Shown here: in pieces, positions 1 through 64,000 of the stretch
Numbering within the stretch: position 1 is the first letter of the stretch
Layout: every line of letters begins with the position of its first letter
From: an uncultured Rhizobiaceae group bacterium
GTDB taxonomy: Bacteria; Pseudomonadota; Alphaproteobacteria; Rhizobiales; Rhizobiaceae
Reading direction: 5' to 3'
NCBI GenBank assembly: GCA_937958815.1
Contig: CALGMR010000001.1
Coordinates: forward strand, 96,300-160,299
Length of the DNA stretch: 64,000 nt
Made by a program: the position numbers and the translations under genes
The notes under the pieces: model-generated
What the model was told of the DNA's origin: nothing
Seen by the model: only the letters and a program-made list of their open reading frames with translations
Databases searched by the model: none

Positions 1-794
1 ATAGAAAAGCCCAAGCCAATAGACCCGCCAGATGGCGAAATAATCGCCGTATTGATGCCGATGACTTCCCCATCCATGTTGAACAATGGGCCACCGGAAT
101 TGCCCCGGTTGATCGCCGCATCCGTTTGAATGAAATTGTCGTAAGGGCCAGAGCGAATGTCACGGTTGATCGCAGAGACAATACCCAGCGTCACAGAACT
201 GCCTTGACCGAACGGGTTGCCAATGGCCATCACCCAATCGCCCACCCGTGATTTACCCGACTGGCCAAACTTGACGGCTTGCAGAGGTTTTTCAGGCTTC
301 ACACGCAAAACCGCTATATCCGTTTTGGCGTCGGTTCCGATTACTTCCGCAACCAATTTGCTGCCATCTGTAAAATCAACCGTGATCTCATCTGCATCAG
401 CAATCACATGGTTGTTGGTGATGATGATGCCTTCTGGATCAATGACAAAACCAGACCCCAAAGACTGGACTTTACGCGGTTGGGTTCTTGAACCGCCCCG
501 TTCTTGTTGTTTGAAAAAGTCGTCGAAGAATTCTTGAAACGGAGAGCCATCTGGAACACGAGGTCGCGGCGTTCGGCCACTTTCTTCGCCACTGGAACCT
601 CCACCTACATTTTGAGAAGTGGAGATGTTCACCACAGCTCCGATGAGTTCATCTGCAAGATCCGCAACAGAGGCTGGGCCAGCAGCATGAGCTGGAAGAT
701 TGTTGAGGGGATTGCCAGCATTTCCGATCACACCGCCAGCAACGGTTAGCGCGAGAGCGGCCGCAGAAACCTTCAAAAACTTTGGAAACTTCAT
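1..794 (-). CDS. degP: DegP/HtrA-family periplasmic serine endoprotease (S1C), 3' part runs off the left edge
   Basis: Absent from the ORF track because no stop lies in the window. Reverse-strand translation from the ATG at 792-794 reads MKFPKFLKVSAAALALTVAGG (signal peptide) ... GSGFVIDPEGIIITNNHV ... TDAAINRGNSGGPLFN. The GNSGGP catalytic-serine motif is in frame with the start. GGAG lies upstream of the ATG. The position after hflKC-DUF2065 is a common arrangement. Confidence 0.9.
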   Translation of the reverse strand, partial: MKFPKFLKVSAAALALTVAGGVIGNAGNPLNNLPAHAAGPASVADLADELIGAVVNISTSQNVGGGSSGEESGRTPRPRVPDGSPFQEFFDDFFKQQERGGSRTQPRKVQSLGSGFVIDPEGIIITNNHVIADADEITVDFTDGSKLVAEVIGTDAKTDIAVLRVKPEKPLQAVKFGQSGKSRVGDWVMAIGNPFGQGSSVTLGIVSAINRDIRSGPYDNFIQTDAAINRGNSGGPLFNMDGEVIGINTAIISPSGGSIGLGFS

Positions 795-942
795 TCAAAT
801 ATTCTCCAGAACTTATCTTCAGACATCAAGCCCGAAACAATGTGGCAGGGAAAGACAAAATTGAGCGAAACGACTCACAATTAGCTGATCTTAGTTGAAT
901 AACGCAGATTTCCGCTCATTGGTTTCATCCCGCAGAAGCAAT

Positions 943-1131
943 TTATGATCCGCGGACAATCCAGACCAAGCCGACACCAATGCAAAGCGCAACAAGGCCA
1001 GCGCGTCGCAACACGCTTTCATCCATCTGACTGACATCAAAAGCCAATTTCTTGGCGGCAGAAGGTGCGCCCGCGTAGAGCGCACCCTCAATTGCTAAAA
1101 ACGCTCCAATGATGCTCAAAAGTTCAACCAT
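943..1131 (-). CDS. DUF2065-like small membrane protein
   Basis: 62 aa with two hydrophobic helices (LLSIIGAFLAIEGALYAG, GLVALCIGVGLVWIV). It lies directly downstream of hflC, the usual location for this family. Confidence 0.7.
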   Translation of the reverse strand: MVELLSIIGAFLAIEGALYAGAPSAAKKLAFDVSQMDESVLRRAGLVALCIGVGLVWIVRGS

Positions 1132-1154
1132 CGAAACGCCTCAAACCAAAAACG

Positions 1155-2060
1155 CTATTGCTTTGGTTGATTTGGTTGACCAGCTGGATCTTGGAAGAAG
1201 TTGAAGAATTCTGAATTTGGCGACAAGACCATTGTGGTTCCAGAATTTTCCAACGCTGTTTGATACGCAATCATGGAACGGTAGAACGCAAAGAACTCCG
1301 GGTCCTTGTTGTAAGCTTCCGCAAAAATACGGTTGCGCTCGCCTTCGCCTTCACCACGGGTGATTTCAGCTTCGCGTTGGGCTTCCGCTTTAATCTCCAC
1401 AACCTGACGATCAGCAGCCGCACGAATACGACGCGCAGCTTCTTGACCACGGGCACGAAGACGTTCCGCCTCAGCGAAACGTTCCGCTTTCATACGCTCA
1501 TAGGTCTGTTCAGAGACTTCGCTGGTAAGATCAGTACGGCGAATACGCACGTCTACGATATCGATGCCCAGTTCTTGAGCTTCAGGGCGAATTTGGTCAC
1601 GCACCTCAAACATCATTTCAGAACGTTCTTCAGAAAGAGCGGCCTCAAAACCACGCAAACCATATGTGCGGCGCAAAGCAGAATCCAAACGCGTGCTCAA
1701 CAGGCTTTCAGCTTGTTGAGTTGTTGCGCCAGGAACACGTTCACGGAACTTGCGAGGATCAGAAATTTTATATGTGAGAAAGGCACTCACATCATAAAAC
1801 TTACCACCGCGAACCTGAACAGGATTGGAAGGATCAAAGTCCAAACGCAACAGGCGATCTTCCAAAATCTGCACGGTGTCCATGCCAATGAATGTCAAAG
1901 GCAGTTTGAAATAGAGACCAGGCTCTTTTTCCACTTTTTGAATTTCACCGAAGCGAAGCACGATGGCTTGCTCGCGTTCGTTTACAATGAAAAACGAACT
2001 CCAAACAAACAACAAAACCAACAGGCCAATAACGCCCAATAAACCAAAACGATTAGACAT
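1155..2060 (-). CDS. hflC: protease modulator HflC (SPFH/band-7)
   Basis: 301 aa with an N-terminal TM helix followed by an SPFH domain. Its start overlaps the hflK stop by 1 nt (TAATG). Confidence 0.95.
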   Translation of the reverse strand: MSNRFGLLGVIGLLVLLFVWSSFFIVNEREQAIVLRFGEIQKVEKEPGLYFKLPLTFIGMDTVQILEDRLLRLDFDPSNPVQVRGGKFYDVSAFLTYKISDPRKFRERVPGATTQQAESLLSTRLDSALRRTYGLRGFEAALSEERSEMMFEVRDQIRPEAQELGIDIVDVRIRRTDLTSEVSEQTYERMKAERFAEAERLRARGQEAARRIRAAADRQVVEIKAEAQREAEITRGEGEGERNRIFAEAYNKDPEFFAFYRSMIAYQTALENSGTTMVLSPNSEFFNFFQDPAGQPNQPKQ

Positions 2061-3190
2061 TAGTTATTGCCTCCTGCAGCTCTTTTGCCAATTTCAGGCA
2101 GTGGAAGATAAGGAACAACGCCAGTGCCGTTGGCACCACCATTTTCCATGATCACTTTGTTTGATCCCTTCAAAACGCCTTCCATTGTTTCCAAGAACAA
2201 CCGTTTGCGGGTAACTTCGGGAGCTTTTGCATATTGCTCATAAACTGAAAGAAAACGCTGGGCCTCACCTTCAGCTTCTTGAACAACACGGTTCTTGTAA
2301 CCAGCAGCATCTTCAAGAATTTGAGCCGCTTGACCGCGGGCTTCACCCAAAGCAGTGTTTTGATATTTGTTGGCTTCTTCTTGGAACTGATCTTCATTTT
2401 GTTCCGCGCGTTGCACTTCATCGTACGCCTGTGCAACTTCGGCTGGTGGGGCCGCGTCTTCGATTTTTAGACCACGAATTGAAATACCAGCGCCATAGCC
2501 ATCAAGAGTGCTTTGAACAATTTTCAAAACTGCCTGAGCAATACCTTCACGGTCGTCACGGAAAATGTCTTGCGCCGGACGACGGCCAACGATTTCACGC
2601 ATGGCGCTTTCGCTCACCTGTGCCACCATCCCTTGGGGGTCGCTAACGTTGAACAGGTATTTTTTAGGATCGGAAACCGAATACAAAACGGTGAAAGCAA
2701 CATCCACGATGTTTTGGTCACCTGAAAGCATGAGCCCCTGCTTTGAGCGGGAATTTTGAGATGATCCAATGTTGATCTGATTTTCAACGATTTTGACTTT
2801 CTCAGCAGTTTCAATCGGCCAGAATGCGAAATGCAAACCGGAGGTTGCCACTTCATCCTTCGGGACACCGAAACGGGTTTCAACGGCCAATTCGTCCGCA
2901 TCGACCTGATAGGCAGACGCAAGCACCCAAAGCGCAACACCGGCAAGTGCAATAAAACCAAGCCCTGCAGCGCCAAACCCTGCGCCACCAGAGCCACCGC
3001 CACCTGGAATAACGTTTTTCAATTTGTCTTGGCCACGCTTGAGAATTTCTTCCAAGTCAGGTGGTTGTTGTCCTCCACCGCCACCGCCTTGTGGACGTTG
3101 TGGGCCACGCGGCCCCTGCCCCCAAGGGCCTCCGCCATTTCCGTTGTTTCCACCGGGCTTACCGCCACCAGTTTGATTGCTCCAGGGCAT
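2060..3190 (-). CDS. hflK: FtsH protease activity modulator HflK (SPFH/band-7)
   Basis: 376 aa with a Gly/Gln-rich N-terminus, one TM helix and an SPFH domain. It is paired with hflC. Confidence 0.95.
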   Translation of the reverse strand: MPWSNQTGGGKPGGNNGNGGGPWGQGPRGPQRPQGGGGGGQQPPDLEEILKRGQDKLKNVIPGGGGSGGAGFGAAGLGFIALAGVALWVLASAYQVDADELAVETRFGVPKDEVATSGLHFAFWPIETAEKVKIVENQINIGSSQNSRSKQGLMLSGDQNIVDVAFTVLYSVSDPKKYLFNVSDPQGMVAQVSESAMREIVGRRPAQDIFRDDREGIAQAVLKIVQSTLDGYGAGISIRGLKIEDAAPPAEVAQAYDEVQRAEQNEDQFQEEANKYQNTALGEARGQAAQILEDAAGYKNRVVQEAEGEAQRFLSVYEQYAKAPEVTRKRLFLETMEGVLKGSNKVIMENGGANGTGVVPYLPLPEIGKRAAGGNN

Positions 3191-3332
3191 ATAGTGTCCT
3201 TGTCTTTGCGGCGTGATGAAATCACCAAAGCCGCGTGCGGGATAAATGTTGACTTGTTATAGGGTCGTGACAACGCGCTTTCAACGAAAGATCGTAAGAT
3301 TCATAAACCTTTTGATCGTTCCAATTGCCGCA

Positions 3333-3845
3333 TCAACCGCGCCTTTGATAAATGCAATAGCGTGTTGCAGCGCTGTCGCGCTCTCCAGCAGGCACGTCTT
3401 TGCACTCAATCTCTTCCCAAATATCCAAATCAATGTCGGGAAAAACGGTATCGCCCTCAGGCTGTGCAGAGACCTTGGTGACGTGCAAAACATCTGCCAG
3501 TTCAATTGTTTGCGCATAAATTTGGCCGCCACCCACCACACATACTGCGTCTGCCTGCTCGGCCAAAGCAACCTCTTGCGCCACAACAAGGGCTTGTTGG
3601 GTCGATGAAGCAACTACCACACCCGGCGATTGCCATTCTTTGTCGCGTGTCACCACAATCGATGTGCGCCCCGGCAACGGCTTGCCAATGCTTTCAAATG
3701 TTTTACGCCCCATAATCATGGGTTTGCCCAATGTCAGCGCCTTGAAGCGCTTCAAATCTGTAGACAGTCTCCAAGGCATATCGCCATCCATGCCGATGAC
3801 ACCGTTTTCAGCTGCCGCAACCACTATCCAAACAGGAACACTCAT
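3333..3845 (-). CDS. folA: dihydrofolate reductase
   Basis: 170 aa. [44 protein letters not shown] matches the DHFR signature. It overlaps the thyA stop by 4 nt. Confidence 0.95.
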
Positions 3846-4636
3846 ACTGCAATCGGAGCCTTGATGCTTGCATCAGCTTCATACCCGTTCAGCACGAAGT
3901 CATCATAGGTGAAGGCAAACAAATCAACCACACCGGGATTGATATCCAATGTCGGCAATTGTTTTGGTGTGCGCGTGAGTTGCTCTTTAGCTTGCTCGAA
4001 ATGATTGGAATACAAATGCGCATCGCCCAGCGTGTGTACAAAGTCTCCAGGCTTCAAACCACAGACTTGCGCCATCATAATGGTCAGCAAAGCATAAGAC
4101 GCGATGTTGAACGGAACTCCGAGGAAAATGTCACCTGATCGCTGGTACAATTGACACGACAATTTCCCATCCGAGACGTAAAACTGAAACATGGTGTGAC
4201 ACGGCGGCAAAGCCATTTCATCCACCAATGCAGGATTCCAAGCAGAGACGATCAATCGGCGTGAATTGGGATTCGTTTTGATTTGCTCAATCACATTGGC
4301 AATTTGGTCTATTGTGCCGCCATCAGGCTTGGGCCAAGAGCGCCATTGCACGCCGTAAACAGGCCCGAGTTCTCCATTTTCATCGGCCCATTCGTCCCAA
4401 ATAGACACCCCATTCTCTTTCAAATAAGCGATGTTGGAACTGCCTTTCAAAAACCAAAGCAACTCATGAATGATTGATTTTAAATGGAGTTTCTTTGTGG
4501 TGAGCACCGGAAACCCTTCCGACAAATCATACCGCATCTGATGGCCAAACACCGAGCGCGTGCCCGTGCCTGTGCGATCACCACGGTCAGAACCATTCTC
4601 AAGAACATGAGATAAAAGGTCGAGATATTGTTTCAT
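3842..4636 (-). CDS. thyA: thymidylate synthase (ThyA)
   Basis: The protein aligns end to end with the E. coli ThyA sequence I recall ([30 protein letters not shown]). The start was moved from the GTG at 4666 to the ATG at 4636, giving the canonical 264 aa. Confidence 0.95.
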
Positions 4637-4874
4637 AAAGTGTCCAAAATCACAGTAAGTCAGCACTGAATCATAATGCCTGCTTGGTCTTCCTTACATC
4701 ACCGCAATAAAAAACGCTCGAAAATGACTGATTCTTCCACAGGCGACGATGGACGCGGGGGTGAGAAAGTCGTACAAGCGTCAAGTAATCTTCCGTAAGG
4801 TCAATTAGACTTGCGGATTTCAACGAAGCGCCAAGCATAGTGCCCACAGCGCAAAGACGAGAGAAAGAAGCCCA

Positions 4875-5216
4875 ATGAGCAAACGCGACGATCTTATCGC
4901 CAAATACGCAGATGATTTGAAAAACAAATGCGGCATGTCACCAGACATGGACCTTTTGACAAAAGTGACCATTGGTTGCGGTCCTTCTATCTACAATGCT
5001 GACGCGTCAACCGTTTCAGGTTCTGACCAGTCAGAACTCGACACAGTAAAGAACAACTTCCTGATCAAGAAACTTGGTTTGGGCGATGGCCCGAAGCTTG
5101 ATGAAGCCATCGATGCTGTGATCACAACTTACGGCAAATCAGAGCGCAACAAATACCGCGCTGTTGTTTATTACATGCTGACAAAACACTTCGGCAAAGA
5201 AAGCGTTTACGGTTAA
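4875..5216 (+). CDS. DUF2853 family protein
   Basis: 113 aa. Conserved blocks SGSDQSELDTVKNNFLIKKLG and RNKYRAVVYYMLTKHFGK are shared with the paralog at 5933-6244. Confidence 0.7.
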   Translation: MSKRDDLIAKYADDLKNKCGMSPDMDLLTKVTIGCGPSIYNADASTVSGSDQSELDTVKNNFLIKKLGLGDGPKLDEAIDAVITTYGKSERNKYRAVVYYMLTKHFGKESVYG

Positions 5217-5251
5217 GGCGAACGGCTCATAAGCCAATTGGTTTAGACACA

Positions 5252-5292
5252 ACGTCATGGCGAGTACCTGCTCGCCATGACGTTTCTTTTTG
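5252..5292 (+). terminator. rho-independent terminator after the DUF2853 gene
   Basis: Perfect 13-bp stem (acgtcatggcgag / ctcgccatgacgt) with a 6-nt loop, followed by ttctttttgg. Confidence 0.85.
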
Positions 5293-5304
5293 GAATCCCG
5301 AAAA

Positions 5305-5784
5305 CTACTGGTTTTTGCTGAGCTCTACCCAGTTTTTGTCACCATCTTCGATAAATTTAGGAATGTCGCCTTCCCAAAGGCTTTGGACATTCTTATCGTA
5401 ATTCAAATACAATTTGTTATCGACCACAGTGAAAGCATCTGGCTCCGTTTTCGCCGTTGATCCTTTTGCAACCGCATAAGCGCAAAAGCCGCCATACTGT
5501 GGGGCATATTTTTCTGGGTTTGCCTCAAACAAGGCCTTGTTCTCAGCCGAAGCAAAACGCCACGTCACGCCTTTCCAGGAATGGGTATACGCATCGCTGC
5601 CTTCCACCGGTTTGCCTTCGGTAATATAAGCAACCGTGTCGTATCCGTTGATCGCAATGCCCGGTGTTTTGCCCGTAAACACAGGGCCAGCGGCCAAAAC
5701 CTCACGCGTTTGCCAAAAATATGCACCAGTGCCACCAACCGCGACAACCGCTGCTGCACCCAACAAAAATATACGTCTGTTCAT
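5305..5784 (-). CDS. YHS domain-containing periplasmic protein with a Tat-like signal
   Basis: 159 aa. The N-terminus MNRRIFLLGAAAVVAVGGTGAY resembles a Tat/Sec signal. The body contains GYDTVAYITEGKPVEG..WRFASAENKALFEANPEKYAPQYGGFCAY, typical of YHS-type proteins. Confidence 0.75.
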   Translation of the reverse strand: MNRRIFLLGAAAVVAVGGTGAYFWQTREVLAAGPVFTGKTPGIAINGYDTVAYITEGKPVEGSDAYTHSWKGVTWRFASAENKALFEANPEKYAPQYGGFCAYAVAKGSTAKTEPDAFTVVDNKLYLNYDKNVQSLWEGDIPKFIEDGDKNWVELSKNQ

Positions 5785-5876
5785 GACATCATCCTAAAAA
5801 AATTGCCTGAAAACCCGATACACTGATTGCACGAATTCAATACGGCAAAGCCACTCAATCGTTTTCACATCTTTGT

Positions 5877-5911
5877 GCAAACAAAAAGGCAGCGCATATT
5901 TGCACTGCCTT
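5877..5911 (-). terminator. rho-independent terminator after the second DUF2853 gene
   Basis: On the minus strand the stem is aaggcag..ctgcctt, extended by an inner gca/tgc pairing, followed by TTTGTTTG. Confidence 0.7.
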
Positions 5912-5932
5912 CCAAGTCAGTTTGTTAGAGGC

Positions 5933-6244
5933 TTATAAATCGCCTAATTTGCCGTGATGTTTGGCCACTAGATAGTAAAAGGTCACACGACTTTTGTTGC
6001 GATCGCCTTTCATGGTTTCACATACTTTTCCAATTACATCATCACAAGCTGAAGCATCGGTTTCGCCGAGTTTCTTCATGCACCATTTCTCGCGGACACG
6101 ATCAAGTTCTGATGTGTCAGAACAAGACACCAAAGATGAATCTTTTCCCCGAAGAGCAATTCCAAGATGTTTGACGATTTTTTCAACAACACCGGCATCT
6201 GCACCGGAATCATAGCGTTTCACGTCATCAAGATATTCACTCAT
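5933..6244 (-). CDS. DUF2853 family protein (divergent paralog)
   Basis: 103 aa. The motifs SCSDTSELDRVREKWCMKKLG and RNKSRVTFYYLVAKHHGK parallel those of the 4875-5216 product. Confidence 0.7.
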   Translation of the reverse strand: MSEYLDDVKRYDSGADAGVVEKIVKHLGIALRGKDSSLVSCSDTSELDRVREKWCMKKLGETDASACDDVIGKVCETMKGDRNKSRVTFYYLVAKHHGKLGDL

Positions 6245-6405
6245 TTAATAGTCTCCCAATATTGGGCTCCCATAAGAAGCCAATTTCTGTTTGCCGAGGC
6301 CACACTTTCCTGCGTTTTTGTATTCTTGCGTGCCCATCGGCAAACTCCTCATTTTGCCCCTAAATTCAATCTGGCCTTTTCATAATCAATTGCCAACCCT
6401 ATATA

Positions 6406-6745
6406 GGGGGGGCTGGAGCAATCCAGATATGGTGATAAATGACCTTTGTAATAAGCCATTCGGACCCGGGGGCGGTACCCGGCGCCTCCACCAAGCTGCT
6501 TGAAACGCTGTTTTAAAGCGTCTTGGCGGGGGCGAAATAGGATCGACGAGGGTGTAAAGACTGCGTTTTCACTCGGCATGGTACCCACCGATATCGGGCC
6601 ATTATAGTAGTTGCAAATGATAACAACTATGTGGAAGCACGCGTCGCTGCGTAAGCAGTGCCAAGTACTTCAATTTAACTCCTAAGGGTTCACTCCCTTG
6701 GGCGGGGTCCGAAGGCACCTGGCAACAGAAGCCTTCACTTTTCCC
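6406..6745 (+). ncRNA. ssrA: tmRNA (SsrA), circularly permuted two-piece alphaproteobacterial type; outer boundaries approximate
   Basis: The acceptor piece has a T-arm (ccggg-ggcggta-cccgg, 6466-6482) followed by cgcctccACCA ending at 6493. After a 34-nt intervening segment the coding piece starts with GGGGGCG at 6528. That start pairs 7 bp with the acceptor 3' strand and includes a G3:U70 pair. The D-loop-like aaataggatcgacg follows. The tag reading frame 6613-6651 encodes ANDNNYVEARVAA with a TAA stop at 6652-6654. A hairpin plus T-run lies at 6711-6745. Confidence 0.85.
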
Positions 6746-6852
6746 TTCGCTGGTCGTCAAAGCTTTTTCCTGTGGTATTTTGCGCTTGCTAGTGCACACG
6801 GCTTTGTTCGTGCTAAGACTAAGGCAACAAATCACCTGATTGCTCGAGACCA

Positions 6853-7482
6853 ATGTCAGACACAACCGACACTCCAGAACCAGAAGATCTGATCCGCTAC
6901 GATATTCTGGCGCAAGAAGCGCTGCGCGGAGTGGTCAAAAAAGTGCTTCAAGAAGTGGCACGCACAGGTTTGCCTGGCGAGCACCATTTCTACGTCACAT
7001 TCGACACCAACTACAGCGGTGTTCGCATGTCGAGCCGTATGAAAGAGAAATATCCCGATGAAATGACCATTGTGGTGCAACATCAGTTCTGGGATTTGGA
7101 AACAACTGACAATGGGTTTTCGATCGGACTGTCATTCGACAATATCCCCGAAAATATGCTCATTCCTTACGCTGCCATTCGTGGTTTCTTCGATCCTTCC
7201 GTGCAATTTGGCCTTCAATTTGAAGCTGTGGACGACGAAGACGGTCAGGAAACTTCTAAACCGGAAATGTTGGAAAGTGATGCTGGCGAAAATGTAAGCG
7301 CGCTTCCAGCACCTGCAAAGAAGAAGACCAAAAAGCAGGAAGCAAAAGCCGAGGAAGAGCCTGCAAAAAAGGAACAAGCAGAAGCTGAAACGGCCACCGA
7401 TACCGCTGATGCAGATGTTGAGGCAGACGAAAATTCCGGGTCTGCCGATGTGGTTTCGCTAGATGCGTTCCGCAAAAAATAG
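6853..7482 (+). CDS. sspB: ClpXP adaptor SspB (alphaproteobacterial type)
   Basis: 209 aa. The N-terminal domain reads RYDILAQEALRGVVKKVL..GLPGEHHFYVTFDT..MTIVVQHQFWDL. It is followed by an acidic/Lys-rich linker and the C-terminal tail DVVSLDAFRKK, which resembles a ClpX-binding motif. Confidence 0.8.
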   Translation: MSDTTDTPEPEDLIRYDILAQEALRGVVKKVLQEVARTGLPGEHHFYVTFDTNYSGVRMSSRMKEKYPDEMTIVVQHQFWDLETTDNGFSIGLSFDNIPENMLIPYAAIRGFFDPSVQFGLQFEAVDDEDGQETSKPEMLESDAGENVSALPAPAKKKTKKQEAKAEEEPAKKEQAEAETATDTADADVEADENSGSADVVSLDAFRKK

Positions 7483-7496
7483 AATCCAGTGTTGAG

Positions 7497-7724
7497 ATGA
7501 GAAAACACTCCATCTCAATCAACGGCCATTCCACTTCGTTTTCTTTGGAAGACCCGTTTTGGATTTTGTTGAAAAGTTTTGCGGCTAAGGATCAACATTC
7601 GGTCGCGCGTGTGGTCACAAAAATTGACCGCGAGCGCGCAGCAGACACCAACCTATCCTCTGCACTACGACTTTACGTACTCAATCGTGTTGCGACCGAA
7701 GGTGCGCCAGAGATTGACGCATAA
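7497..7724 (+). CDS. ribbon-helix-helix (RHH_4-like) domain protein
   Basis: 75 aa. SISINGHSTSFSLEDPFWILLKSFAA..NLSSALRLYVL matches the small alphaproteobacterial RHH family often misannotated as an aryl-sulfate sulfotransferase. Confidence 0.65.
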   Translation: MRKHSISINGHSTSFSLEDPFWILLKSFAAKDQHSVARVVTKIDRERAADTNLSSALRLYVLNRVATEGAPEIDA

Positions 7725-7729
7725 CAGGC

Positions 7730-10700
7730 TCAATTGTCTGCCGGAACCTCATCCAGCTCTAGTGGGTCGTCCTCAAAGTTCAATTGCAAACGTTCCGCGG
7801 CGCGGTTGGCACGCTCCCTCAAAGCTTCAATTTGCTTTTCCTGCTCAGCCAAACGCTTCGCTTCCGCAGCAGCTTCTTTCGCAGCTTCTTCCGCTTCGAT
7901 TTGCGCTTTCTTTTCTTCTTCTAAAAGACGTCTGATCTCGTCGGCTTTACGGCGTTTTTCCTCTTCAATCTTCAATTGTTCCAAACGCCGTCTCTCAGCT
8001 TCGGCAACGCGTTCGGCTTCTTCACGTAAGGCGTAAACCCGCGCGGTGCGCGTCAGCCTTTGACGTTCTAAAATTTCGGCCCGCTGTGCTAAAAATTCGC
8101 GTTCTCGCCGTTCGCTCAAACGCAGCCCCAGATAGGTTTCAAAGAAAGTTGTATCCGTGGATACATCCAGATTGTCGGCAGGGCCTTGAGCGGTGATAAA
8201 TATTTCAGGTTCAGCACCAGCCAGAGCATCTTTGCCCGATGCAAAATTCAAGCGGCTTTCAAATTTTGCGGTTTGATCATCAAAAGCATAACTGGCCTTG
8301 CCAGAAAGCTTCAGATCTTTATCTCCAAGTTCGATAGAGTTGATCCGCAATTCACCTTCGGCCAGCGTGAAAGCAAAATTGCCTTGGCCAAATGCAAATG
8401 ACTTATGGAAAACGCCGTCGGAAATAATCCTTCCTGCAGCCGCTGGAAGTGCTTTGTCTTCAACACCATCACTGGAGACCAATATTGGGCGAAACGCACC
8501 GGAGTTCACACCCTCCAAAACACCGTTTGAAATGCGAATTTCACCCCCACCGGCAAGCGAACTGAGAACGCTTTCGCGTTTTGAATTTGCCCCGTCAAAA
8601 TTGAATGACAGGTCCAGCTCGCCAATAAGCTTTTGCGGAAGCTTCGCCAATTTGAAAAGCTCTTGAGCATCCACTGCCTTCAACTGCAACGCACCATTTG
8701 TTGTCGCAGACCTTTCGCTTTGGGCAAGCGATACTTGCCCCGAAAGTTGACCGCCCAGCCATGTTGCTTGCAGTTCGTTGAAACGCATATCGCCGTCGCG
8801 CAAGTTCATGACACCAGTTACGTTTTGAACAGGCGGTTGGGTCCCCACACGCAGTTCGTTGACCTTCAGCTCGATGTTCCCATCCAATCCTGCAAGCAGA
8901 GGTTTTGGTTTTATGCCTGCAGCAACATCCACATCGCCGGTGTGTACAAAATTGCGCAAACTTTCGGCATCCAAACTCGTGGCAGATAATTGACCAGCGA
9001 GAACGGGCCGCGGCAGTTGATCTGTTTTCAGAACCAATTCCCCTTCAATCAAGTGGTCTGAAATCTGAGTGCTGAGTTTGCCAAATGTGTAGGTGGCGTC
9101 TGAAACAGACAATTCGGTTTTGAACTTTGCAGTTCCTCCATCTCCATATCCCGGCACTGGAAGACCTGACATCAGGATCACACTATCCAGATCTGAGATT
9201 TCGCCTGAAACGGAAAGCACACCGTCCAGTGCAAAACTGTCACCCAACAGTTTTGGTTTTAAGTTTCCGGCTGCGCTCACATATCCCGACTTCAGGGTCA
9301 AAGCGGATTCCGTTTCAAAACCGCTCGCCATATTTCCAATTCCGGAAATCCTAAAAGCCGCTCGCCCAGTTTGATCCAACGGCACGACAGGCACACCCAA
9401 TTGCAGCATCAATTTGGAAGCTTCGGGATTGACCAAAACAAGTTTGAAAGATTGTTCACTGGTAGCCTTTGCTCCAGCAACAGTGACGCCAGAAAGGTTA
9501 GCGTCAATTTCGCTCCCGCCGCTTGTTCCCTCAAAAGTAAGCGAAAGCCCGTTGTCTGGCCCTTCTCCACTCAGTGCAAATTTCAAGTCTGTGTTGTCCG
9601 TCAGTGCAGGATCGTCTCGCAATCGGCTGAGTTCTGGAAGTCCGCCAAGCCTTGTGTTGATCAAATTCAAGAGTTTGGATGGGTCTTGCGCCACAACACG
9701 CCCGTCAATTTTGCCGGATGGTGTGGACAGTAAATTTTCCACGGCCCCAGCAATGGTCACCTCGGCACCTGCCAAATCACCAATAGTGATCTTCTCAATC
9801 TTCAAAGATTGCGCGCTGCGCTGTAATTTCGCCTGCACCTTGTGTGCCACTGCTCCTGAAACCACAGCCTTTTCTGCATTGAGATCTAGATCAATGTTTT
9901 GCGCGATCAAACCGCTGCCTGGCGCATTATTGGTTATCAGTCTGGCAAGTGCATCGAGTTGATCAAAATTGGCTTCATCGCCTGCCAACTTCAATGAAAG
10001 GGCATTTTCGCCACCATTTTGAGACCCGTAAGACACACTTCCCTTCAATGATTTTCCATCAATCACAAGTTCTAAATTGTTGGCCTCAAAGCTTTTGGAG
10101 TTTATGTCCACATTTCCAGAAAATCCGGTGCCTGTCATATCTCTGATGGTTTGCGATGCTTCTACGCCGAGCCACTTTGCAAGACCAGAAGGTTGCCGAG
10201 ATGCAACAACCACGTCTCCCCTAAAGTTCACATCATCTTCAACCAAGAGTTCCCCATCGGCACGCAAATCTGTGCGCCCCGGCATTTGTGCGCTAAGGTT
10301 GCCCACAAACCAGCCCTTACCACTTTCCAATGGTCGCAAATCCACGCCCACGTCTCGTATCACAGTGTCGCCCGCAACAACTGCGGGAAGAAACAAACTG
10401 ATCGTGCTGTTGTCCGGCATTCTTGGAAGTTGTTTTAGAAATTGACTGGCCGCTGCAATGCGCGAAGACAAACCACTTTGACCCACACTATCATTCGTTG
10501 CTTGGCCCTCTTGAAAACGCTTAAGGTCAATCTGTTGACCCTCCGCATTCGCACGCATCGATACCACTTCGTCAAAGCGGATGTCAGCTGAACCCGTCAG
10601 AGAATATGGATCTTCCGCATTGCCTATATCCATTTTGTAAGCTGGAAAAGAGGCGCCCGAAACTGCCAAAGTCACATCGCTTTCCAGCCGGACAGGAAGT

Positions 10701-11497
10701 GCATCACCCGCGTCGGGGCGACGAAATGCAATCGCGTCTTCTGCCGACTGCTCCGGCATAGGCTTCACGGTCACAATGCCAGTTACACTTGGATTGCCAT
10801 CAACAACTCTCAGTGGGCCTTCAAACGAAAGGTCATAGGGTTGCGATTGCAATTCACTGAACAGTTTTATGCTGAGCGATTGGTCGTCCTGCCATCTGCC
10901 GGTTGAAAGCCGCAAACGCGCCTTTTCATTGTTGTAAGTGACTGTGCCCTGCCCGCGCCACGGCCCTCTCAAAGTGCGAGCTGAAGCTTGCGCATCAATG
11001 TTTCGAACCAAGAATTCTCGATTGTATCTTTCGTCCCGCAATCGCAAGACACCACCATTGATGCCAATGTTCTCAAGCGCCACGTCTTCTTGGTCGATTT
11101 CAATGCGAGATCTTTGTTTGATTTCTGGCCACTCGATATTGCCTTCTTTATCAAGCCGCGCATCGATGACGGGCTTTTGAAGTTGTATATCGACGATAAC
11201 AACGTCCCCCTTCATCAAGGGGGCCAGTTCCACATTCATTGTGAAACTTTCCGCCTTAATCAGCGGAACACCGTCAGAGGTCTGCCCCACTTTTATGTCC
11301 GTAAAAGTAAACGAAGGCAGAGGCAACAATCGCACATTTGTGTCCCCATCCACCGTAACGGGAAGGCCCAGAACACGAGAGGCTTCCGTTTCAAAGCGCG
11401 TTTTATATTGATTCCAATCGATAAAGGGAGGCGCAAACAACGCAGCCAGAAGCGCGATGACGAGTAAACTGCCCAAAAAGACAAAAAAACGTATCAA
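7730..11497 (-). CDS. AsmA-family protein (large envelope protein) with a charged coiled-coil C-terminus
   Basis: 1255 aa. It has an N-terminal TM anchor (MIRFFVFLGSLLVIALLAALFAPPFIDWNQYK), a long beta-rich body and an AsmA-like C-terminal region. The final stretch is about 130 aa of E/R/K/A-rich sequence. Confidence 0.8.
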   Translation of the reverse strand: MIRFFVFLGSLLVIALLAALFAPPFIDWNQYKTRFETEASRVLGLPVTVDGDTNVRLLPLPSFTFTDIKVGQTSDGVPLIKAESFTMNVELAPLMKGDVVIVDIQLQKPVIDARLDKEGNIEWPEIKQRSRIEIDQEDVALENIGINGGVLRLRDERYNREFLVRNIDAQASARTLRGPWRGQGTVTYNNEKARLRLSTGRWQDDQSLSIKLFSELQSQPYDLSFEGPLRVVDGNPSVTGIVTVKPMPEQSAEDAIAFRRPDAGDALPVRLESDVTLAVSGASFPAYKMDIGNAEDPYSLTGSADIRFDEVVSMRANAEGQQIDLKRFQEGQATNDSVGQSGLSSRIAAASQFLKQLPRMPDNSTISLFLPAVVAGDTVIRDVGVDLRPLESGKGWFVGNLSAQMPGRTDLRADGELLVEDDVNFRGDVVVASRQPSGLAKWLGVEASQTIRDMTGTGFSGNVDINSKSFEANNLELVIDGKSLKGSVSYGSQNGGENALSLKLAGDEANFDQLDALARLITNNAPGSGLIAQNIDLDLNAEKAVVSGAVAHKVQAKLQRSAQSLKIEKITIGDLAGAEVTIAGAVENLLSTPSGKIDGRVVAQDPSKLLNLINTRLGGLPELSRLRDDPALTDNTDLKFALSGEGPDNGLSLTFEGTSGGSEIDANLSGVTVAGAKATSEQSFKLVLVNPEASKLMLQLGVPVVPLDQTGRAAFRISGIGNMASGFETESALTLKSGYVSAAGNLKPKLLGDSFALDGVLSVSGEISDLDSVILMSGLPVPGYGDGGTAKFKTELSVSDATYTFGKLSTQISDHLIEGELVLKTDQLPRPVLAGQLSATSLDAESLRNFVHTGDVDVAAGIKPKPLLAGLDGNIELKVNELRVGTQPPVQNVTGVMNLRDGDMRFNELQATWLGGQLSGQVSLAQSERSATTNGALQLKAVDAQELFKLAKLPQKLIGELDLSFNFDGANSKRESVLSSLAGGGEIRISNGVLEGVNSGAFRPILVSSDGVEDKALPAAAGRIISDGVFHKSFAFGQGNFAFTLAEGELRINSIELGDKDLKLSGKASYAFDDQTAKFESRLNFASGKDALAGAEPEIFITAQGPADNLDVSTDTTFFETYLGLRLSERREREFLAQRAEILERQRLTRTARVYALREEAERVAEAERRRLEQLKIEEEKRRKADEIRRLLEEEKKAQIEAEEAAKEAAAEAKRLAEQEKQIEALRERANRAAERLQLNFEDDPLELDEVPADN

Positions 11498-11527
11498 GTC
11501 TTGCCCCTCATTGAGATTTGCAGCTTT

Positions 11528-12943
11528 CTAGTCCGCCAAAGTGACGACTTTGCCCGGGTTCATAATGTTATCGGGATCAATGGACCTTTTTATGGCAGCC
11601 ATAATATCGGCACCACCACCATGCTCAATTTTTAAGAAACGGCGTTTCCCTTGTCCGATGCCATGTTCGCCCGTGCAGGTCCCTTCCATGGCGATTGTGC
11701 GCATATTCAAGCGTTCGATCATGATTTCAGCGCGCTTCACTTCATCCGCATCATCCATCATCACCAAGGGTGAGACATGGAAATTGCCGTCGCCCACATG
11801 CCCCACAATAGGTGCAACCAAATCGAGTTCTTCCACGTCCTTCAATGTTTCCGCAACACAATCTGCTAACCTTGAAATAGGAACACATGCATCCGTTGCA
11901 ATGCCTTTAGCCCCGGGTCGATATGCCAACATGGCGGGATAGGCATCATGGCGCGCTTGCCAGAGCTTGTTTCGCTCTTCCACTGTATCAACCCACTTGA
12001 TCTCGGTTCCACCAAGTTCAGCTGCAATCTCACCAAACGTCTTGGTTTGTTCAGCAACACCAATGTCCGTTCCATGGAACTCCAACATGAGTGTTGGCTT
12101 CAACGCCATGTCCAATCTGGAATAGCGGTTGATTGCATCTGTCATGGGTGTGTCGAGCAACTCGATACGCGCCAAAGGCAAGCCAATCTGCATTGCCATA
12201 ATCGTTGCATTGCAAGCGTCTGCGACTGTTTCAAACTGACAAACACCCGAGGAAATATTTTCAGGAATTCCATGCAGACGAAGCGTCATTTCTGTGATGA
12301 TGCCCAGTGTCCCTTCAGAACCAACCATTAAACGGGTCAGATCGTAACCGGCGGAGGATTTGCGTGCCCGTCCTGCTGTTTTGGTCACAGACCCGTCAGG
12401 CATCACAACTGTTAGATTGATAACGTTGTCGCGCATGGTGCCGTAGCGCACCGCATTGGTGCCCGAGGCCCGTGTGGCGGCCATGCCACCAAGGCTCGCG
12501 TTCGCACCGGGATCGATCGGAAAGAACAAGCCTTGATCGCGCAGTGCAACATTTAACTCTTCACGCGTGACGCCAGGCTGCAACGTCACGTCCAGATCTT
12601 CTGAATTGACAGAAAGCACTTTGTTCATACGCATCAAATCAATTGAAATGCCGCCAGCAGGAGCGTTCACGCCACCTTCAAGTGATGTCCCCGTTCCAAA
12701 AGGAATGATCGGAACCTTGTGTTCTGCGCACACTTGAACAACCTGCTGCACATCTTCGGTGCTTTCAGCAAATACGACAGCATCGGGCAGTTGGCTCGGA
12801 ATATAGGTGGTCGTGTGGCTATGTTGCTCGCGAAGTGAAAGATTGGTCTGCAGCTTGTCGCCAAAACGTTGTTTCAAAACTCCAACGGCAATTGCGATCC
12901 CGTCGTCATTGCGATTTTCACTTTTAAGATCTGCTAGCGCCAT
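11528..12943 (-). CDS. FAD-linked oxidase (GlcD / D-lactate dehydrogenase-like)
   Basis: FAD_binding_4-type N-terminal half (VPIIPFGTGTSLEGG) and a C-terminal oxidase domain (CTGEHGIGQGKRRFL). The start was set at the ATG at 12943, which is preceded by GGTGGGG. The ORF track begins at the TTG at 12973. Confidence 0.88.
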   Translation of the reverse strand: MALADLKSENRNDDGIAIAVGVLKQRFGDKLQTNLSLREQHSHTTTYIPSQLPDAVVFAESTEDVQQVVQVCAEHKVPIIPFGTGTSLEGGVNAPAGGISIDLMRMNKVLSVNSEDLDVTLQPGVTREELNVALRDQGLFFPIDPGANASLGGMAATRASGTNAVRYGTMRDNVINLTVVMPDGSVTKTAGRARKSSAGYDLTRLMVGSEGTLGIITEMTLRLHGIPENISSGVCQFETVADACNATIMAMQIGLPLARIELLDTPMTDAINRYSRLDMALKPTLMLEFHGTDIGVAEQTKTFGEIAAELGGTEIKWVDTVEERNKLWQARHDAYPAMLAYRPGAKGIATDACVPISRLADCVAETLKDVEELDLVAPIVGHVGDGNFHVSPLVMMDDADEVKRAEIMIERLNMRTIAMEGTCTGEHGIGQGKRRFLKIEHGGGADIMAAIKRSIDPDNIMNPGKVVTLAD

Positions 12944-13107
12944 GGTTCCCCACCTGCACACTTCTACGGTCAATCAGAATGCTCAAGATTGAGAATTCGG
13001 GGTAAGGTGTAAATGTGCGATTGTGTATTTCAAATCATCAAGTTAGCAATCTAACAAATTACAGCGCGCGGTCTAGCGTACAATTTCAAACTTCATGGGG
13101 CAAACCA

Positions 13108-13596
13108 ATGTCAAACTCGATCTCACCACTGCTCTCTCCATTGATGGACTTGCAGAGCGATTGGATCGACTACAACGGCCATTTGAACATGGCGTTCTAC
13201 AATGTCTTGTTTGATCGTGGATGCGACTTCGGTTTCGAAGCGCTTGGCATGGGGCCGGAATACGTAGATGAGCGCAAACTTACGATCTACACAGCAGAAG
13301 CTCATGTAAAATATGAGCGTGAAGTGCATATGGGAGATCGGGTACAAGCATCGTTTCAAATTATAGACTACGACGAAAAGCGACTGCACATTTTTCAAGA
13401 ATTAAGACACGAAGACGGCTGGATTTCCGCCACCAGCGAAAACATTACTCTGCATATCGATATGAGTGGGCCGAAAGTTGCACCTTTCCCCAAAGATGTG
13501 TTTACAAAAATTGAGCCTATGGCGCTTCAACACAAGAATTTACCATACCCAGAAAATGCAGGGCGCCACATCGAAATCCGTCGAAAAAAGGCGTAG
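13108..13596 (+). CDS. hotdog-fold acyl-CoA thioesterase family protein
   Basis: DWIDYNGHLNMAFYNVLFDR is a typical start for the 4HBT-like thioesterase core. I chose the internal ATG at 13108; the ORF track begins at 13015. Confidence 0.7.
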   Translation: MSNSISPLLSPLMDLQSDWIDYNGHLNMAFYNVLFDRGCDFGFEALGMGPEYVDERKLTIYTAEAHVKYEREVHMGDRVQASFQIIDYDEKRLHIFQELRHEDGWISATSENITLHIDMSGPKVAPFPKDVFTKIEPMALQHKNLPYPENAGRHIEIRRKKA

Positions 13597-13633
13597 GGTA
13601 GATACGGGTGTAACGGGCTAAGGGAAACAATTC

Positions 13634-15265
13634 ATGTTGGATATTGTTCGACGTCTTCCCACCATCTTGTCCAATTGGATAGGCCCAAACCTTCAAAGCT
13701 TCATTTCCTCACGACAGCCAAATTTGTGGGTGTTGTCTTTGATTATTGGCTTAGTGGTCTCCATTGCAGCGATTTTATTTCGCGAGCTTATTCTTTTCAC
13801 TCAGTTGATTTGGCTGGGTGTGAACACAGAAACAGTGTCCACCGCAGCAGCAAAAATACATTGGTCGATTGTGCTGTTAACGCCCGCCTTGGGCGGCTTG
13901 CTTGTGGGGTGGTTGCTGAACAACTTTCTCCCATCACGGCGCACAGGTGGCGTGGCTGATGTCATTGAAGCCAAGGCCCATGGTGGGCGCAACATTGAAT
14001 TGAAAGCAGGGTTAGGATCGGCATTTGTGAGCGCTATCTCATTGGGGTTTGGTGCAAGTGCTGGTCGAGAAGGCCCATTGGTTCACTTGGGCGGAACGCT
14101 TGCCACATCCATAACAGAGAAGTTCAATCTGCCCGTTTGGGGACGCAGAACCTTATTGGGATGCGGAGTCGCCAGCGCTGTTTCAGCCTCCTTTAACGCG
14201 CCAATCGCTGGCGTTCTATTCGCCCATGAAGTGATTCTGGGACATTATTCAAAACGTGCATTCATTCCCATTGTGATCTCATCCGTCATGGGCACCATTC
14301 TCACCCGTTTGTGGTTTGGCGATGCCGCTGCATTCACCATTCCTAATTACCAGATCACATCGAACCTAGAGTTTCCTGCCTTTGTGCTTTTGGGCGCGGT
14401 TTGTGGATTTGTGGCCATTGCATTGCAGTTCTCGGTCATCGCGACCGATTATGTTGCCCGCTCAATCATCATGCCCCTATGGATGCGTCCGGCCGTTGGC
14501 GGATTGATGGTAGGCGCAATTGCAGTTTTCTTCCCCCATGTTTTGGGCGTGGGATATGAAGCCACCGATATGGCGTTGAAAAACCAATTATCATTGTCAC
14601 TTCTGCTTGCCCTGATTGTGGCAAAAACCGCTGCAACTTCCATCACGTTAGCATCGCGTTTTGGTGGTGGCATATTCTCTCCCGCTCTTTATATCGGTGC
14701 AATGACAGGCGGTGCGTTCGGGCTCATGGCCGCTGCATCTTTCCCGGAACTTGCATCTTCTGGCGGACTTTACGCCATTCTTGGCATGGGGGCTGTTTCT
14801 GCGGCAGTCATCGGCGCCCCGATTTCGACGGCGGTTATCGTGTTTGAACTGACAGGTGGATATTCGTTATCGATTGCCCTTTTGCTGACCGTATCAATCG
14901 CCGTTGGCATCAACATGGCTGTCCACGGTCGGTCTTTCTTTCAATGGCAATTGGAAGGTCGCGGGTTCAACATGCAAGACGGCCCGCACCGTTTTATGGC
15001 ACGTAACACCCTCGTTGGGTCCTTCATGACGCCCTTGGGAGAAGATGATTCTCCAATCCGAGACCTTGAGGAACAAGAAACGGTGCTACGACCGGACACC
15101 AATCTTGAAAACGCCTTACGCATTTTCGATGATGGCGGCCATTCCCGATTGCCCGTTGTGTCTGCCCAAGATGAGAGCGTTATCGTGGGTTGGGCGACAC
15201 AGGTCGCTGCTCTGCGCGAATACAACAATGCCCTCGTGGATATGAGTGTAGAAGAACACCGCTAA
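13634..15265 (+). CDS. ClC-family voltage-gated chloride channel / H+-Cl- exchanger with a C-terminal CBS region
   Basis: 543 aa and polytopic. ClC selectivity motifs GASAGREGP and GGIFSP are present. A soluble C-terminal tail follows. Confidence 0.9.
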   Translation: MLDIVRRLPTILSNWIGPNLQSFISSRQPNLWVLSLIIGLVVSIAAILFRELILFTQLIWLGVNTETVSTAAAKIHWSIVLLTPALGGLLVGWLLNNFLPSRRTGGVADVIEAKAHGGRNIELKAGLGSAFVSAISLGFGASAGREGPLVHLGGTLATSITEKFNLPVWGRRTLLGCGVASAVSASFNAPIAGVLFAHEVILGHYSKRAFIPIVISSVMGTILTRLWFGDAAAFTIPNYQITSNLEFPAFVLLGAVCGFVAIALQFSVIATDYVARSIIMPLWMRPAVGGLMVGAIAVFFPHVLGVGYEATDMALKNQLSLSLLLALIVAKTAATSITLASRFGGGIFSPALYIGAMTGGAFGLMAAASFPELASSGGLYAILGMGAVSAAVIGAPISTAVIVFELTGGYSLSIALLLTVSIAVGINMAVHGRSFFQWQLEGRGFNMQDGPHRFMARNTLVGSFMTPLGEDDSPIRDLEEQETVLRPDTNLENALRIFDDGGHSRLPVVSAQDESVIVGWATQVAALREYNNALVDMSVEEHR

Positions 15266-16266
15266 AGTGTTTGGATCTGAAACTGCATTTGAAATTTGAA
15301 GTCTGAATTATCGCTCACATCCAAAGTCCCACCATGGCCAATCACCATGGCTTGAGCGATGCCCAATCCCATTCCAGTCCCACCCGTGTCGCGTCGCGTT
15401 GTAAAAAACGGTTTGAAGAGCTCAGCTCTATTGGCTGGCGAAATCTCCGCACCATCATCGCCAATATTCAAAAACATGGTCGTGGCCGATTGAACAATTT
15501 GAACCTGAAAACGTTTAGCGCCGTGGGCCGCAGCATTTTGGACGAGTTGCTGCCAAACGATTTCGCTGTTTGCAGCAGCCATTGAAAATTCAATATCAGT
15601 TCCATCCATATCCAATATCAACTCATGTTCATCAGCACAGGCCTGAAGCACAGACAGCAAAGAGCTGCTGCCTTCGTTTGCAGCAACTTCTGCATGGGCT
15701 AGCTCTCGCAGTCGTGACGACAATGCCGTCATTCGTTCTGCGTCCTCTTTTATGTTCGTCAAAAAGCGAGCGCTTTGTTCCTTCGACATATCTTCACCAG
15801 CCTCAAGCAAAAGCTCCGACGCACCATGAATTGAGGTCAATGGCGTCTTCAACTCGTGGTTCACATGACTGGCAAACAAATTGAGGTAGTTGTTGCGTTC
15901 CATCAATTTGCGCGATGTTTGAAAAAGGCTTTCGGCCAGATTATCAATTTCACGCGTTCCTCTCGGGCCCATTGGGCGAAACGCATCTGGGTTTCCAGCA
16001 TCAATTTCGGCTGCTCGCGCATTCAATTCTTGAAGCGGCCGCAACAGCGTTCTCAAAAACACATAGCCAATCAATGCGGCCATAGCGATGCTGCCCAAAG
16101 CCAAAATTGCCAAACCAGTGACGCTGCGCATACGAAACTCCAACCCGAAAATCGTTTCCACGGAGACCAGTGCAAACAATCCAAACAGCGGCAAAAGCGA
16201 CACCAATGCAATCGCACCAAAAACAACCATCCAAAGGGCGGGACGCCATTTTTTGTCCTTAGACAT
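15262..16266 (-). CDS. sensor histidine kinase (HisKA + HATPase_c)
   Basis: Two N-terminal TM helices, an H-box (FASHVNHELKTPLTSI) and a G-box (GGTGMGLGIAQAM). The ATG at 16266 overlaps the response regulator stop by 8 nt. Confidence 0.9.
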   Translation of the reverse strand: MSKDKKWRPALWMVVFGAIALVSLLPLFGLFALVSVETIFGLEFRMRSVTGLAILALGSIAMAALIGYVFLRTLLRPLQELNARAAEIDAGNPDAFRPMGPRGTREIDNLAESLFQTSRKLMERNNYLNLFASHVNHELKTPLTSIHGASELLLEAGEDMSKEQSARFLTNIKEDAERMTALSSRLRELAHAEVAANEGSSSLLSVLQACADEHELILDMDGTDIEFSMAAANSEIVWQQLVQNAAAHGAKRFQVQIVQSATTMFLNIGDDGAEISPANRAELFKPFFTTRRDTGGTGMGLGIAQAMVIGHGGTLDVSDNSDFKFQMQFQIQTL

Positions 16267-16975
16267 CTTTACCAAAACCCGCCTCGCCTTCGCATGTGTG
16301 CAGTTGAAACCCGACACCCCGCACTGTGCGGATGGCATCTGGACACCCACCAAGTTTCAATTTCGAACGTAAGTTGCGCATATGGCTGTCGATTGTGCGA
16401 TCTGACACGTGAATATTATCGCCCCATGCCTGATCCAAAATGGCATCGCGATCAAAAACAACGCCAGGCCTGCGCATCAACACGGCCAGCATATCAAACT
16501 CTGTTTCAGTCAATTCAACATCCGTATCGGCGACTTTGCATGTGCGGCGTGCACTATTGAGTTGTAAAATTCCAAACTCGAGCAAACTGCGGTCATCTGC
16601 TTGGAGTTGAACGGCTGCACGCTTAGAAATCGCACGCACCCGCGCCACCAGCTCACGGGGACTGAACGGTTTGGTGACGTAATCATCGCCCCCCATTTCC
16701 AACCCGAGAATACGGTCGATCTCATCGTCGCGCGCAGAGAGAAACAATATCGGACAACTGCTGGTCGCCCGAATGCGCCTGCACACTTCAAGACCGTCCA
16801 TTTCAGGCATACCCACATCCAAAACAATGAAATCTGGCGCGCGTTGCTCAAACAGGTTCAGCGCTTCGGCACCATCGGCTGCCATTGTGGTGCTCATGCC
16901 TTCCTTTTCAAGCGCAAAGGCAATCACTTCGCGGATATGCGGATCATCATCCACAATCAGAACTCGTTTACCCAT
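16259..16975 (-). CDS. OmpR-family response regulator
   Basis: Receiver domain (RVLIVDDDPHIREV..DFIVLDVGMPEMDG) plus a winged-helix output domain (TVRGVGFQL). The ATG at 16975 is preceded by GAGGGAGGG. Confidence 0.93.
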   Translation of the reverse strand: MGKRVLIVDDDPHIREVIAFALEKEGMSTTMAADGAEALNLFEQRAPDFIVLDVGMPEMDGLEVCRRIRATSSCPILFLSARDDEIDRILGLEMGGDDYVTKPFSPRELVARVRAISKRAAVQLQADDRSLLEFGILQLNSARRTCKVADTDVELTETEFDMLAVLMRRPGVVFDRDAILDQAWGDNIHVSDRTIDSHMRNLRSKLKLGGCPDAIRTVRGVGFQLHTCEGEAGFGKDV

Positions 16976-17096
16976 AGGCTTCCCTCCCTCTAGCTTTTGC
17001 AGCTTGTTCTTGTTTCGTGTGCTGTTCAAATACAGCACTTTTTACCCACACAAAGTGCAGCAGATTTGTTCCCATTGTGTGGCTGCCGCTCAACTT

Positions 17097-17115
17097 TGTG
17101 CAGATTATGTGCAGA
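17097..17115. promoter_or_regulatory. perfect 8-nt direct repeat TGTGCAGA-tta-TGTGCAGA (11-bp register), a candidate response-regulator site
   Basis: Read directly from the sequence. A third GTGCAG lies at 17055-17060. The repeat sits in the divergent intergenic region between the OmpR-type regulator gene and uvrD. Confidence 0.3.
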
Positions 17116-17193
17116 CGGCCCATTTGTCGCGGCATTAAAAATGAAAACCTGCAGGTGCTACCAATCACGGTGAAAAACACCTAAGTACATTCC

Positions 17194-19842
17194 ATGAACG
17201 AACCTGTCCCGAATCAAGCTGCTGGCGGCATTGCTGCGCGTGCTCTGGGCGCCGCGCGGCGTGCCCCGGACAATGCTGCTTTGCCTTATTTAGAAGGGTT
17301 GAACCCTGAGCAATTGGACGCGGTGTTGAGCACCGAAGGCCCCCTGCTTGTTTTGGCAGGCGCCGGCACAGGCAAAACCCGTGTATTGACCACACGCATC
17401 ACCCATATTCTGCAACAGCAACTGGCATGGCCGAGCCAGATTTTGGCCGTCACCTTCACCAACAAAGCTGCGCGCGAAATGAAAAACCGCATCGCAGCAC
17501 AAGTGGGCGAAGCCGTGGAAGGCATGCCGTGGCTTGGCACGTTCCACTCTATCTGCGTGAAAATCTTGCGCCGCCACGCAGAGCTTGTGGGTCTGAAATC
17601 CGGTTTCACGATTTTAGATACTGACGACACGATCCGCCTGCTCAAGCAAATCATTCAGGCGGAAAACATCGACGACAAACGCTGGCCAGCGCGCCAATTG
17701 GCGAATTTGATCGACGGCTGGAAAAACAAAGCGCTTGGGCCAGAGCAAATTCCCGAAGGCGAAGCCCGCGCATTTGGCAACGGTATGGGTCGTGAACTTT
17801 ACACCGCCTATCAAGACCGCCTGAAAATTCTGAACGCCTGCGACTTTGGCGATTTGCTGGTCGAATGTATCCGCCTGTTCCGCGAAAACCCCGACGTTCT
17901 GGCCGACTACCATGGCCGCTTCAAATATATTCTGGTGGACGAATATCAGGACACCAACGTTGCCCAATATTTGTGGTTGCGATTGCTGGCGCAGCCGCGA
18001 TCTTCAAACTCTTCCCTCTCCCCCCAGCGTGGGGGAGATGTCACCGTAGGTGACAGAGGGGGGGAGCAAACAGAAAATCCCGCCCCCCCTCTGTCTGTTG
18101 CACAGACATCTCCCCCACAAGGGGGGAGAATGGGTGACCATGACAGCCCTCAAAACACCCAAGGAAGCGAAGAGCGACCCGCGACAGCGCCCGGCTGGAG
18201 CGAAGGCGCAGCCGACAGCGTGAGGCAAAACCAAACCAGCAGCGAATATTCGCCAACGAATATTTGCTGCGTCGGCGATGATGACCAATCGATTTATGGT
18301 TGGCGCGGGGCGGAAGTGGAGAACATTCTGCGCTTTGACAAGGATTTCAAAGACGCGAAGGTCATCCGTCTGGAACGCAACTACCGTTCGACCTCGCACA
18401 TTCTCAAAGCGGCCAGCCACCTGATCACCCACAATGAAGGGCGTTTGGGAAAGACCCTATTCACCGACCTCACCGACCCTGACGAAGAAAAATTGAAGGT
18501 TGCCGCAGGGTGGGACAGTGAAGAAGAAGCCCGTGCCATTGGCGAAGAAATTGAAAGCCTGCAACGCAAAAAACATGCGCTGAACGACATTGCCATCCTG
18601 GTGCGCGCCTCGTTTCAAATGCGCGAGTTTGAAGATCGCTTCGTGTCGCTCGGCCTGAACTACCGCGTCGTGGGTGGCCCGCGCTTTTATGAACGCATGG
18701 AAATTCGTGACGCCATGGCCTATTTCCGCGTCACCTGTCAGCCCGCCGATGATCTGGCTTTTGAGCGCATCGTCAACACGCCGAAGCGCGGTTTGGGCGA
18801 TGCCACAATCAAACTGATCCGAGACCATGCCCGCGCCCGTCGCATTCCCATGCTCGCCGCAGTGCGTGAAATGACGGAAACTGAAGAACTCAAGCCCAAA
18901 CAGCGTATGACGCTCAAAACGCTTGCGCTCAATTTCGGACGCTGGGCGGACTCCGTCACCACCATGAAACACACCGATCTTGCCGAGATGATCTTGGAAG
19001 AAAGCGGCTATACGGAATTTTGGCAAAACGACCGCAGCGCAGAAGCGCCAGGCCGTTTGGACAACTTGAAAGAACTCATCCGCTCCATGGAAGAGTTTGA
19101 ATCCCTCCCCGGCTTTCTGGAACATGTTTCGCTGGTGATGGACACGGAAAACGATCCGAATTTGGACGCCGTCAATCTGATGACATTGCACTCCGCAAAG
19201 GGGTTGGAATTTGACACCGTGTTCTTGCCCGGTTGGGAAGAAGGCCTGTTCCCCCACCAGCGCAGTTTGGATGAAGGCGGACGCACGGGCTTGGAAGAAG
19301 AACGCCGCCTCGCCTATGTGGGCATCACCCGCGCGCGCAAAAACTGCCACATCTGGTTCGTGTCAAACCGCCGCATTCACGGCCAATGGCAAGCCTCCAT
19401 CCCCAGCCGTTTCATCGATGAATTGCCCGCAGACAATGTGGACGTGGTGGAACCTTCCGGCAATTATGGTGGCTACAGCAATGGCGGCAGCGCCTATGGC
19501 AAGTCACGGTTCGACACGTCCGACCCGTTCAACAATTCGGGCTATTCCTCCCCCGGCTGGAAACGCGCCCAAGCCAATGCCAACGAAGATACTAAAAACA
19601 ATTGGGGCACACGCTCCGGCTATAAATCCACCTATTCCGGCGGCCCCCGCACCATAGAAGGCGAACTTGTCGCCAAATCCGTCATCGGCGCAGATGAAAG
19701 CACGTTCGCCATGGGAGAACGCGTCTTCCACATGAAATTCGGCTACGGCGCGATTACGAATATCGACGGGAACAAACTGACAATTGAATTCGAAAAAGCT
19801 GGCGAAAAGCGCGTGCTAGATTCATTTGTAGAGCGTCATTGA
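17194..19842 (+). CDS. uvrD: ATP-dependent DNA helicase UvrD/PcrA family (helicase II) with an internal insertion
   Basis: SF1 helicase motifs are present: AGAGTGKT, DEYQDTN, VGDDDQSIYGWRGA, NYRS, TLHSAKGLEF and YVGITRAR. A C-terminal Gly-rich linker is followed by a small domain (VFHMKFGYGAITNIDGNKL). Confidence 0.93.
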   Translation: MNEPVPNQAAGGIAARALGAARRAPDNAALPYLEGLNPEQLDAVLSTEGPLLVLAGAGTGKTRVLTTRITHILQQQLAWPSQILAVTFTNKAAREMKNRIAAQVGEAVEGMPWLGTFHSICVKILRRHAELVGLKSGFTILDTDDTIRLLKQIIQAENIDDKRWPARQLANLIDGWKNKALGPEQIPEGEARAFGNGMGRELYTAYQDRLKILNACDFGDLLVECIRLFRENPDVLADYHGRFKYILVDEYQDTNVAQYLWLRLLAQPRSSNSSLSPQRGGDVTVGDRGGEQTENPAPPLSVAQTSPPQGGRMGDHDSPQNTQGSEERPATAPGWSEGAADSVRQNQTSSEYSPTNICCVGDDDQSIYGWRGAEVENILRFDKDFKDAKVIRLERNYRSTSHILKAASHLITHNEGRLGKTLFTDLTDPDEEKLKVAAGWDSEEEARAIGEEIESLQRKKHALNDIAILVRASFQMREFEDRFVSLGLNYRVVGGPRFYERMEIRDAMAYFRVTCQPADDLAFERIVNTPKRGLGDATIKLIRDHARARRIPMLAAVREMTETEELKPKQRMTLKTLALNFGRWADSVTTMKHTDLAEMILEESGYTEFWQNDRSAEAPGRLDNLKELIRSMEEFESLPGFLEHVSLVMDTENDPNLDAVNLMTLHSAKGLEFDTVFLPGWEEGLFPHQRSLDEGGRTGLEEERRLAYVGITRARKNCHIWFVSNRRIHGQWQASIPSRFIDELPADNVDVVEPSGNYGGYSNGGSAYGKSRFDTSDPFNNSGYSSPGWKRAQANANEDTKNNWGTRSGYKSTYSGGPRTIEGELVAKSVIGADESTFAMGERVFHMKFGYGAITNIDGNKLTIEFEKAGEKRVLDSFVERH
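18017..18129. repeat. nested GC-rich palindromic repeat element embedded in frame in uvrD
   Basis: Two 8-bp-stem hairpins, tctccccc-N-gggggaga, lie at 18017-18038 and 18109-18129. They bracket an inverted repeat whose left arm is tgggggagatgtc..gacagaggggggg and whose right arm is its reverse complement (18030-18064 versus 18083-18117). Each arm contains its own small hairpin (tgtcacc gta ggtgaca; tgtctgt tgc acagaca). Confidence 0.7.
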
Positions 19843-19849
19843 GGGTGTT

Positions 19850-20416
19850 TTAGTCTTCGTTGTACATAATTTCGTATCGAGCAAAATGCCAATTTAGTAA
19901 GCGCATCAATCCCAACAAACCAACTGTTCTAATAATCATATAAACGGCGTAACCACTTGAAAACAAAACCAAGCGAAATCTATTAGGTTCGTTAAAATCA
20001 AAAATAAAATGAGAGCATATGAAGATCACACTGAAAACAGCGAGCGCACATTGAATTATGAATACAAATTGTGGATAGAACACGAAGGAATTGAATAGCT
20101 TTTCTTCCATCAAGTAGTCCGAGAATGGGTATTTAGATGTCAAATTCATGATGTGATTAATTGACGAAATCGAAAACGCAGCAATTATTCCAGAAAACAC
20201 CAAAAGAGACGTATGAAAAGAAACAAACTCATCCGACGAGATTTTGTTTTCGAAATTGAATTCATATTTTTCAATTATGACAAGAGGTAGAAAGCAACAC
20301 ACCGAAAACAGCAATGGAATATATGCGCAAATTCCGTACTTAGTTTCAGAGTGTTCAATGAGCTCAAAAAAGCTCGCCGGCAATGATTTAGGACCAGTGT
20401 CACTCTTTTTCGTCAT
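19850..20416 (-). CDS. hypothetical small integral membrane protein (4 predicted TM helices), low GC
   Basis: 188 aa. Hydrophobic segments are YGICAYIPLLFSVCCFLPLVII, LLVFSGIIAAFSISSINHI, FVFIIQCALAVFSVIFICSHFIF and LVLFSSGYAVYMIIRTVGLLGL. The ATG at 20416 overlaps the upstream ORF by 17 nt. I recognise no family. Confidence 0.6.
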   Translation of the reverse strand: MTKKSDTGPKSLPASFFELIEHSETKYGICAYIPLLFSVCCFLPLVIIEKYEFNFENKISSDEFVSFHTSLLVFSGIIAAFSISSINHIMNLTSKYPFSDYLMEEKLFNSFVFYPQFVFIIQCALAVFSVIFICSHFIFDFNEPNRFRLVLFSSGYAVYMIIRTVGLLGLMRLLNWHFARYEIMYNED

Positions 20417-21335
20417 CTGTTAATCGCCTCGCAACTGTACGGACATCTGTGACATGCTTTTGATCAAACGGATATCTCATTCTTAAATTGGGAAACTCTA
20501 CTTTAACATCTAACTCTTCCCCGTGGACAACATCTTTGATTTCGTCTCCCAATTCTCTTGTATTTTGAGGCTTAGAAACACTTATGCGAACACCATTGTC
20601 CATTACACCTTTATACCCAACTTTAGCATGGCCACTTTTCTGTAATTGCTGAACTTGTGTAAGAAAACCTCCCTCTAACACCAGAGGGTTAGACTCGACA
20701 GCTTCAACCTTACCTTTGATTTTTCTAATGTGATCTTTAGCGCGATCTTCGTCGAGTTCCATTCCCAGTGGACCTGTGTGAGGGTTCACTGGATTTACTT
20801 CAAATGAGACCTCCGTCAGATTAAAACGTGCAACGGCCTTTCGTAAATCCTGAGATTCCCGAATAGCTTCAATGACAAAGAACTGATTGGTTCGATGAGC
20901 CAAAATCGCATGCAGTCTTGCCATAGCAGAATCCGCCCCCAATATTGCTCCATCCACGCAAGCAATAATGCCCAACCTGGGCATGCAGACAAAAGGAGCA
21001 TGAGGGTAGTCATCATCCGCCACCACTTTAGTTGAAGTTTCGTCTTCAACACGGTCGTAGTTAGTGACTTCGCGCTCTGTGCTATGCTTCCCGACAAGCC
21101 CGCTAAAGTCCGACCCAAACTTGCGCAGGTACATCAAAACAGCATTTTTTTGATTGCGATACTTTGCAAACTCATTGGCCATATCTGGACCAATAGATTT
21201 CAGAAAACCATCATAGTGACGGTCAGGCGCAATAATATCGCCTCTCTTACTCGATATACTATACCGGAAAAATTTATAATGCATATAAAATCCACCAACC
21301 AACTCAAAAAAGGAAAATGGATTTAAATACATCAA
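20400..21335 (-). CDS. hypothetical soluble protein (about 294-311 aa), low GC, no recognisable domain
   Basis: A long open frame in an AT-rich region. Possible starts are TTG 21335, ATG 21332, or ATG 21284 (preceded by GGTGGA). No P-loop, nuclease, HTH or other motif is visible by eye. It is translationally coupled to the downstream TM protein. Confidence 0.6.
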   Translation of the reverse strand: MMYLNPFSFFELVGGFYMHYKFFRYSISSKRGDIIAPDRHYDGFLKSIGPDMANEFAKYRNQKNAVLMYLRKFGSDFSGLVGKHSTEREVTNYDRVEDETSTKVVADDDYPHAPFVCMPRLGIIACVDGAILGADSAMARLHAILAHRTNQFFVIEAIRESQDLRKAVARFNLTEVSFEVNPVNPHTGPLGMELDEDRAKDHIRKIKGKVEAVESNPLVLEGGFLTQVQQLQKSGHAKVGYKGVMDNGVRISVSKPQNTRELGDEIKDVVHGEELDVKVEFPNLRMRYPFDQKHVTDVRTVARRLTDDEKE

Positions 21336-21440
21336 TACGAACAGAATAAAGCAACAGAAATTTTAGATCTCACTGAATCAGAAACAGACTAAATTCAATA
21401 AATGTGGAAAATAAAATTTTTTGACCAGAATATTGAGAAA

Positions 21441-22820
21441 TTACACCACCCAAATATCAATCGGGTTCTGCCGCCCTCTTAGGCGTTGGCCTTTGTGCAG
21501 TTTGAAGGTGTCTTGGCTGCCGTTGCCGGCTTTTTGAACCACGCTGTCGCTGACGACGCATTGGCAGTCGAGTTCTCTTGTGGTGGCTTCCAGACGGCTG
21601 GCGACGTTGACTGTGTCTCCCAGAACGGCGAATTCCAGACGTCTGGCGGGGCCGATGTCGCCCAAGATCACGGGGCCGAAATGCACGCCGATGGAGACTT
21701 TGAGGCTGGGCTTGCCGTGGGCTGAACGTTCGGCGTTGAACGCATCCACATCTTCGATGATCTGCTGCGCGGCGCGCAAGGAATTTGCAGCATCTTCAGG
21801 GGTCGGGTCTGGCGTGCCGAATGTGGCCATCACCCCATCTCCCAAATATTTGTCCAACGTGCCTTTGTTTTGAAAAATCGCCCTTTCCACAATGGCGTGA
21901 TAGTCGCGCAGAAATTCCATCACTTCTTCTGGCGTATGGTCTTCTGCAAATTGGGTAAAGCCCACAATGTCAGTGAACAACACGCCGACATCTTGGCTGC
22001 GGACCGCCCCAAGGTCGCGGTTGGACGCTGCCAAAACATCCACCATGCTGGAGGGGAAGTAACGTGACAGGTTTTGCCGCTCGGCTGCGATTTCAGACTG
22101 CCGGATCAAAAGCTGGTTGGAACGATAGCCTTTCAAACCAAGGATTGCAGCGACCATCAATGCCACCACAGCTTCCTGAATGCGATAGACCGATTGCGCA
22201 GAATTTGGATCCAGCTCAACGGCCACGATCTCATGGCCCGCAAAGGCTTTTGCAGCTGCCGCACTGAGTTCGGGAATGGTTGTGCCAAACAGGTTCATGG
22301 CTGCAAGGCCCACAAGCCAGAACATGAAAATCATCGTGCCCATGGTCCACACCGTGCGCCAAGAATAGGCCAGAGTTCCCACCGACAAGATGACAAAAAA
22401 GAAAACGAAACCATCAAAACGATATGTGAACACCGTGGGAATAACTTCATCAAGAAACGGGTTGGGCAGAATGATAACCAACGTCAACATGGCGAGATCC
22501 AGCGCGATCAAAAACAGTTCGATGCCGGAGCGGCCAACGGTCGCCATGCGCAATTGCAACCACCCAAGCGCGATGAAGCCCAACAGAATGAATTCGTAAA
22601 ACAGAACATTCCAGCGCGGGTTCACAAAAACAAGCAGGCCCATCACCACAGTCAGCGCGATTGTGCGTGCTATGATCGCAAGGCGATGCCCTTCCCGCTT
22701 TTCCGTTTCCAAAGCCTGCGCCAGCAATGGGTTTCGGGCCGCCTGCTCCAACTCTCGTTCGCGCATATTGCGCAAATTTTCCATAAAAGGAGGTAGGGGA
22801 AAAGGAGGATTGTTCGCCAT
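21441..22820 (-). CDS. membrane-anchored class III adenylate/guanylate cyclase
   Basis: An N-terminal polytopic region of about 6 TM helices is followed by a cyclase homology domain (VGVLFTDIVGFTQF..GDGVMATFG..LGDTVNVASRLE). The start is uncertain: GTG 22862, ATG 22820 or ATG 22784. Confidence 0.88.
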   Translation of the reverse strand: MANNPPFPLPPFMENLRNMRERELEQAARNPLLAQALETEKREGHRLAIIARTIALTVVMGLLVFVNPRWNVLFYEFILLGFIALGWLQLRMATVGRSGIELFLIALDLAMLTLVIILPNPFLDEVIPTVFTYRFDGFVFFFVILSVGTLAYSWRTVWTMGTMIFMFWLVGLAAMNLFGTTIPELSAAAAKAFAGHEIVAVELDPNSAQSVYRIQEAVVALMVAAILGLKGYRSNQLLIRQSEIAAERQNLSRYFPSSMVDVLAASNRDLGAVRSQDVGVLFTDIVGFTQFAEDHTPEEVMEFLRDYHAIVERAIFQNKGTLDKYLGDGVMATFGTPDPTPEDAANSLRAAQQIIEDVDAFNAERSAHGKPSLKVSIGVHFGPVILGDIGPARRLEFAVLGDTVNVASRLEATTRELDCQCVVSDSVVQKAGNGSQDTFKLHKGQRLRGRQNPIDIWVV

Positions 22821-22909
22821 AACAGTGGTCCATGTGCGCCCGGAATAAAACGAGCCTACCACCGCAAAACACGAAATTGCAGTCTAAAGAGTGTAAAGAA
22901 GTGTGATGC

Positions 22910-22943
22910 AAAAAAGGCGCCGCTCTTTCGAACGACGCCCTTT
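22910..22943 (-). terminator. rho-independent terminator after glcB
   Basis: On the minus strand: aaagggcgtcg-ttcgaaaga-gcggcgcc followed by TTTTTTG. Confidence 0.75.
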
Positions 22944-22963
22944 GATTTCATCCGTTGAAAAAC

Positions 22964-25135
22964 TTAGCTGGCTTTCTTTTCCAGACGACGCTGGTGCAAA
23001 ATTGGCTCGGTGTAACCACTTGGCTGCTCTTTACCCTTGAGAACCAAATCCATTGCAGCTTGGAACGCGACAGACGTATCCCAATTGCCATCCATAGGTT
23101 CATACAAGGGATCACCTTCGTTTTGACCGTCCACGACCTTCGCCATTTTCTTCATTGTGGCTTCAATCTGTGCTGCATCCACAATACCGTGGTGCAACCA
23201 ATTGGCCATATGCTGGCTGGAAATGCGCAGTGTTGCCCGGTCTTCCATCAGACCAACATCATTGATGTCTGGCAATTTGGAACAGCCCACGCCTTGGTCG
23301 ACCCAGCGCACAACATAACCCAAAATGCCTTGGGCATTGTTGTCGAGCTCGGCCTGAATATCTTCTGGTGACCAGTTCGGGCGTTCCGCCACGGGAATAG
23401 ACAAAATGTCCGTCAGTTTCGCGCGGCCACGCTGTTTAATGTCCGCCTGTACATCGTGCACATTCACCTGATGATAATGGGTTGCATGCAGTGTTGCAGC
23501 CGTCGGGCTTGGCACCCAAGCGGTGTTGGCACCCGCTTTCGGATGGCCAATTTTCTGCTCAAGCATCGCCGCCATAAGGTCTGGCATGGCCCACATGCCC
23601 TTGCCAATCTGCGCCCTGCCCTGCAAACCGCATTCAAGGCCAATGTCCACATTCCAGTCTTCGTAAGCTGCAATCCATGACGAGGCTTTCATATCCGCCT
23701 TGCGGATCATCGGGCCAGCTTCCATAGATGTGTGCATCTCGTCGCCTGTGCGGTCCAGGAAACCTGTATTGATGAACACAACGCGGTTTTTGGCGGCGCG
23801 GATGCATTCTTTCAGGTTCACCGTTGTGCGGCGTTCCTCATCCATAATGCCCATTTTCATAGTGTTTGGTTTCATGCCCAGCGCTGCTTCCACGCGGTCA
23901 AAAATTTCCACTGCAAAAGCCACTTCTTCAGGGCCGTGCATTTTGGGCTTCACCACATACATAGAACCTTCCGATGAGTTCACACGACGTCCGTTTTCGC
24001 CCACATCATGCAAAGAACAAGCCGCTGTCATCATGGCGTCCATAATGCCTTCGGGAATTTCGGAACCATCCGCGAGCAAAATTGCAGGGTTGGTCATCAA
24101 GTGCCCCACGTTGCGGGTCAGCATCAAAACCTGAGCCTTCATGCTCATGCTTTCACCAGATGTATCAAGATAAGAACGTGCTTCGTTCAAACGGCGCACC
24201 ATAGTGGAGCCACCTTTTTCAAAGCTCTCTTCCAGATCACCTTTCATGAGGCCAAGCCAATTGCGATAGGCCACCACTTTATCTTCCGCATCAACTGCAG
24301 CAATCGAATCTTCATTGTCCATGATGGAGGTCAATGCGGATTCCAAAACTACATCCGCAATACCAGCCATATCGGTTTCACCAATCGGGTGTTGACGATT
24401 GATGACAATGTCCAAATGCATCCCGTTCTTCACAAGAAGGATGTTGTCGAGACCTGCTTCTGTTCCGTTGTAGCCAACAAATTGAGCCGGATCAGACAGA
24501 CCAGCCGTGCCACCATCTTTCAGAGAAACAACCAATTTTCCAGCCTCAACGCTGAAACCTGTAACATCGGCCCAAGAGCCCATGGCCAGAGGCGTGCTTT
24601 CGTTCAAGAAATTGCGCGCCCAAGCGATAACTCTGTCGCCGCGCACTTTGTTATAGCCCGGCCCTTTGGCTGCTCCGCCCTCTTCAGAAATCGCATCTGT
24701 GCCGTAAAGCGCATCATACAGCGAGCCCCAGCGGGAATTTGCGGCGTTCAACGCATAACGCGCATTCATCACGGGAACCACAAGTTGAGGGCCAGCTATT
24801 TTTGCAATCTCGTCGTCCACATTGTCCGTTTCAACAGAAAACGCAGGGCCTTCGCCAACGATATAACCGATGTCGCGCAGGAAGTTTTGATAGACTTCCA
24901 TATCGCTGAACATGCCGCGGTTTTCGCGATGCCATTCATCGACCTTGGTTTGAAGGTCGTCGCGTTTGGTCAACAGAGCTTTGTTTTTTGGGGCCAGTTC
25001 GTTGGCGATTGCGCCCAGTGCATCCCAATATGCGGACTGCTCCACACCTGTTCCTGGCAAAACTTCGTCATTGACGAAATTATACAATTCAGCGGCAACA
25101 GACACGCCACCAACTTCAACGCGATCAACACTCAT
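22964..25135 (-). CDS. glcB: malate synthase G
   Basis: About 723 aa and collinear with GlcB ([12 protein letters not shown].., ..[21 protein letters not shown]..). The ATG at 25135 is preceded by GGGAGA. The ORF track starts 18 nt upstream. Confidence 0.95.
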
Positions 25136-25234
25136 GAACATTCTCCCGAACAAATCTTGCCATTGTTTGGCCGTTGATCAGTGGATGGTCAAGTGAGCGT
25201 TTTTTGAGTTCAGTGAAGGAAATTTGATCTGAAA

Positions 25235-26131
25235 CTATTTGGACCAATCCAACGCTTCATCCAGCCAGCCTGATGGAGTTCCATGACCTCCAGCATGAAG
25301 GCAAAATCGAATGGGCACACCCGTTTCGCATCCTGTCCAATCGCGGCACCAAAGGTTGCCCTTGGTTTCGATTTTAGCAGGCTTGGAACCGCATTGGTTT
25401 GTGGTGCGCTGCACAGACAAACCTTCAAAAACATCCCCTTGGTGCCAAGAGCGAATTCCGCGACCTTCGAGCGGCACCTGTCCATCGGAAAAGCCATGAA
25501 TGTGCAACATTTTGCGCGGCCCACCCGGACATTTTCGCAAATCCGCACCAGTGGCATCTTGGCCATATGGGGCTGGCAATGGTCGTCTCAATCCACCTGC
25601 AACTGCAGCGATCGCCGCATAACTGCGTTTGGAATAGCACCCAACATACCAAGCCATTGAGCCACCAGAAGAAAATCCTGACAGCACAGTGGAATTGGGA
25701 ACGGTCGGAATACGCTCACTAATATCTTCTAAAACACGTTCAACAAAGGCGATATCATCCCGTGCACCGCGGGGCGACGTGCCCTCCAGACGCGCGGCCC
25801 AACCGCGTGTGGTGCGGCCGCGAAATGTAAACTCAGGCCCATCGGGTGCCACTAAAACATATCCTGCCTTTGCCACGGTGCGCGCCAAATTTTTATTCCG
25901 TGCCACGGCTTTGCCTGAACCATTGTGCCCATGAAAGAATACAAACGGTTTTAGTTTTTGTTTCCCGTCCCAGTTTTTAGGGAACACCAGATGATACGTG
26001 CCACCATCTTTGCCGGGCAATTCACAAGGGCTATCAATCGCACAGGGCAGATCTTGAGCGAACACGGTTGAAGGTGCGAGAAAGCTCGCAGCAACCAGCA
26101 AGTTTAACGAAATGGCCTTTAGCAATATCAT
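25235..26131 (-). CDS. secreted alpha/beta-hydrolase esterase, PHB-depolymerase (LpqC-like) family
   Basis: Signal peptide MILLKAISLNLLVAASFLAPSTVFAQ, nucleophile elbow GFSSGGSMAW, and a family-typical HGHNGSG block. The start was set at the ATG at 26131. Confidence 0.75.
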   Translation of the reverse strand: MILLKAISLNLLVAASFLAPSTVFAQDLPCAIDSPCELPGKDGGTYHLVFPKNWDGKQKLKPFVFFHGHNGSGKAVARNKNLARTVAKAGYVLVAPDGPEFTFRGRTTRGWAARLEGTSPRGARDDIAFVERVLEDISERIPTVPNSTVLSGFSSGGSMAWYVGCYSKRSYAAIAAVAGGLRRPLPAPYGQDATGADLRKCPGGPRKMLHIHGFSDGQVPLEGRGIRSWHQGDVFEGLSVQRTTNQCGSKPAKIETKGNLWCRDWTGCETGVPIRFCLHAGGHGTPSGWLDEALDWSK

Positions 26132-26313
26132 CCAAGGTTTTTGACGGGATTCGCCTGCTTTCACAATCACGCATTGTTCACTTTTACGCCACTCACACAA
26201 ACGGCCCAACAACACTAGGTTGTCGACACTTCGACACTTATTGTTAACAAAATCTTCGTTTACTACACTGAATATGCCAGCGACACAGAAACTGCATACT
26301 CCAGCGAGACGGT

Positions 26314-26556
26314 GTGACCATGTCGGGCAATATCAAAAACAACCTTGCTGAAATTGAAAAGCTGATTGAGAAAGAACAATTCCTCAGGTTGAGTGTGTTG
26401 GATGTTCAAAATTACGATGGAACTCTGGTCGTTATGACCGATGATGCTGTTCCACGCCCGTTTGTACGAATGATTTTAAGAAACGTTTGGAATGGGCCCA
26501 TTGAGGTTTTCTGTGCCTCAGCCCTTATGGGTGGCAGCAACGCATCTCTCGTTTAA
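26314..26556 (+). CDS. hypothetical small protein (orphan ORF)
   Basis: An 80-codon ORF (GTG 26314 or ATG 26320) in an otherwise empty 430-nt gap. No family is recognised and GC is slightly lower than in the neighbours. Confidence 0.35.
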   Translation: MTMSGNIKNNLAEIEKLIEKEQFLRLSVLDVQNYDGTLVVMTDDAVPRPFVRMILRNVWNGPIEVFCASALMGGSNASLV

Positions 26557-26647
26557 TTGCTGCGAAAGAGGTTGATCTCACACCATAATCTGTGATGCGA
26601 AAGCTTCTTCAATTGCATCCGCAATGCAGAACAGATACGTCTTTTGA

Positions 26648-28477
26648 ATGACAGGACTTATCGTAAAATTAGCCGTTATTGGTTTCTCAGGCATCGCCTC
26701 CCAATGGATTGCATGGCGGGTTAGAATTCCAGCCATCGCGCTTTTATTGTTGGCAGGGCTGCTGTTAGGGCCCGTGACAGGCTATGTCGCCCCGCAACAA
26801 GATTTAGGTGATCTGTACAAACCGATCATCGCTCTGTCTGTCGCCATCATTTTGTTCGAAGGTGGCCTCACCCTGAATTTTCGGGAAATCCGCGAAACAT
26901 CCAGCGCTGTTCGCGCCATCATACTGATCGGTGGGCCACTGGTCTGGTTGTTTTCCGCATTGAGTGCGCACTACGCGGCTGGCTTGTCCTGGCCATCCGC
27001 CATTGTATTGGGCGCGATATTGGTCGTCACAGGGCCAACCGTCATCATGCCTTTGCTGCGACAGGCCCAATTGAGCCATCGCCCTGCTGCATTGTTGCGA
27101 TGGGAAGCCATCGTCAACGACCCGATCGGCGCATTATTTGCGGTCATATCATTCGAAGTCTATTTGGTTTTGCACGGGTCTCATGGTGCTTCTGACTTGG
27201 TTCTAACACTCATTTTAGGAGCCATCATCGCTGTCGGTGGCGGATATGCAGCGGGAACAGCCGTTGCAAGAGCATTCGTTGGCGGCAAGGTTCCAGAATT
27301 TCTAAAATCGCCCGTCCTTTTGGTTGTCGTCTTAGGCGCCTATGCGATTTCCGATCTGGTGTTGGAAGAGTCTGGTTTGCTCACCGTGACCGTGATGGGC
27401 ATTACATTGGCCAATTCAAAACTGGCAAGTCTCACAGAACTGCGCCGATTTAAAGAAACCATCACTGTTCTGTTGGTGTCAGGTTTGTTCATTTTGCTGA
27501 CTGCGTCATTAGACTTAAACGCGCTCTATTCATTGGGTTGGGGAGCAGCTTTATTCGTTGCCCTCGTTCTGTTCGTTGTGCGGCCAATTGCAATCATGAT
27601 CGCAACCGCAGGGCGTGGACTGTCACTGTCTGAACGAGTGTTGGTGTCTTGGATCGCACCGCGAGGCATTGTCGCTGTGGCTGTGTCGGGTCTGTTCGGC
27701 ACTGCTTTGGTAGAAAACGGCGTCGCCGACGGCACTCAGCTGACCGCCCTCACATTTGCCGTGGTGGCATCAACCATTCTTCTGCATGGTTTCACCTTGG
27801 CTCCTCTGGCCAGCGCGTTTGGCTTAAAGTCGGCGGAAAAACCCGGTATTATGATTGTCGGCGGGTCAGAATGGTCTGATGCACTGGCGCAAAAACTCAA
27901 AGATCTGGAACTGCCCGTTTTGATTGTGGACTCCAACTACAATCACATTAAGCGATCACGCCTGAACGACATCCCTGTCTTTTATGGTGAAGTTTTGTCG
28001 GAAACCGCGCATCACGACATCACATTAAACCGCTATTCGCATCTTATCGCGGCCACCGACAACGATGCTTACAACTCGCTCGTATGTACGGAGTTCGGTC
28101 CTGAGCTCGGCCGCAGCCACGTCTTTCAAATCGGTTCTGTACGCGACGAAAGTGAGCGCCAGTCCATTAGTGTAACCGTGGGCGGCCGTCCGTTGTTCAA
28201 GCCTGGTCGAGAATTCTCGGAATTGCGTCGCCAAATCTGGAATGGCTGGACATTCCAAAGCACGCGATTGACCGAGGAGTTTAATTACAGCGACTATCTC
28301 GACACGAGAACAAAAGACACAAAGCTGATCTTGTGGGTAAAACCCAATGGTCAAATACACTTCAAACAAGGGCGCGGTGATGCCGAACCCGGCATTGAAG
28401 ACGTTTTGATAGCTTTTGGCCCCGCTTCTGAGCGCGACACCAACCAAAAGTCCAACACTTCATCTGAAAAATTCTAA
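26648..28477 (+). CDS. CPA1-family cation:proton (Na+/H+) antiporter with a C-terminal RCK/TrkA-N-like domain
   Basis: 609 aa. About 12 TM helices in an Na_H_exchanger-type core are followed by IMIVGGSEWSDALAQKLKDLELPVLIVDSN, a Rossmann-like regulatory domain. Confidence 0.88.
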   Translation: MTGLIVKLAVIGFSGIASQWIAWRVRIPAIALLLLAGLLLGPVTGYVAPQQDLGDLYKPIIALSVAIILFEGGLTLNFREIRETSSAVRAIILIGGPLVWLFSALSAHYAAGLSWPSAIVLGAILVVTGPTVIMPLLRQAQLSHRPAALLRWEAIVNDPIGALFAVISFEVYLVLHGSHGASDLVLTLILGAIIAVGGGYAAGTAVARAFVGGKVPEFLKSPVLLVVVLGAYAISDLVLEESGLLTVTVMGITLANSKLASLTELRRFKETITVLLVSGLFILLTASLDLNALYSLGWGAALFVALVLFVVRPIAIMIATAGRGLSLSERVLVSWIAPRGIVAVAVSGLFGTALVENGVADGTQLTALTFAVVASTILLHGFTLAPLASAFGLKSAEKPGIMIVGGSEWSDALAQKLKDLELPVLIVDSNYNHIKRSRLNDIPVFYGEVLSETAHHDITLNRYSHLIAATDNDAYNSLVCTEFGPELGRSHVFQIGSVRDESERQSISVTVGGRPLFKPGREFSELRRQIWNGWTFQSTRLTEEFNYSDYLDTRTKDTKLILWVKPNGQIHFKQGRGDAEPGIEDVLIAFGPASERDTNQKSNTSSEKF

Positions 28478-29355
28478 TGTCACAAACCCGCCTCCATCTT
28501 TCTGCCCGCAAGCCTGAAGCACACCACCTAGCCGCCATTCTCGATACGACTTTTGAAGAAGAAGGCGTGACAAGCGTTCTTTTTGAAACCGAAGAAGATT
28601 CGGGCGTGTGGTGCTATTCAATCTACGTCGACACAAACGAAGCCGACCAACGCGAGCAACAGATCAAAGACTTGTTGGGAAGTGATGCTTTCGGGTTAGA
28701 CATTGGGCGAGAAGAGCTTGGCGATGTGGACTGGATATCCCAAACACTTCGCGAACTCTCCCCCGTCGAGGCAGGACGGTTCTTCGTCCACGGATCACAT
28801 GATATTGCATTGGCAGAAAACAAACGCGTACCAGTTCTTGTGGATGCCGGCCAAGCCTTTGGCACGGGCCACCATGGAACGACCGCGGGCTGTTTAGATA
28901 TGCTGGAATTGGTGTTGCGCCGCCGCAAGCCAAGCTTTGCCATGGATATTGGCACCGGTTCCGGTGTTTTAGCCATTGCAGCGGCCAAGGCCGCCCGCAT
29001 TCCCGTTTTGGCAACCGATATTGACCCAATTTCAGAAGTGGTGGCGCGCGAAAACTGCGCGATCAACGGTGTGGGAAACTTTGTCACGTGCCGCACGGCT
29101 ACTGGGTTCCAGCATCCTGTGTTCCGCGAGTTCAGCAAGGCTGACCTGTTGTTCGCCAACATCTTGGCGCGCCCACTGGAAGGCCTGGCACACCCAATGC
29201 AAGCACATTTGGCTCCAGGTGCCGATGTGATCTTATCTGGCCTGCTGCCTCATCAAAGATCGCGCATTGTGTCGGCCTACAGCAAACAGGGTTTGCGCCT
29301 CATCAAATGGCACATCCGCGATGGCTGGCTTACTTTGCTTATGCGCAAGCCATAA
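28477..29355 (+). CDS. prmA: 50S ribosomal protein L11 methyltransferase
   Basis: 292 aa. It carries the FGTGHHGTT and SAM-binding DIGTGSGVLAIAAAK motifs. Its start overlaps the antiporter stop (TAATG). Confidence 0.9.
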   Translation: MSQTRLHLSARKPEAHHLAAILDTTFEEEGVTSVLFETEEDSGVWCYSIYVDTNEADQREQQIKDLLGSDAFGLDIGREELGDVDWISQTLRELSPVEAGRFFVHGSHDIALAENKRVPVLVDAGQAFGTGHHGTTAGCLDMLELVLRRRKPSFAMDIGTGSGVLAIAAAKAARIPVLATDIDPISEVVARENCAINGVGNFVTCRTATGFQHPVFREFSKADLLFANILARPLEGLAHPMQAHLAPGADVILSGLLPHQRSRIVSAYSKQGLRLIKWHIRDGWLTLLMRKP

Positions 29356-29386
29356 AAAAACGGGCCTCGAAGGACCCGTTCTTTTC
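29356..29386. terminator. bidirectional rho-independent terminator between prmA and the DUF1127 gene
   Basis: aaaaaacgggcc-tcgaa-ggacccgttctttt: a GC stem flanked by an A-run on one side and a T-run on the other, between convergent genes. Confidence 0.75.
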
Positions 29387-29404
29387 GTCTCAAAAACGAT
29401 AACC

Positions 29405-29569
29405 TTAGAAAGGATATACGCTTGCGCCTTGAGCTTTAAGCTGTGCGCGTGTGTAACCGGCTTTTTCCAAAGTCGCATCGTCAAGGTTGAGCATAGCGCC
29501 AGCAACATAACGGCGAGCCTGCTTTTCACGTGCTGCTACCATGCGATCAAAAGTGTTGCGAAGTCCCAT
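29405..29569 (-). CDS. DUF1127-like small protein
   Basis: 54 aa from the ATG at 29569. The Arg-rich N-terminal half is followed by LNLDDATLEKAGYTRAQL, which resembles the DUF1127 C-terminal motif. Confidence 0.55.
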   Translation of the reverse strand: MGLRNTFDRMVAAREKQARRYVAGAMLNLDDATLEKAGYTRAQLKAQGASVYPF

Positions 29570-29768
29570 ATCTCTTTTTCCTTCTATCTCGGAGCCGGTC
29601 AATCAGTGACTGGCTATGTTTGGAAGATAGGCTTTTGGGAGAGATTGGTAAGGGGTGCAAACGCAGATGAGCCGTGCAAAAAATGCATAGGCCGTTTAAT
29701 ATTTCCGTCACATTCGCCGCGCGGCTTGAACGTGCTAATGTTGGATCAAAGAAAAATCGGATTGCCAA

Positions 29769-31613
29769 ATGTTCCAAAACTTTTCAGCGCCAGACTATCC
29801 TGTCACTGGTGACAGCCGCCTCAAAGCACTGCGCAATGAGATGGAGAAACACTCTCTTGACGCGCTCATCGTTCCCCATGCAGATGAGCAGCGTAACGAA
29901 TATTTGCCAGCCAGTGCAGAACGTCTGGCTTGGATATCCGGTTTCACGGGCTCTGCGGGCGAAGCTGTCATTACCAAAGAGCAAGCGGTTGTTTTCGTCG
30001 ACGGACGCTACACTTTGCAATCCGCACAACAAACTGATGCAAATTTCTGGACGGTGGAAAGTCTGATCGAAAATCCAGCCCACAAATGGTTACGGCAAAA
30101 TTTGGGGTCGGGATCACACATTGGCTTCGATCCTTGGCTGCATACTTTAAACGAAGTGAAAAACTTCAAAGCGGCCGCCAAAGACATTGATGGGGAATTG
30201 ATCCCCTTAGAAACCAATCTTGTCGATGCCGTTTGGCAAGACCGCCCAGCGCCACCGTGCGAACCCGTCTCCATTCATGATTTCACTTACGCAGGAAAGC
30301 CCACGCGCAAAAAGCTGGAAGCCATGCAAGCTGCTATGGTCACCAACAATGCAGATTTATGTGTGTTGAGCGACCCCTCTTCTGTGTGTTGGCTGTTCAA
30401 CATTCGTGGTCACGATGTGGCTCACACGCCCATCACATTGGCTCATGCCGTTTTGCGCAGTGATGAAGACCCCATACTCTTCATCGACGGACGAAAACTG
30501 GATATTGAGACAAAGGCGTTTCTCACCCAAGTCTGCGAACTTCGCGAAGCAAACGAGTTGTCGCAAACACTGAGCGCTCTGGCAGACCAAGCCCGCGTCA
30601 TGCTTGACCCCAATCTTGCAGCCTTTGCCCTTCATTCAATTGTTGAAGATGCAGGCGGCACCGTTGTTTCAGCAGCAGACCCCGCTCGCCTGCCCCGCGC
30701 CATAAAAAACGAAGCCGAGATAAAGGGCACACGCAGCGCGCACTTGCGCGATGGTGCTGCGGTGACCAGTTTCCTGGCATGGCTCGATCAACAGCCATCT
30801 GGCAGCATTGACGAAATTACAGCTGCCAAAAAGCTGGAGCAATACCGCACCGACATGGCAGGCAACATGCCACTGCGCGACATTTCCTTTGACACAATTT
30901 CAGGCTCTGGCCCCAATGGCGCAATTGTTCATTACCGGGCTGATGAAAACAGCAACCGCACATTGCAAGAAGGTGAATTGTATCTTTGTGATTCCGGTGC
31001 TCAACACGATGACGGCACGACCGACATCACCCGTACCATCGCCGTTGGCGAACCAAGCGACGAACAGCGCAAAATGTTCACACTGGTTTTAAAAGGCCAT
31101 ATCGGAATTGCACTTGCGCGTTTTCCCAAAGGCACGCGCGGCGTAGATATTGATGTTTTGGCACGCATGCCATTGTGGCAGCACGGCGCAGATTATGCTC
31201 ACGGCACAGGTCATGGGGTCGGATCGTATCTGTCTGTTCATGAAGGGCCACAGAACATTTCAAAACGCGGCATGCAGGAATTGTTGCCAGGCATGATTAT
31301 TTCCAATGAACCTGGATATTATCGCACGGGCGAATTTGGCATCCGTATTGAAAACCTTGTTCTCGTTCGCGAGGAAATGGAAATAGTCGGTGGCGATCAA
31401 CCCATGCTTGGCTTTGAAACTCTCACCCTTGCACCAATCGACCAGCGATTGATCGACCCAACACTGTTAACTGATAACGAACTTCATTGGCTCAACGCCT
31501 ACCATGGCCATGTTCGGCGAGAGTTGGAGCCATTAGTGGAAGAGCGCGTGGCCAATTGGCTAAAGAGTGCCACCGAACCTATGGTGCAGAATTTACCGCC
31601 TGCCTCCGCTTAA
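29769..31613 (+). CDS. Xaa-Pro aminopeptidase (M24B, aminopeptidase P family)
   Basis: 614 aa. A creatinase/prolidase-type N-domain precedes an M24 catalytic domain with metal ligands in context (DSGAQHDDGTTDITRT, HGTGHGVG, SNEPGYY, IRIENLV). Confidence 0.9.
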   Translation: MFQNFSAPDYPVTGDSRLKALRNEMEKHSLDALIVPHADEQRNEYLPASAERLAWISGFTGSAGEAVITKEQAVVFVDGRYTLQSAQQTDANFWTVESLIENPAHKWLRQNLGSGSHIGFDPWLHTLNEVKNFKAAAKDIDGELIPLETNLVDAVWQDRPAPPCEPVSIHDFTYAGKPTRKKLEAMQAAMVTNNADLCVLSDPSSVCWLFNIRGHDVAHTPITLAHAVLRSDEDPILFIDGRKLDIETKAFLTQVCELREANELSQTLSALADQARVMLDPNLAAFALHSIVEDAGGTVVSAADPARLPRAIKNEAEIKGTRSAHLRDGAAVTSFLAWLDQQPSGSIDEITAAKKLEQYRTDMAGNMPLRDISFDTISGSGPNGAIVHYRADENSNRTLQEGELYLCDSGAQHDDGTTDITRTIAVGEPSDEQRKMFTLVLKGHIGIALARFPKGTRGVDIDVLARMPLWQHGADYAHGTGHGVGSYLSVHEGPQNISKRGMQELLPGMIISNEPGYYRTGEFGIRIENLVLVREEMEIVGGDQPMLGFETLTLAPIDQRLIDPTLLTDNELHWLNAYHGHVRRELEPLVEERVANWLKSATEPMVQNLPPASA

Positions 31614-31913
31614 AAGCCGAGATAGCGCATACCCAACAGAAACAACAAAGCGGCAAACACTGCTGCGATGAATGGCAAACGAAAACTGAGCACCAATGCC
31701 ACGAACAGGGTGAGCCATTCCAGCCATCCGCCATCAACGACCGTCGGCACAACCAGTGTTATCATTACGGCCACGGGCACTGCTTCAAGCGCAGCTTCCA
31801 CCCGAAATGGAATGGGTTCGAAACGCGCCATAATGTAATGACCAGCCAGACGGTTGACCAAAGTGACAATTCCACCCGCCACAATCAGAAAGACCAGTGT
31901 CATATCCAACGCA

Positions 31914-31921
<8 letters not shown>
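31610..31921 (-). CDS. azlD: branched-chain amino acid exporter small subunit AzlD
   Basis: A hydrophobic protein of about 103 aa immediately after azlC. The ATG at 31921 is preceded by GGAG; the ORF track starts at the TTG at 31945. Confidence 0.8.
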
Positions 31922-36428
<4,507 letters not shown>

Positions 36429-36557
36429 GAATCGGATGCAAGCCAGACAATTTCAGTGACCGGATTTTAAACGGATTCTTGTGCCGGAACCAGTACGTTT
36501 CCTATTTGTACCGCGACTTTTAAGATGCAGGCCAAATCTCAGAAACAAATGCAAAAA

Positions 36558-37436
36558 TTAGGTGTTGCGAACGCCAATAATCGTTTTTGCAGCTCGCGTA
36601 ATCCAAGAGCCCTGGTTTGCAAGTGGGCGAAGGCCACCTTTTTCAAGCAAAGCGTAGGAATCTTTATACCATTGGCTTTCAGGAAAATTGTGGCCCAAAA
36701 CGGCAGCAGCAGTTTGCGCTTCTGACACAAGGCCAAGTGCAAAATAGGCTTCTGTCAAACGCGCAAGCGCTTCTTCGATATGTCGCGTCTCTTGATACGT
36801 CTCAACAACGGTGCGGAAGCGGTTGATCGCAGCCAAATGCTCACGGCGCTCTAGGTAATAACGCCCAACAAGCATTTCTTTACCAGCCAACTGGTCACGC
36901 GCTATGCGCATCTTACGCCGAGCATCTTCCACATATTCACTGTCGGGATAACGCGTCACCAATTCGTTCATTGCGCGATATGAATCTCTCGCGGCTTTTT
37001 GATCGCGTGTCACATCAACCAATCGCTTGTGATGCGACATTCCAATCAAATATTGCACATAAGGCGCTTCTTCATGCGAGGGATAAAGCCCAACAAAACG
37101 CTTCCCGTTGGACACGGCCTCGGTGTAGTTGCCGCCGCGATAGGCCAGATAGGTCGACATAACCCCAGACTGGCGGGCAAATTTCGAGAATGGATGCTGA
37201 CGGTCAAGTTTTTGCAACTTACGCTTTGCCTGAACGGAATCACCCGCATCGATGTTAGCCAGAGCTTCATTGTAAAGCTGGTCGGCCGGAACAGTTGGTT
37301 CCACAAATGCGTTTATGTCTTGGTCCTTTGAACAAGCAGACAGCAAAAGCGCTGCAGCAACACAGAAGAGGGGCGCTTTAAGCAGCCCACCCTTCGATGT
37401 TTTTCTATTCAGACCAGATTTAAACACATCCGCCAT
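36558..37436 (-). CDS. bamD: outer membrane protein assembly factor BamD
   Basis: 292 aa. Lipobox LLSAC is followed by TPR-like repeats (YNEALANIDAGD.., YPDSEYVEDA..). Its position between recN and lpxC is the usual alphaproteobacterial order. Confidence 0.88.
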   Translation of the reverse strand: MADVFKSGLNRKTSKGGLLKAPLFCVAAALLLSACSKDQDINAFVEPTVPADQLYNEALANIDAGDSVQAKRKLQKLDRQHPFSKFARQSGVMSTYLAYRGGNYTEAVSNGKRFVGLYPSHEEAPYVQYLIGMSHHKRLVDVTRDQKAARDSYRAMNELVTRYPDSEYVEDARRKMRIARDQLAGKEMLVGRYYLERREHLAAINRFRTVVETYQETRHIEEALARLTEAYFALGLVSEAQTAAAVLGHNFPESQWYKDSYALLEKGGLRPLANQGSWITRAAKTIIGVRNT

Positions 37437-37590
37437 GTTTTACTTCCCAACGCGCCGCATCACAAAAATCGGCATTTCGTTTCATTCAAATACAATGAAA
37501 TTGCAAATAGAACAATGTCTAGGCCGAGTGAGTGAGACACAAATCGCACATTTTTGAGGCAAAAAGGCTAAATTTGGAAATGAGGTAAAT

Positions 37591-38550
37591 TTAGCTCTTT
37601 TCGGGAGCAAACGATGGCGACTTAACAGCCAACAGTTCCACACGACCAGCAGAAGAACGGTTGATTGGAGACTCATCGCTCCACTCATAATTGGATGTGT
37701 CGCTCAACAAAGCCTGCAACGCCAAAGCATTCAATTTATGGCCACCGCGATACGATCTGAAACACCCAAGAATTTGAGCGCCTGCCAAAGCAAGATCACC
37801 CACAGCATCAAGGGTCTTATGACGAACAAACTCGTCTTTATATCGCAAACCTTCTGGATTTATGATGTTGTTATCATTACAAATAACCACAGAATTATCG
37901 AGGCTAGATCCAAGCGCAAAGCCAGCGGCCCAGTAACGTTCAACATCCTTCATGAAGCCAAATGTGCGCGCACGAGACAATTCCTTACGGAACACATCCG
38001 GTGTCAGGTTGGATGCAAAATTTTGACGTCCAATAATCGGTTCATCAAAATCGATTTCCACCTCAAAACGGGTCGTTTCATGTGGCGTGAACATGCCCCA
38101 AGAAGGCCCCATATCAAAGCGCACTTCTTTCAAAACGCGCAGATACCGGCGTGGGCGGTGTTGACCAACAAGCCCAACCTGATCAATAGCATCGACGAAA
38201 ACTTCAGAAGAGCCGTCCATTACAGGAACTTCGGCGCTGTCGACCTCAACAATGACATTATCGACATGAAGCGCAATCAAAGCAGCCATCAAATGCTCGA
38301 CGGTCATCACGTGTACGCCAGCAGGTTCACCCAATACCGTGCAGAGATCTGTAGAACCAACGGAGGAGACGATTGCAGGAATATCTTTCTGCATTTCTGG
38401 AGCAACATCGCTTCTTTGAAAAACGATGCCAGTATCAGCATCGGCTGGTAAAAGTGAGATAGAAACGGGCTTACCGCTGTGAACACCTACGCCCGACAAA
38501 TCGATACGAGACGCGATCGTGTTTTGAATTCCAGATACTGTAAGACCCAT
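37591..38550 (-). CDS. lpxC: UDP-3-O-acyl-N-acetylglucosamine deacetylase
   Basis: GVGVHSGKPVSISLLPA, EHLMAAL and HKLN motifs are present. The ATG at 38550 gives a canonical N-terminus; the ORF track starts at the TTG at 38598. Confidence 0.94.
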   Translation of the reverse strand: MGLTVSGIQNTIASRIDLSGVGVHSGKPVSISLLPADADTGIVFQRSDVAPEMQKDIPAIVSSVGSTDLCTVLGEPAGVHVMTVEHLMAALIALHVDNVIVEVDSAEVPVMDGSSEVFVDAIDQVGLVGQHRPRRYLRVLKEVRFDMGPSWGMFTPHETTRFEVEIDFDEPIIGRQNFASNLTPDVFRKELSRARTFGFMKDVERYWAAGFALGSSLDNSVVICNDNNIINPEGLRYKDEFVRHKTLDAVGDLALAGAQILGCFRSYRGGHKLNALALQALLSDTSNYEWSDESPINRSSAGRVELLAVKSPSFAPEKS

Positions 38551-38743
38551 ATTTACCCCGTTACTCGCGCGATACTCAAACGCGATGTTCCAAAACAATT
38601 GCTTCCAGGAGAATGTCTTATATGGCGTGCTTTTGGCACATCCCCAACGATGACCATACGAGTCACTCTTCCCAGCTTCCCAACAGTCATACGCACTGTT
38701 GATGAGACTTCCAAATCACGCTTTCTTACGCTTTGTTACCGCG

Positions 38744-38758
38744 TTAACAAACTGTTAA
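38744..38758. promoter_or_regulatory. TTAA-N7-TTAA(C) element matching the CtrA-box consensus, upstream of lpxC
   Basis: The sequence is ttaacaaactgttaac. It lies between the ftsZ terminator and the lpxC start. Confidence 0.3.
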
Positions 38759-38787
38759 CATACTGAAAGTCCTAGACATTACGGTAT

Positions 38788-38830
38788 ACAAAAAGAAACA
38801 CTGACCCCGTCATATTACAGGGTCAGTGTT
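38788..38830 (-). terminator. rho-independent terminator after ftsZ
   Basis: Perfect 11-bp stem (aacactgaccc / gggtcagtgtt) with a 12-nt loop, followed on the minus strand by TCTTTTTGT. Confidence 0.85.
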
Positions 38831-38890
38831 AGCATTTTCTAAACAGTTTCCATTCTCTCAACCCTCAATAGAGGCCACTAGAGAATCGAT

Positions 38891-40549
38891 TTAATTTGCT
38901 TGGCGACGCAAGAAAGCTGGGATATCCAGCTGGTCCTCTTCAGAACCCGCACGCGATGCAGGCGCCTGACGACCGTGAATGTCCAAAGTTCCATTGCGCG
39001 GCGGTGCGTAAGGGTCGCCGCCTTCACGCGCAACTGGTGCAGGCTGAGGAGCGACTGGCGCAGGCGCAACAGCCGGCTGTGCAGCTGGAGCACTTTGCTT
39101 TGGCTCCTCATGTTCAGAAGTGCCACCAAAACCTGTTGCAATACGCTTCAACAAGCCCATTGGGCCGTTTTCTGTGGTCTCAGCAACTTGTTCAGCGCTC
39201 TTTTGTTGTGCAACTGCCGGAAGCTCATGAGTTTCTGGCATCCGTGGGGTTTCAGCAGCAGCAGCAGCTGGTGAAGTTTGCTGAACCGGTGCCGCTGGAA
39301 TTTGAATTTGCTCTTCTAATGCAGACTGGAAGTCGTCATCAGAAATTGGGTCCAACATATCAACGGTTTCTGTTTCAACAGCGCTTGGTGCTGCAACAGG
39401 CGTTGCACGTTCAACAATTGATGGAGCAGCTTCCGCAGTATCCAATTCAGCTGTCACTTCGGTGTGCTCAACAGATGCAGCAGCTGGCGCAGCAACAGTT
39501 GAGGTGCGGGCGATTGCAGACTGACGCAAACGTTCAGCAGCATCATTCATGCGTTGAGAATTAGGAAGTGCGCCGGAGCTGCCTTCTGCTTCAATGCCAG
39601 TCGCAACAACAGAAACGCGAATAATGCCTTCAAGGCTCTCGTCAAACGTGGCACCCAGAATGATATTTGCATCTGCATCGACTTCTTCGCGGATGCGTGT
39701 TGCGGCTTCATCAACTTCAAACAACGTCATATCACGACCACCAGTGATGGAGATCAACAAACCTTGTGCACCAGACATTGATGTTTCGTCCAACAATGGG
39801 TTTGAGATTGCCGCTTCTGCAGCGGCCATTGCGCGACCTTCGCCAGAAGCTTCGCCAGTACCCATCATAGCGCGACCCATTTCACGCATTACGGAACGCA
39901 CATCAGCAAAGTCTAGGTTGATCAAACCTTCTTTGACCATCAGGTCCGTGATACAAGCCACGCCGGAGTACAAGACTTGGTCAGCCATTGAAAATGCATC
40001 TGCAAATGTCGTCTTGTCATTTGCAACGCGGAAAAGGTTTTGGTTTGGAATGACGATCAATGTGTCGACATTTTTTTGCAGCTCAATAATGCCTTCTTCT
40101 GCCAGAACCATCCGGCGCTTGCCTTCGAAGGAAAACGGCTTGGTGACAACACCAACGGTAAGGATACCAGCTTCGCGTGCAGCGCGCGCCACAACTGGTG
40201 CAGCACCAGTGCCCGTTCCGCCGCCCATGCCAGCTGTCACAAATGCCATGTGAGTGCCGGAAAGGTGATCATTGATTTCATCAATGCACTCTTCTGCAGC
40301 AGCAGCGCCAACTTCAGGCTGCGAACCCGCGCCGAGACCTTCTGTTACTGCAACGCCCATCTGAATCAAGCGATCAGCCTTAGACATGGTCAGTGCCTGG
40401 GCATCGGTGTTTGCAACAACGAAGTCTACACCATCAAGGCCAGAAGCGATCATGTTGTTCACAGCATTGCCGCCGCCGCCGCCAACACCAAAAACGGTGA
40501 TCCGTGGCTTTAATTCCGTAATATCAGGCTTTTGTAGATTGATGGTCAT
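38891..40549 (-). CDS. ftsZ: cell division GTPase FtsZ
   Basis: 552 aa. It has the tubulin signature [10 protein letters not shown], a long Pro/Ala-rich linker and the conserved C-terminal peptide [12 protein letters not shown]. Confidence 0.98.
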
Positions 40550-40635
40550 GGTTTAGTCCTCGTTTTGATCTGGCTGGCCTGGATTTTATGTCCTGACCGA
40601 ATTGTTGCTCCCGGTTCTGTGCCGGGTGATGAATA

Positions 40636-41967
40636 TTAAAAGCTCTCTTTCAGCCAGCGACCCATTCTTGCGAATGTTCCACCGCCTGCACTTGAAAACA
40701 GGGTTGAAGTTGATGATGCGCCACCGACATATTCAGTGTGTGAAATTTGCGGATAAATCAGCAATCCTGCAGCAGCAGAAAACGCTGGGCCCTTGGCGGT
40801 TTTTGGCAATCCGGCCACACCCATTGGGCGTCCAAGACGCACCGGACTTCCCAAAACGCGAGCAGCAATCTCACTGACGCCGCCTAGCTGACTGGCACCG
40901 CCCGTCAAAACCATGCGTTTTCCAACAGCTCCGGCAAAACCAGAACGGTTGATGCGGTCGCGCACAAATTCAAACGTCTCTTCAACACGCGGACTGATGA
41001 TCTGCGACAATTGTCCAACTGAAATTTGCGAACCAAGAGCATTCGGATCACCACCGACGGGCGAGACCGTTAGCAATTCTTCATCGTTGAAGCGGCTCGG
41101 GCTCGCAGAACCATAAAGCACTTTCATCCGCTCCGCTTCAGAAACGGGTGTAGAAAGTACGCGTGCAATGTCCATAGTCACATGACCACCGCCCACGGAG
41201 ATAGCATCAGCAAAAACCAAGTTTCCGCCGAGAAAGATGGAAACGGTCGTTGTGCCAGCGCCCATATCGATACAGGCACATCCCATGCGCGCTTCATCAT
41301 CCACCAAAGCAGCAAGACCACTTGCGTAGGGGGCTGCAACCATTGCATCGACCGACAAATGAGAACGATTGATACAGGCTTCTAAATTGCGCAAAGGTGC
41401 ATAGTCTGCACTGACCACATGCATATCAACACCAAGCTCTTCACCTGCCATCGCCAGCGGGTCGCGAATTCCGTGTTCTTTATCAAGGGAATAACCGATT
41501 GGCAGCGCGTGCAACGGAATACGTTGATCTTCCAAAGCATGCTCGTAACCAGCAGCAAGAACCGCCTTTACATCGGAAGCTTCCGCCTCTCGCCCACCCA
41601 ATACGACGCTTGAAGAGAAAGTATCACTTCCAATGCGGCCAGCCGATGCAGAAACAATCAAAGAATCTACAGTCACACCAGCAGAACGCTCCGCTCCATC
41701 AACAGCTAGGCGCAGAGCGCGCTCTGCCAAGTCCATATCGACCACAACACCGGATTTAATACCCTGCGAACGCTGATGCCCGAAACCCAAAACCTCCACA
41801 TTGTGCGAACGCCCTGGCAAGACAGAAGACTCATCACGCGGCGTCAAACGCGCAACCATGCAGCAAATCTTTGAAGACCCGACATCAATAACAGAAAGCG
41901 TCGTCGCGCGAGATGTGGACAATTTTCCCAAATGCGCAATATCGGATGAAGAACGAAACAGGCTCAC
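40636..41967 (-). CDS. ftsA: cell division protein FtsA
   Basis: 443 aa with an actin-like ATPase fold (IDVGSSKICCMV, DMGAGTTTVSIF). It lies between ftsQ and ftsZ. Confidence 0.96.
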   Translation of the reverse strand: MSLFRSSSDIAHLGKLSTSRATTLSVIDVGSSKICCMVARLTPRDESSVLPGRSHNVEVLGFGHQRSQGIKSGVVVDMDLAERALRLAVDGAERSAGVTVDSLIVSASAGRIGSDTFSSSVVLGGREAEASDVKAVLAAGYEHALEDQRIPLHALPIGYSLDKEHGIRDPLAMAGEELGVDMHVVSADYAPLRNLEACINRSHLSVDAMVAAPYASGLAALVDDEARMGCACIDMGAGTTTVSIFLGGNLVFADAISVGGGHVTMDIARVLSTPVSEAERMKVLYGSASPSRFNDEELLTVSPVGGDPNALGSQISVGQLSQIISPRVEETFEFVRDRINRSGFAGAVGKRMVLTGGASQLGGVSEIAARVLGSPVRLGRPMGVAGLPKTAKGPAFSAAAGLLIYPQISHTEYVGGASSTSTLFSSAGGGTFARMGRWLKESF

Positions 41968-42911
41968 AGTTTACGGTCCGCCTTTTTCATAGCTTTCAAA
42001 CGCGCTGAAACCAATTCTGAACGCGTTTTGGCAGCCTCAGCTTCCAACCTAAAAACAACCCGGTCGGAATGACGCAAATCAACGACAGAAATCTCACGCT
42101 CGAGAAGCTGACTCTCTTCTTCGAGCAAAATTAAACGCTCAAGAGCTGAACCAGCATCCTTTTCTGGGAGCTTGACCAAGAGGCCATTGGACAATTGAAT
42201 ATCCCAACGACGATCCCCCACACGCACATATGTTTCCACACGCCCTGCAATTTCTGGATAGCGGGCAGCCAGTGGCAAAATCTCTCTGGCCGACTCCGCC
42301 GCGCCCTCGCCCACCAGATGCGGCAAATGGGAGAAACGATTGTTCAACAAATCAGCGATGCCAAACTTGGCAATCTGAGCGCCAGTCTTTTCAACAACAG
42401 TCAGCCGATCCTTATGCTGCCAAACCGCCATTGCACGCTTTTCAGCCAAAGAAACCTGCAATTTCCCGGGATACAACTTACGGATCGCAACATCACGAAC
42501 CCATGGCAAAGCCAAAACGCGCTCTCGCGCATCGCTGACGTCAAATCCAACCAGAGAAAGCACTGCACCATTTGAAAGCGCTGAAAAAACGTCCTGCTCT
42601 TTGGTTTCCACCTGACCTGAAATGACAATATCAGTTGCTGTCAGACCAATGGTTGCCGCAGCACCTGACATAATAGCAGGACCAGCACCACCACTCACAG
42701 CACCAAAAACCCATCCAGATGCGATGAACAGAACAGCAGCAATACTGCCCTGCCCTGAACGTAAGCTTGGCAAAAGATCTACAAATTTGGAAAACCGGCG
42801 ACTGCGGCTGCGACGCGGATGCGCAGCAGACACCTCACCAGCAAAGCGAAGCTTTCTAAACAGACTGGTTATCCCGCTTAGCGACGACAACTCGCGTCCT
42901 CCACAATCCAA
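41964..42911 (-). CDS. ftsQ: cell division protein FtsQ
   Basis: One TM helix is followed by POTRA and FtsQ domains ([23 protein letters not shown]). The stop overlaps the ftsA start. The TTG start at 42911 is uncertain. Confidence 0.88.
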
Positions 42912-43798
42912 GTTAACAACTCACCAAAAGAGTGCCCCGCATGCTGGGCCAATTCTGGCAACAATGATGTGGGAGTCATGCCAGGCTGAGTATTCACTTC
43001 CAGCCAGATCAATTCGCCCGTCCCGTTTACGCGGTCGTCCAATCGAAAGTCTGAGCGGGTTACACCTCGACAGCCGATAGCCTTATGCGCCTTCAAAGAC
43101 AGTGTTTGAATTTCTTGGTAAACATTTGGTAAAATATCTGCCGGAAGGACATGTTTTGACCCTCCTTCTGCATATTTCGCGTTATAATCGTACCATCCGC
43201 CGTCTGCAGCTTGAATTTCGGTCACTCCCAGCGCCACATCACCCATCACTGCACAGGTCAATTCGCGACCGTGAACGAATCGCTCCACCATCACCGTGTC
43301 GCCGTACGGCCACTCGTCCGAATACAATTCCTGTGGCGGCGTGGAATGATCTTCCCCGACGATCAACACACCAAAACTCGACCCTTCGTTGACCGGCTTA
43401 ATCACATAAGGAGGTTTCATCACATGCTTGGGCGCGGCATCCAGTCGATGCATGACCTGCGCCTCAGCAACAGGAATACCGGCGCGGCGCGCAACCGTCT
43501 TTGCGCGCTCTTTGTCCATCGCCAATGCAGACGCCATCACACCCGAATGGGTGTAAGGAATATCCAGATATTCTAAGATACCTTGAATGGCGCCATCTTC
43601 ACCATACGGCCCGTGCAATCCGTTGAAGACCACATCAGGCTTCAAGTTTTCGAGCGTTGACGAAATACTGCGATCCACATCAACGCGCGTAACTTTGAAT
43701 CCGGAAGCCTCTAATTCGGAAGCACAAGCTTCGCCGGTAGACAGTGAAACAGGCCTTTCAGACGACCACCCGCCCATAAGGACAGCGACATGCACCAT
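42878..43798 (-). CDS. ddl: D-alanine--D-alanine ligase
   Basis: 306 aa with an ATP-grasp fold. Motifs include [23 protein letters not shown] and EVNTQPGMT. Confidence 0.96.
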
Positions 43799-44176
43799 TG
43801 AACTACCTCTTCCCCCGAAGATCCCTACTAAAACTCAGGTGAATCACAGGTGCGACAAGCTGACAAGCGGCATTCACACAATGGTTTAAGCGGCCTTTGA
43901 ATCAGCAAATGAAGAAGATTCCCGTAAGAGACTCAAAAGACTCATGAAATATCCACTCAACGAAATGAAAGTTTTTTTCGCAGCATATGCGAACCACTGT
44001 CGTCATTTGAACTCAGCACCACACAAATCGTACAAACCGACGAATCAAGTTTGCCAAACCTAAGAGGTCAGTCAGATTGAAAACGCGCTTCGCGCTGCAA
44101 TTGGTTGTCATTTTTAAGCGAACAGGTTTATGGATAAAACTGTTCGGAAAACCTCTGGGCACATCTTTTGAGATGA

Positions 44177-45124
44177 TTGAAAACCGTTCGGCGCATTGCG
44201 CGTTGTGAACCTGCCCGCATCGAGATCACGTATTTGAAAATCCAACAAAACGCCAAAGGCATTTTGATCATGATTTTGTCCATGGTCGCATTTGCTTTGG
44301 CAGACACATTGGTGAAGGTCACATCCAGCGTCGCATCATCAGCACAAATTATGTTCTTTTTGATCGGTGGTGGCCTCATCTTATTTGGCTTGATTGCAAA
44401 AATTCAGGGCCACAGCCTCGTCAACAAGGACGCGTTCGCCCCTGTTTTATTGCTCCGCTACGCATCCGAAATCATCGGAATGGTCGGCATGGTGATTGCG
44501 TTGTCAAAAGTGCCGTTGGCAACAGTTGGCGCCATCACCCAAGCCACCCCGCTTTTAGTAGTGATTGGCGCGGTCATTTTTCTTAAGGAAAAGGTCAGTT
44601 GGCGTCGATGGAGCGCCATCGCATTCGGCTTTCTTGGCGTGTTGCTTATCGTACAGCCGGGCACGAGCGATTTTGATCTTTCTGTTTTGTGGGCCATTTT
44701 GGCAATGGTAGCTCTTTCTGTTCGCGATCTCACAACCCGCCTCACCCCGCCCAACATGGCTTCGACCAGCCTTGCAACTTTCACCATGATCGCAACAATT
44801 CCATTTCCTATTTTGTGGGTGCTGTACAATGGGGATAGTTTCTTCCCAACAACCGTGAATTGGTGGCTGGTGCTGCTGATGATTGCCCTCGGCTCTTCAG
44901 GCTACATGCTTCTCATCACGAGCATACGCATGGCCGAAGTGTCTGTTGTTACGCCGTTCCGTTACTCACGAATTCTGTTTTTGCTGATCTTGGGAATTGT
45001 TGTTTTTGACGAAAAACCCAACGCACTGGTGCTTGCGGGTGCAGCCCTCATCATTGCATCGGGTGTCTATATGATGTGGCGTGAACAGCAGATCAAAAAA
45101 GCTGAATCTCGAAACACCCGTTAG
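44177..45124 (+). CDS. DMT-superfamily (EamA-like) transporter
   Basis: About 10 TM helices in two EamA repeats. It is transcribed opposite to the dcw genes around it. The start is uncertain (TTG 44177). Confidence 0.8.
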   Translation: MKTVRRIARCEPARIEITYLKIQQNAKGILIMILSMVAFALADTLVKVTSSVASSAQIMFFLIGGGLILFGLIAKIQGHSLVNKDAFAPVLLLRYASEIIGMVGMVIALSKVPLATVGAITQATPLLVVIGAVIFLKEKVSWRRWSAIAFGFLGVLLIVQPGTSDFDLSVLWAILAMVALSVRDLTTRLTPPNMASTSLATFTMIATIPFPILWVLYNGDSFFPTTVNWWLVLLMIALGSSGYMLLITSIRMAEVSVVTPFRYSRILFLLILGIVVFDEKPNALVLAGAALIIASGVYMMWREQQIKKAESRNTR

Positions 45125-45132
45125 GCCGCACA

Positions 45133-45510
45133 TCAGTTCCAATCGACGTGTTGGCCCTCAATCAGTTTGAAAGGCTGGGGCTCTAGACCGCTGCTTGTCC
45201 AGAACAGTTGTTCGCCATCGCGGATCACACCGTAGCCAGCCCATCCCGCACGCTCCCACCAGCTTTCATACTTGTTGGTTTGTTCGTTCACGCGCCATTT
45301 TCCAACGGTTTTGCGTGCGCCCCGTTGCGAATAAGTTGTTGATCCGCTCGTGCTGAAATACTGCCTGTATTCATCACCCGACCATGTGCCTTCAATCGAA
45401 TTTCCGGACAACATGGTTTTAATCTCGGCCGCAGTGACAGCAGTTGGTTCCGCACAAACCGAACTCATCATCAATACAGAGGTGCTGAGAGCAATTGCAG
45501 TTTTCAACAT
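45133..45510 (-). CDS. DUF995-like secreted protein
   Basis: 125 aa. Signal peptide MLKTAIALSTSVLMMSSVCA, followed by LSGNSIEGTW...GKWRV...WW, as in DUF995 proteins. Confidence 0.6.
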   Translation of the reverse strand: MLKTAIALSTSVLMMSSVCAEPTAVTAAEIKTMLSGNSIEGTWSGDEYRQYFSTSGSTTYSQRGARKTVGKWRVNEQTNKYESWWERAGWAGYGVIRDGEQLFWTSSGLEPQPFKLIEGQHVDWN

Positions 45511-45608
45511 GGTAGACGGCCCAAAGTGAGAGACTGGAAAAAGGCTAATCCGGGCAGCGCCGCCGAGCCAGTTAAATTTCCGTGATGGAAATGGCCAACA
45601 ACTGCGCT

Positions 45609-46556
45609 TTAGGGTTTGAACGTCTCAACTTCCTTGCCACTTTCAAAACGACCGAGACGCTTGATTTCCCACTCAAGAAGAATGCCTGAATTCTCATAGA
45701 CTTTACGGCGAACAGTTTCGCCAAGGGTTTCAAGATCGTGTCCTGTTGCACCGCCCGTATTGATCATGAAGTTGCAGTGCATTTCACTCATTTGGGCCGC
45801 GCCCACCATGTGGCCACGCAAGCCTGCTTCATCCACCAGTTTCCAGCTGGAATGTGGCAATGGGTTTTTGAACGTTGAACCGCCCGTTTTTTCTCGAATG
45901 GGTTGAACCGTTTCACGATGGTGCTGAACTTCATCCATCGCCTTTTGAATATCAGCCTTATCAGCTGGTTCACCTTCAAAAACAGCCGATGTGAAAATCA
46001 GATCTTTTGAGGTGCCACTGTGGCGGTAGGAGTACCCCATATCAGCGTGGCTCAATATATGTTTGTTGCCCCGACGATCCAACGCATGAACTTCAACAAC
46101 ACGGTCCGTTGTTTCCGTACCATTGGCACCAGCATTCATTCGCAAAGCGCCGCCAATAGCGCCAGGGATGCCGTGATAAAATGCAAAACCACCCAACCCA
46201 GCTTCCAAAGCTGCCACTGCCAAGCGTTTGTCTGGAGTTGCCGCACCTGCCTGCAACCGAGTTTCGGAAACAGTTTCAACTTGCCCAAACCCTTTGCCTG
46301 ACAAGCGAATAACAACACCTTCAATGCCGCCATCGCGCACCAGCAAATTGGATCCAATGCCCACCACGAGAACTGGCACATCTTGCGGCAATATTTTCAA
46401 AAACGCAGCCAGATCGTCTTCATCTGCGGGTGAAAACAAGAGGTCTGCAGGGCCACCAGCCTGAAACCAAGTGATCTTTGACATCAACGCATCAGGCGTG
46501 AGCCGCCCGCGAATGTTGGAAACGTCGAGACGTTCTAAAAGAGCTGTTCCACTCAT
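45609..46556 (-). CDS. murB: UDP-N-acetylenolpyruvoylglucosamine reductase
   Basis: 315 aa with an FAD-binding PCMH domain ([13 protein letters not shown]) and a MurB C-terminal domain (GSTFKNP). Confidence 0.96.
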
Positions 46557-47968
46557 TTCAGCTTTGCCAATTCATCAGGCAAAGCGTGTGCCCAAGCCGT
46601 GATATTGCCCGCGCCGAGAAAGACAACAAAATCTCCGTCTTCAGCCACATCAGCAATCATGGGTGCAATATCTTCCGGCCCCGAAATGACACGCACATCG
46701 CGGTGTCCGCCGGACTTCATATTGCTGGCCAGAGTTTCGTGGTTGATGCCCTCAATTGGTTTTTCGCCAGCTTCATAAACAGGTGCAAGCAAAACCGTTT
46801 GCGCATCATTGAAACACGCTCCAAATTCGTCGAACAGGCTTTCAAGGCGCGTATAACGATGCGGCTGTTTGATCGCGATCACCTTGCCTTTGCCAGCGGA
46901 CTTTACGGAGGTGCGCGCGGCTTTCAACACCGCTGAAATTTCAACGGGATGGTGCGCATAATCATCGAAAATCTCGACGCCATTCCAAGACCCCGTATGG
47001 GTGAAGCGACGCTTCACGCCTTTAAACGCAAGCAGGCCTTCTCGAATTTTTTCTTCGCCCACACCCAATTCATGAGCAACCGCAATTGCAGCCGTTGCAT
47101 TTGACACATTGTGAATACCAGGCATCGGCAAAACGAGACCTGTCATCTCACTGGTTTCGCCTGTTTTACGATCGCGAATAACCACATCGAATTTTGATGT
47201 AGCGCCTTCCGCTTCCACCCGCGCAAAACGCACATCTGCTTGCGGATTGTTTCCGTAAGTGACCAAGCGACGGTCTTCAATCCGACCGCGCAGAGCCTGC
47301 ACTTCAGGGTGGTCGATGCACACAACACCAAAACCGTAAAACGGCAAATTCTCGATAAACGTTTTGAACGCTTCTTTGGCGTTGTCGAACGTTTTGTAAT
47401 GATCAAGATGTTCAGGGTCGATATTGGTGATGATCGCCACATCGGCTGGAAGGCGCAAGAACGATCCGTCACTTTCATCAGCCTCTGCCACAAGCCAATC
47501 GCCCTCGCCCATTTTGGCATTCGTGCCATAGGCATTCAAAATACCACCATTGATGATGGTTGGGTCGAGGCCCCCATAGTCAAGCAAAGTGCCGACCATG
47601 GATGTGGTGGTGGTTTTGCCGTGGGTTCCGCCAACAGCCACAGACTGTTTGAACCGCATGAGTTCTGCCAGCATTTCAGCACGGCGCACAATCGGTAAAT
47701 GGCGCTCTTTGGCTTCCATGCGTTCAGGGTTGTCATGCTGAATGGCAGTGGACGTCACAACCACGGCACTTTCGCCAAGGTTTTCAGCTTTGTGTCCAAC
47801 ATGAACCGTGATGCCCTTTTCGCGCAAGCGCTGGACATTTGCACCGTCCGCAGCATCAGACCCCTGAACTTTGTGTCCAAGATTGTGCAGCACTTCAGCA
47901 ATCGCGCTCATACCAATACCGCCGATACCGATAAAGTGTATCAGGCCAATGTCGTCTGACATACGCAT
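46553..47968 (-). CDS. murC: UDP-N-acetylmuramate--L-alanine ligase
   Basis: 471 aa with [11 protein letters not shown] and GTHGKTTTT motifs. It overlaps the murB start by 4 nt. Confidence 0.97.
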
Positions 47969-47989
47969 GTAATTGTTCCCTGTATCGTT

Positions 47990-49135
47990 CTACTTGTGTC
48001 GCGGTGGACCTTTGCTAGCCATTCCAGCGCCCAAGTAACTCTTTTCAGCAACGGCGGCAACCAAATCTGCCAATTGTTGCGTTGCTCTTGGTTTGCTGGT
48101 CATAGCAGCAGCATGGGCTTGTTTTTTCAATTTTTCAGGCTGCCCCATCGCCAACGCTAGATGCTCCGCTAAAACAGGCGCCGTCAGCTCGGCTTGCGGC
48201 ACAACAGTTCCCCCGCCACGCTCAACCAATTCAGCTGCGTTGGCCGCTTGATCGTGATCAAGCGCGTAGGGGTAAGGCACCAAAATAGACGGTCGCCCCA
48301 TCGCCGCTATTTCAGACACTGTAGATGCACCAGCACGAGAAACAACGAGATGAGCTTGCTCTAACCGTTTGCCCATTCCATCAAAGAAAGGAGCCACTTC
48401 TGCAGAAACACCATTGGCCGCCAACAGCGTCTTCACCTGTTCAACTTGTTCAGCGCGAGCTTGCAGGGTCAAGCGAACGCGTTTGCGCAATTCTTCGGGC
48501 AACAGCACAATCGCTTTTGGAACCGTTTCACCGAAATACTGCGCACCCTGAGAACCGCCAACCACCAAAAGGTTAAACGGGTCTTGGTCGACAGATTTTT
48601 CGTAGGGCACCTCAGATTGATCAAGACGTTTTGCAATTTTCAAAACTTCTTCTCGCAAGGGGTTTCCCGTTATCACCGTATCTGGCGGCAGACTTTCGCT
48701 TGAAAAACCGGCGGCGACGGCAACGGCTTTCTTGGCCAAAAATTTATTGGCACGACCAAGCACTGCATTCTGCTCATGAAGCACGGTTGGCAGGCCCATT
48801 CTTTGCGCAGCAACCATTGGCGGCATGCTCGGATAACCGCCAAAACCAATAGCCACATCAATGCCGAGCTTTTTGATCAATGTCTTGGAAGCACTGTACC
48901 CCTTAAACAGGGTCAAAGCAGATTTCGCGACCGCAACAGGATTTTTCGACCCAAAGGTTGCCGATGCGATCACATGCAGGCCATCGATCTGAAATTTTTC
49001 TGAATAACGTGTGCCGCGTTCATCTGTTGCCAGATGCACGTTCCAGCCGCGATTTTTCAATTCTTGTGCCAACGCCTGAGCGGGAAACAGGTGCCCGCCA
49101 GTTCCACCCGCGCAAAGAAGTGCCGTTTTTGTCAT
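47990..49135 (-). CDS. murG: undecaprenyldiphospho-muramoylpentapeptide beta-N-acetylglucosaminyltransferase
   Basis: 381 aa, GT28 family. The N-terminus has GGTGGHLFPAQALA and the protein carries a C-terminal glycosyltransferase domain. Confidence 0.97.
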   Translation of the reverse strand: MTKTALLCAGGTGGHLFPAQALAQELKNRGWNVHLATDERGTRYSEKFQIDGLHVIASATFGSKNPVAVAKSALTLFKGYSASKTLIKKLGIDVAIGFGGYPSMPPMVAAQRMGLPTVLHEQNAVLGRANKFLAKKAVAVAAGFSSESLPPDTVITGNPLREEVLKIAKRLDQSEVPYEKSVDQDPFNLLVVGGSQGAQYFGETVPKAIVLLPEELRKRVRLTLQARAEQVEQVKTLLAANGVSAEVAPFFDGMGKRLEQAHLVVSRAGASTVSEIAAMGRPSILVPYPYALDHDQAANAAELVERGGGTVVPQAELTAPVLAEHLALAMGQPEKLKKQAHAAAMTSKPRATQQLADLVAAVAEKSYLGAGMASKGPPRHK

Positions 49136-49139
49136 TCAA

Positions 49140-50309
49140 TCAGGCCCCTGCTGGAACAGCAGTGCTGTGCCCCATGGGGCGAATGCGCACTTCTGGGCGA
49201 CGATAGGAATCCGCACGCTTGCGTGTCAATGCCAGCACCAAGCCCATGCCAAGTGCCACAGCAATGAGAGACGAGCCACCATAAGAAATGAAGGGCAATG
49301 TCATACCTTTGGCGGGTATCAAACGCAGGTTCACACACATGTTGATCATCGCTTGAAAACCGAACTGCAGGACAAGACCAGACACTGCAAGTTGCACAAA
49401 ACGGTCATGTTCTTTGAGCCCATGAGCCAGACCACGGATCACAACGAATGCAAAAGAAGCCACGAGCACCATCACCAGCGCAATGCCAAACTCTTCCGCG
49501 GCGACAGAAAAGATAAAATCCGTGTGGCTGTCTGGCAGGCCAAATTTCACTTGGCCTTCACCCGGGCCACGCCCCAACCAACCACCATTGGTGATCGCTT
49601 CTAAGCCGCGATCAACCTGAAAGTTATCACCTGTGCCAGTCACAAATCGGTCAATCCGTTCACTCACATGGCTGATGGTCAGATAAGCAGCTCCAAGACC
49701 AACCACACCCAAGCCACCAAGAACAGCAATCCAAATCCAAGGCATTCCGGCCATAAAGAACATGGAACCCCAAACCAAAGCCAGAAGCACAGTTTGCCCA
49801 AAGTCAGGTTGCGTCACCAAAAGCGCGGCACACAGGCCAAACAGCGCGATGGCAAATAGATTGCAAGGAATATCAGGACGTTTGGCGCTTTCAGCAAACA
49901 ACCAAGCGGTAATGACCACGAATGCAGGTTTTAAAAATTCTGACGGCTGCAGCAAAAACGGGCCGATTGCCAACCAGCGCGTGGCGCCTTTTGCAGAATA
50001 GCCAATGAATGGCAAAGCAATCAGCGCCAACAACGCGCCGCCCAACAATAGGAACGAAACCCGCCTCACCTGCTTCAAATTCATGAAGGACGTTCCAATC
50101 AAAACGATGATTGCAGGAACAATGAAAAAGGCGTGGCGTTTCACAAAGTGAAAACTGTCATCAATGCGCAAGCGCGGTGTCACTGAAGGGCTTGCTGACA
50201 AGGATAATAGAAACCCACAGGCCAACAGCATCAATGCTGCTGCCAAAAGCAGTTTATCGACAGTCCACCACCAGTCCGAGACCGGGCTTTTGCGCGCGCG
50301 TGACATCAT
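49140..50309 (-). CDS. ftsW: SEDS-family peptidoglycan glycosyltransferase FtsW
   Basis: 389 aa and polytopic. SEDS motifs ([31 protein letters not shown]) are present and it sits in the dcw position of ftsW. Confidence 0.95.
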
Positions 50310-51709
50310 GATGTTTTCGTTCCTATCTTTTTAAATCCGTCCAGTGCCGTCACAGCCTCCTTGAAAGCTTCGCCCCGCTTCTCGAAATTCGGAAACTGGT
50401 CAAAACTCGCCGCTGCTGGCGAAAGAAGCACCACTTGCTCCGCGCCATTCATTTCGCTTGCGCGAATGGCGGCATCAGAAGCTGCATGGTTAACAGCATC
50501 TTTCACTGTGCCTGAAATTTCATAAGGAATCGTATCACCCAGTTGCGCGGCGAAATTTCCTGCTGCTTCACCGATCAAATAGGCTTTGGCAACCCGTGAA
50601 AAATGCGGTGCAAGAGAGCTGATCCCTCCATCTTTGGCCAGACCACCAAGAATCCAGAAGGATGTTTCAAAGCTGGAAAGCGCCGGTGCGGCCGCTTCCG
50701 CATTCGTGGCTTTGGAATCGTTGATAAACAAGACATCCCCGCAATGACCTACTTGTTCCATGCGGTGCGCAAGCCCCGGAAATGATCGGAAGCCCGCCTG
50801 AATATCTTCATCGCTCAAACCAACAGCGCGACAGGCTGCATAAGCAGAGGCAGCGTTTTGACCATTGTGCCGTCCGCGCAATGCTCCAATATCTTTCAGG
50901 CTAATCAGTTTCGCGCCAGCATCGTCTCGCAAGTGCGCTCCATCAAACCCGATCTTAGCGCCCGTATCGCTTTGGCCTGAAATTGTAACAACATCATCCA
51001 ACTGCGCGGCATAGGCTGCGCAATAATCATCATCAACACCAATCACGGCTGTGTCGCTTGCCGAGACAAGTTGAAATTTAATATTGCCGTAATTCTCCAT
51101 CGTCCCGTGACGTTCCAGATGATCCGGCGTCAGGTTCAACAACAAACCAACGGTTGGCTTCAACGAGGGTGATGTATCAATTTGATAGGACGAACACTCA
51201 ACAACGTAAGCCTGTTGTGCAGGCGTGTTGGAAACTGGATCTAGATCAAGTACGGCTCGTCCGATATTGCCACCCATCTGCACGTCGCGCCCTGCCTGTT
51301 CCAAAACGTGCGCGATCAATGCGGTGGTTGTGGATTTTCCGTTTGTGCCTGTAATGGCAATGATGGCCGCAGGACGTTCCAGACCATTCATCTCACGTGA
51401 AAACAATTCCACATCGCCGATGATCTCAACACCATTGGCCTTGGCCAAATCTACCGTCCAATGAGGCTGTGGGTGAGTGAGCGGAACACCTGGTGCCAGA
51501 ACCAAAGCATCGAACCGAGACCAATCCTCGTTGCGTAAGTTTGCAGTCGGAATATACGCAGCATCTGCCTTTGCAACACTGTTTGGATTGTCATCAAACG
51601 CCACAACATTTGCACCACCCGCAAGCAAGGCTTGCGCAGTGACCAAACCAGAACCACCCAACCCGAAGAGGGCGACCCGTTTGCCGTTGAAGACAGATAC
51701 CGCGATCAT
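50306..51709 (-). CDS. murD: UDP-N-acetylmuramoylalanine--D-glutamate ligase
   Basis: GLGGSGL Rossmann N-terminus and the GTNGKSTT P-loop. The ATG at 51709 was chosen because it lies 14 nt after the mraY stop. The ORF track start at 51781 would overlap mraY. Confidence 0.95.
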
Positions 51710-51723
51710 AAATTCAAACCCGT

Positions 51724-52827
51724 CTAGCGCAATTTGAGAGTTGCAAGACCAAGCAACGCAAACATGATGGAGATAATCCAAAAGCGAATAACCACTTGGC
51801 TTTCCGTCCAGCCCAATTGCTCAAAATGGTGATGGATCGGTGCCATTTTGAAAACGCGCTTGCCTGTGAGTTTGAAAGAGCCAACCTGAATAATAACGGA
51901 CAGCGCTTCCATAACGAACAGGCCGCCAATGATCATCAAAACGATTTCGTGCTTTGTGGCCACAGCAATCGTGCCAAGCATGCCGCCCATCGCAAGAGAG
52001 CCCGTGTCTCCCATAAAGATCGCCGCAGGCGGTGCATTGAACCAGAGAAAACCAAGACCTGCACCAATGACAGCACCACAAATAATGGCGAGTTCACCAG
52101 TGCCTAAAACGAAGTGTATTTGGAGATAATCAGCAAAGACTTTGTTGCCCGAAAGATAAGCAATTGCCCCAAAAGAGGCGGCAGCGATCATCACTGGTAC
52201 AATGGCCAAGCCATCCAGTCCGTCTGTCAGGTTCACCGCATTGCCTGAAGCCACCACAACAAATGCGCCGAAGACAATGAAGAACCACCCAAGTTCCAAA
52301 AACAGAGTTTTAAAGAACGGAAACGTTAACGCGCTCGACATATCTGTGTTTGTGATCGTTGATGTCTGATCGCCCCATGTCATGATGATAAAACACGCGA
52401 AAGCAGCGACTATAAATTCCAGCAAAAGGCGCATACGCCCTGAAAACCCTTTGTCGCTGGACTTTGTGACTTTCAAAAAGTCGTCATAAAATCCAATCCC
52501 GCCAAATGCAGCGGTGACCATCAAAACGCACCAAATATAAACACTGGAAAGATCTGCCCACAAAAGTGTGGAACCGAAAATTCCGCATAAAATCATAAGA
52601 CCACCCATTGTGGGTGTTCCCGCCTTTTTGAAATGAGTTGCAGGCCCATCAGCACGAATGGGTTGCCCCTTTTTCTGACGCACACGCAAAGCACGAATAA
52701 TGGCTGGACCAAACAAAAAGACAATCAATGCGGACGTCAGCAAAGCACCACCTGTTCGAAACGTAATGTAGCGAAACACATTGAGCAGTGGAATCGTGTC
52801 ACCGAATTCAGAGAGGTAGTAGAACAT
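51724..52827 (-). CDS. mraY: phospho-N-acetylmuramoyl-pentapeptide-transferase
   Basis: Polytopic, with motifs [34 protein letters not shown] and APIHHHFE. The ATG at 52827 is preferred over the GTG at 52845. Confidence 0.96.
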
Positions 52828-52888
52828 AAAATTCTCTTTCGTCACCGATACCGCATCGGTTTTAATTCACAAATTTTGGCGTGGGATT

Positions 52889-54319
52889 TTACGCACCCTG
52901 CGCCGATTCAATTTCAAAGGTCTGTAACAAATCATCTATCAAGCGAGCAAACGCCATGCCCAATGAGGCCTTGGCCATAATCACATCACCGCCGATCAAA
53001 TCAGACTTGATCCCTTCGATCAGATCATCGATTTTCTCGGCATGGGTCGTGCCTACTTTGCCCTTTAGGGCTTCGTTTAACGACTGCATTTCCGGGCCAG
53101 CGAGGTACACTTTGTCGATACCATGCTCAATCACCGCATCAGCTATACCTGCGTGCAGGTCTTTTGATGTTGGCCCCAGTTCCAACATATCGCCCATCAC
53201 CGCAATGCGACGCCCCCGCCCTTTTACATTTGCCGCTGCCAACAAGGCCAGTGCAGCACGCATGCTTGTTGGGTTGGCGTTGTAGCTTTCATCGATCAGA
53301 ATAATTCGACCGTCGCGATGGGCTAGACGATGTCGTTGGCCGCGGCCTTTGACGGCTTCAAGGTCGGCAAGTGCCAGCCCAGATTTTGCCAAATCAGCAC
53401 CAAGCAATTTGCAGGAAGCCAACACAGCAAGCGCGTTTTGCGCAATATGACGCCCCGGCGCACCAACCTTCACGACCATCTCATCGCCCATCACATTTGC
53501 AGTGAGGCATGAGCATGTGCCGTGCAGCACCAGTTTATCCATATGAACGTCAGCGCCAACTGCTTCACCAAAAGTAACGATGTTCGACACACCTACTTTT
53601 TCAGCGAGTTCACGTTGCAATGCGATGCGTTCATCGTCAGCGTTTAAGACTGCTGTGCCACCTTCGATAAGACCATTGAAGATTTCGCATTTCGCATGTG
53701 CAATCTCATCAACGTTTTTGAATGCGCCAAGATGAACTGCAGCAACATTGTTGATGATCGCCACATGAGGTTGCGCCATTTTCACAAGCGGAGTGATTTC
53801 ACCTGGGTGGTTCATGCCAATTTCAATCACACCGAAATCAGTGTCCTTTGGCATGCGCGCCAAAGTCAGCGGCACGCCCCAATGATTGTTAAAGGAAGCG
53901 ACAGCAGCGTGAACCTTACCACTTGCAGAAAGTGCTGTGCGCAAAGCTTCTTTGGTCGTTGTTTTGCCAACGCTGCCTGTCACAGCAACAATTTTCGCTT
54001 TCGTACGCGCTCGCGCTGCACGACCTAAATTTTCCAGCGCGACCAACACATCATCTACAACAAGCAGCGGCCCGGTTTCGCCTTCCAAGCGATCAAGCCA
54101 ATTTTCGGCAACGACGCTCACACCAGCACCCGCTGTACAGGCATTGGCCACAAATTTATGGCCGTCATGCACGTCGCCTTTGATGGCAAAATACGCCTCG
54201 TCAGTTTGAATGGTGCGTGTATCGATGGACAGACCTGTTACATCATTGGCCACCTCACCAACCAAACGGGCGTTCATCGCTTTTTCTAAATCTGCGATTG
54301 TCCAAAGCGAACGGCTCAT
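52889..54319 (-). CDS. murF: UDP-N-acetylmuramoyl-tripeptide--D-alanyl-D-alanine ligase
   Basis: 476 aa, Mur ligase family ([12 protein letters not shown]). It sits in the dcw position of murF. Confidence 0.95.
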
Positions 54320-55761
54320 TGTTTTGTCCCCAACGCATCTTTCAAGACTTCATGATCTGAAAACGGCAAGACGTGTTCGCCCACAATCTGCCCTTCTTCG
54401 TGTCCCTTGCCAGCAACCACAAGCGTGTCACCGGCTTCCAGCATTTGAACCGCTGTGTGAATGGCTTCAGCGCGGTCACCTATTTCCATAGCGTTTGGTG
54501 CCGCTTTCAAGATTTCAGCGCGAACCTGACCAGCATCTTCTGTACGCGGGTTGTCGTCAGTCACAATGACCGTGTCTGCAAGACGATTGGCAATTTCACC
54601 CATAATTGGACGCTTGCCCTTGTCGCGGTCACCGCCACAGCCAAACATGAGAACGAGTTTACCTGTTGTGTAAGGACGCAGAGCTTCCAGCACATTTTCC
54701 AATGCCTCGGGTTTATGGGCATAATCCACATATGCAGGTGCACCATTTGAGGTTTGGCCGACAAGTTCCAGCCTCCCGGGAGCCCCCTTCAAAGTTTCTA
54801 GCGCGGCAAAAGCAACGGCAACAGGCGTGCCCGTTGCAATGGCCATTCCTGCGGCCACAAGACCATTGGCCAATTGAAATTCCCCTGCCATTGGCAAAGT
54901 CAGCCGATGGATTTTGCCCTCAAATTCAACTTCAGCCACTTGGGAAAACCGGTGTTGCTCCACACGTTTGAGCGCGAGATATTTTCCATCACGACCAACA
55001 GTTTTGACTTCCAATCCAGCGTCAGTAGCAGCCTCTATTGCAGGCGCTGAATAGTCATCATCGGCATAAATCACTGCAGGTTGGCCAGAATTCATCAACC
55101 CTGAAAACAAACGCATTTTCGCAGCCAAATAGTCTTCAACTGTTGGATGGTAGTCCAAATGATCACGACCCAGATTTGTGAATCCGGCAACAGCAAGACG
55201 CACACCGTCCAAACGGCGCTGATCCAAGCCATGAGAAGAAGCTTCCATGGAGCAATGGGTGATGCCATCACTTGCCAGTTCATCCAGCAGTTCGTGCAAG
55301 CGAACCGGATCAGGCGTGGTGAGCGAGCCATAATCACTGCGCTTTCGTGTAAACACACCCGTCGTGCCAATCATCGCTGCTTCGTTGCCAGCGTGTTCCC
55401 AAATTTGACGCAGAAATGTCGCCACCGATGTTTTGCCTGCAGTGCCCGTGATTGCAGCAATTAGTTTAGGTTGGTTGGAATAAAAACGCGCTGCCATCTT
55501 CGCCAAAGCAAGGCGGGGGTCATCTGCCAAAACAACTGGCAATCCGATATCTGCAACGTCTGTTTGTTGGTCGACAAGAACGGCTGCAGCACCATTTTCA
55601 AAGGCAGCTTTTATGAATTGGCTGCCATCCACATTCACGCCCGCCATAGCCGCAAAAAGAAAGCCTGCTTTGATTTGTCGAGAATCTGCCGAAATGCCAG
55701 CAATATCGGCATCACCTTGGATCAAACGGCATTCGGGGCCAATGAGGTCAGATAGTTTCAT
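54316..55761 (-). CDS. murE: UDP-N-acetylmuramoyl-L-alanyl-D-glutamate--2,6-diaminopimelate ligase
   Basis: Mur ligase with ITGTAGKTS and a DNPR motif ([10 protein letters not shown]). The stop overlaps the murF start. The ATG at 55761 is preferred over the TTG at 55779. Confidence 0.95.
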
Positions 55762-55787
55762 AAATTCGCCGTTCTTCAAATTCCAAC

Positions 55788-57506
55788 TTACCGCCGATAC
55801 GACGACAAAATGGCAGTATCACGGACACGAAAATCTGGTTTCACGCCAAGCAGTGGAGCAGATCTTTTGACGATGCTCGCCACCGTTGGTGCTGCATTCA
55901 TGCCAGCAGTTGCATAACGCTGCCCTTTTTCCGGTTTTGGCTCGTCCACAATAACGAGAACCACATAACGCGGGTCTGTCACAGGAAAGGCCGAAAGAAA
56001 CGCGTTGAACCGTTTGGCGCGTGAATATTTCCCATTCACAACCTTTTCTGCCGTGCCTGTTTTGCCGCCCACCAAGAAACCCGGCACTTCGGCACGTTTG
56101 CCCGACCCTTTCAACACATTCAAACGCATGAGGTAGCGCATCAGATCGGTGGTATTTGGTTTCAAGACCTGCTTAGAAAGCGCGATGGCTTCTTGTTCTG
56201 TTCTGGGAAAGAGCGTTGGTTTTAATAGCTTGCCGCCATTCACCAATGCAGCAGCAGCCACCGCTGTTTGAAGCGGCGTCGTAGAGACACCATGCCCATA
56301 AGAAATGGTGATTGAATTCACCTTCTTCCATTTCTTAGGCTCGCTTGGTTTTGCAATTTCTGGCAGTTCAAGGCCGTCCATTTTGTCGAGCAAGCCAAGG
56401 CTTTTCAAGAAGTCGCGATGACCTTCAATCCCCACAACATCAGCCATTTTTGCTGTGCCGATATTGGAAGAATAAATGAACACTTCTGGCACCGATAAAA
56501 TTCGTTTCTTGCCGTGAAAATCATTGATGCGGAACCGACCAATTTTCAAAGGTTTGCGCGCATCAAAACGGCTGTTAATGCCCACTTTCCCGGAATCCAA
56601 AGCCATTGCTGTGGTGAACATTTTGAAGGTCGAGCCCATTTCATAGGCGCCGCCCGACATGCGGTTCAACTGGTCTTTACGCAGCTTTTTGTTCAGCGTA
56701 TTCGGATTGTAATCTGGCAAAGAAGACATGGCGACGATTTCGCCGGTATGGACATCAAGCACTACGCCAGCCGCACCGATTGCCCGATATTTTTCCATCG
56801 CTTCGCTCAATGCTTCACGTACAAAATGTTGCACACGCAGATCGATAGAGAGTTTTACAGGCTCCAACTCCTGCTTCACATCAAAGCCGGAATTATGAAG
56901 ATCCTTGAGCCAAGTGTCGTCCAGATGTTTTTCAATGCCTGCAATTCCCTGACTGTCGATATTTGTCAGCCCCAAAATATGAGAAGCCGTTTCTCCACCT
57001 GGGTAGTAGCGTTTACTTTCGCCACGAAAGCCAATTCCAGGCAGTCCCAGCGCAAGAATATCCGCCTGTTGGCGCGGTGTGATTTCACGTTTGATCCACA
57101 CAAACCCCTGCCCGCTTTTCAATCGACGCATTGTTGTGTCGAAATCCAGTTTCGGCAAAACGGTGGTGAGCGCTTCATATGTCTCATCAGGGTTTTCAAT
57201 TTCACGAGGTTCGGCAAACAAAGACTGGACTTGAATGTCCAGCGCCATCGTTTGGCCGTTGCGGTCCAAAATGCGAGGCCGCGCCGCCGTCAACGCAATA
57301 TTGGACTTGTTGCGCGCGATAGGGCTTTGTTCTGCATTCATCGCCAGATAAATCAGGCGTCCTTCAATGATCAAAAACATCATTGCAACACCAGAAATCA
57401 CAACAACAATTCGGTCGCGGGTCTGGGACACCAGATCACCTGATGGCGCAACAGGTTTCAACAAACCTTTGGCGAGACGACGCAGTGATGTCAGCACATT
57501 TTGCAT
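55788..57506 (-). CDS. ftsI: peptidoglycan D,D-transpeptidase FtsI (PBP3)
   Basis: 572 aa. An N-terminal TM helix and PBP dimerisation domain are followed by a transpeptidase domain with the STFK, SSN and KTGTA motifs. Confidence 0.95.
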
Positions 57507-57892
57507 TAGTTACCGTTCTCCCGTTCGATAATTGCATCAATACCGCCAGTCACGATGTCATCGTTTTCATTCGCGTAGATTTCTTCGGTTGGCGCATCAC
57601 GATCCACTCTGAAACCGGGAAGTTCAGACAATTGTATGATTTGACTTGAAGACAATTCACGCAGTCCGAGCTGTTCTTTGAACTGTTCAGCAACCTTCTC
57701 AAGACGAGCAGGTGAAATGTCGATGGCCCAATCAGCTTCCAGCAACGCAATTTTGCGATCTTGCGCCTTAATCTGCGAATGCAAGCTGGCAATACGCTTA
57801 GCCGATTGATCAGCCTCATGTTTGATCTGGTATGTCCAAATCGCCCCGCTGATAGCAGCTGCAACAAGAATGGTATCGACTATGCGGATCAT
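57506..57892 (-). CDS. ftsL: cell division protein FtsL (alphaproteobacterial type)
   Basis: 128 aa with one N-terminal TM helix and then a coiled-coil region. Its position between rsmH and ftsI and its overlaps at both ends support the call. Confidence 0.8.
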
Positions 57893-58908
57893 CTCTTGCC
57901 TCCAGATGTGAGTTCAGCAAGGCGTGGCAAACCAAAGACCGAGCGATCAATGTCACCAACTGCGCATTCGGTTCTAATGGCGCTGCGCAGTTTTGCAGAC
58001 CGTGAACGCGGGTTAACATCAGCTTCGGTTTTTGATGCGGAAATCGCGCCACGCTTGATCTGCTTAAAAGTCAGCTCTTTCGTGTCGACCTGTGGTAGAT
58101 GACGACTGCCTCCACTGACTTCGCTTCGATCTTGCAGGAAACGTTTCACCAAACGGTCTTCCAAAGAATGAAACGTTACAACCACCAAACGCCCTCCGGG
58201 CTTCAAAACCCGTTCGGCTGCCAACAGAGCTTCTGCCAATTCGTCCAGTTCACGATTGACGAATATACGCAGTGCCTGAAATGTGCGCGTTGCCGGATGA
58301 ATGCGGTCTTTTGCCTTGCGGCTCAAAACATCTTCCACACATTTTGCCAATTGCAATGTCGTTTCAAACGGGCTTTTGGCGCGGCGTTCTGCAATTTCTG
58401 CAGATATACGCGAAGCCTGACGCTCATCGCCCAAAATGCCAATAATTCTCGTCAGGTCGGGGCGTTCAAATGTGTTGACCACATCCGCTGCCGTCGGCCC
58501 CTGCATTTCCATACGCATGTCCAAGGGACCATCTTTTTGAAAGGAGAACCCGCGTTCGGCCTGATCGATCTGCATGGATGAGACGCCAATGTCTGCAACC
58601 ACAGCATCCACTTGAGAATATCCGGCTTCATGGGCCAGTCGATCAAGATCGGAAAAACATCCATGGGACAAAATCAAACGGCCATCAAATTCTTCCACAG
58701 CGGACTGACCAGCCGCAATCGCTGTGGGATCACGATCGATTGCCACAACTGTAGCGCCTTCTTGCAAAATTGCACGGCTGTAACCACCGGCCCCAAAAGT
58801 AGCATCAATAGCAACTTCGCCTTTGGATAGATCCATAGCCTTCAGGACTTCCGGCAACATAACCGGAATATGAGGCGCATCATTTTGTGGGCTCACAGCC
58901 GAAGACAT
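57889..58908 (-). CDS. rsmH: 16S rRNA (cytosine1402-N4)-methyltransferase
   Basis: [20 protein letters not shown] and [10 protein letters not shown] motifs are present. The ATG at 58908 gives about 339 aa. The 52-codon upstream extension in the ORF track (GTG 59064) has no homology I recognise. Confidence 0.93.
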
Positions 58909-59207
58909 CAAATCCAAGACTTCCTTAATTGCACCGCGAATATGGGACGGCTTAGCGGATTGTCGGGCATTCGCTCTCCACAAGCGGCTTGATGAATGTG
59001 AGACCCACCGAGGCCTAACAGCACCGATTTTCGATGACTGTTTCCATGCAACGGCACTCGACACAGTTCACAGCCCCCAAAATTTGCACAAAAGTGCTGC
59101 TTCAAAACATGTTGGACAAAAGACGCAAATCACCCTTTGACCGGTTAACCGAACATGAATCGAGAACGTTAAGGGTTCGTTTACAAAACCATTTTGAGGA
59201 AGAAAAA

Positions 59208-59607
59208 GTCAGCTGGCCTGTAAGCCGGGTTCTGTATCCCCTTTGACCCGAAGATCATTGAGGTGACGACCATTCGTCTGGGGTCTGCATTGCTGCACAC
59301 CTCATTGCGACCTACCCGAACACTCCCATCTGGAAACAGATTGGTTTTGCTTGCGCAAAACATGGTGTTCCTATTCGGTCTTGCTCCCGGTGGGGTTTAC
59401 CGTGCCATCTACATTGCTGCACATGCGGTGGGCTCTTACTCCACCTTTTCACCCTTACCTCAAAAGAGAGGCGGTTTATTTTCTGTTGCACTTTCCCTAG
59501 GGTCGCCCCCGCCGGGCGTTACCCGGCACCGTATTTCCATGGAGCCCGGACTTTCCTCTCTACACCACCTTTCGGCATTGTGCGGAGCGGCCGTCCAGCC
59601 AGCTGAC
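59208..59607 (-). ncRNA. rnpB: RNase P RNA, bacterial class A
   Basis: The reverse complement shows P1 pairing (gtcagctggctgg / ccaggccagctgac). It also carries the universal GAGGAAAGTCCGGGCTCC (P4 5' strand), AGGGTGAAA..GGTGAGTAAGAGCCCACC-type J11/12-P12 blocks, and ACAGAACCCGGCTTACAGGCC (P4 3' strand). Confidence 0.93.
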
Positions 59608-59640
59608 ACGTCTTTCTGCTCTGAAACCGTCAAGAGGTCA

Positions 59641-59677
59641 AAGAAAAACCCGACAGTCAGCAGACGATCGGGTTTTT
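59641..59677 (-). terminator. rho-independent terminator after the lytic transglycosylase gene, just upstream of rnpB
   Basis: aaacccga-N14-tcgggttt stem. On the minus strand it is followed by TTTTTCTT. Confidence 0.8.
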
Positions 59678-59700
59678 AAAATATCCAATATTTGCAGATC

Positions 59701-60462
59701 CTATCCGCGGCGCATGATCCGCGACACCCGTCGGCAATACTCGCGGCTGATGGGATTCATCTTTTTCGCGCCATGACCTGCATTGTATTTGAGGATAGCA
59801 CCGCAAGTGGTTTTGCCACCCAAGCGATAGGCCTTGCCCAAATATTTCATACCGAACTTTAAATTCGTGCTTGGGTTGTAAAGGTTCTTCATACGCCCTT
59901 TATATCCAATGAACCGAGCCGTGCGGGGCAAAATCTGCATCATACCAATTTCGCCAGCGCGACCACGTGCATTGGGGCGAAAGCCAGATTCAACTTCTAC
60001 AACGGCGAGTGCCAAACGAACTGGCACGCCTGCAGCGCGCGCATGTTTAGCAATTAGGTTGCTGTAGCGACCGCGTCTTCCTTGAAAACTTGGGCCCTTT
60101 GTGTAGCGAACTTTCGCGACCTTTTTAGAACCGCTTTTAGATTTCGCCTTCACAACTTTTTTCTTGGCAGCCGGATTTTTTGCAGCAACGTTTTGGCCAC
60201 CTGGACGTTTGACCAGAAAATTTCCAGCTTCGTTAGGGGGCAAGCCAGCAACTTTTGTATTTTGGGTCTGCTGCGTTGGCTTGACTATTAAAGACGCAGC
60301 TTCATTTCTGAATCGACCGGGCTCAACGCGTTTTTTCACCGGATCGCTGGAAACACTTGGACTGGCAAAGCTGCTAGACGTGCCAGACAATTGCGCCGTT
60401 TGGCAACCAGCCAGAAATACCGTCGCGCAAAGCGCAACCAAGCCAAAACCAAATTTACTCAT
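59701..60462 (-). CDS. lytic transglycosylase (SLT domain) lipoprotein
   Basis: Lipobox VFLAGC, a low-complexity Lys/Ala linker, and an SLT core (VEVESGFRPNARG..GEIGMMQILPRTA..YNAG). Confidence 0.88.
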   Translation of the reverse strand: MSKFGFGLVALCATVFLAGCQTAQLSGTSSSFASPSVSSDPVKKRVEPGRFRNEAASLIVKPTQQTQNTKVAGLPPNEAGNFLVKRPGGQNVAAKNPAAKKKVVKAKSKSGSKKVAKVRYTKGPSFQGRRGRYSNLIAKHARAAGVPVRLALAVVEVESGFRPNARGRAGEIGMMQILPRTARFIGYKGRMKNLYNPSTNLKFGMKYLGKAYRLGGKTTCGAILKYNAGHGAKKMNPISREYCRRVSRIMRRG

Positions 60463-60630
60463 AAACCAAAAACCCTTGAGATGGAGACCGCAGAAAATTT
60501 CAGCCTTCCCAATACGCCCTAGCGTAAACCAACTATTGATACTGCACCAAGGGGAGAATTTTGTCTAAATTGTGCCCCACTGAAGGGTTTTGGTCACAAT
60601 CTGTTACAAATTGCAACATTTCGCCCCTTT

Positions 60631-61392
60631 TCATTCATCTTCCATTTTTTGTCTCAAAAGATGCCGCAGTGTCTGGATTGTGGAATCATCCATCACACCG
60701 TCCACCAAATTCTGCCTAAAATGTCTTTGAAACGCCTCGACGACAATTTTGGTTTGGTGATCGAACACACCATTCACTTCTAGCCCATATCCATAAAGTG
60801 CCAAAAGAGCTTGAACCGCCTCGACAATGTCACCTCGATCGCCCTCTTGAAAGAATGGGCCTGAACTGCGAGCGACAGGTTCCACCCACAGACCAACACC
60901 TTTTTGCGCCAAATAGGCCCAATCAAAATTCTCTCCCGGATCTTCTTTGCGGCCCGGTGCGATGTCCGAATGTGCCAACACGCGATGAGAATGAATGGAA
61001 TGCCTGCGGATAATATCTTCGGACAATCGTACAACGGCGTCCATTTGAACTTGCGGAAAGTCAGGCAAACCACCGGGATGACCAGCATTCACAATTTCAA
61101 TCCCGATAGATCGTGAATTGATATCGTCCGAGCCTTCCCAAGTGCCGGCGCCCGCATGATGCGCGCGCTTCTCTTCCGGCACTAATTGAAGAATACGCCC
61201 GTCTTCCTGAACAAAATAATGGCAGGAAACACCGCTTTCTTCGCTGCACAACCATTTTAAAGCTCCGTCGCCATCGTTCATGCCAGTGTAGTGAAGCAAC
61301 AGAATGTCAGGATTTTCGACACCACGACGCTCGCCAAAATTAACGGCAGCTTGAGTGGCGGCAACACAATCGGAATCAGGCTCAAATGTCAT
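60631..61392 (-). CDS. N-acetylmuramoyl-L-alanine amidase (Amidase_2/AmpD-like) with a C-terminal peptidoglycan-binding domain
   Basis: 253 aa. ILLLHYTGM..HYFV..RAHHAG..SIGIEIVN..HSDIAP matches the amidase_2 zinc-site pattern. The C-terminal VQALLALYGYGLEVNGVFD is PG_binding_1-like. Confidence 0.88.
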   Translation of the reverse strand: MTFEPDSDCVAATQAAVNFGERRGVENPDILLLHYTGMNDGDGALKWLCSEESGVSCHYFVQEDGRILQLVPEEKRAHHAGAGTWEGSDDINSRSIGIEIVNAGHPGGLPDFPQVQMDAVVRLSEDIIRRHSIHSHRVLAHSDIAPGRKEDPGENFDWAYLAQKGVGLWVEPVARSSGPFFQEGDRGDIVEAVQALLALYGYGLEVNGVFDHQTKIVVEAFQRHFRQNLVDGVMDDSTIQTLRHLLRQKMEDE

Positions 61393-62129
61393 GTAGCGGC
61401 AACGATTCCGGAATCTCGAATGTTGCGGTGAGATTTCTCAATCACATCCCAAGCTGCGTTGAGCGCAGATACCCGGTCATTGGCAATCGACACAAATTCC
61501 GCTGGAACGCCCCGTGCAATCAGTCGGTCTGGATGGCTGTCCATCACCCGTTGTCGATAATGCCTTTTCAGTTTGTCAAAGGGCCAAGTTGGGTCAGCTT
61601 CCAAAACAGCATAAGGGTTTTCCCCTTCTGGTGTGACGTGCCGCAATTGAAGGCGTTCAAATTCCTGCTCGCTGAAACCGAACAAAATTGCAATTTCTTC
61701 TAAGAATAGAGATTCGTTCTCGTGAACCACACCATCCGCTTTAGCCACGTGGAACAGAGCATCCAGCACATCCCTCAAAATATCATCGTCTGAAGGGTCA
61801 TCGCCTGGAAACAGTCGCCGCACCTGACGCGCATAAGTGTCAAATCCAGCAACATCTTGTTTGGCGAGGTTGAAAAGACGTGAAACATTGGACAATTCTT
61901 CCTCTGGCACATGGAAGAATTCTTGAAATGCAGTCACTTCGTCGGGGGTTACAATTCCGTCTGCCTTTGCCATTTTTGCAGACAGAGCAATGATCGCCAC
62001 AGAAAATGCCACACGACGACGCGTTTCCAAATCGCCACTCACGAATGTACGCACACCCTCCACCACAGATGTGTAAGCACCTGAAACCAGAGTGGAGATA
62101 TATTCGCTAAGATCTGACCAAATCGACAT
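61389..62129 (-). CDS. djlA: DjlA-like co-chaperone (TerB-like N-domain + C-terminal J domain)
   Basis: 246 aa. The TerB-like region contains KADGIVTPDEV and KADGVVHENE. The C-terminal J domain reads NPYAVLEADPTWPFDKLKRHYRQRVMDSHPDRL, including the HPD motif. Confidence 0.8.
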   Translation of the reverse strand: MSIWSDLSEYISTLVSGAYTSVVEGVRTFVSGDLETRRRVAFSVAIIALSAKMAKADGIVTPDEVTAFQEFFHVPEEELSNVSRLFNLAKQDVAGFDTYARQVRRLFPGDDPSDDDILRDVLDALFHVAKADGVVHENESLFLEEIAILFGFSEQEFERLQLRHVTPEGENPYAVLEADPTWPFDKLKRHYRQRVMDSHPDRLIARGVPAEFVSIANDRVSALNAAWDVIEKSHRNIRDSGIVAAT

Positions 62130-62249
62130 GTGTTGGGCTTATACCACAACTCGTCAGTGTGAGAATAATTTCATGAAACTATTTGCTCATGAATTCGCAC
62201 CACAATATGACTGTTACATTATGCAGTTGCCCATTGATCGGATTTCAAA

Positions 62250-63137
62250 GTGGAGCGCGATCAACAACTTCGACGGAACAAACTCTTAGGACTGTTTTTG
62301 GGGATTGTGGGCGTCACAATTTTCAGTGGCACATTGCCCGCGACCCGCGTTGCGGTACAGAGTTTTGATGCTTGGTTTCTCACCTTTGGGCGAGCAGCGA
62401 TTGCTGCCGCTGCAGCTTCGGCCACGATCGCACTCATGCGAAAGCCTTTTCCAAAGCAACATGTTCGCGCTTTGCTTTTCATCGGTACGACACTGGTTTT
62501 TGGTTTTCCCGGTTTTGTTTCACTGGCCATGGTCACCGTCCCGTCGTCCCACGGTGGTGTTGTTCTTGGCATCCTTCCTTTGACAACAACAATTTTTGCC
62601 GTGCTCTTTGCAAAAGAACGCCCCTCGGCCCTGTTTTGGCTGTTGAGCATCATTGGCGCGATCATCATTTTCGCTTTCACATTTCGCGATGGCGGTTTTG
62701 GCTTTGAAACAGGAGATTTTTGGCTATTACTAGCAGGCCTTTCAGCTTCTGCGGGCTATGTGTTTTCCGGAAAGCTCAGCCATCACATGCCGGGCTGGGA
62801 AGTTATTAGCTGGTCATTGATATTGTGCGCGCCCATTTCGGTTGCGGGCACCATCTGGCTTTGGGAACCTCGGTATATCGCAGCGCCACTCAATCACAAT
62901 ATGGCGTTTCTATACGTGAGCCTTGGCTCCATGTTTCTAGGCTTTTTTGCTTGGAACACGGGTTTGAAACTGGGTGGGATTTCACGCGTGGGTCAATTGC
63001 AATTGCTTCAGACTTTTCTCACTTTGGGCATTGCAGCGCTTGTCTTAGGTGAAACCGTGACACTGGAAACCGTGGGCTACGCACTGGCTGTATTGATCGT
63101 CATCGTGGCCAGCCGCAAAGCACACGTCAAAACCTAA
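62250..63137 (+). CDS. DMT-superfamily (EamA-like) transporter
   Basis: 295 aa with 10 predicted TM helices in two EamA-type repeats. The start is a GTG. Confidence 0.8.
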   Translation: MERDQQLRRNKLLGLFLGIVGVTIFSGTLPATRVAVQSFDAWFLTFGRAAIAAAAASATIALMRKPFPKQHVRALLFIGTTLVFGFPGFVSLAMVTVPSSHGGVVLGILPLTTTIFAVLFAKERPSALFWLLSIIGAIIIFAFTFRDGGFGFETGDFWLLLAGLSASAGYVFSGKLSHHMPGWEVISWSLILCAPISVAGTIWLWEPRYIAAPLNHNMAFLYVSLGSMFLGFFAWNTGLKLGGISRVGQLQLLQTFLTLGIAALVLGETVTLETVGYALAVLIVIVASRKAHVKT

Positions 63138-63140
63138 GCC

Positions 63141-64000
63141 TCATTGATGCCCCATCACTGCGCGCGGTTTGTAGGGCGCTTCAAGCCGTCTGATTTGCCC
63201 TGCCGTCAACTTCACATCCAGTGATGAGATTGCCTCTTCAAGCTGATGCAATTTTGTTGATCCGACAATCGGAGCTGTCACATAGTCTTTTGAAAATACC
63301 CAGGCATAGGCCACTTGTGCAGGGCTCACATTCAATTCTGCCGCCACTTTTTGAACGCGATCTAGAATGCTGTAATCCTGCTTATTGCCGAACAACCCAC
63401 TCATTTTATCAGTCTTTGCGCGATTGGTCCCTTGGCCCGCAGCAGGCTTATTGCCTGCGAGAAACCCGCGCGCAATCGGACTCCAAGGAACAACCGCAAC
63501 ACCTTCTGCCGCGCAATAGGGCATCATTTCGCGTTCTTCTTCACGATAAGCGAGATTGTAAAAATTCTGCATGGCAACAAACGGCGTGAACCCAGCCGAG
63601 ATCTGCATTTCGCGCAACTTGGCAAATTGCCAAGCCCACATGGAAGAGGCTGCGGGGTATATGACCTTGCCCTGCCGCACCACCATATCCAACGCCTCCA
63701 GCATTTCTTCAAAAGGCGTATCGGCATCAAGGCGATGCACGTAAAGCAAATCGACATGATCCATCTGCAGTCTTTTCAAAGATGCATCCACCGTTTCCAC
63801 AATGTGTTTGCGTGAAAGACCTCTTTTGTTGGGCCTCTCTCCCATTGTCAGCCCAACCTTTGTCGCAACAACAATCTCGTCGCGTTTGGCATAATTCTTT
63901 AACATGCGACCCGTGATGTCTTCGCTGTCGCCATAATTGTAATGATCGGCGGTATCAAAAAAATTGATGCCTTTTTCGACGGCCAATTTGAAGAAGGGTT
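63141..64000 (-). CDS. aldo/keto reductase, 5' end beyond the right edge
   Basis: AKR motifs GINFFDTADHY, LYVHRLD and PWSPIARGFL are present. The frame stays open through position 64000 (..PFFKLAVEKGINFFDTA), so the TTG start given by the ORF track at 63986 is an artefact of the window edge. Confidence 0.9.
   Translation of the reverse strand, partial: PFFKLAVEKGINFFDTADHYNYGDSEDITGRMLKNYAKRDEIVVATKVGLTMGERPNKRGLSRKHIVETVDASLKRLQMDHVDLLYVHRLDADTPFEEMLEALDMVVRQGKVIYPAASSMWAWQFAKLREMQISAGFTPFVAMQNFYNLAYREEEREMMPYCAAEGVAVVPWSPIARGFLAGNKPAAGQGTNRAKTDKMSGLFGNKQDYSILDRVQKVAAELNVSPAQVAYAWVFSKDYVTAPIVGSTKLHQLEEAISSLDVKLTAGQIRRLEAPYKPRAVMGHQ

Follow-up and report, generated by a model that had tools for sequence, protein, structure and literature searches.

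A compositionally foreign two-gene islet in an alphaproteobacterial chromosome encodes a putative divergent relative of RexAB- and CarolAnn/Sbash-type phage-exclusion pairs

Exclusion phenotypes have been shown by experiment for three pairs of adjacent genes encoding a soluble protein and a small membrane protein, namely lambda rexA-rexB, CarolAnn 44-43 and Sbash 30-31 (PMC6426606, PMC6426596, PMC7542560). Published work refers to pairs of the CarolAnn/Sbash/Butters type as the 'DUF4747/CarolAnn' immune operon or 'DUF4747/CarolAnn prophage system'. Substitutions in the central loop of the Sbash membrane protein, gp31, inactivate defence. An ion channel is still a model and not an established mechanism even in the lambda RexAB case, and RexA also has RexB-independent roles (PMC11077077). 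RexA consists of a globular domain that is split in two (1-139 plus 248-279) and a dimerisation domain (143-234), shows a documented open/closed hinge, and is described together with RdgC as a pair of structural homologues in the RexA structure paper (PMC11077077). Here we report a two-gene islet that we regard as a very divergent chromosomal relative of these phage-exclusion pairs in the Alphaproteobacteria, and not as a new type of system.

The window analysed (the whole stretch of 64,000 nt) contains the islet between uvrD, whose stop lies at 19842, and an adenylate/guanylate cyclase gene, whose stop lies at 21441. The original prediction had placed two minus-strand ORFs here, overlapping by 17 nt and ending 7 nt from the convergent uvrD stop, and all of these positions were confirmed by the ORF coordinates (genes A and B, Table 1). 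The overlap implies translational coupling of the two genes. The leader, by contrast, had been put at 105 nt; all 19 aligned homologues either open with M-x-Y-K/R at ATG 21284 or align that block, so this ATG is the true start of A and the leader is 156 nt long. A longer frame opening at TTG 21335 (311 aa) was dropped as the start of A, since the homologue alignment favours the ATG. The leader presumably holds the promoter as well as a putative Shine-Dalgarno sequence, GGTGGA, 6 nt 5' of the ATG. The promoter role is a presumption, because a sigma-70 consensus scan of the leader returned no minus-strand promoter, with an overall count equal to the shuffled expectation, and because the aligned leaders of 12 loci share no conserved element.

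Table 1. Features of the islet, in window coordinates
Feature	Position	Strand	Description
Gene A	20400-21284	minus	294 aa, soluble; ORF call and homologue-aligned ATG at 21284
Gene A, longer frame with TTG start	20400-21335	minus	311 aa
Gene B	19850-20416	minus	188-aa membrane protein, four long helices; ORF call
A/B overlap	20400-20416	minus	17 nt; B ATG at 20416, A TGA at 20400-20402
Leader of A	21285-21440	minus	156 nt, AT-rich, GC 0.269; between cyclase stop and A start
Spacer, uvrD stop to B stop (convergent)	19843-19849		7 nt, GGGTGTT; distal islet edge

Structural comparison places A near RexA and RdgC. The AlphaFold2 model of A (pLDDT 83.4, pTM 0.76) comprises a beta-rich region (1-111) followed by a helix (117-132), an alpha/beta region (134-236), and a closing strand (258-263) and helix (275-289). 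A Foldseek search of 350,542 PDB chains returned lambda RexA as the best match to this model (8twq_B, E 6e-4, probability 0.99) and E. coli RdgC as the second distinct match (2owl, probability 0.99, TM-score 0.39-0.42). In a comparison with the viral models of BFVD, the leading matches were five phage proteins, 277-322 aa long and with E between 5e-9 and 3.5e-7; a phage RdgC came next. The top matches and the order of secondary-structure elements suggest that A adopts a two-domain RexA/RdgC fold, with global TM-scores of only 0.24-0.42 (0.24-0.27 to RexA, 0.39-0.42 to RdgC). These low scores may be explained by the documented hinge of RexA between its open and closed states.

A chain of profile matches further links A to DUF4747 (PF15931). 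The A1 profile recovered 98 clusters (50% identity) among 1.84 billion representatives and reached the distant relative P0168 at a library-wide E of 6.2e-4 (1.84 billion proteins). With 56.7 bits on PF15931, P0168 clears the cutoff of 27 and is alone among the distant relatives in doing so, P0152 and P0099 scoring 25.6 and 19.4 bits. Using phmmer, P0168 matches P0040, an A homologue 48% identical to A, at 2.1e-7, and P0097 matches the window protein itself at 5e-19, while an HMM built from the distant (tier-2) relatives alone scores A at 163.5 bits. The precomputed PF15931.11 tag of a 98%-identical twin of A is marked 'weak'; those of P0002 and P0097 are unmarked (E <= 1e-5). As judged from these sequence matches, A and proteins scoring above the DUF4747 threshold share homology at the superfamily level. 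We place A at the periphery of the DUF4747 superfamily, with a RexA/RdgC-like fold, as the predicted sensor and DNA-binding component of the pair.

Direct searches were silent. The PF15931.10, RexA (PF15969) and RexB (PF15968) models found no match in A, B or 19 close A homologues; on PF15969, A and these homologues gave nothing at E <= 1-10 while the lambda RexA control scored 326.8 bits, and B gave nothing on PF15968 while the lambda RexB control scored 305.4 bits. Profile-profile comparison with hhalign was null for the A1 and A3 profiles against lambda RexA and for the B profile against RexB, and the A profiles gave no signal against CarolAnn gp44 alone or an alignment of gp44 and gp30. 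PDB sequence searches with the A1 and A3 profiles returned chance troponin matches or nothing, and neither A nor B had a match when scanned directly with Pfam, PADLOC, NCBIfam and PHROGs. The comparison with Kiwa, CBASS, Pycsar and retron effectors drawn by the original prediction is unsupported and was rejected, as no model matched: PADLOC-DB v2 gave nothing for A or B at E <= 1 and only chance-level matches for 48 distant relatives. The same prediction had called the pair undescribed and without a nameable family, which proved wrong in kind given the RexA/RdgC fold, the DUF4747 profile chain, and a gene order and protein sizes like those of RexAB and CarolAnn/Sbash.

Gene B encodes the membrane partner. 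The expectation of four hydrophobic helices is upheld both by a Kyte-Doolittle scan with 4-5 hydrophobic peaks and by an AlphaFold2 model (pLDDT 81.4) with four long helices and an N-terminal amphipathic helix (helices at 12-31, 33-50, 61-93, 98-104, 108-139 and 143-187). Conservation is highest in the N-terminal helix, in the motif PFSDYL of the central loop and in the C-terminal tail, which reads R-x-L-x-W-H-x-x-x-Y. An hhalign comparison of the B profile (A7) with aligned CarolAnn gp43 and Sbash gp31 (A6) gave 105 in-register columns across TM2-TM4 at E 1.3e-3 and a probability of only 18%, which is non-significant alone. Among the top ten BFVD matches to the B model, the best superposition was with a 165-aa Sbash protein (TM-scores 0.42/0.47), at an rmsd of 5.0 A and a Foldseek E of 1.4, likewise non-significant alone; 165 aa was confirmed as the length of gp31. 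These similarities to gp31 and gp43 are weak and mutually consistent, and B is a predicted effector analogous to RexB, gp43 and gp31.

The pairing of A and B is conserved. Every A homologue with downstream sequence available (13 intact, 1 frameshifted) is followed, in most cases with an overlap, by a homologous multi-transmembrane partner, so that the co-occurrence of homologues asked for by the original prediction was seen in every relative examined. The intact partner ORFs at 13 loci are multi-transmembrane proteins of 171-202 aa that can be aligned with B, with which the ORFs following A homologues share motifs and 14-41% identity. The most divergent is the partner of P0168 (171 aa, four transmembrane segments, 14% identity to B), which overlaps its upstream gene by 23 nt. 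Decay was observed at two loci, with B frameshifted beside an intact A at L015, and A truncated and followed by no B at L008. Hosts of the clade include Bradyrhizobium, Rhizobium, Rhodopseudomonas, Hyphomicrobiales, Kiloniellaceae and others, all within the Alphaproteobacteria.

The composition of the islet is foreign. Its GC content is 0.392 as compared with 0.503 for the whole window, making it the lowest-GC 1.6 kb within the window (z = -6.4 relative to same-size windows elsewhere; mean 0.505, sd 0.018, minimum 0.456). The sharp drop noted at the outset is therefore real (0.392, z = -6.4), but it is smaller than first estimated by hand; the flanking genes have a GC content of 0.54-0.56 and not 0.60-0.65. 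Third codon positions show the same pattern, with GC3 values of 0.38 for A and 0.40 for B against 0.64 for uvrD and 0.63 for the cyclase gene. GC3 of the pair is depressed likewise in six other hosts; in other hosts the pair has a GC of 0.46-0.52 and a GC3 of 0.44-0.57, compared with host GC of 0.55-0.68 and neighbour-gene GC3 of 0.6-0.9. The original prediction had held that relatives should not carry the pair at this locus with normal GC. In three contigs 88-93% identical to the window the pair does lie between the same cyclase and uvrD genes, but with the same abnormal GC.

Codon comparison with L023, a copy from another sample that is about 88% identical, revealed 40 synonymous and 5 non-synonymous differences in A and 26 synonymous and 6 non-synonymous differences in B. 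Purifying selection thus acts on both A and B, and this synonymous excess identifies them as real genes. At fourfold-degenerate sites the islet has diverged by 14-19% and the adjacent cyclase gene by 51%, and a synonymous divergence three-fold below that of the flank points to recent exchange of the islet. We consider the islet an accessory, horizontally acquired module. Consistent with the original prediction, marks of mobility were absent: no tRNA was found in the window (a tmRNA alone, at 6398-6745), none of the ORFs between 17000 and 24500 encodes an integrase or belongs to an IS, and a search for direct or inverted repeats on either side gave only short chance matches. When metagenomes were scanned with the cyclase, only cyclases about 30% identical and no islet-free uvrD-cyclase junction came back.

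Neighbours of the pair differ among genomes, and all those identified are housekeeping genes. The defence-island or mobile-element context that had been expected is thus rejected: no prophage, repressor, integrase or defence gene was found near the pair in the window or at 10 other close-clade loci (loci examined for repressor and phage genes include L014-L017 and L003-L010). One distant relative lies directly after a phage integrase at the edge of a prophage. Searches by tblastn gave no match in 50,697 phage records, with A, P0168 and P0097 as queries, or in 72,556 plasmids, with A as query, nor was any relative obtained by scanning the 2.9 million viral contigs of IMG/VR with A1 and P0097.

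From the fold of A, its link to DUF4747, the conserved pairing, the layout shared with the reference systems, the similarities of B to gp43 and gp31 and the accessory character of the islet, we think it probable, with moderate confidence, that the islet belongs to the RexAB / CarolAnn-Sbash type, as a two-gene module gained by horizontal transfer in which a sensor, A, gates a membrane partner, B. Like lambda RexAB, the pair consists of a soluble protein (about 280-300 aa) followed by a membrane protein with four helices (about 145-190 aa), encoded by adjacent and co-oriented genes; among PDB chains the A model is matched best by RexA, whose split-domain layout it also mirrors, and the proposed logic is the same, leading from a cytoplasmic sensor through a membrane partner to aborted infection. 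Unlike the lambda genes, which sit in the prophage immunity region, are co-transcribed with cI and are spaced 15 nt apart, A and B overlap and are without a prophage or repressor. There is no detectable sequence similarity (RexA and RexB HMMs silent, hhalign null), and the global TM-score of A to RexA is only 0.24-0.27. The pI of A is near neutral, at 6.6, and that of RexA is basic, at 8.6; RexB is about 45 aa shorter than B, which carries in addition an amphipathic helix at its N-terminus and a tail at its C-terminus.

The CarolAnn and Sbash pairs resemble A and B in having a DUF4747-related soluble protein followed by an overlapping four-transmembrane protein of 165-178 aa, with overlaps of 26 nt (gp44/gp43) and 41 nt (gp30/gp31) as compared with 17 nt here. 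Their soluble proteins share with A a weak or peripheral match to DUF4747, and the inactivating substitutions in Sbash gp31 fall in the loop equivalent to the most conserved motif of B. Conversely, gp44 (370 aa) and gp30 (372 aa) are about 75 aa longer than A and show no profile similarity to it. Both pairs, and Butters gp30/gp31, belong to Actinobacteria (Gordonia and Mycobacterium phages) and are prophage-borne beside immunity or integration genes, whereas the pair in the window is chromosomal, alphaproteobacterial and located between uvrD and a cyclase gene.

By analogy with RexA and the actinophage homologues, A would be a cytoplasmic protein of RexA/RdgC fold, probably a dimer capable of binding DNA, in which the two terminal parts together make up one beta-rich domain, split by the middle alpha/beta domain. 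It may sense infection by binding phage-made DNA, a protein-DNA structure or a phage protein. B would be a four-helix inner-membrane protein held at a fixed ratio to A by the 17-nt overlap. With its N-terminus facing inward, the N-terminal helix, the PFSDYL loop and the C-terminal tail would all be cytoplasmic and could form the surface on which A docks. Activated A would then switch B to an ion-conducting or membrane-perturbing state, the membrane would depolarise, and the loss of membrane potential and ATP would abort the infection. The guess from the letters of the DNA, of a cytoplasmic sensor coupled to a small multi-transmembrane effector as an abortive-infection-type pair, fits this evidence, and an anti-phage phenotype would be the predicted outcome.

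Adjacency to repair genes raises another reading, that A is an RdgC-like DNA-binding protein of host DNA metabolism, acting in recombination or repair control or in DNA-membrane tethering via B, and not in defence; its repeated location next to such genes would then be a matter of function. RdgC is about 300 aa long, shares its fold class with RexA, reaches the highest TM-scores of all against the A model (2OWL/2OWY, 0.39-0.42; Foldseek probability 0.94-0.99) and recurs as phage RdgC in BFVD. It works as a ring-shaped dimer on its own and is not known to have a conserved membrane-protein partner, whereas A is paired with a conserved transmembrane protein; nor did any A homologue scanned match the Pfam RdgC model. 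The pair adjoins uvrD in the window, follows ruvC-ruvA-ruvB-ybgC at L014, and lies about 2 kb from uvrB at L015 and L003, but this adjacency was spotted post hoc, and other loci place it beside pccB, argG, rlmN or an SDR. DNA damage also enters the regulation of described systems, some DUF4747/CarolAnn operons being under the control of a DNA-damage-sensing CapK/CapS pair (PMC13373217). Against this, the family is rare (98 clusters in 1.84 billion), patchy, foreign in composition in every host and represented by decaying copies, all of which would be atypical for a repair function, and we hold a role in host DNA metabolism to be unlikely. We give somewhat less credence to the pair being a chromosomal sensor of aberrant DNA or DNA damage, distinct from phage exclusion, in which a clamp of RdgC/RexA fold gates B, the link to repair loci is functional or insertional, and spread occurs by homologous replacement without mobility genes of its own.

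The compact, translationally coupled layout, the foreign composition, the insertion sites that vary among genomes, purifying selection on both genes and an exchange that is recent relative to the flanks would also suit a selfish, toxin-antitoxin-like addiction cassette, in which B is a membrane toxin restrained by A and which persists and spreads without benefit in defence. A, however, is a 294-aa protein with a predicted two-domain RexA/RdgC-like fold and is unlike typical small antitoxins, no toxin-antitoxin family was matched in Pfam or PADLOC, and the homologous systems that have been characterised are phage-exclusion systems. The two decayed loci, one retaining A beside a frameshifted B and the other a truncated A without B, count against such a cassette as well, though neither is diagnostic, and on balance we judge it improbable. 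Toxin-antitoxin behaviour and abortive infection can coexist. A lineage-specific housekeeping membrane complex, whose GC dip would stem from amino-acid composition or expression level and not from foreign origin, is very improbable: it would suit the absence of nearby mobility genes, the locus kept in contigs 88-93% identical to the window and the pccB-adjacent position common to Bradyrhizobium, Rhodopseudomonas and a Xanthobacteraceae MAG, but GC3 is independent of amino-acid content and is depressed here (0.38-0.40 against 0.63-0.64 in the flanks) and in six other hosts, neighbours vary between lineages, the family is very rare with decayed copies, and synonymous divergence three-fold under the flank points to recent exchange.

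If the Rex-like reading is true, exclusion modules of this kind are not limited to enterobacterial and actinobacterial prophages, and Alphaproteobacteria would have them too, as free-standing cassettes of 1.6 kb in the chromosome. Their divergence puts the copies beyond the reach of the models run here (Pfam, PADLOC, NCBIfam and PHROGs), and a new profile for each component would make them findable. The pair reveals no new principle of defence; the clade offers an independent, well-aligned set of both partners, with B motifs conserved in the central loop and C-terminal tail, and could help to resolve how RexA-type proteins communicate with RexB-type proteins. Spacing at the A/B junction varies across 13 related loci, the extremes being an overlap of 23 nt and a gap of 18 nt, and the convergent packing seen in the window is equally tight at L006 (3 nt) and L007 (2 nt).

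The module in the islet is a new member of the RexAB/DUF4747-CarolAnn kind, chromosomal, alphaproteobacterial and highly divergent, and is missed by the curated models run here: direct scans with Pfam, PADLOC, NCBIfam and PHROGs returned no match for either A or B. The ORF coordinates (see table) bear out the anatomy first read from the sequence, namely two minus-strand ORFs overlapping by 17 nt, with 7 nt between the B stop and that of the convergent uvrD, and this overlap implies that A and B are probably translationally coupled. Alignment with 19 homologues places the start of A at ATG 21284, where all members share an M-x-Y-K/R block, and the non-coding leader consequently measures 156 nt rather than 105 nt as originally counted. 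A TTG start extending A was rejected, the extension being unconserved among the aligned homologues. In three unrelated loci only 2-7 nt separate the B stop from that of a convergent housekeeping gene (uvrD, SDR and rlmN), leaving no space for terminators, which hints at either insertion exactly at gene ends or strong compaction.

Coordinates of the islet, its surroundings and related loci (window positions unless prefixed; L-numbers are other genomic or metagenomic loci with relatives of A)
Feature	Location	Strand	Remarks
tmRNA gene	6398-6745		ARAGORN
uvrD	17194-19842	+	B-proximal flank of islet
Low-complexity insert of uvrD product	17995-18258		residues 268-355
AT-rich islet	19843-21440
B stop to uvrD stop	19843-19849		convergent
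B	19850-20416	-	188 aa; overlaps A
A	20400-21284	-	294 aa
Leader of A	21285-21440		non-coding, GC 0.27
Adenylate/guanylate cyclase gene	21441-22820/22862	-	Guanylate_cyc domain
Second GC dip	26100-26700
Fourfold-site comparison	19736-22577; L023:1-2848
B stop to SDR stop	L006:9407-9409		convergent; pair beside SDR
B stop to rlmN stop	L007:9447-9448		convergent; pair beside rlmN
Pair beside uvrD (and cyclase)	17194-19849		repair context
Pair beside ruvC-ruvA-ruvB-ybgC	L014:4148-9450		repair context
Pair beside clpS and uvrB	L015:8001-14148		repair context
Pair beside uvrB and cold-shock gene	L003:2987-9444		repair context
Pair beside pccB	L004:4674-6129; L016:8001-9459; L017:8001-9465
Pair beside argG and ftsY	L005
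Pair beside argG	L010
Truncated A homologue	L008:7944-9871		B absent
Split B homologue	L015:8866-9496		A intact
P0097 at prophage edge	L029:4665-12047
Uncalled TM ORF after P0097	L029:6890-7474		194 aa

A word-indexed search recovered 71 homologues of A, all of ~295 aa, with the named ones belonging to the Alphaproteobacteria (Bradyrhizobium, Rhizobium, Rhodopseudomonas, Pseudolabrys, Rhizomicrobium and Kiloniellaceae). A few of the 71 carry a precomputed tag for PF15931 (DUF4747), and this annotation of the A clade depends on the Pfam release. More specifically, the PF15931.11 tag is weak on a 98%-identical twin of A and reaches E <= 1e-5 on two homologues, P0002 (65% identical to A) and the distant-tier P0097, whereas the local PF15931.10 model matches neither of these two and did not reproduce the tag on 20 A-family members. 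The link between A and DUF4747 was probed in three independent ways, by structure, exhaustive profile search and reciprocity. An AlphaFold2 model of A based on a 20-sequence alignment (pLDDT 83.4, pTM 0.76) was searched with Foldseek against 350,542 PDB chains, and ranked lambda RexA first (8TWQ; E 6e-4, probability 0.99) and E. coli RdgC, a structural homologue of RexA (PMC11077077), second (probability 0.99, TM 0.39-0.42). The order of secondary structures in the model is that of RexA, whose globular domain is split (1-139 plus 248-279) around an inserted dimerisation domain (143-234). The global TM-score to 8TWQ is low (0.24-0.27), plausibly because of a hinge that relates the closed form of the RexA crystal to the open form seen in AlphaFold and in RdgC (PMC11077077). 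Against BFVD, the model retrieved five phage proteins, all uncharacterised and 277-322 aa long (E 5e-9 to 3.5e-7), with a phage RdgC next in rank.

The profile of A and its 19 homologues matched just 98 clusters among 1.84 billion representatives at E <= 1e-3, including a second tier of proteins of ~300 aa (E 1e-30 to 1e-9). PF15931 has matches at E <= 1 in five of the 49 sequences of the wider A alignment; among distant-tier members, P0168 lies above its gathering threshold (56.7 bits vs 27), and P0152 (25.6 bits) and P0099 (19.4 bits) narrowly miss it. Reciprocally, an HMM built from the distant tier alone scores the window A protein at 163.5 bits, and pairwise comparisons connect P0097 to the window protein (E 5e-19) and P0168 to P0040, a close homologue of A (2e-7). 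A lies outside the Pfam RexA family (PF15969), and profile comparisons with lambda RexA, CarolAnn gp44 and Sbash gp30 show no similarity. Profile and model evidence together place A at the periphery of the DUF4747 superfamily and give it a predicted RexA/RdgC-type fold. Eight of 49 distant relatives also match phrog_10040, a family of unknown function.

As a lone query B retrieved only itself. A genome scan for A homologues yielded 11 loci, and a multi-TM ORF of 178-202 aa follows A in all eight where the DNA continues beyond the A gene. These downstream ORFs align to B end to end at 22-27% identity, and the family motifs are R-G...P-W before TM1, P-F-S-D-Y-L between TM2 and TM3, W-P-Q at the start of TM3 and K-T-W...R-x-L-A-W-H...Y at the C-terminus. 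The partner of P0002 has 41% identity to B. Among the distant-tier proteins, P0168 is paired with a four-TM ORF of 171 aa (23-nt overlap; the most divergent, with 14% identity to B), P0093 with a TM ORF of 194 aa, and P0097 with an uncalled TM ORF bearing the B motifs. Across 13 loci, the two genes overlap by up to 23 nt or are separated by up to 18 nt. The A+B pairing posited in the original prediction is conserved in both tiers.

A search with the B-alignment profile found 12 clusters, none of them with a Pfam tag. In the AlphaFold model of B (pLDDT 81.4, pTM 0.72), an amphipathic helix at the N-terminus is joined by four long helices, and a further, short one lies at PFSDYL. B matched neither Pfam RexB nor, by hhalign, lambda RexB, and an 18-sequence B profile aligned weakly with CarolAnn gp43 plus Sbash gp31, in register over 105 columns across TM2-TM4 (E 1.3e-3, probability 18%). 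Foldseek of the B model against BFVD gave nothing significant, and the best superposition among its top ten entries was a 165-aa Sbash protein (TM 0.42/0.47, rmsd 5.0 A), Sbash gp31 likewise being 165 aa long. These two weak, agreeing signals, one from sequence profiles and one from a model, are suggestive of a link between B and gp43/gp31 and fall short of proof.

The order of A and B, soluble protein first and four-TM protein second, is that of lambda rexA-rexB (279 and 144 aa), CarolAnn 44-43 (370 and 178 aa, 26-nt overlap) and Sbash 30-31 (372 and 165 aa, 41-nt overlap). The soluble proteins of Sbash, CarolAnn and Butters have weak HHpred matches to DUF4747, carried by RexA too; heterotypic phage exclusion has been demonstrated for these phages, and it was proposed that a phage product triggers the soluble protein, upon which the membrane protein opens as an ion channel and membrane potential and ATP are lost (PMC6426596, PMC6426606, PMC7542560). 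A 'DUF4747/CarolAnn prophage system' also appears among bacterial immune operons in a 2026 paper, some of which are under DNA-damage-responsive CapK/CapS control (PMC13373217). Since the Rex/CarolAnn/Sbash layout, phenotypes and immune-operon listing have been described, the kind is already known, and the fold of A, the DUF4747 chain and the gene order place within it a module first thought undescribed. The pair extends the range of known Rex-like modules and provides alignments for both partners, adding no new principle. In contrast to prophage-borne Rex-like systems, the window pair and its close clade lie outside prophages.

Homology of the pair to the DUF4747-plus-TM module family is very probable. 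We consider it reasonably likely that the whole is a RexAB/CarolAnn-Sbash-type module in which a sensor, A, gates a membrane-depolarising B, and put phage exclusion through the membrane, by analogy, at an even chance or slightly better; the originally proposed sensor and TM effector acting in abortive infection would fit the evidence by the same analogy. RexA and its actinophage homologues form dimers and bind to dsDNA without sequence specificity (PMC11077077), and A may similarly dimerise via its middle domain and bind DNA or a phage product. It could then contact the conserved parts of B (N-terminal helix, PFSDYL loop and C-terminal tail), which an inward-facing N-terminus would place in the cytoplasm; the most conserved motif of B is in the loop equivalent to the Sbash gp31 central loop, where substitutions abolish defence by gp31. 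B would in turn dissipate the membrane potential and the infection would abort.

Identified neighbours of the pair are all housekeeping genes, varying by lineage, rather than members of the defence island envisaged earlier, and no integrase, repressor or recognised defence gene lies near the pair in the window and close-clade loci. As first noted, the islet lacks obvious mobility features: there is no integrase or IS among the ORFs of 17000-24500, the window has a tmRNA and no tRNA, and repeat searches found no meaningful flanking repeats. One gene, that for the propionyl-CoA carboxylase beta subunit (pccB), lies upstream of the pair in Bradyrhizobium sp. CB1717, Rhodopseudomonas palustris and a Xanthobacteraceae MAG, with differing genes on the other side, suggesting an old insertion or else a hotspot. 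Roughly three of ~7 independent contexts adjoin uvr or ruv genes: in the window the pair converges with uvrD, in L014 it follows ruvC-ruvA-ruvB-ybgC at a distance of 305 nt, and both L015 and L003 have uvrB ~2 kb away from it; this adjacency, noted post hoc and of uncertain significance, could reflect chance, insertion-site preference or a functional link to the DNA-clamp-like fold of A. Together with TM-scores of the A model that are higher to RdgC than to RexA, it favours an RdgC-like role in DNA metabolism, which we nevertheless regard as unlikely given the conserved TM partner and a family that is rare, patchy and foreign in composition. The compact, mobile layout would also suit a selfish toxin-antitoxin-like cassette; A is unlike known antitoxins, making this quite improbable, and such a cassette would be compatible with abortive infection rather than exclusive of it.

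Decay of the module is seen in L008, where an A homologue truncated at 243 aa is followed by IS3-like transposase ORFs, and in L015, where a frameshift divides the B homologue into ORFs of 114 and 104 aa that overlap. A phage link was seen only in the distant tier: P0097 (299 aa), the sole phage-associated copy observed, directly follows a tyrosine integrase on the border of a prophage with capsid-decoration, minor-capsid and DnaB-like genes. No relatives were found in sequenced phages, IMG/VR or plasmids.

The dip in composition at the islet is real, with a GC of 0.392 compared with 0.503 for the whole window and 0.505 for same-size windows elsewhere in it (sd 0.018, minimum 0.456; z = -6.4), and the region is the lowest-GC kilobase of all 64. 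The contrast with the flanks had been overstated, as these have a GC of 0.54-0.56 and not 0.60-0.65. GC3 drops too (A 0.38 and B 0.40 vs uvrD 0.64 and cyclase 0.63), which rules out amino-acid composition as the cause of the shift. In other hosts (GC 0.55-0.68) the pair has a GC of 0.46-0.52 and a GC3 of 0.44-0.57, compared with 0.6-0.9 for GC3 of neighbouring genes, and is compositionally foreign in every host examined. A milder second dip (0.42-0.45 in 300-nt windows) occurs ~5 kb past the islet.

The cyclase-A-B-uvrD order recurs in three short contigs of other samples, which are collinear with the window and 88-93% identical to it at the nucleotide level. Relative to L023, a related strain's copy of the region, A shows 40 synonymous and 5 non-synonymous codon differences (protein 98.3% identical) and B 26 and 6 (96.8%); both are real genes, each under purifying selection. 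Fourfold-degenerate sites differ at 23/121 (19%) in A and 9/63 (14%) in B vs 86/169 (51%) in the adjacent cyclase, which makes the islet coding sequence younger than its flank and suggests, as the simplest reading, that the islet was exchanged between the two lineages after their split, despite the shared locus and lack of mobility genes. The leader is 79% identical between the two, nearer to the flank, and sits awkwardly with exchange. A lineage-specific housekeeping complex is highly improbable, being contradicted by GC3, by the variable contexts and by this contrast in synonymous divergence between islet and flank.

The uvrD product (882 aa) has a low-complexity insert of ~88 aa, rich in S, P, G, Q and E, directly preceding the CVGDDDQSIYGWRGA helicase motif. 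The tmRNA gene, 13 kb from the islet, is classed by ARAGORN as permuted (two-piece), with the tag peptide ANDNNYVEARVAA; this form, typical of Alphaproteobacteria, is in line with the taxonomic range of the A homologues.
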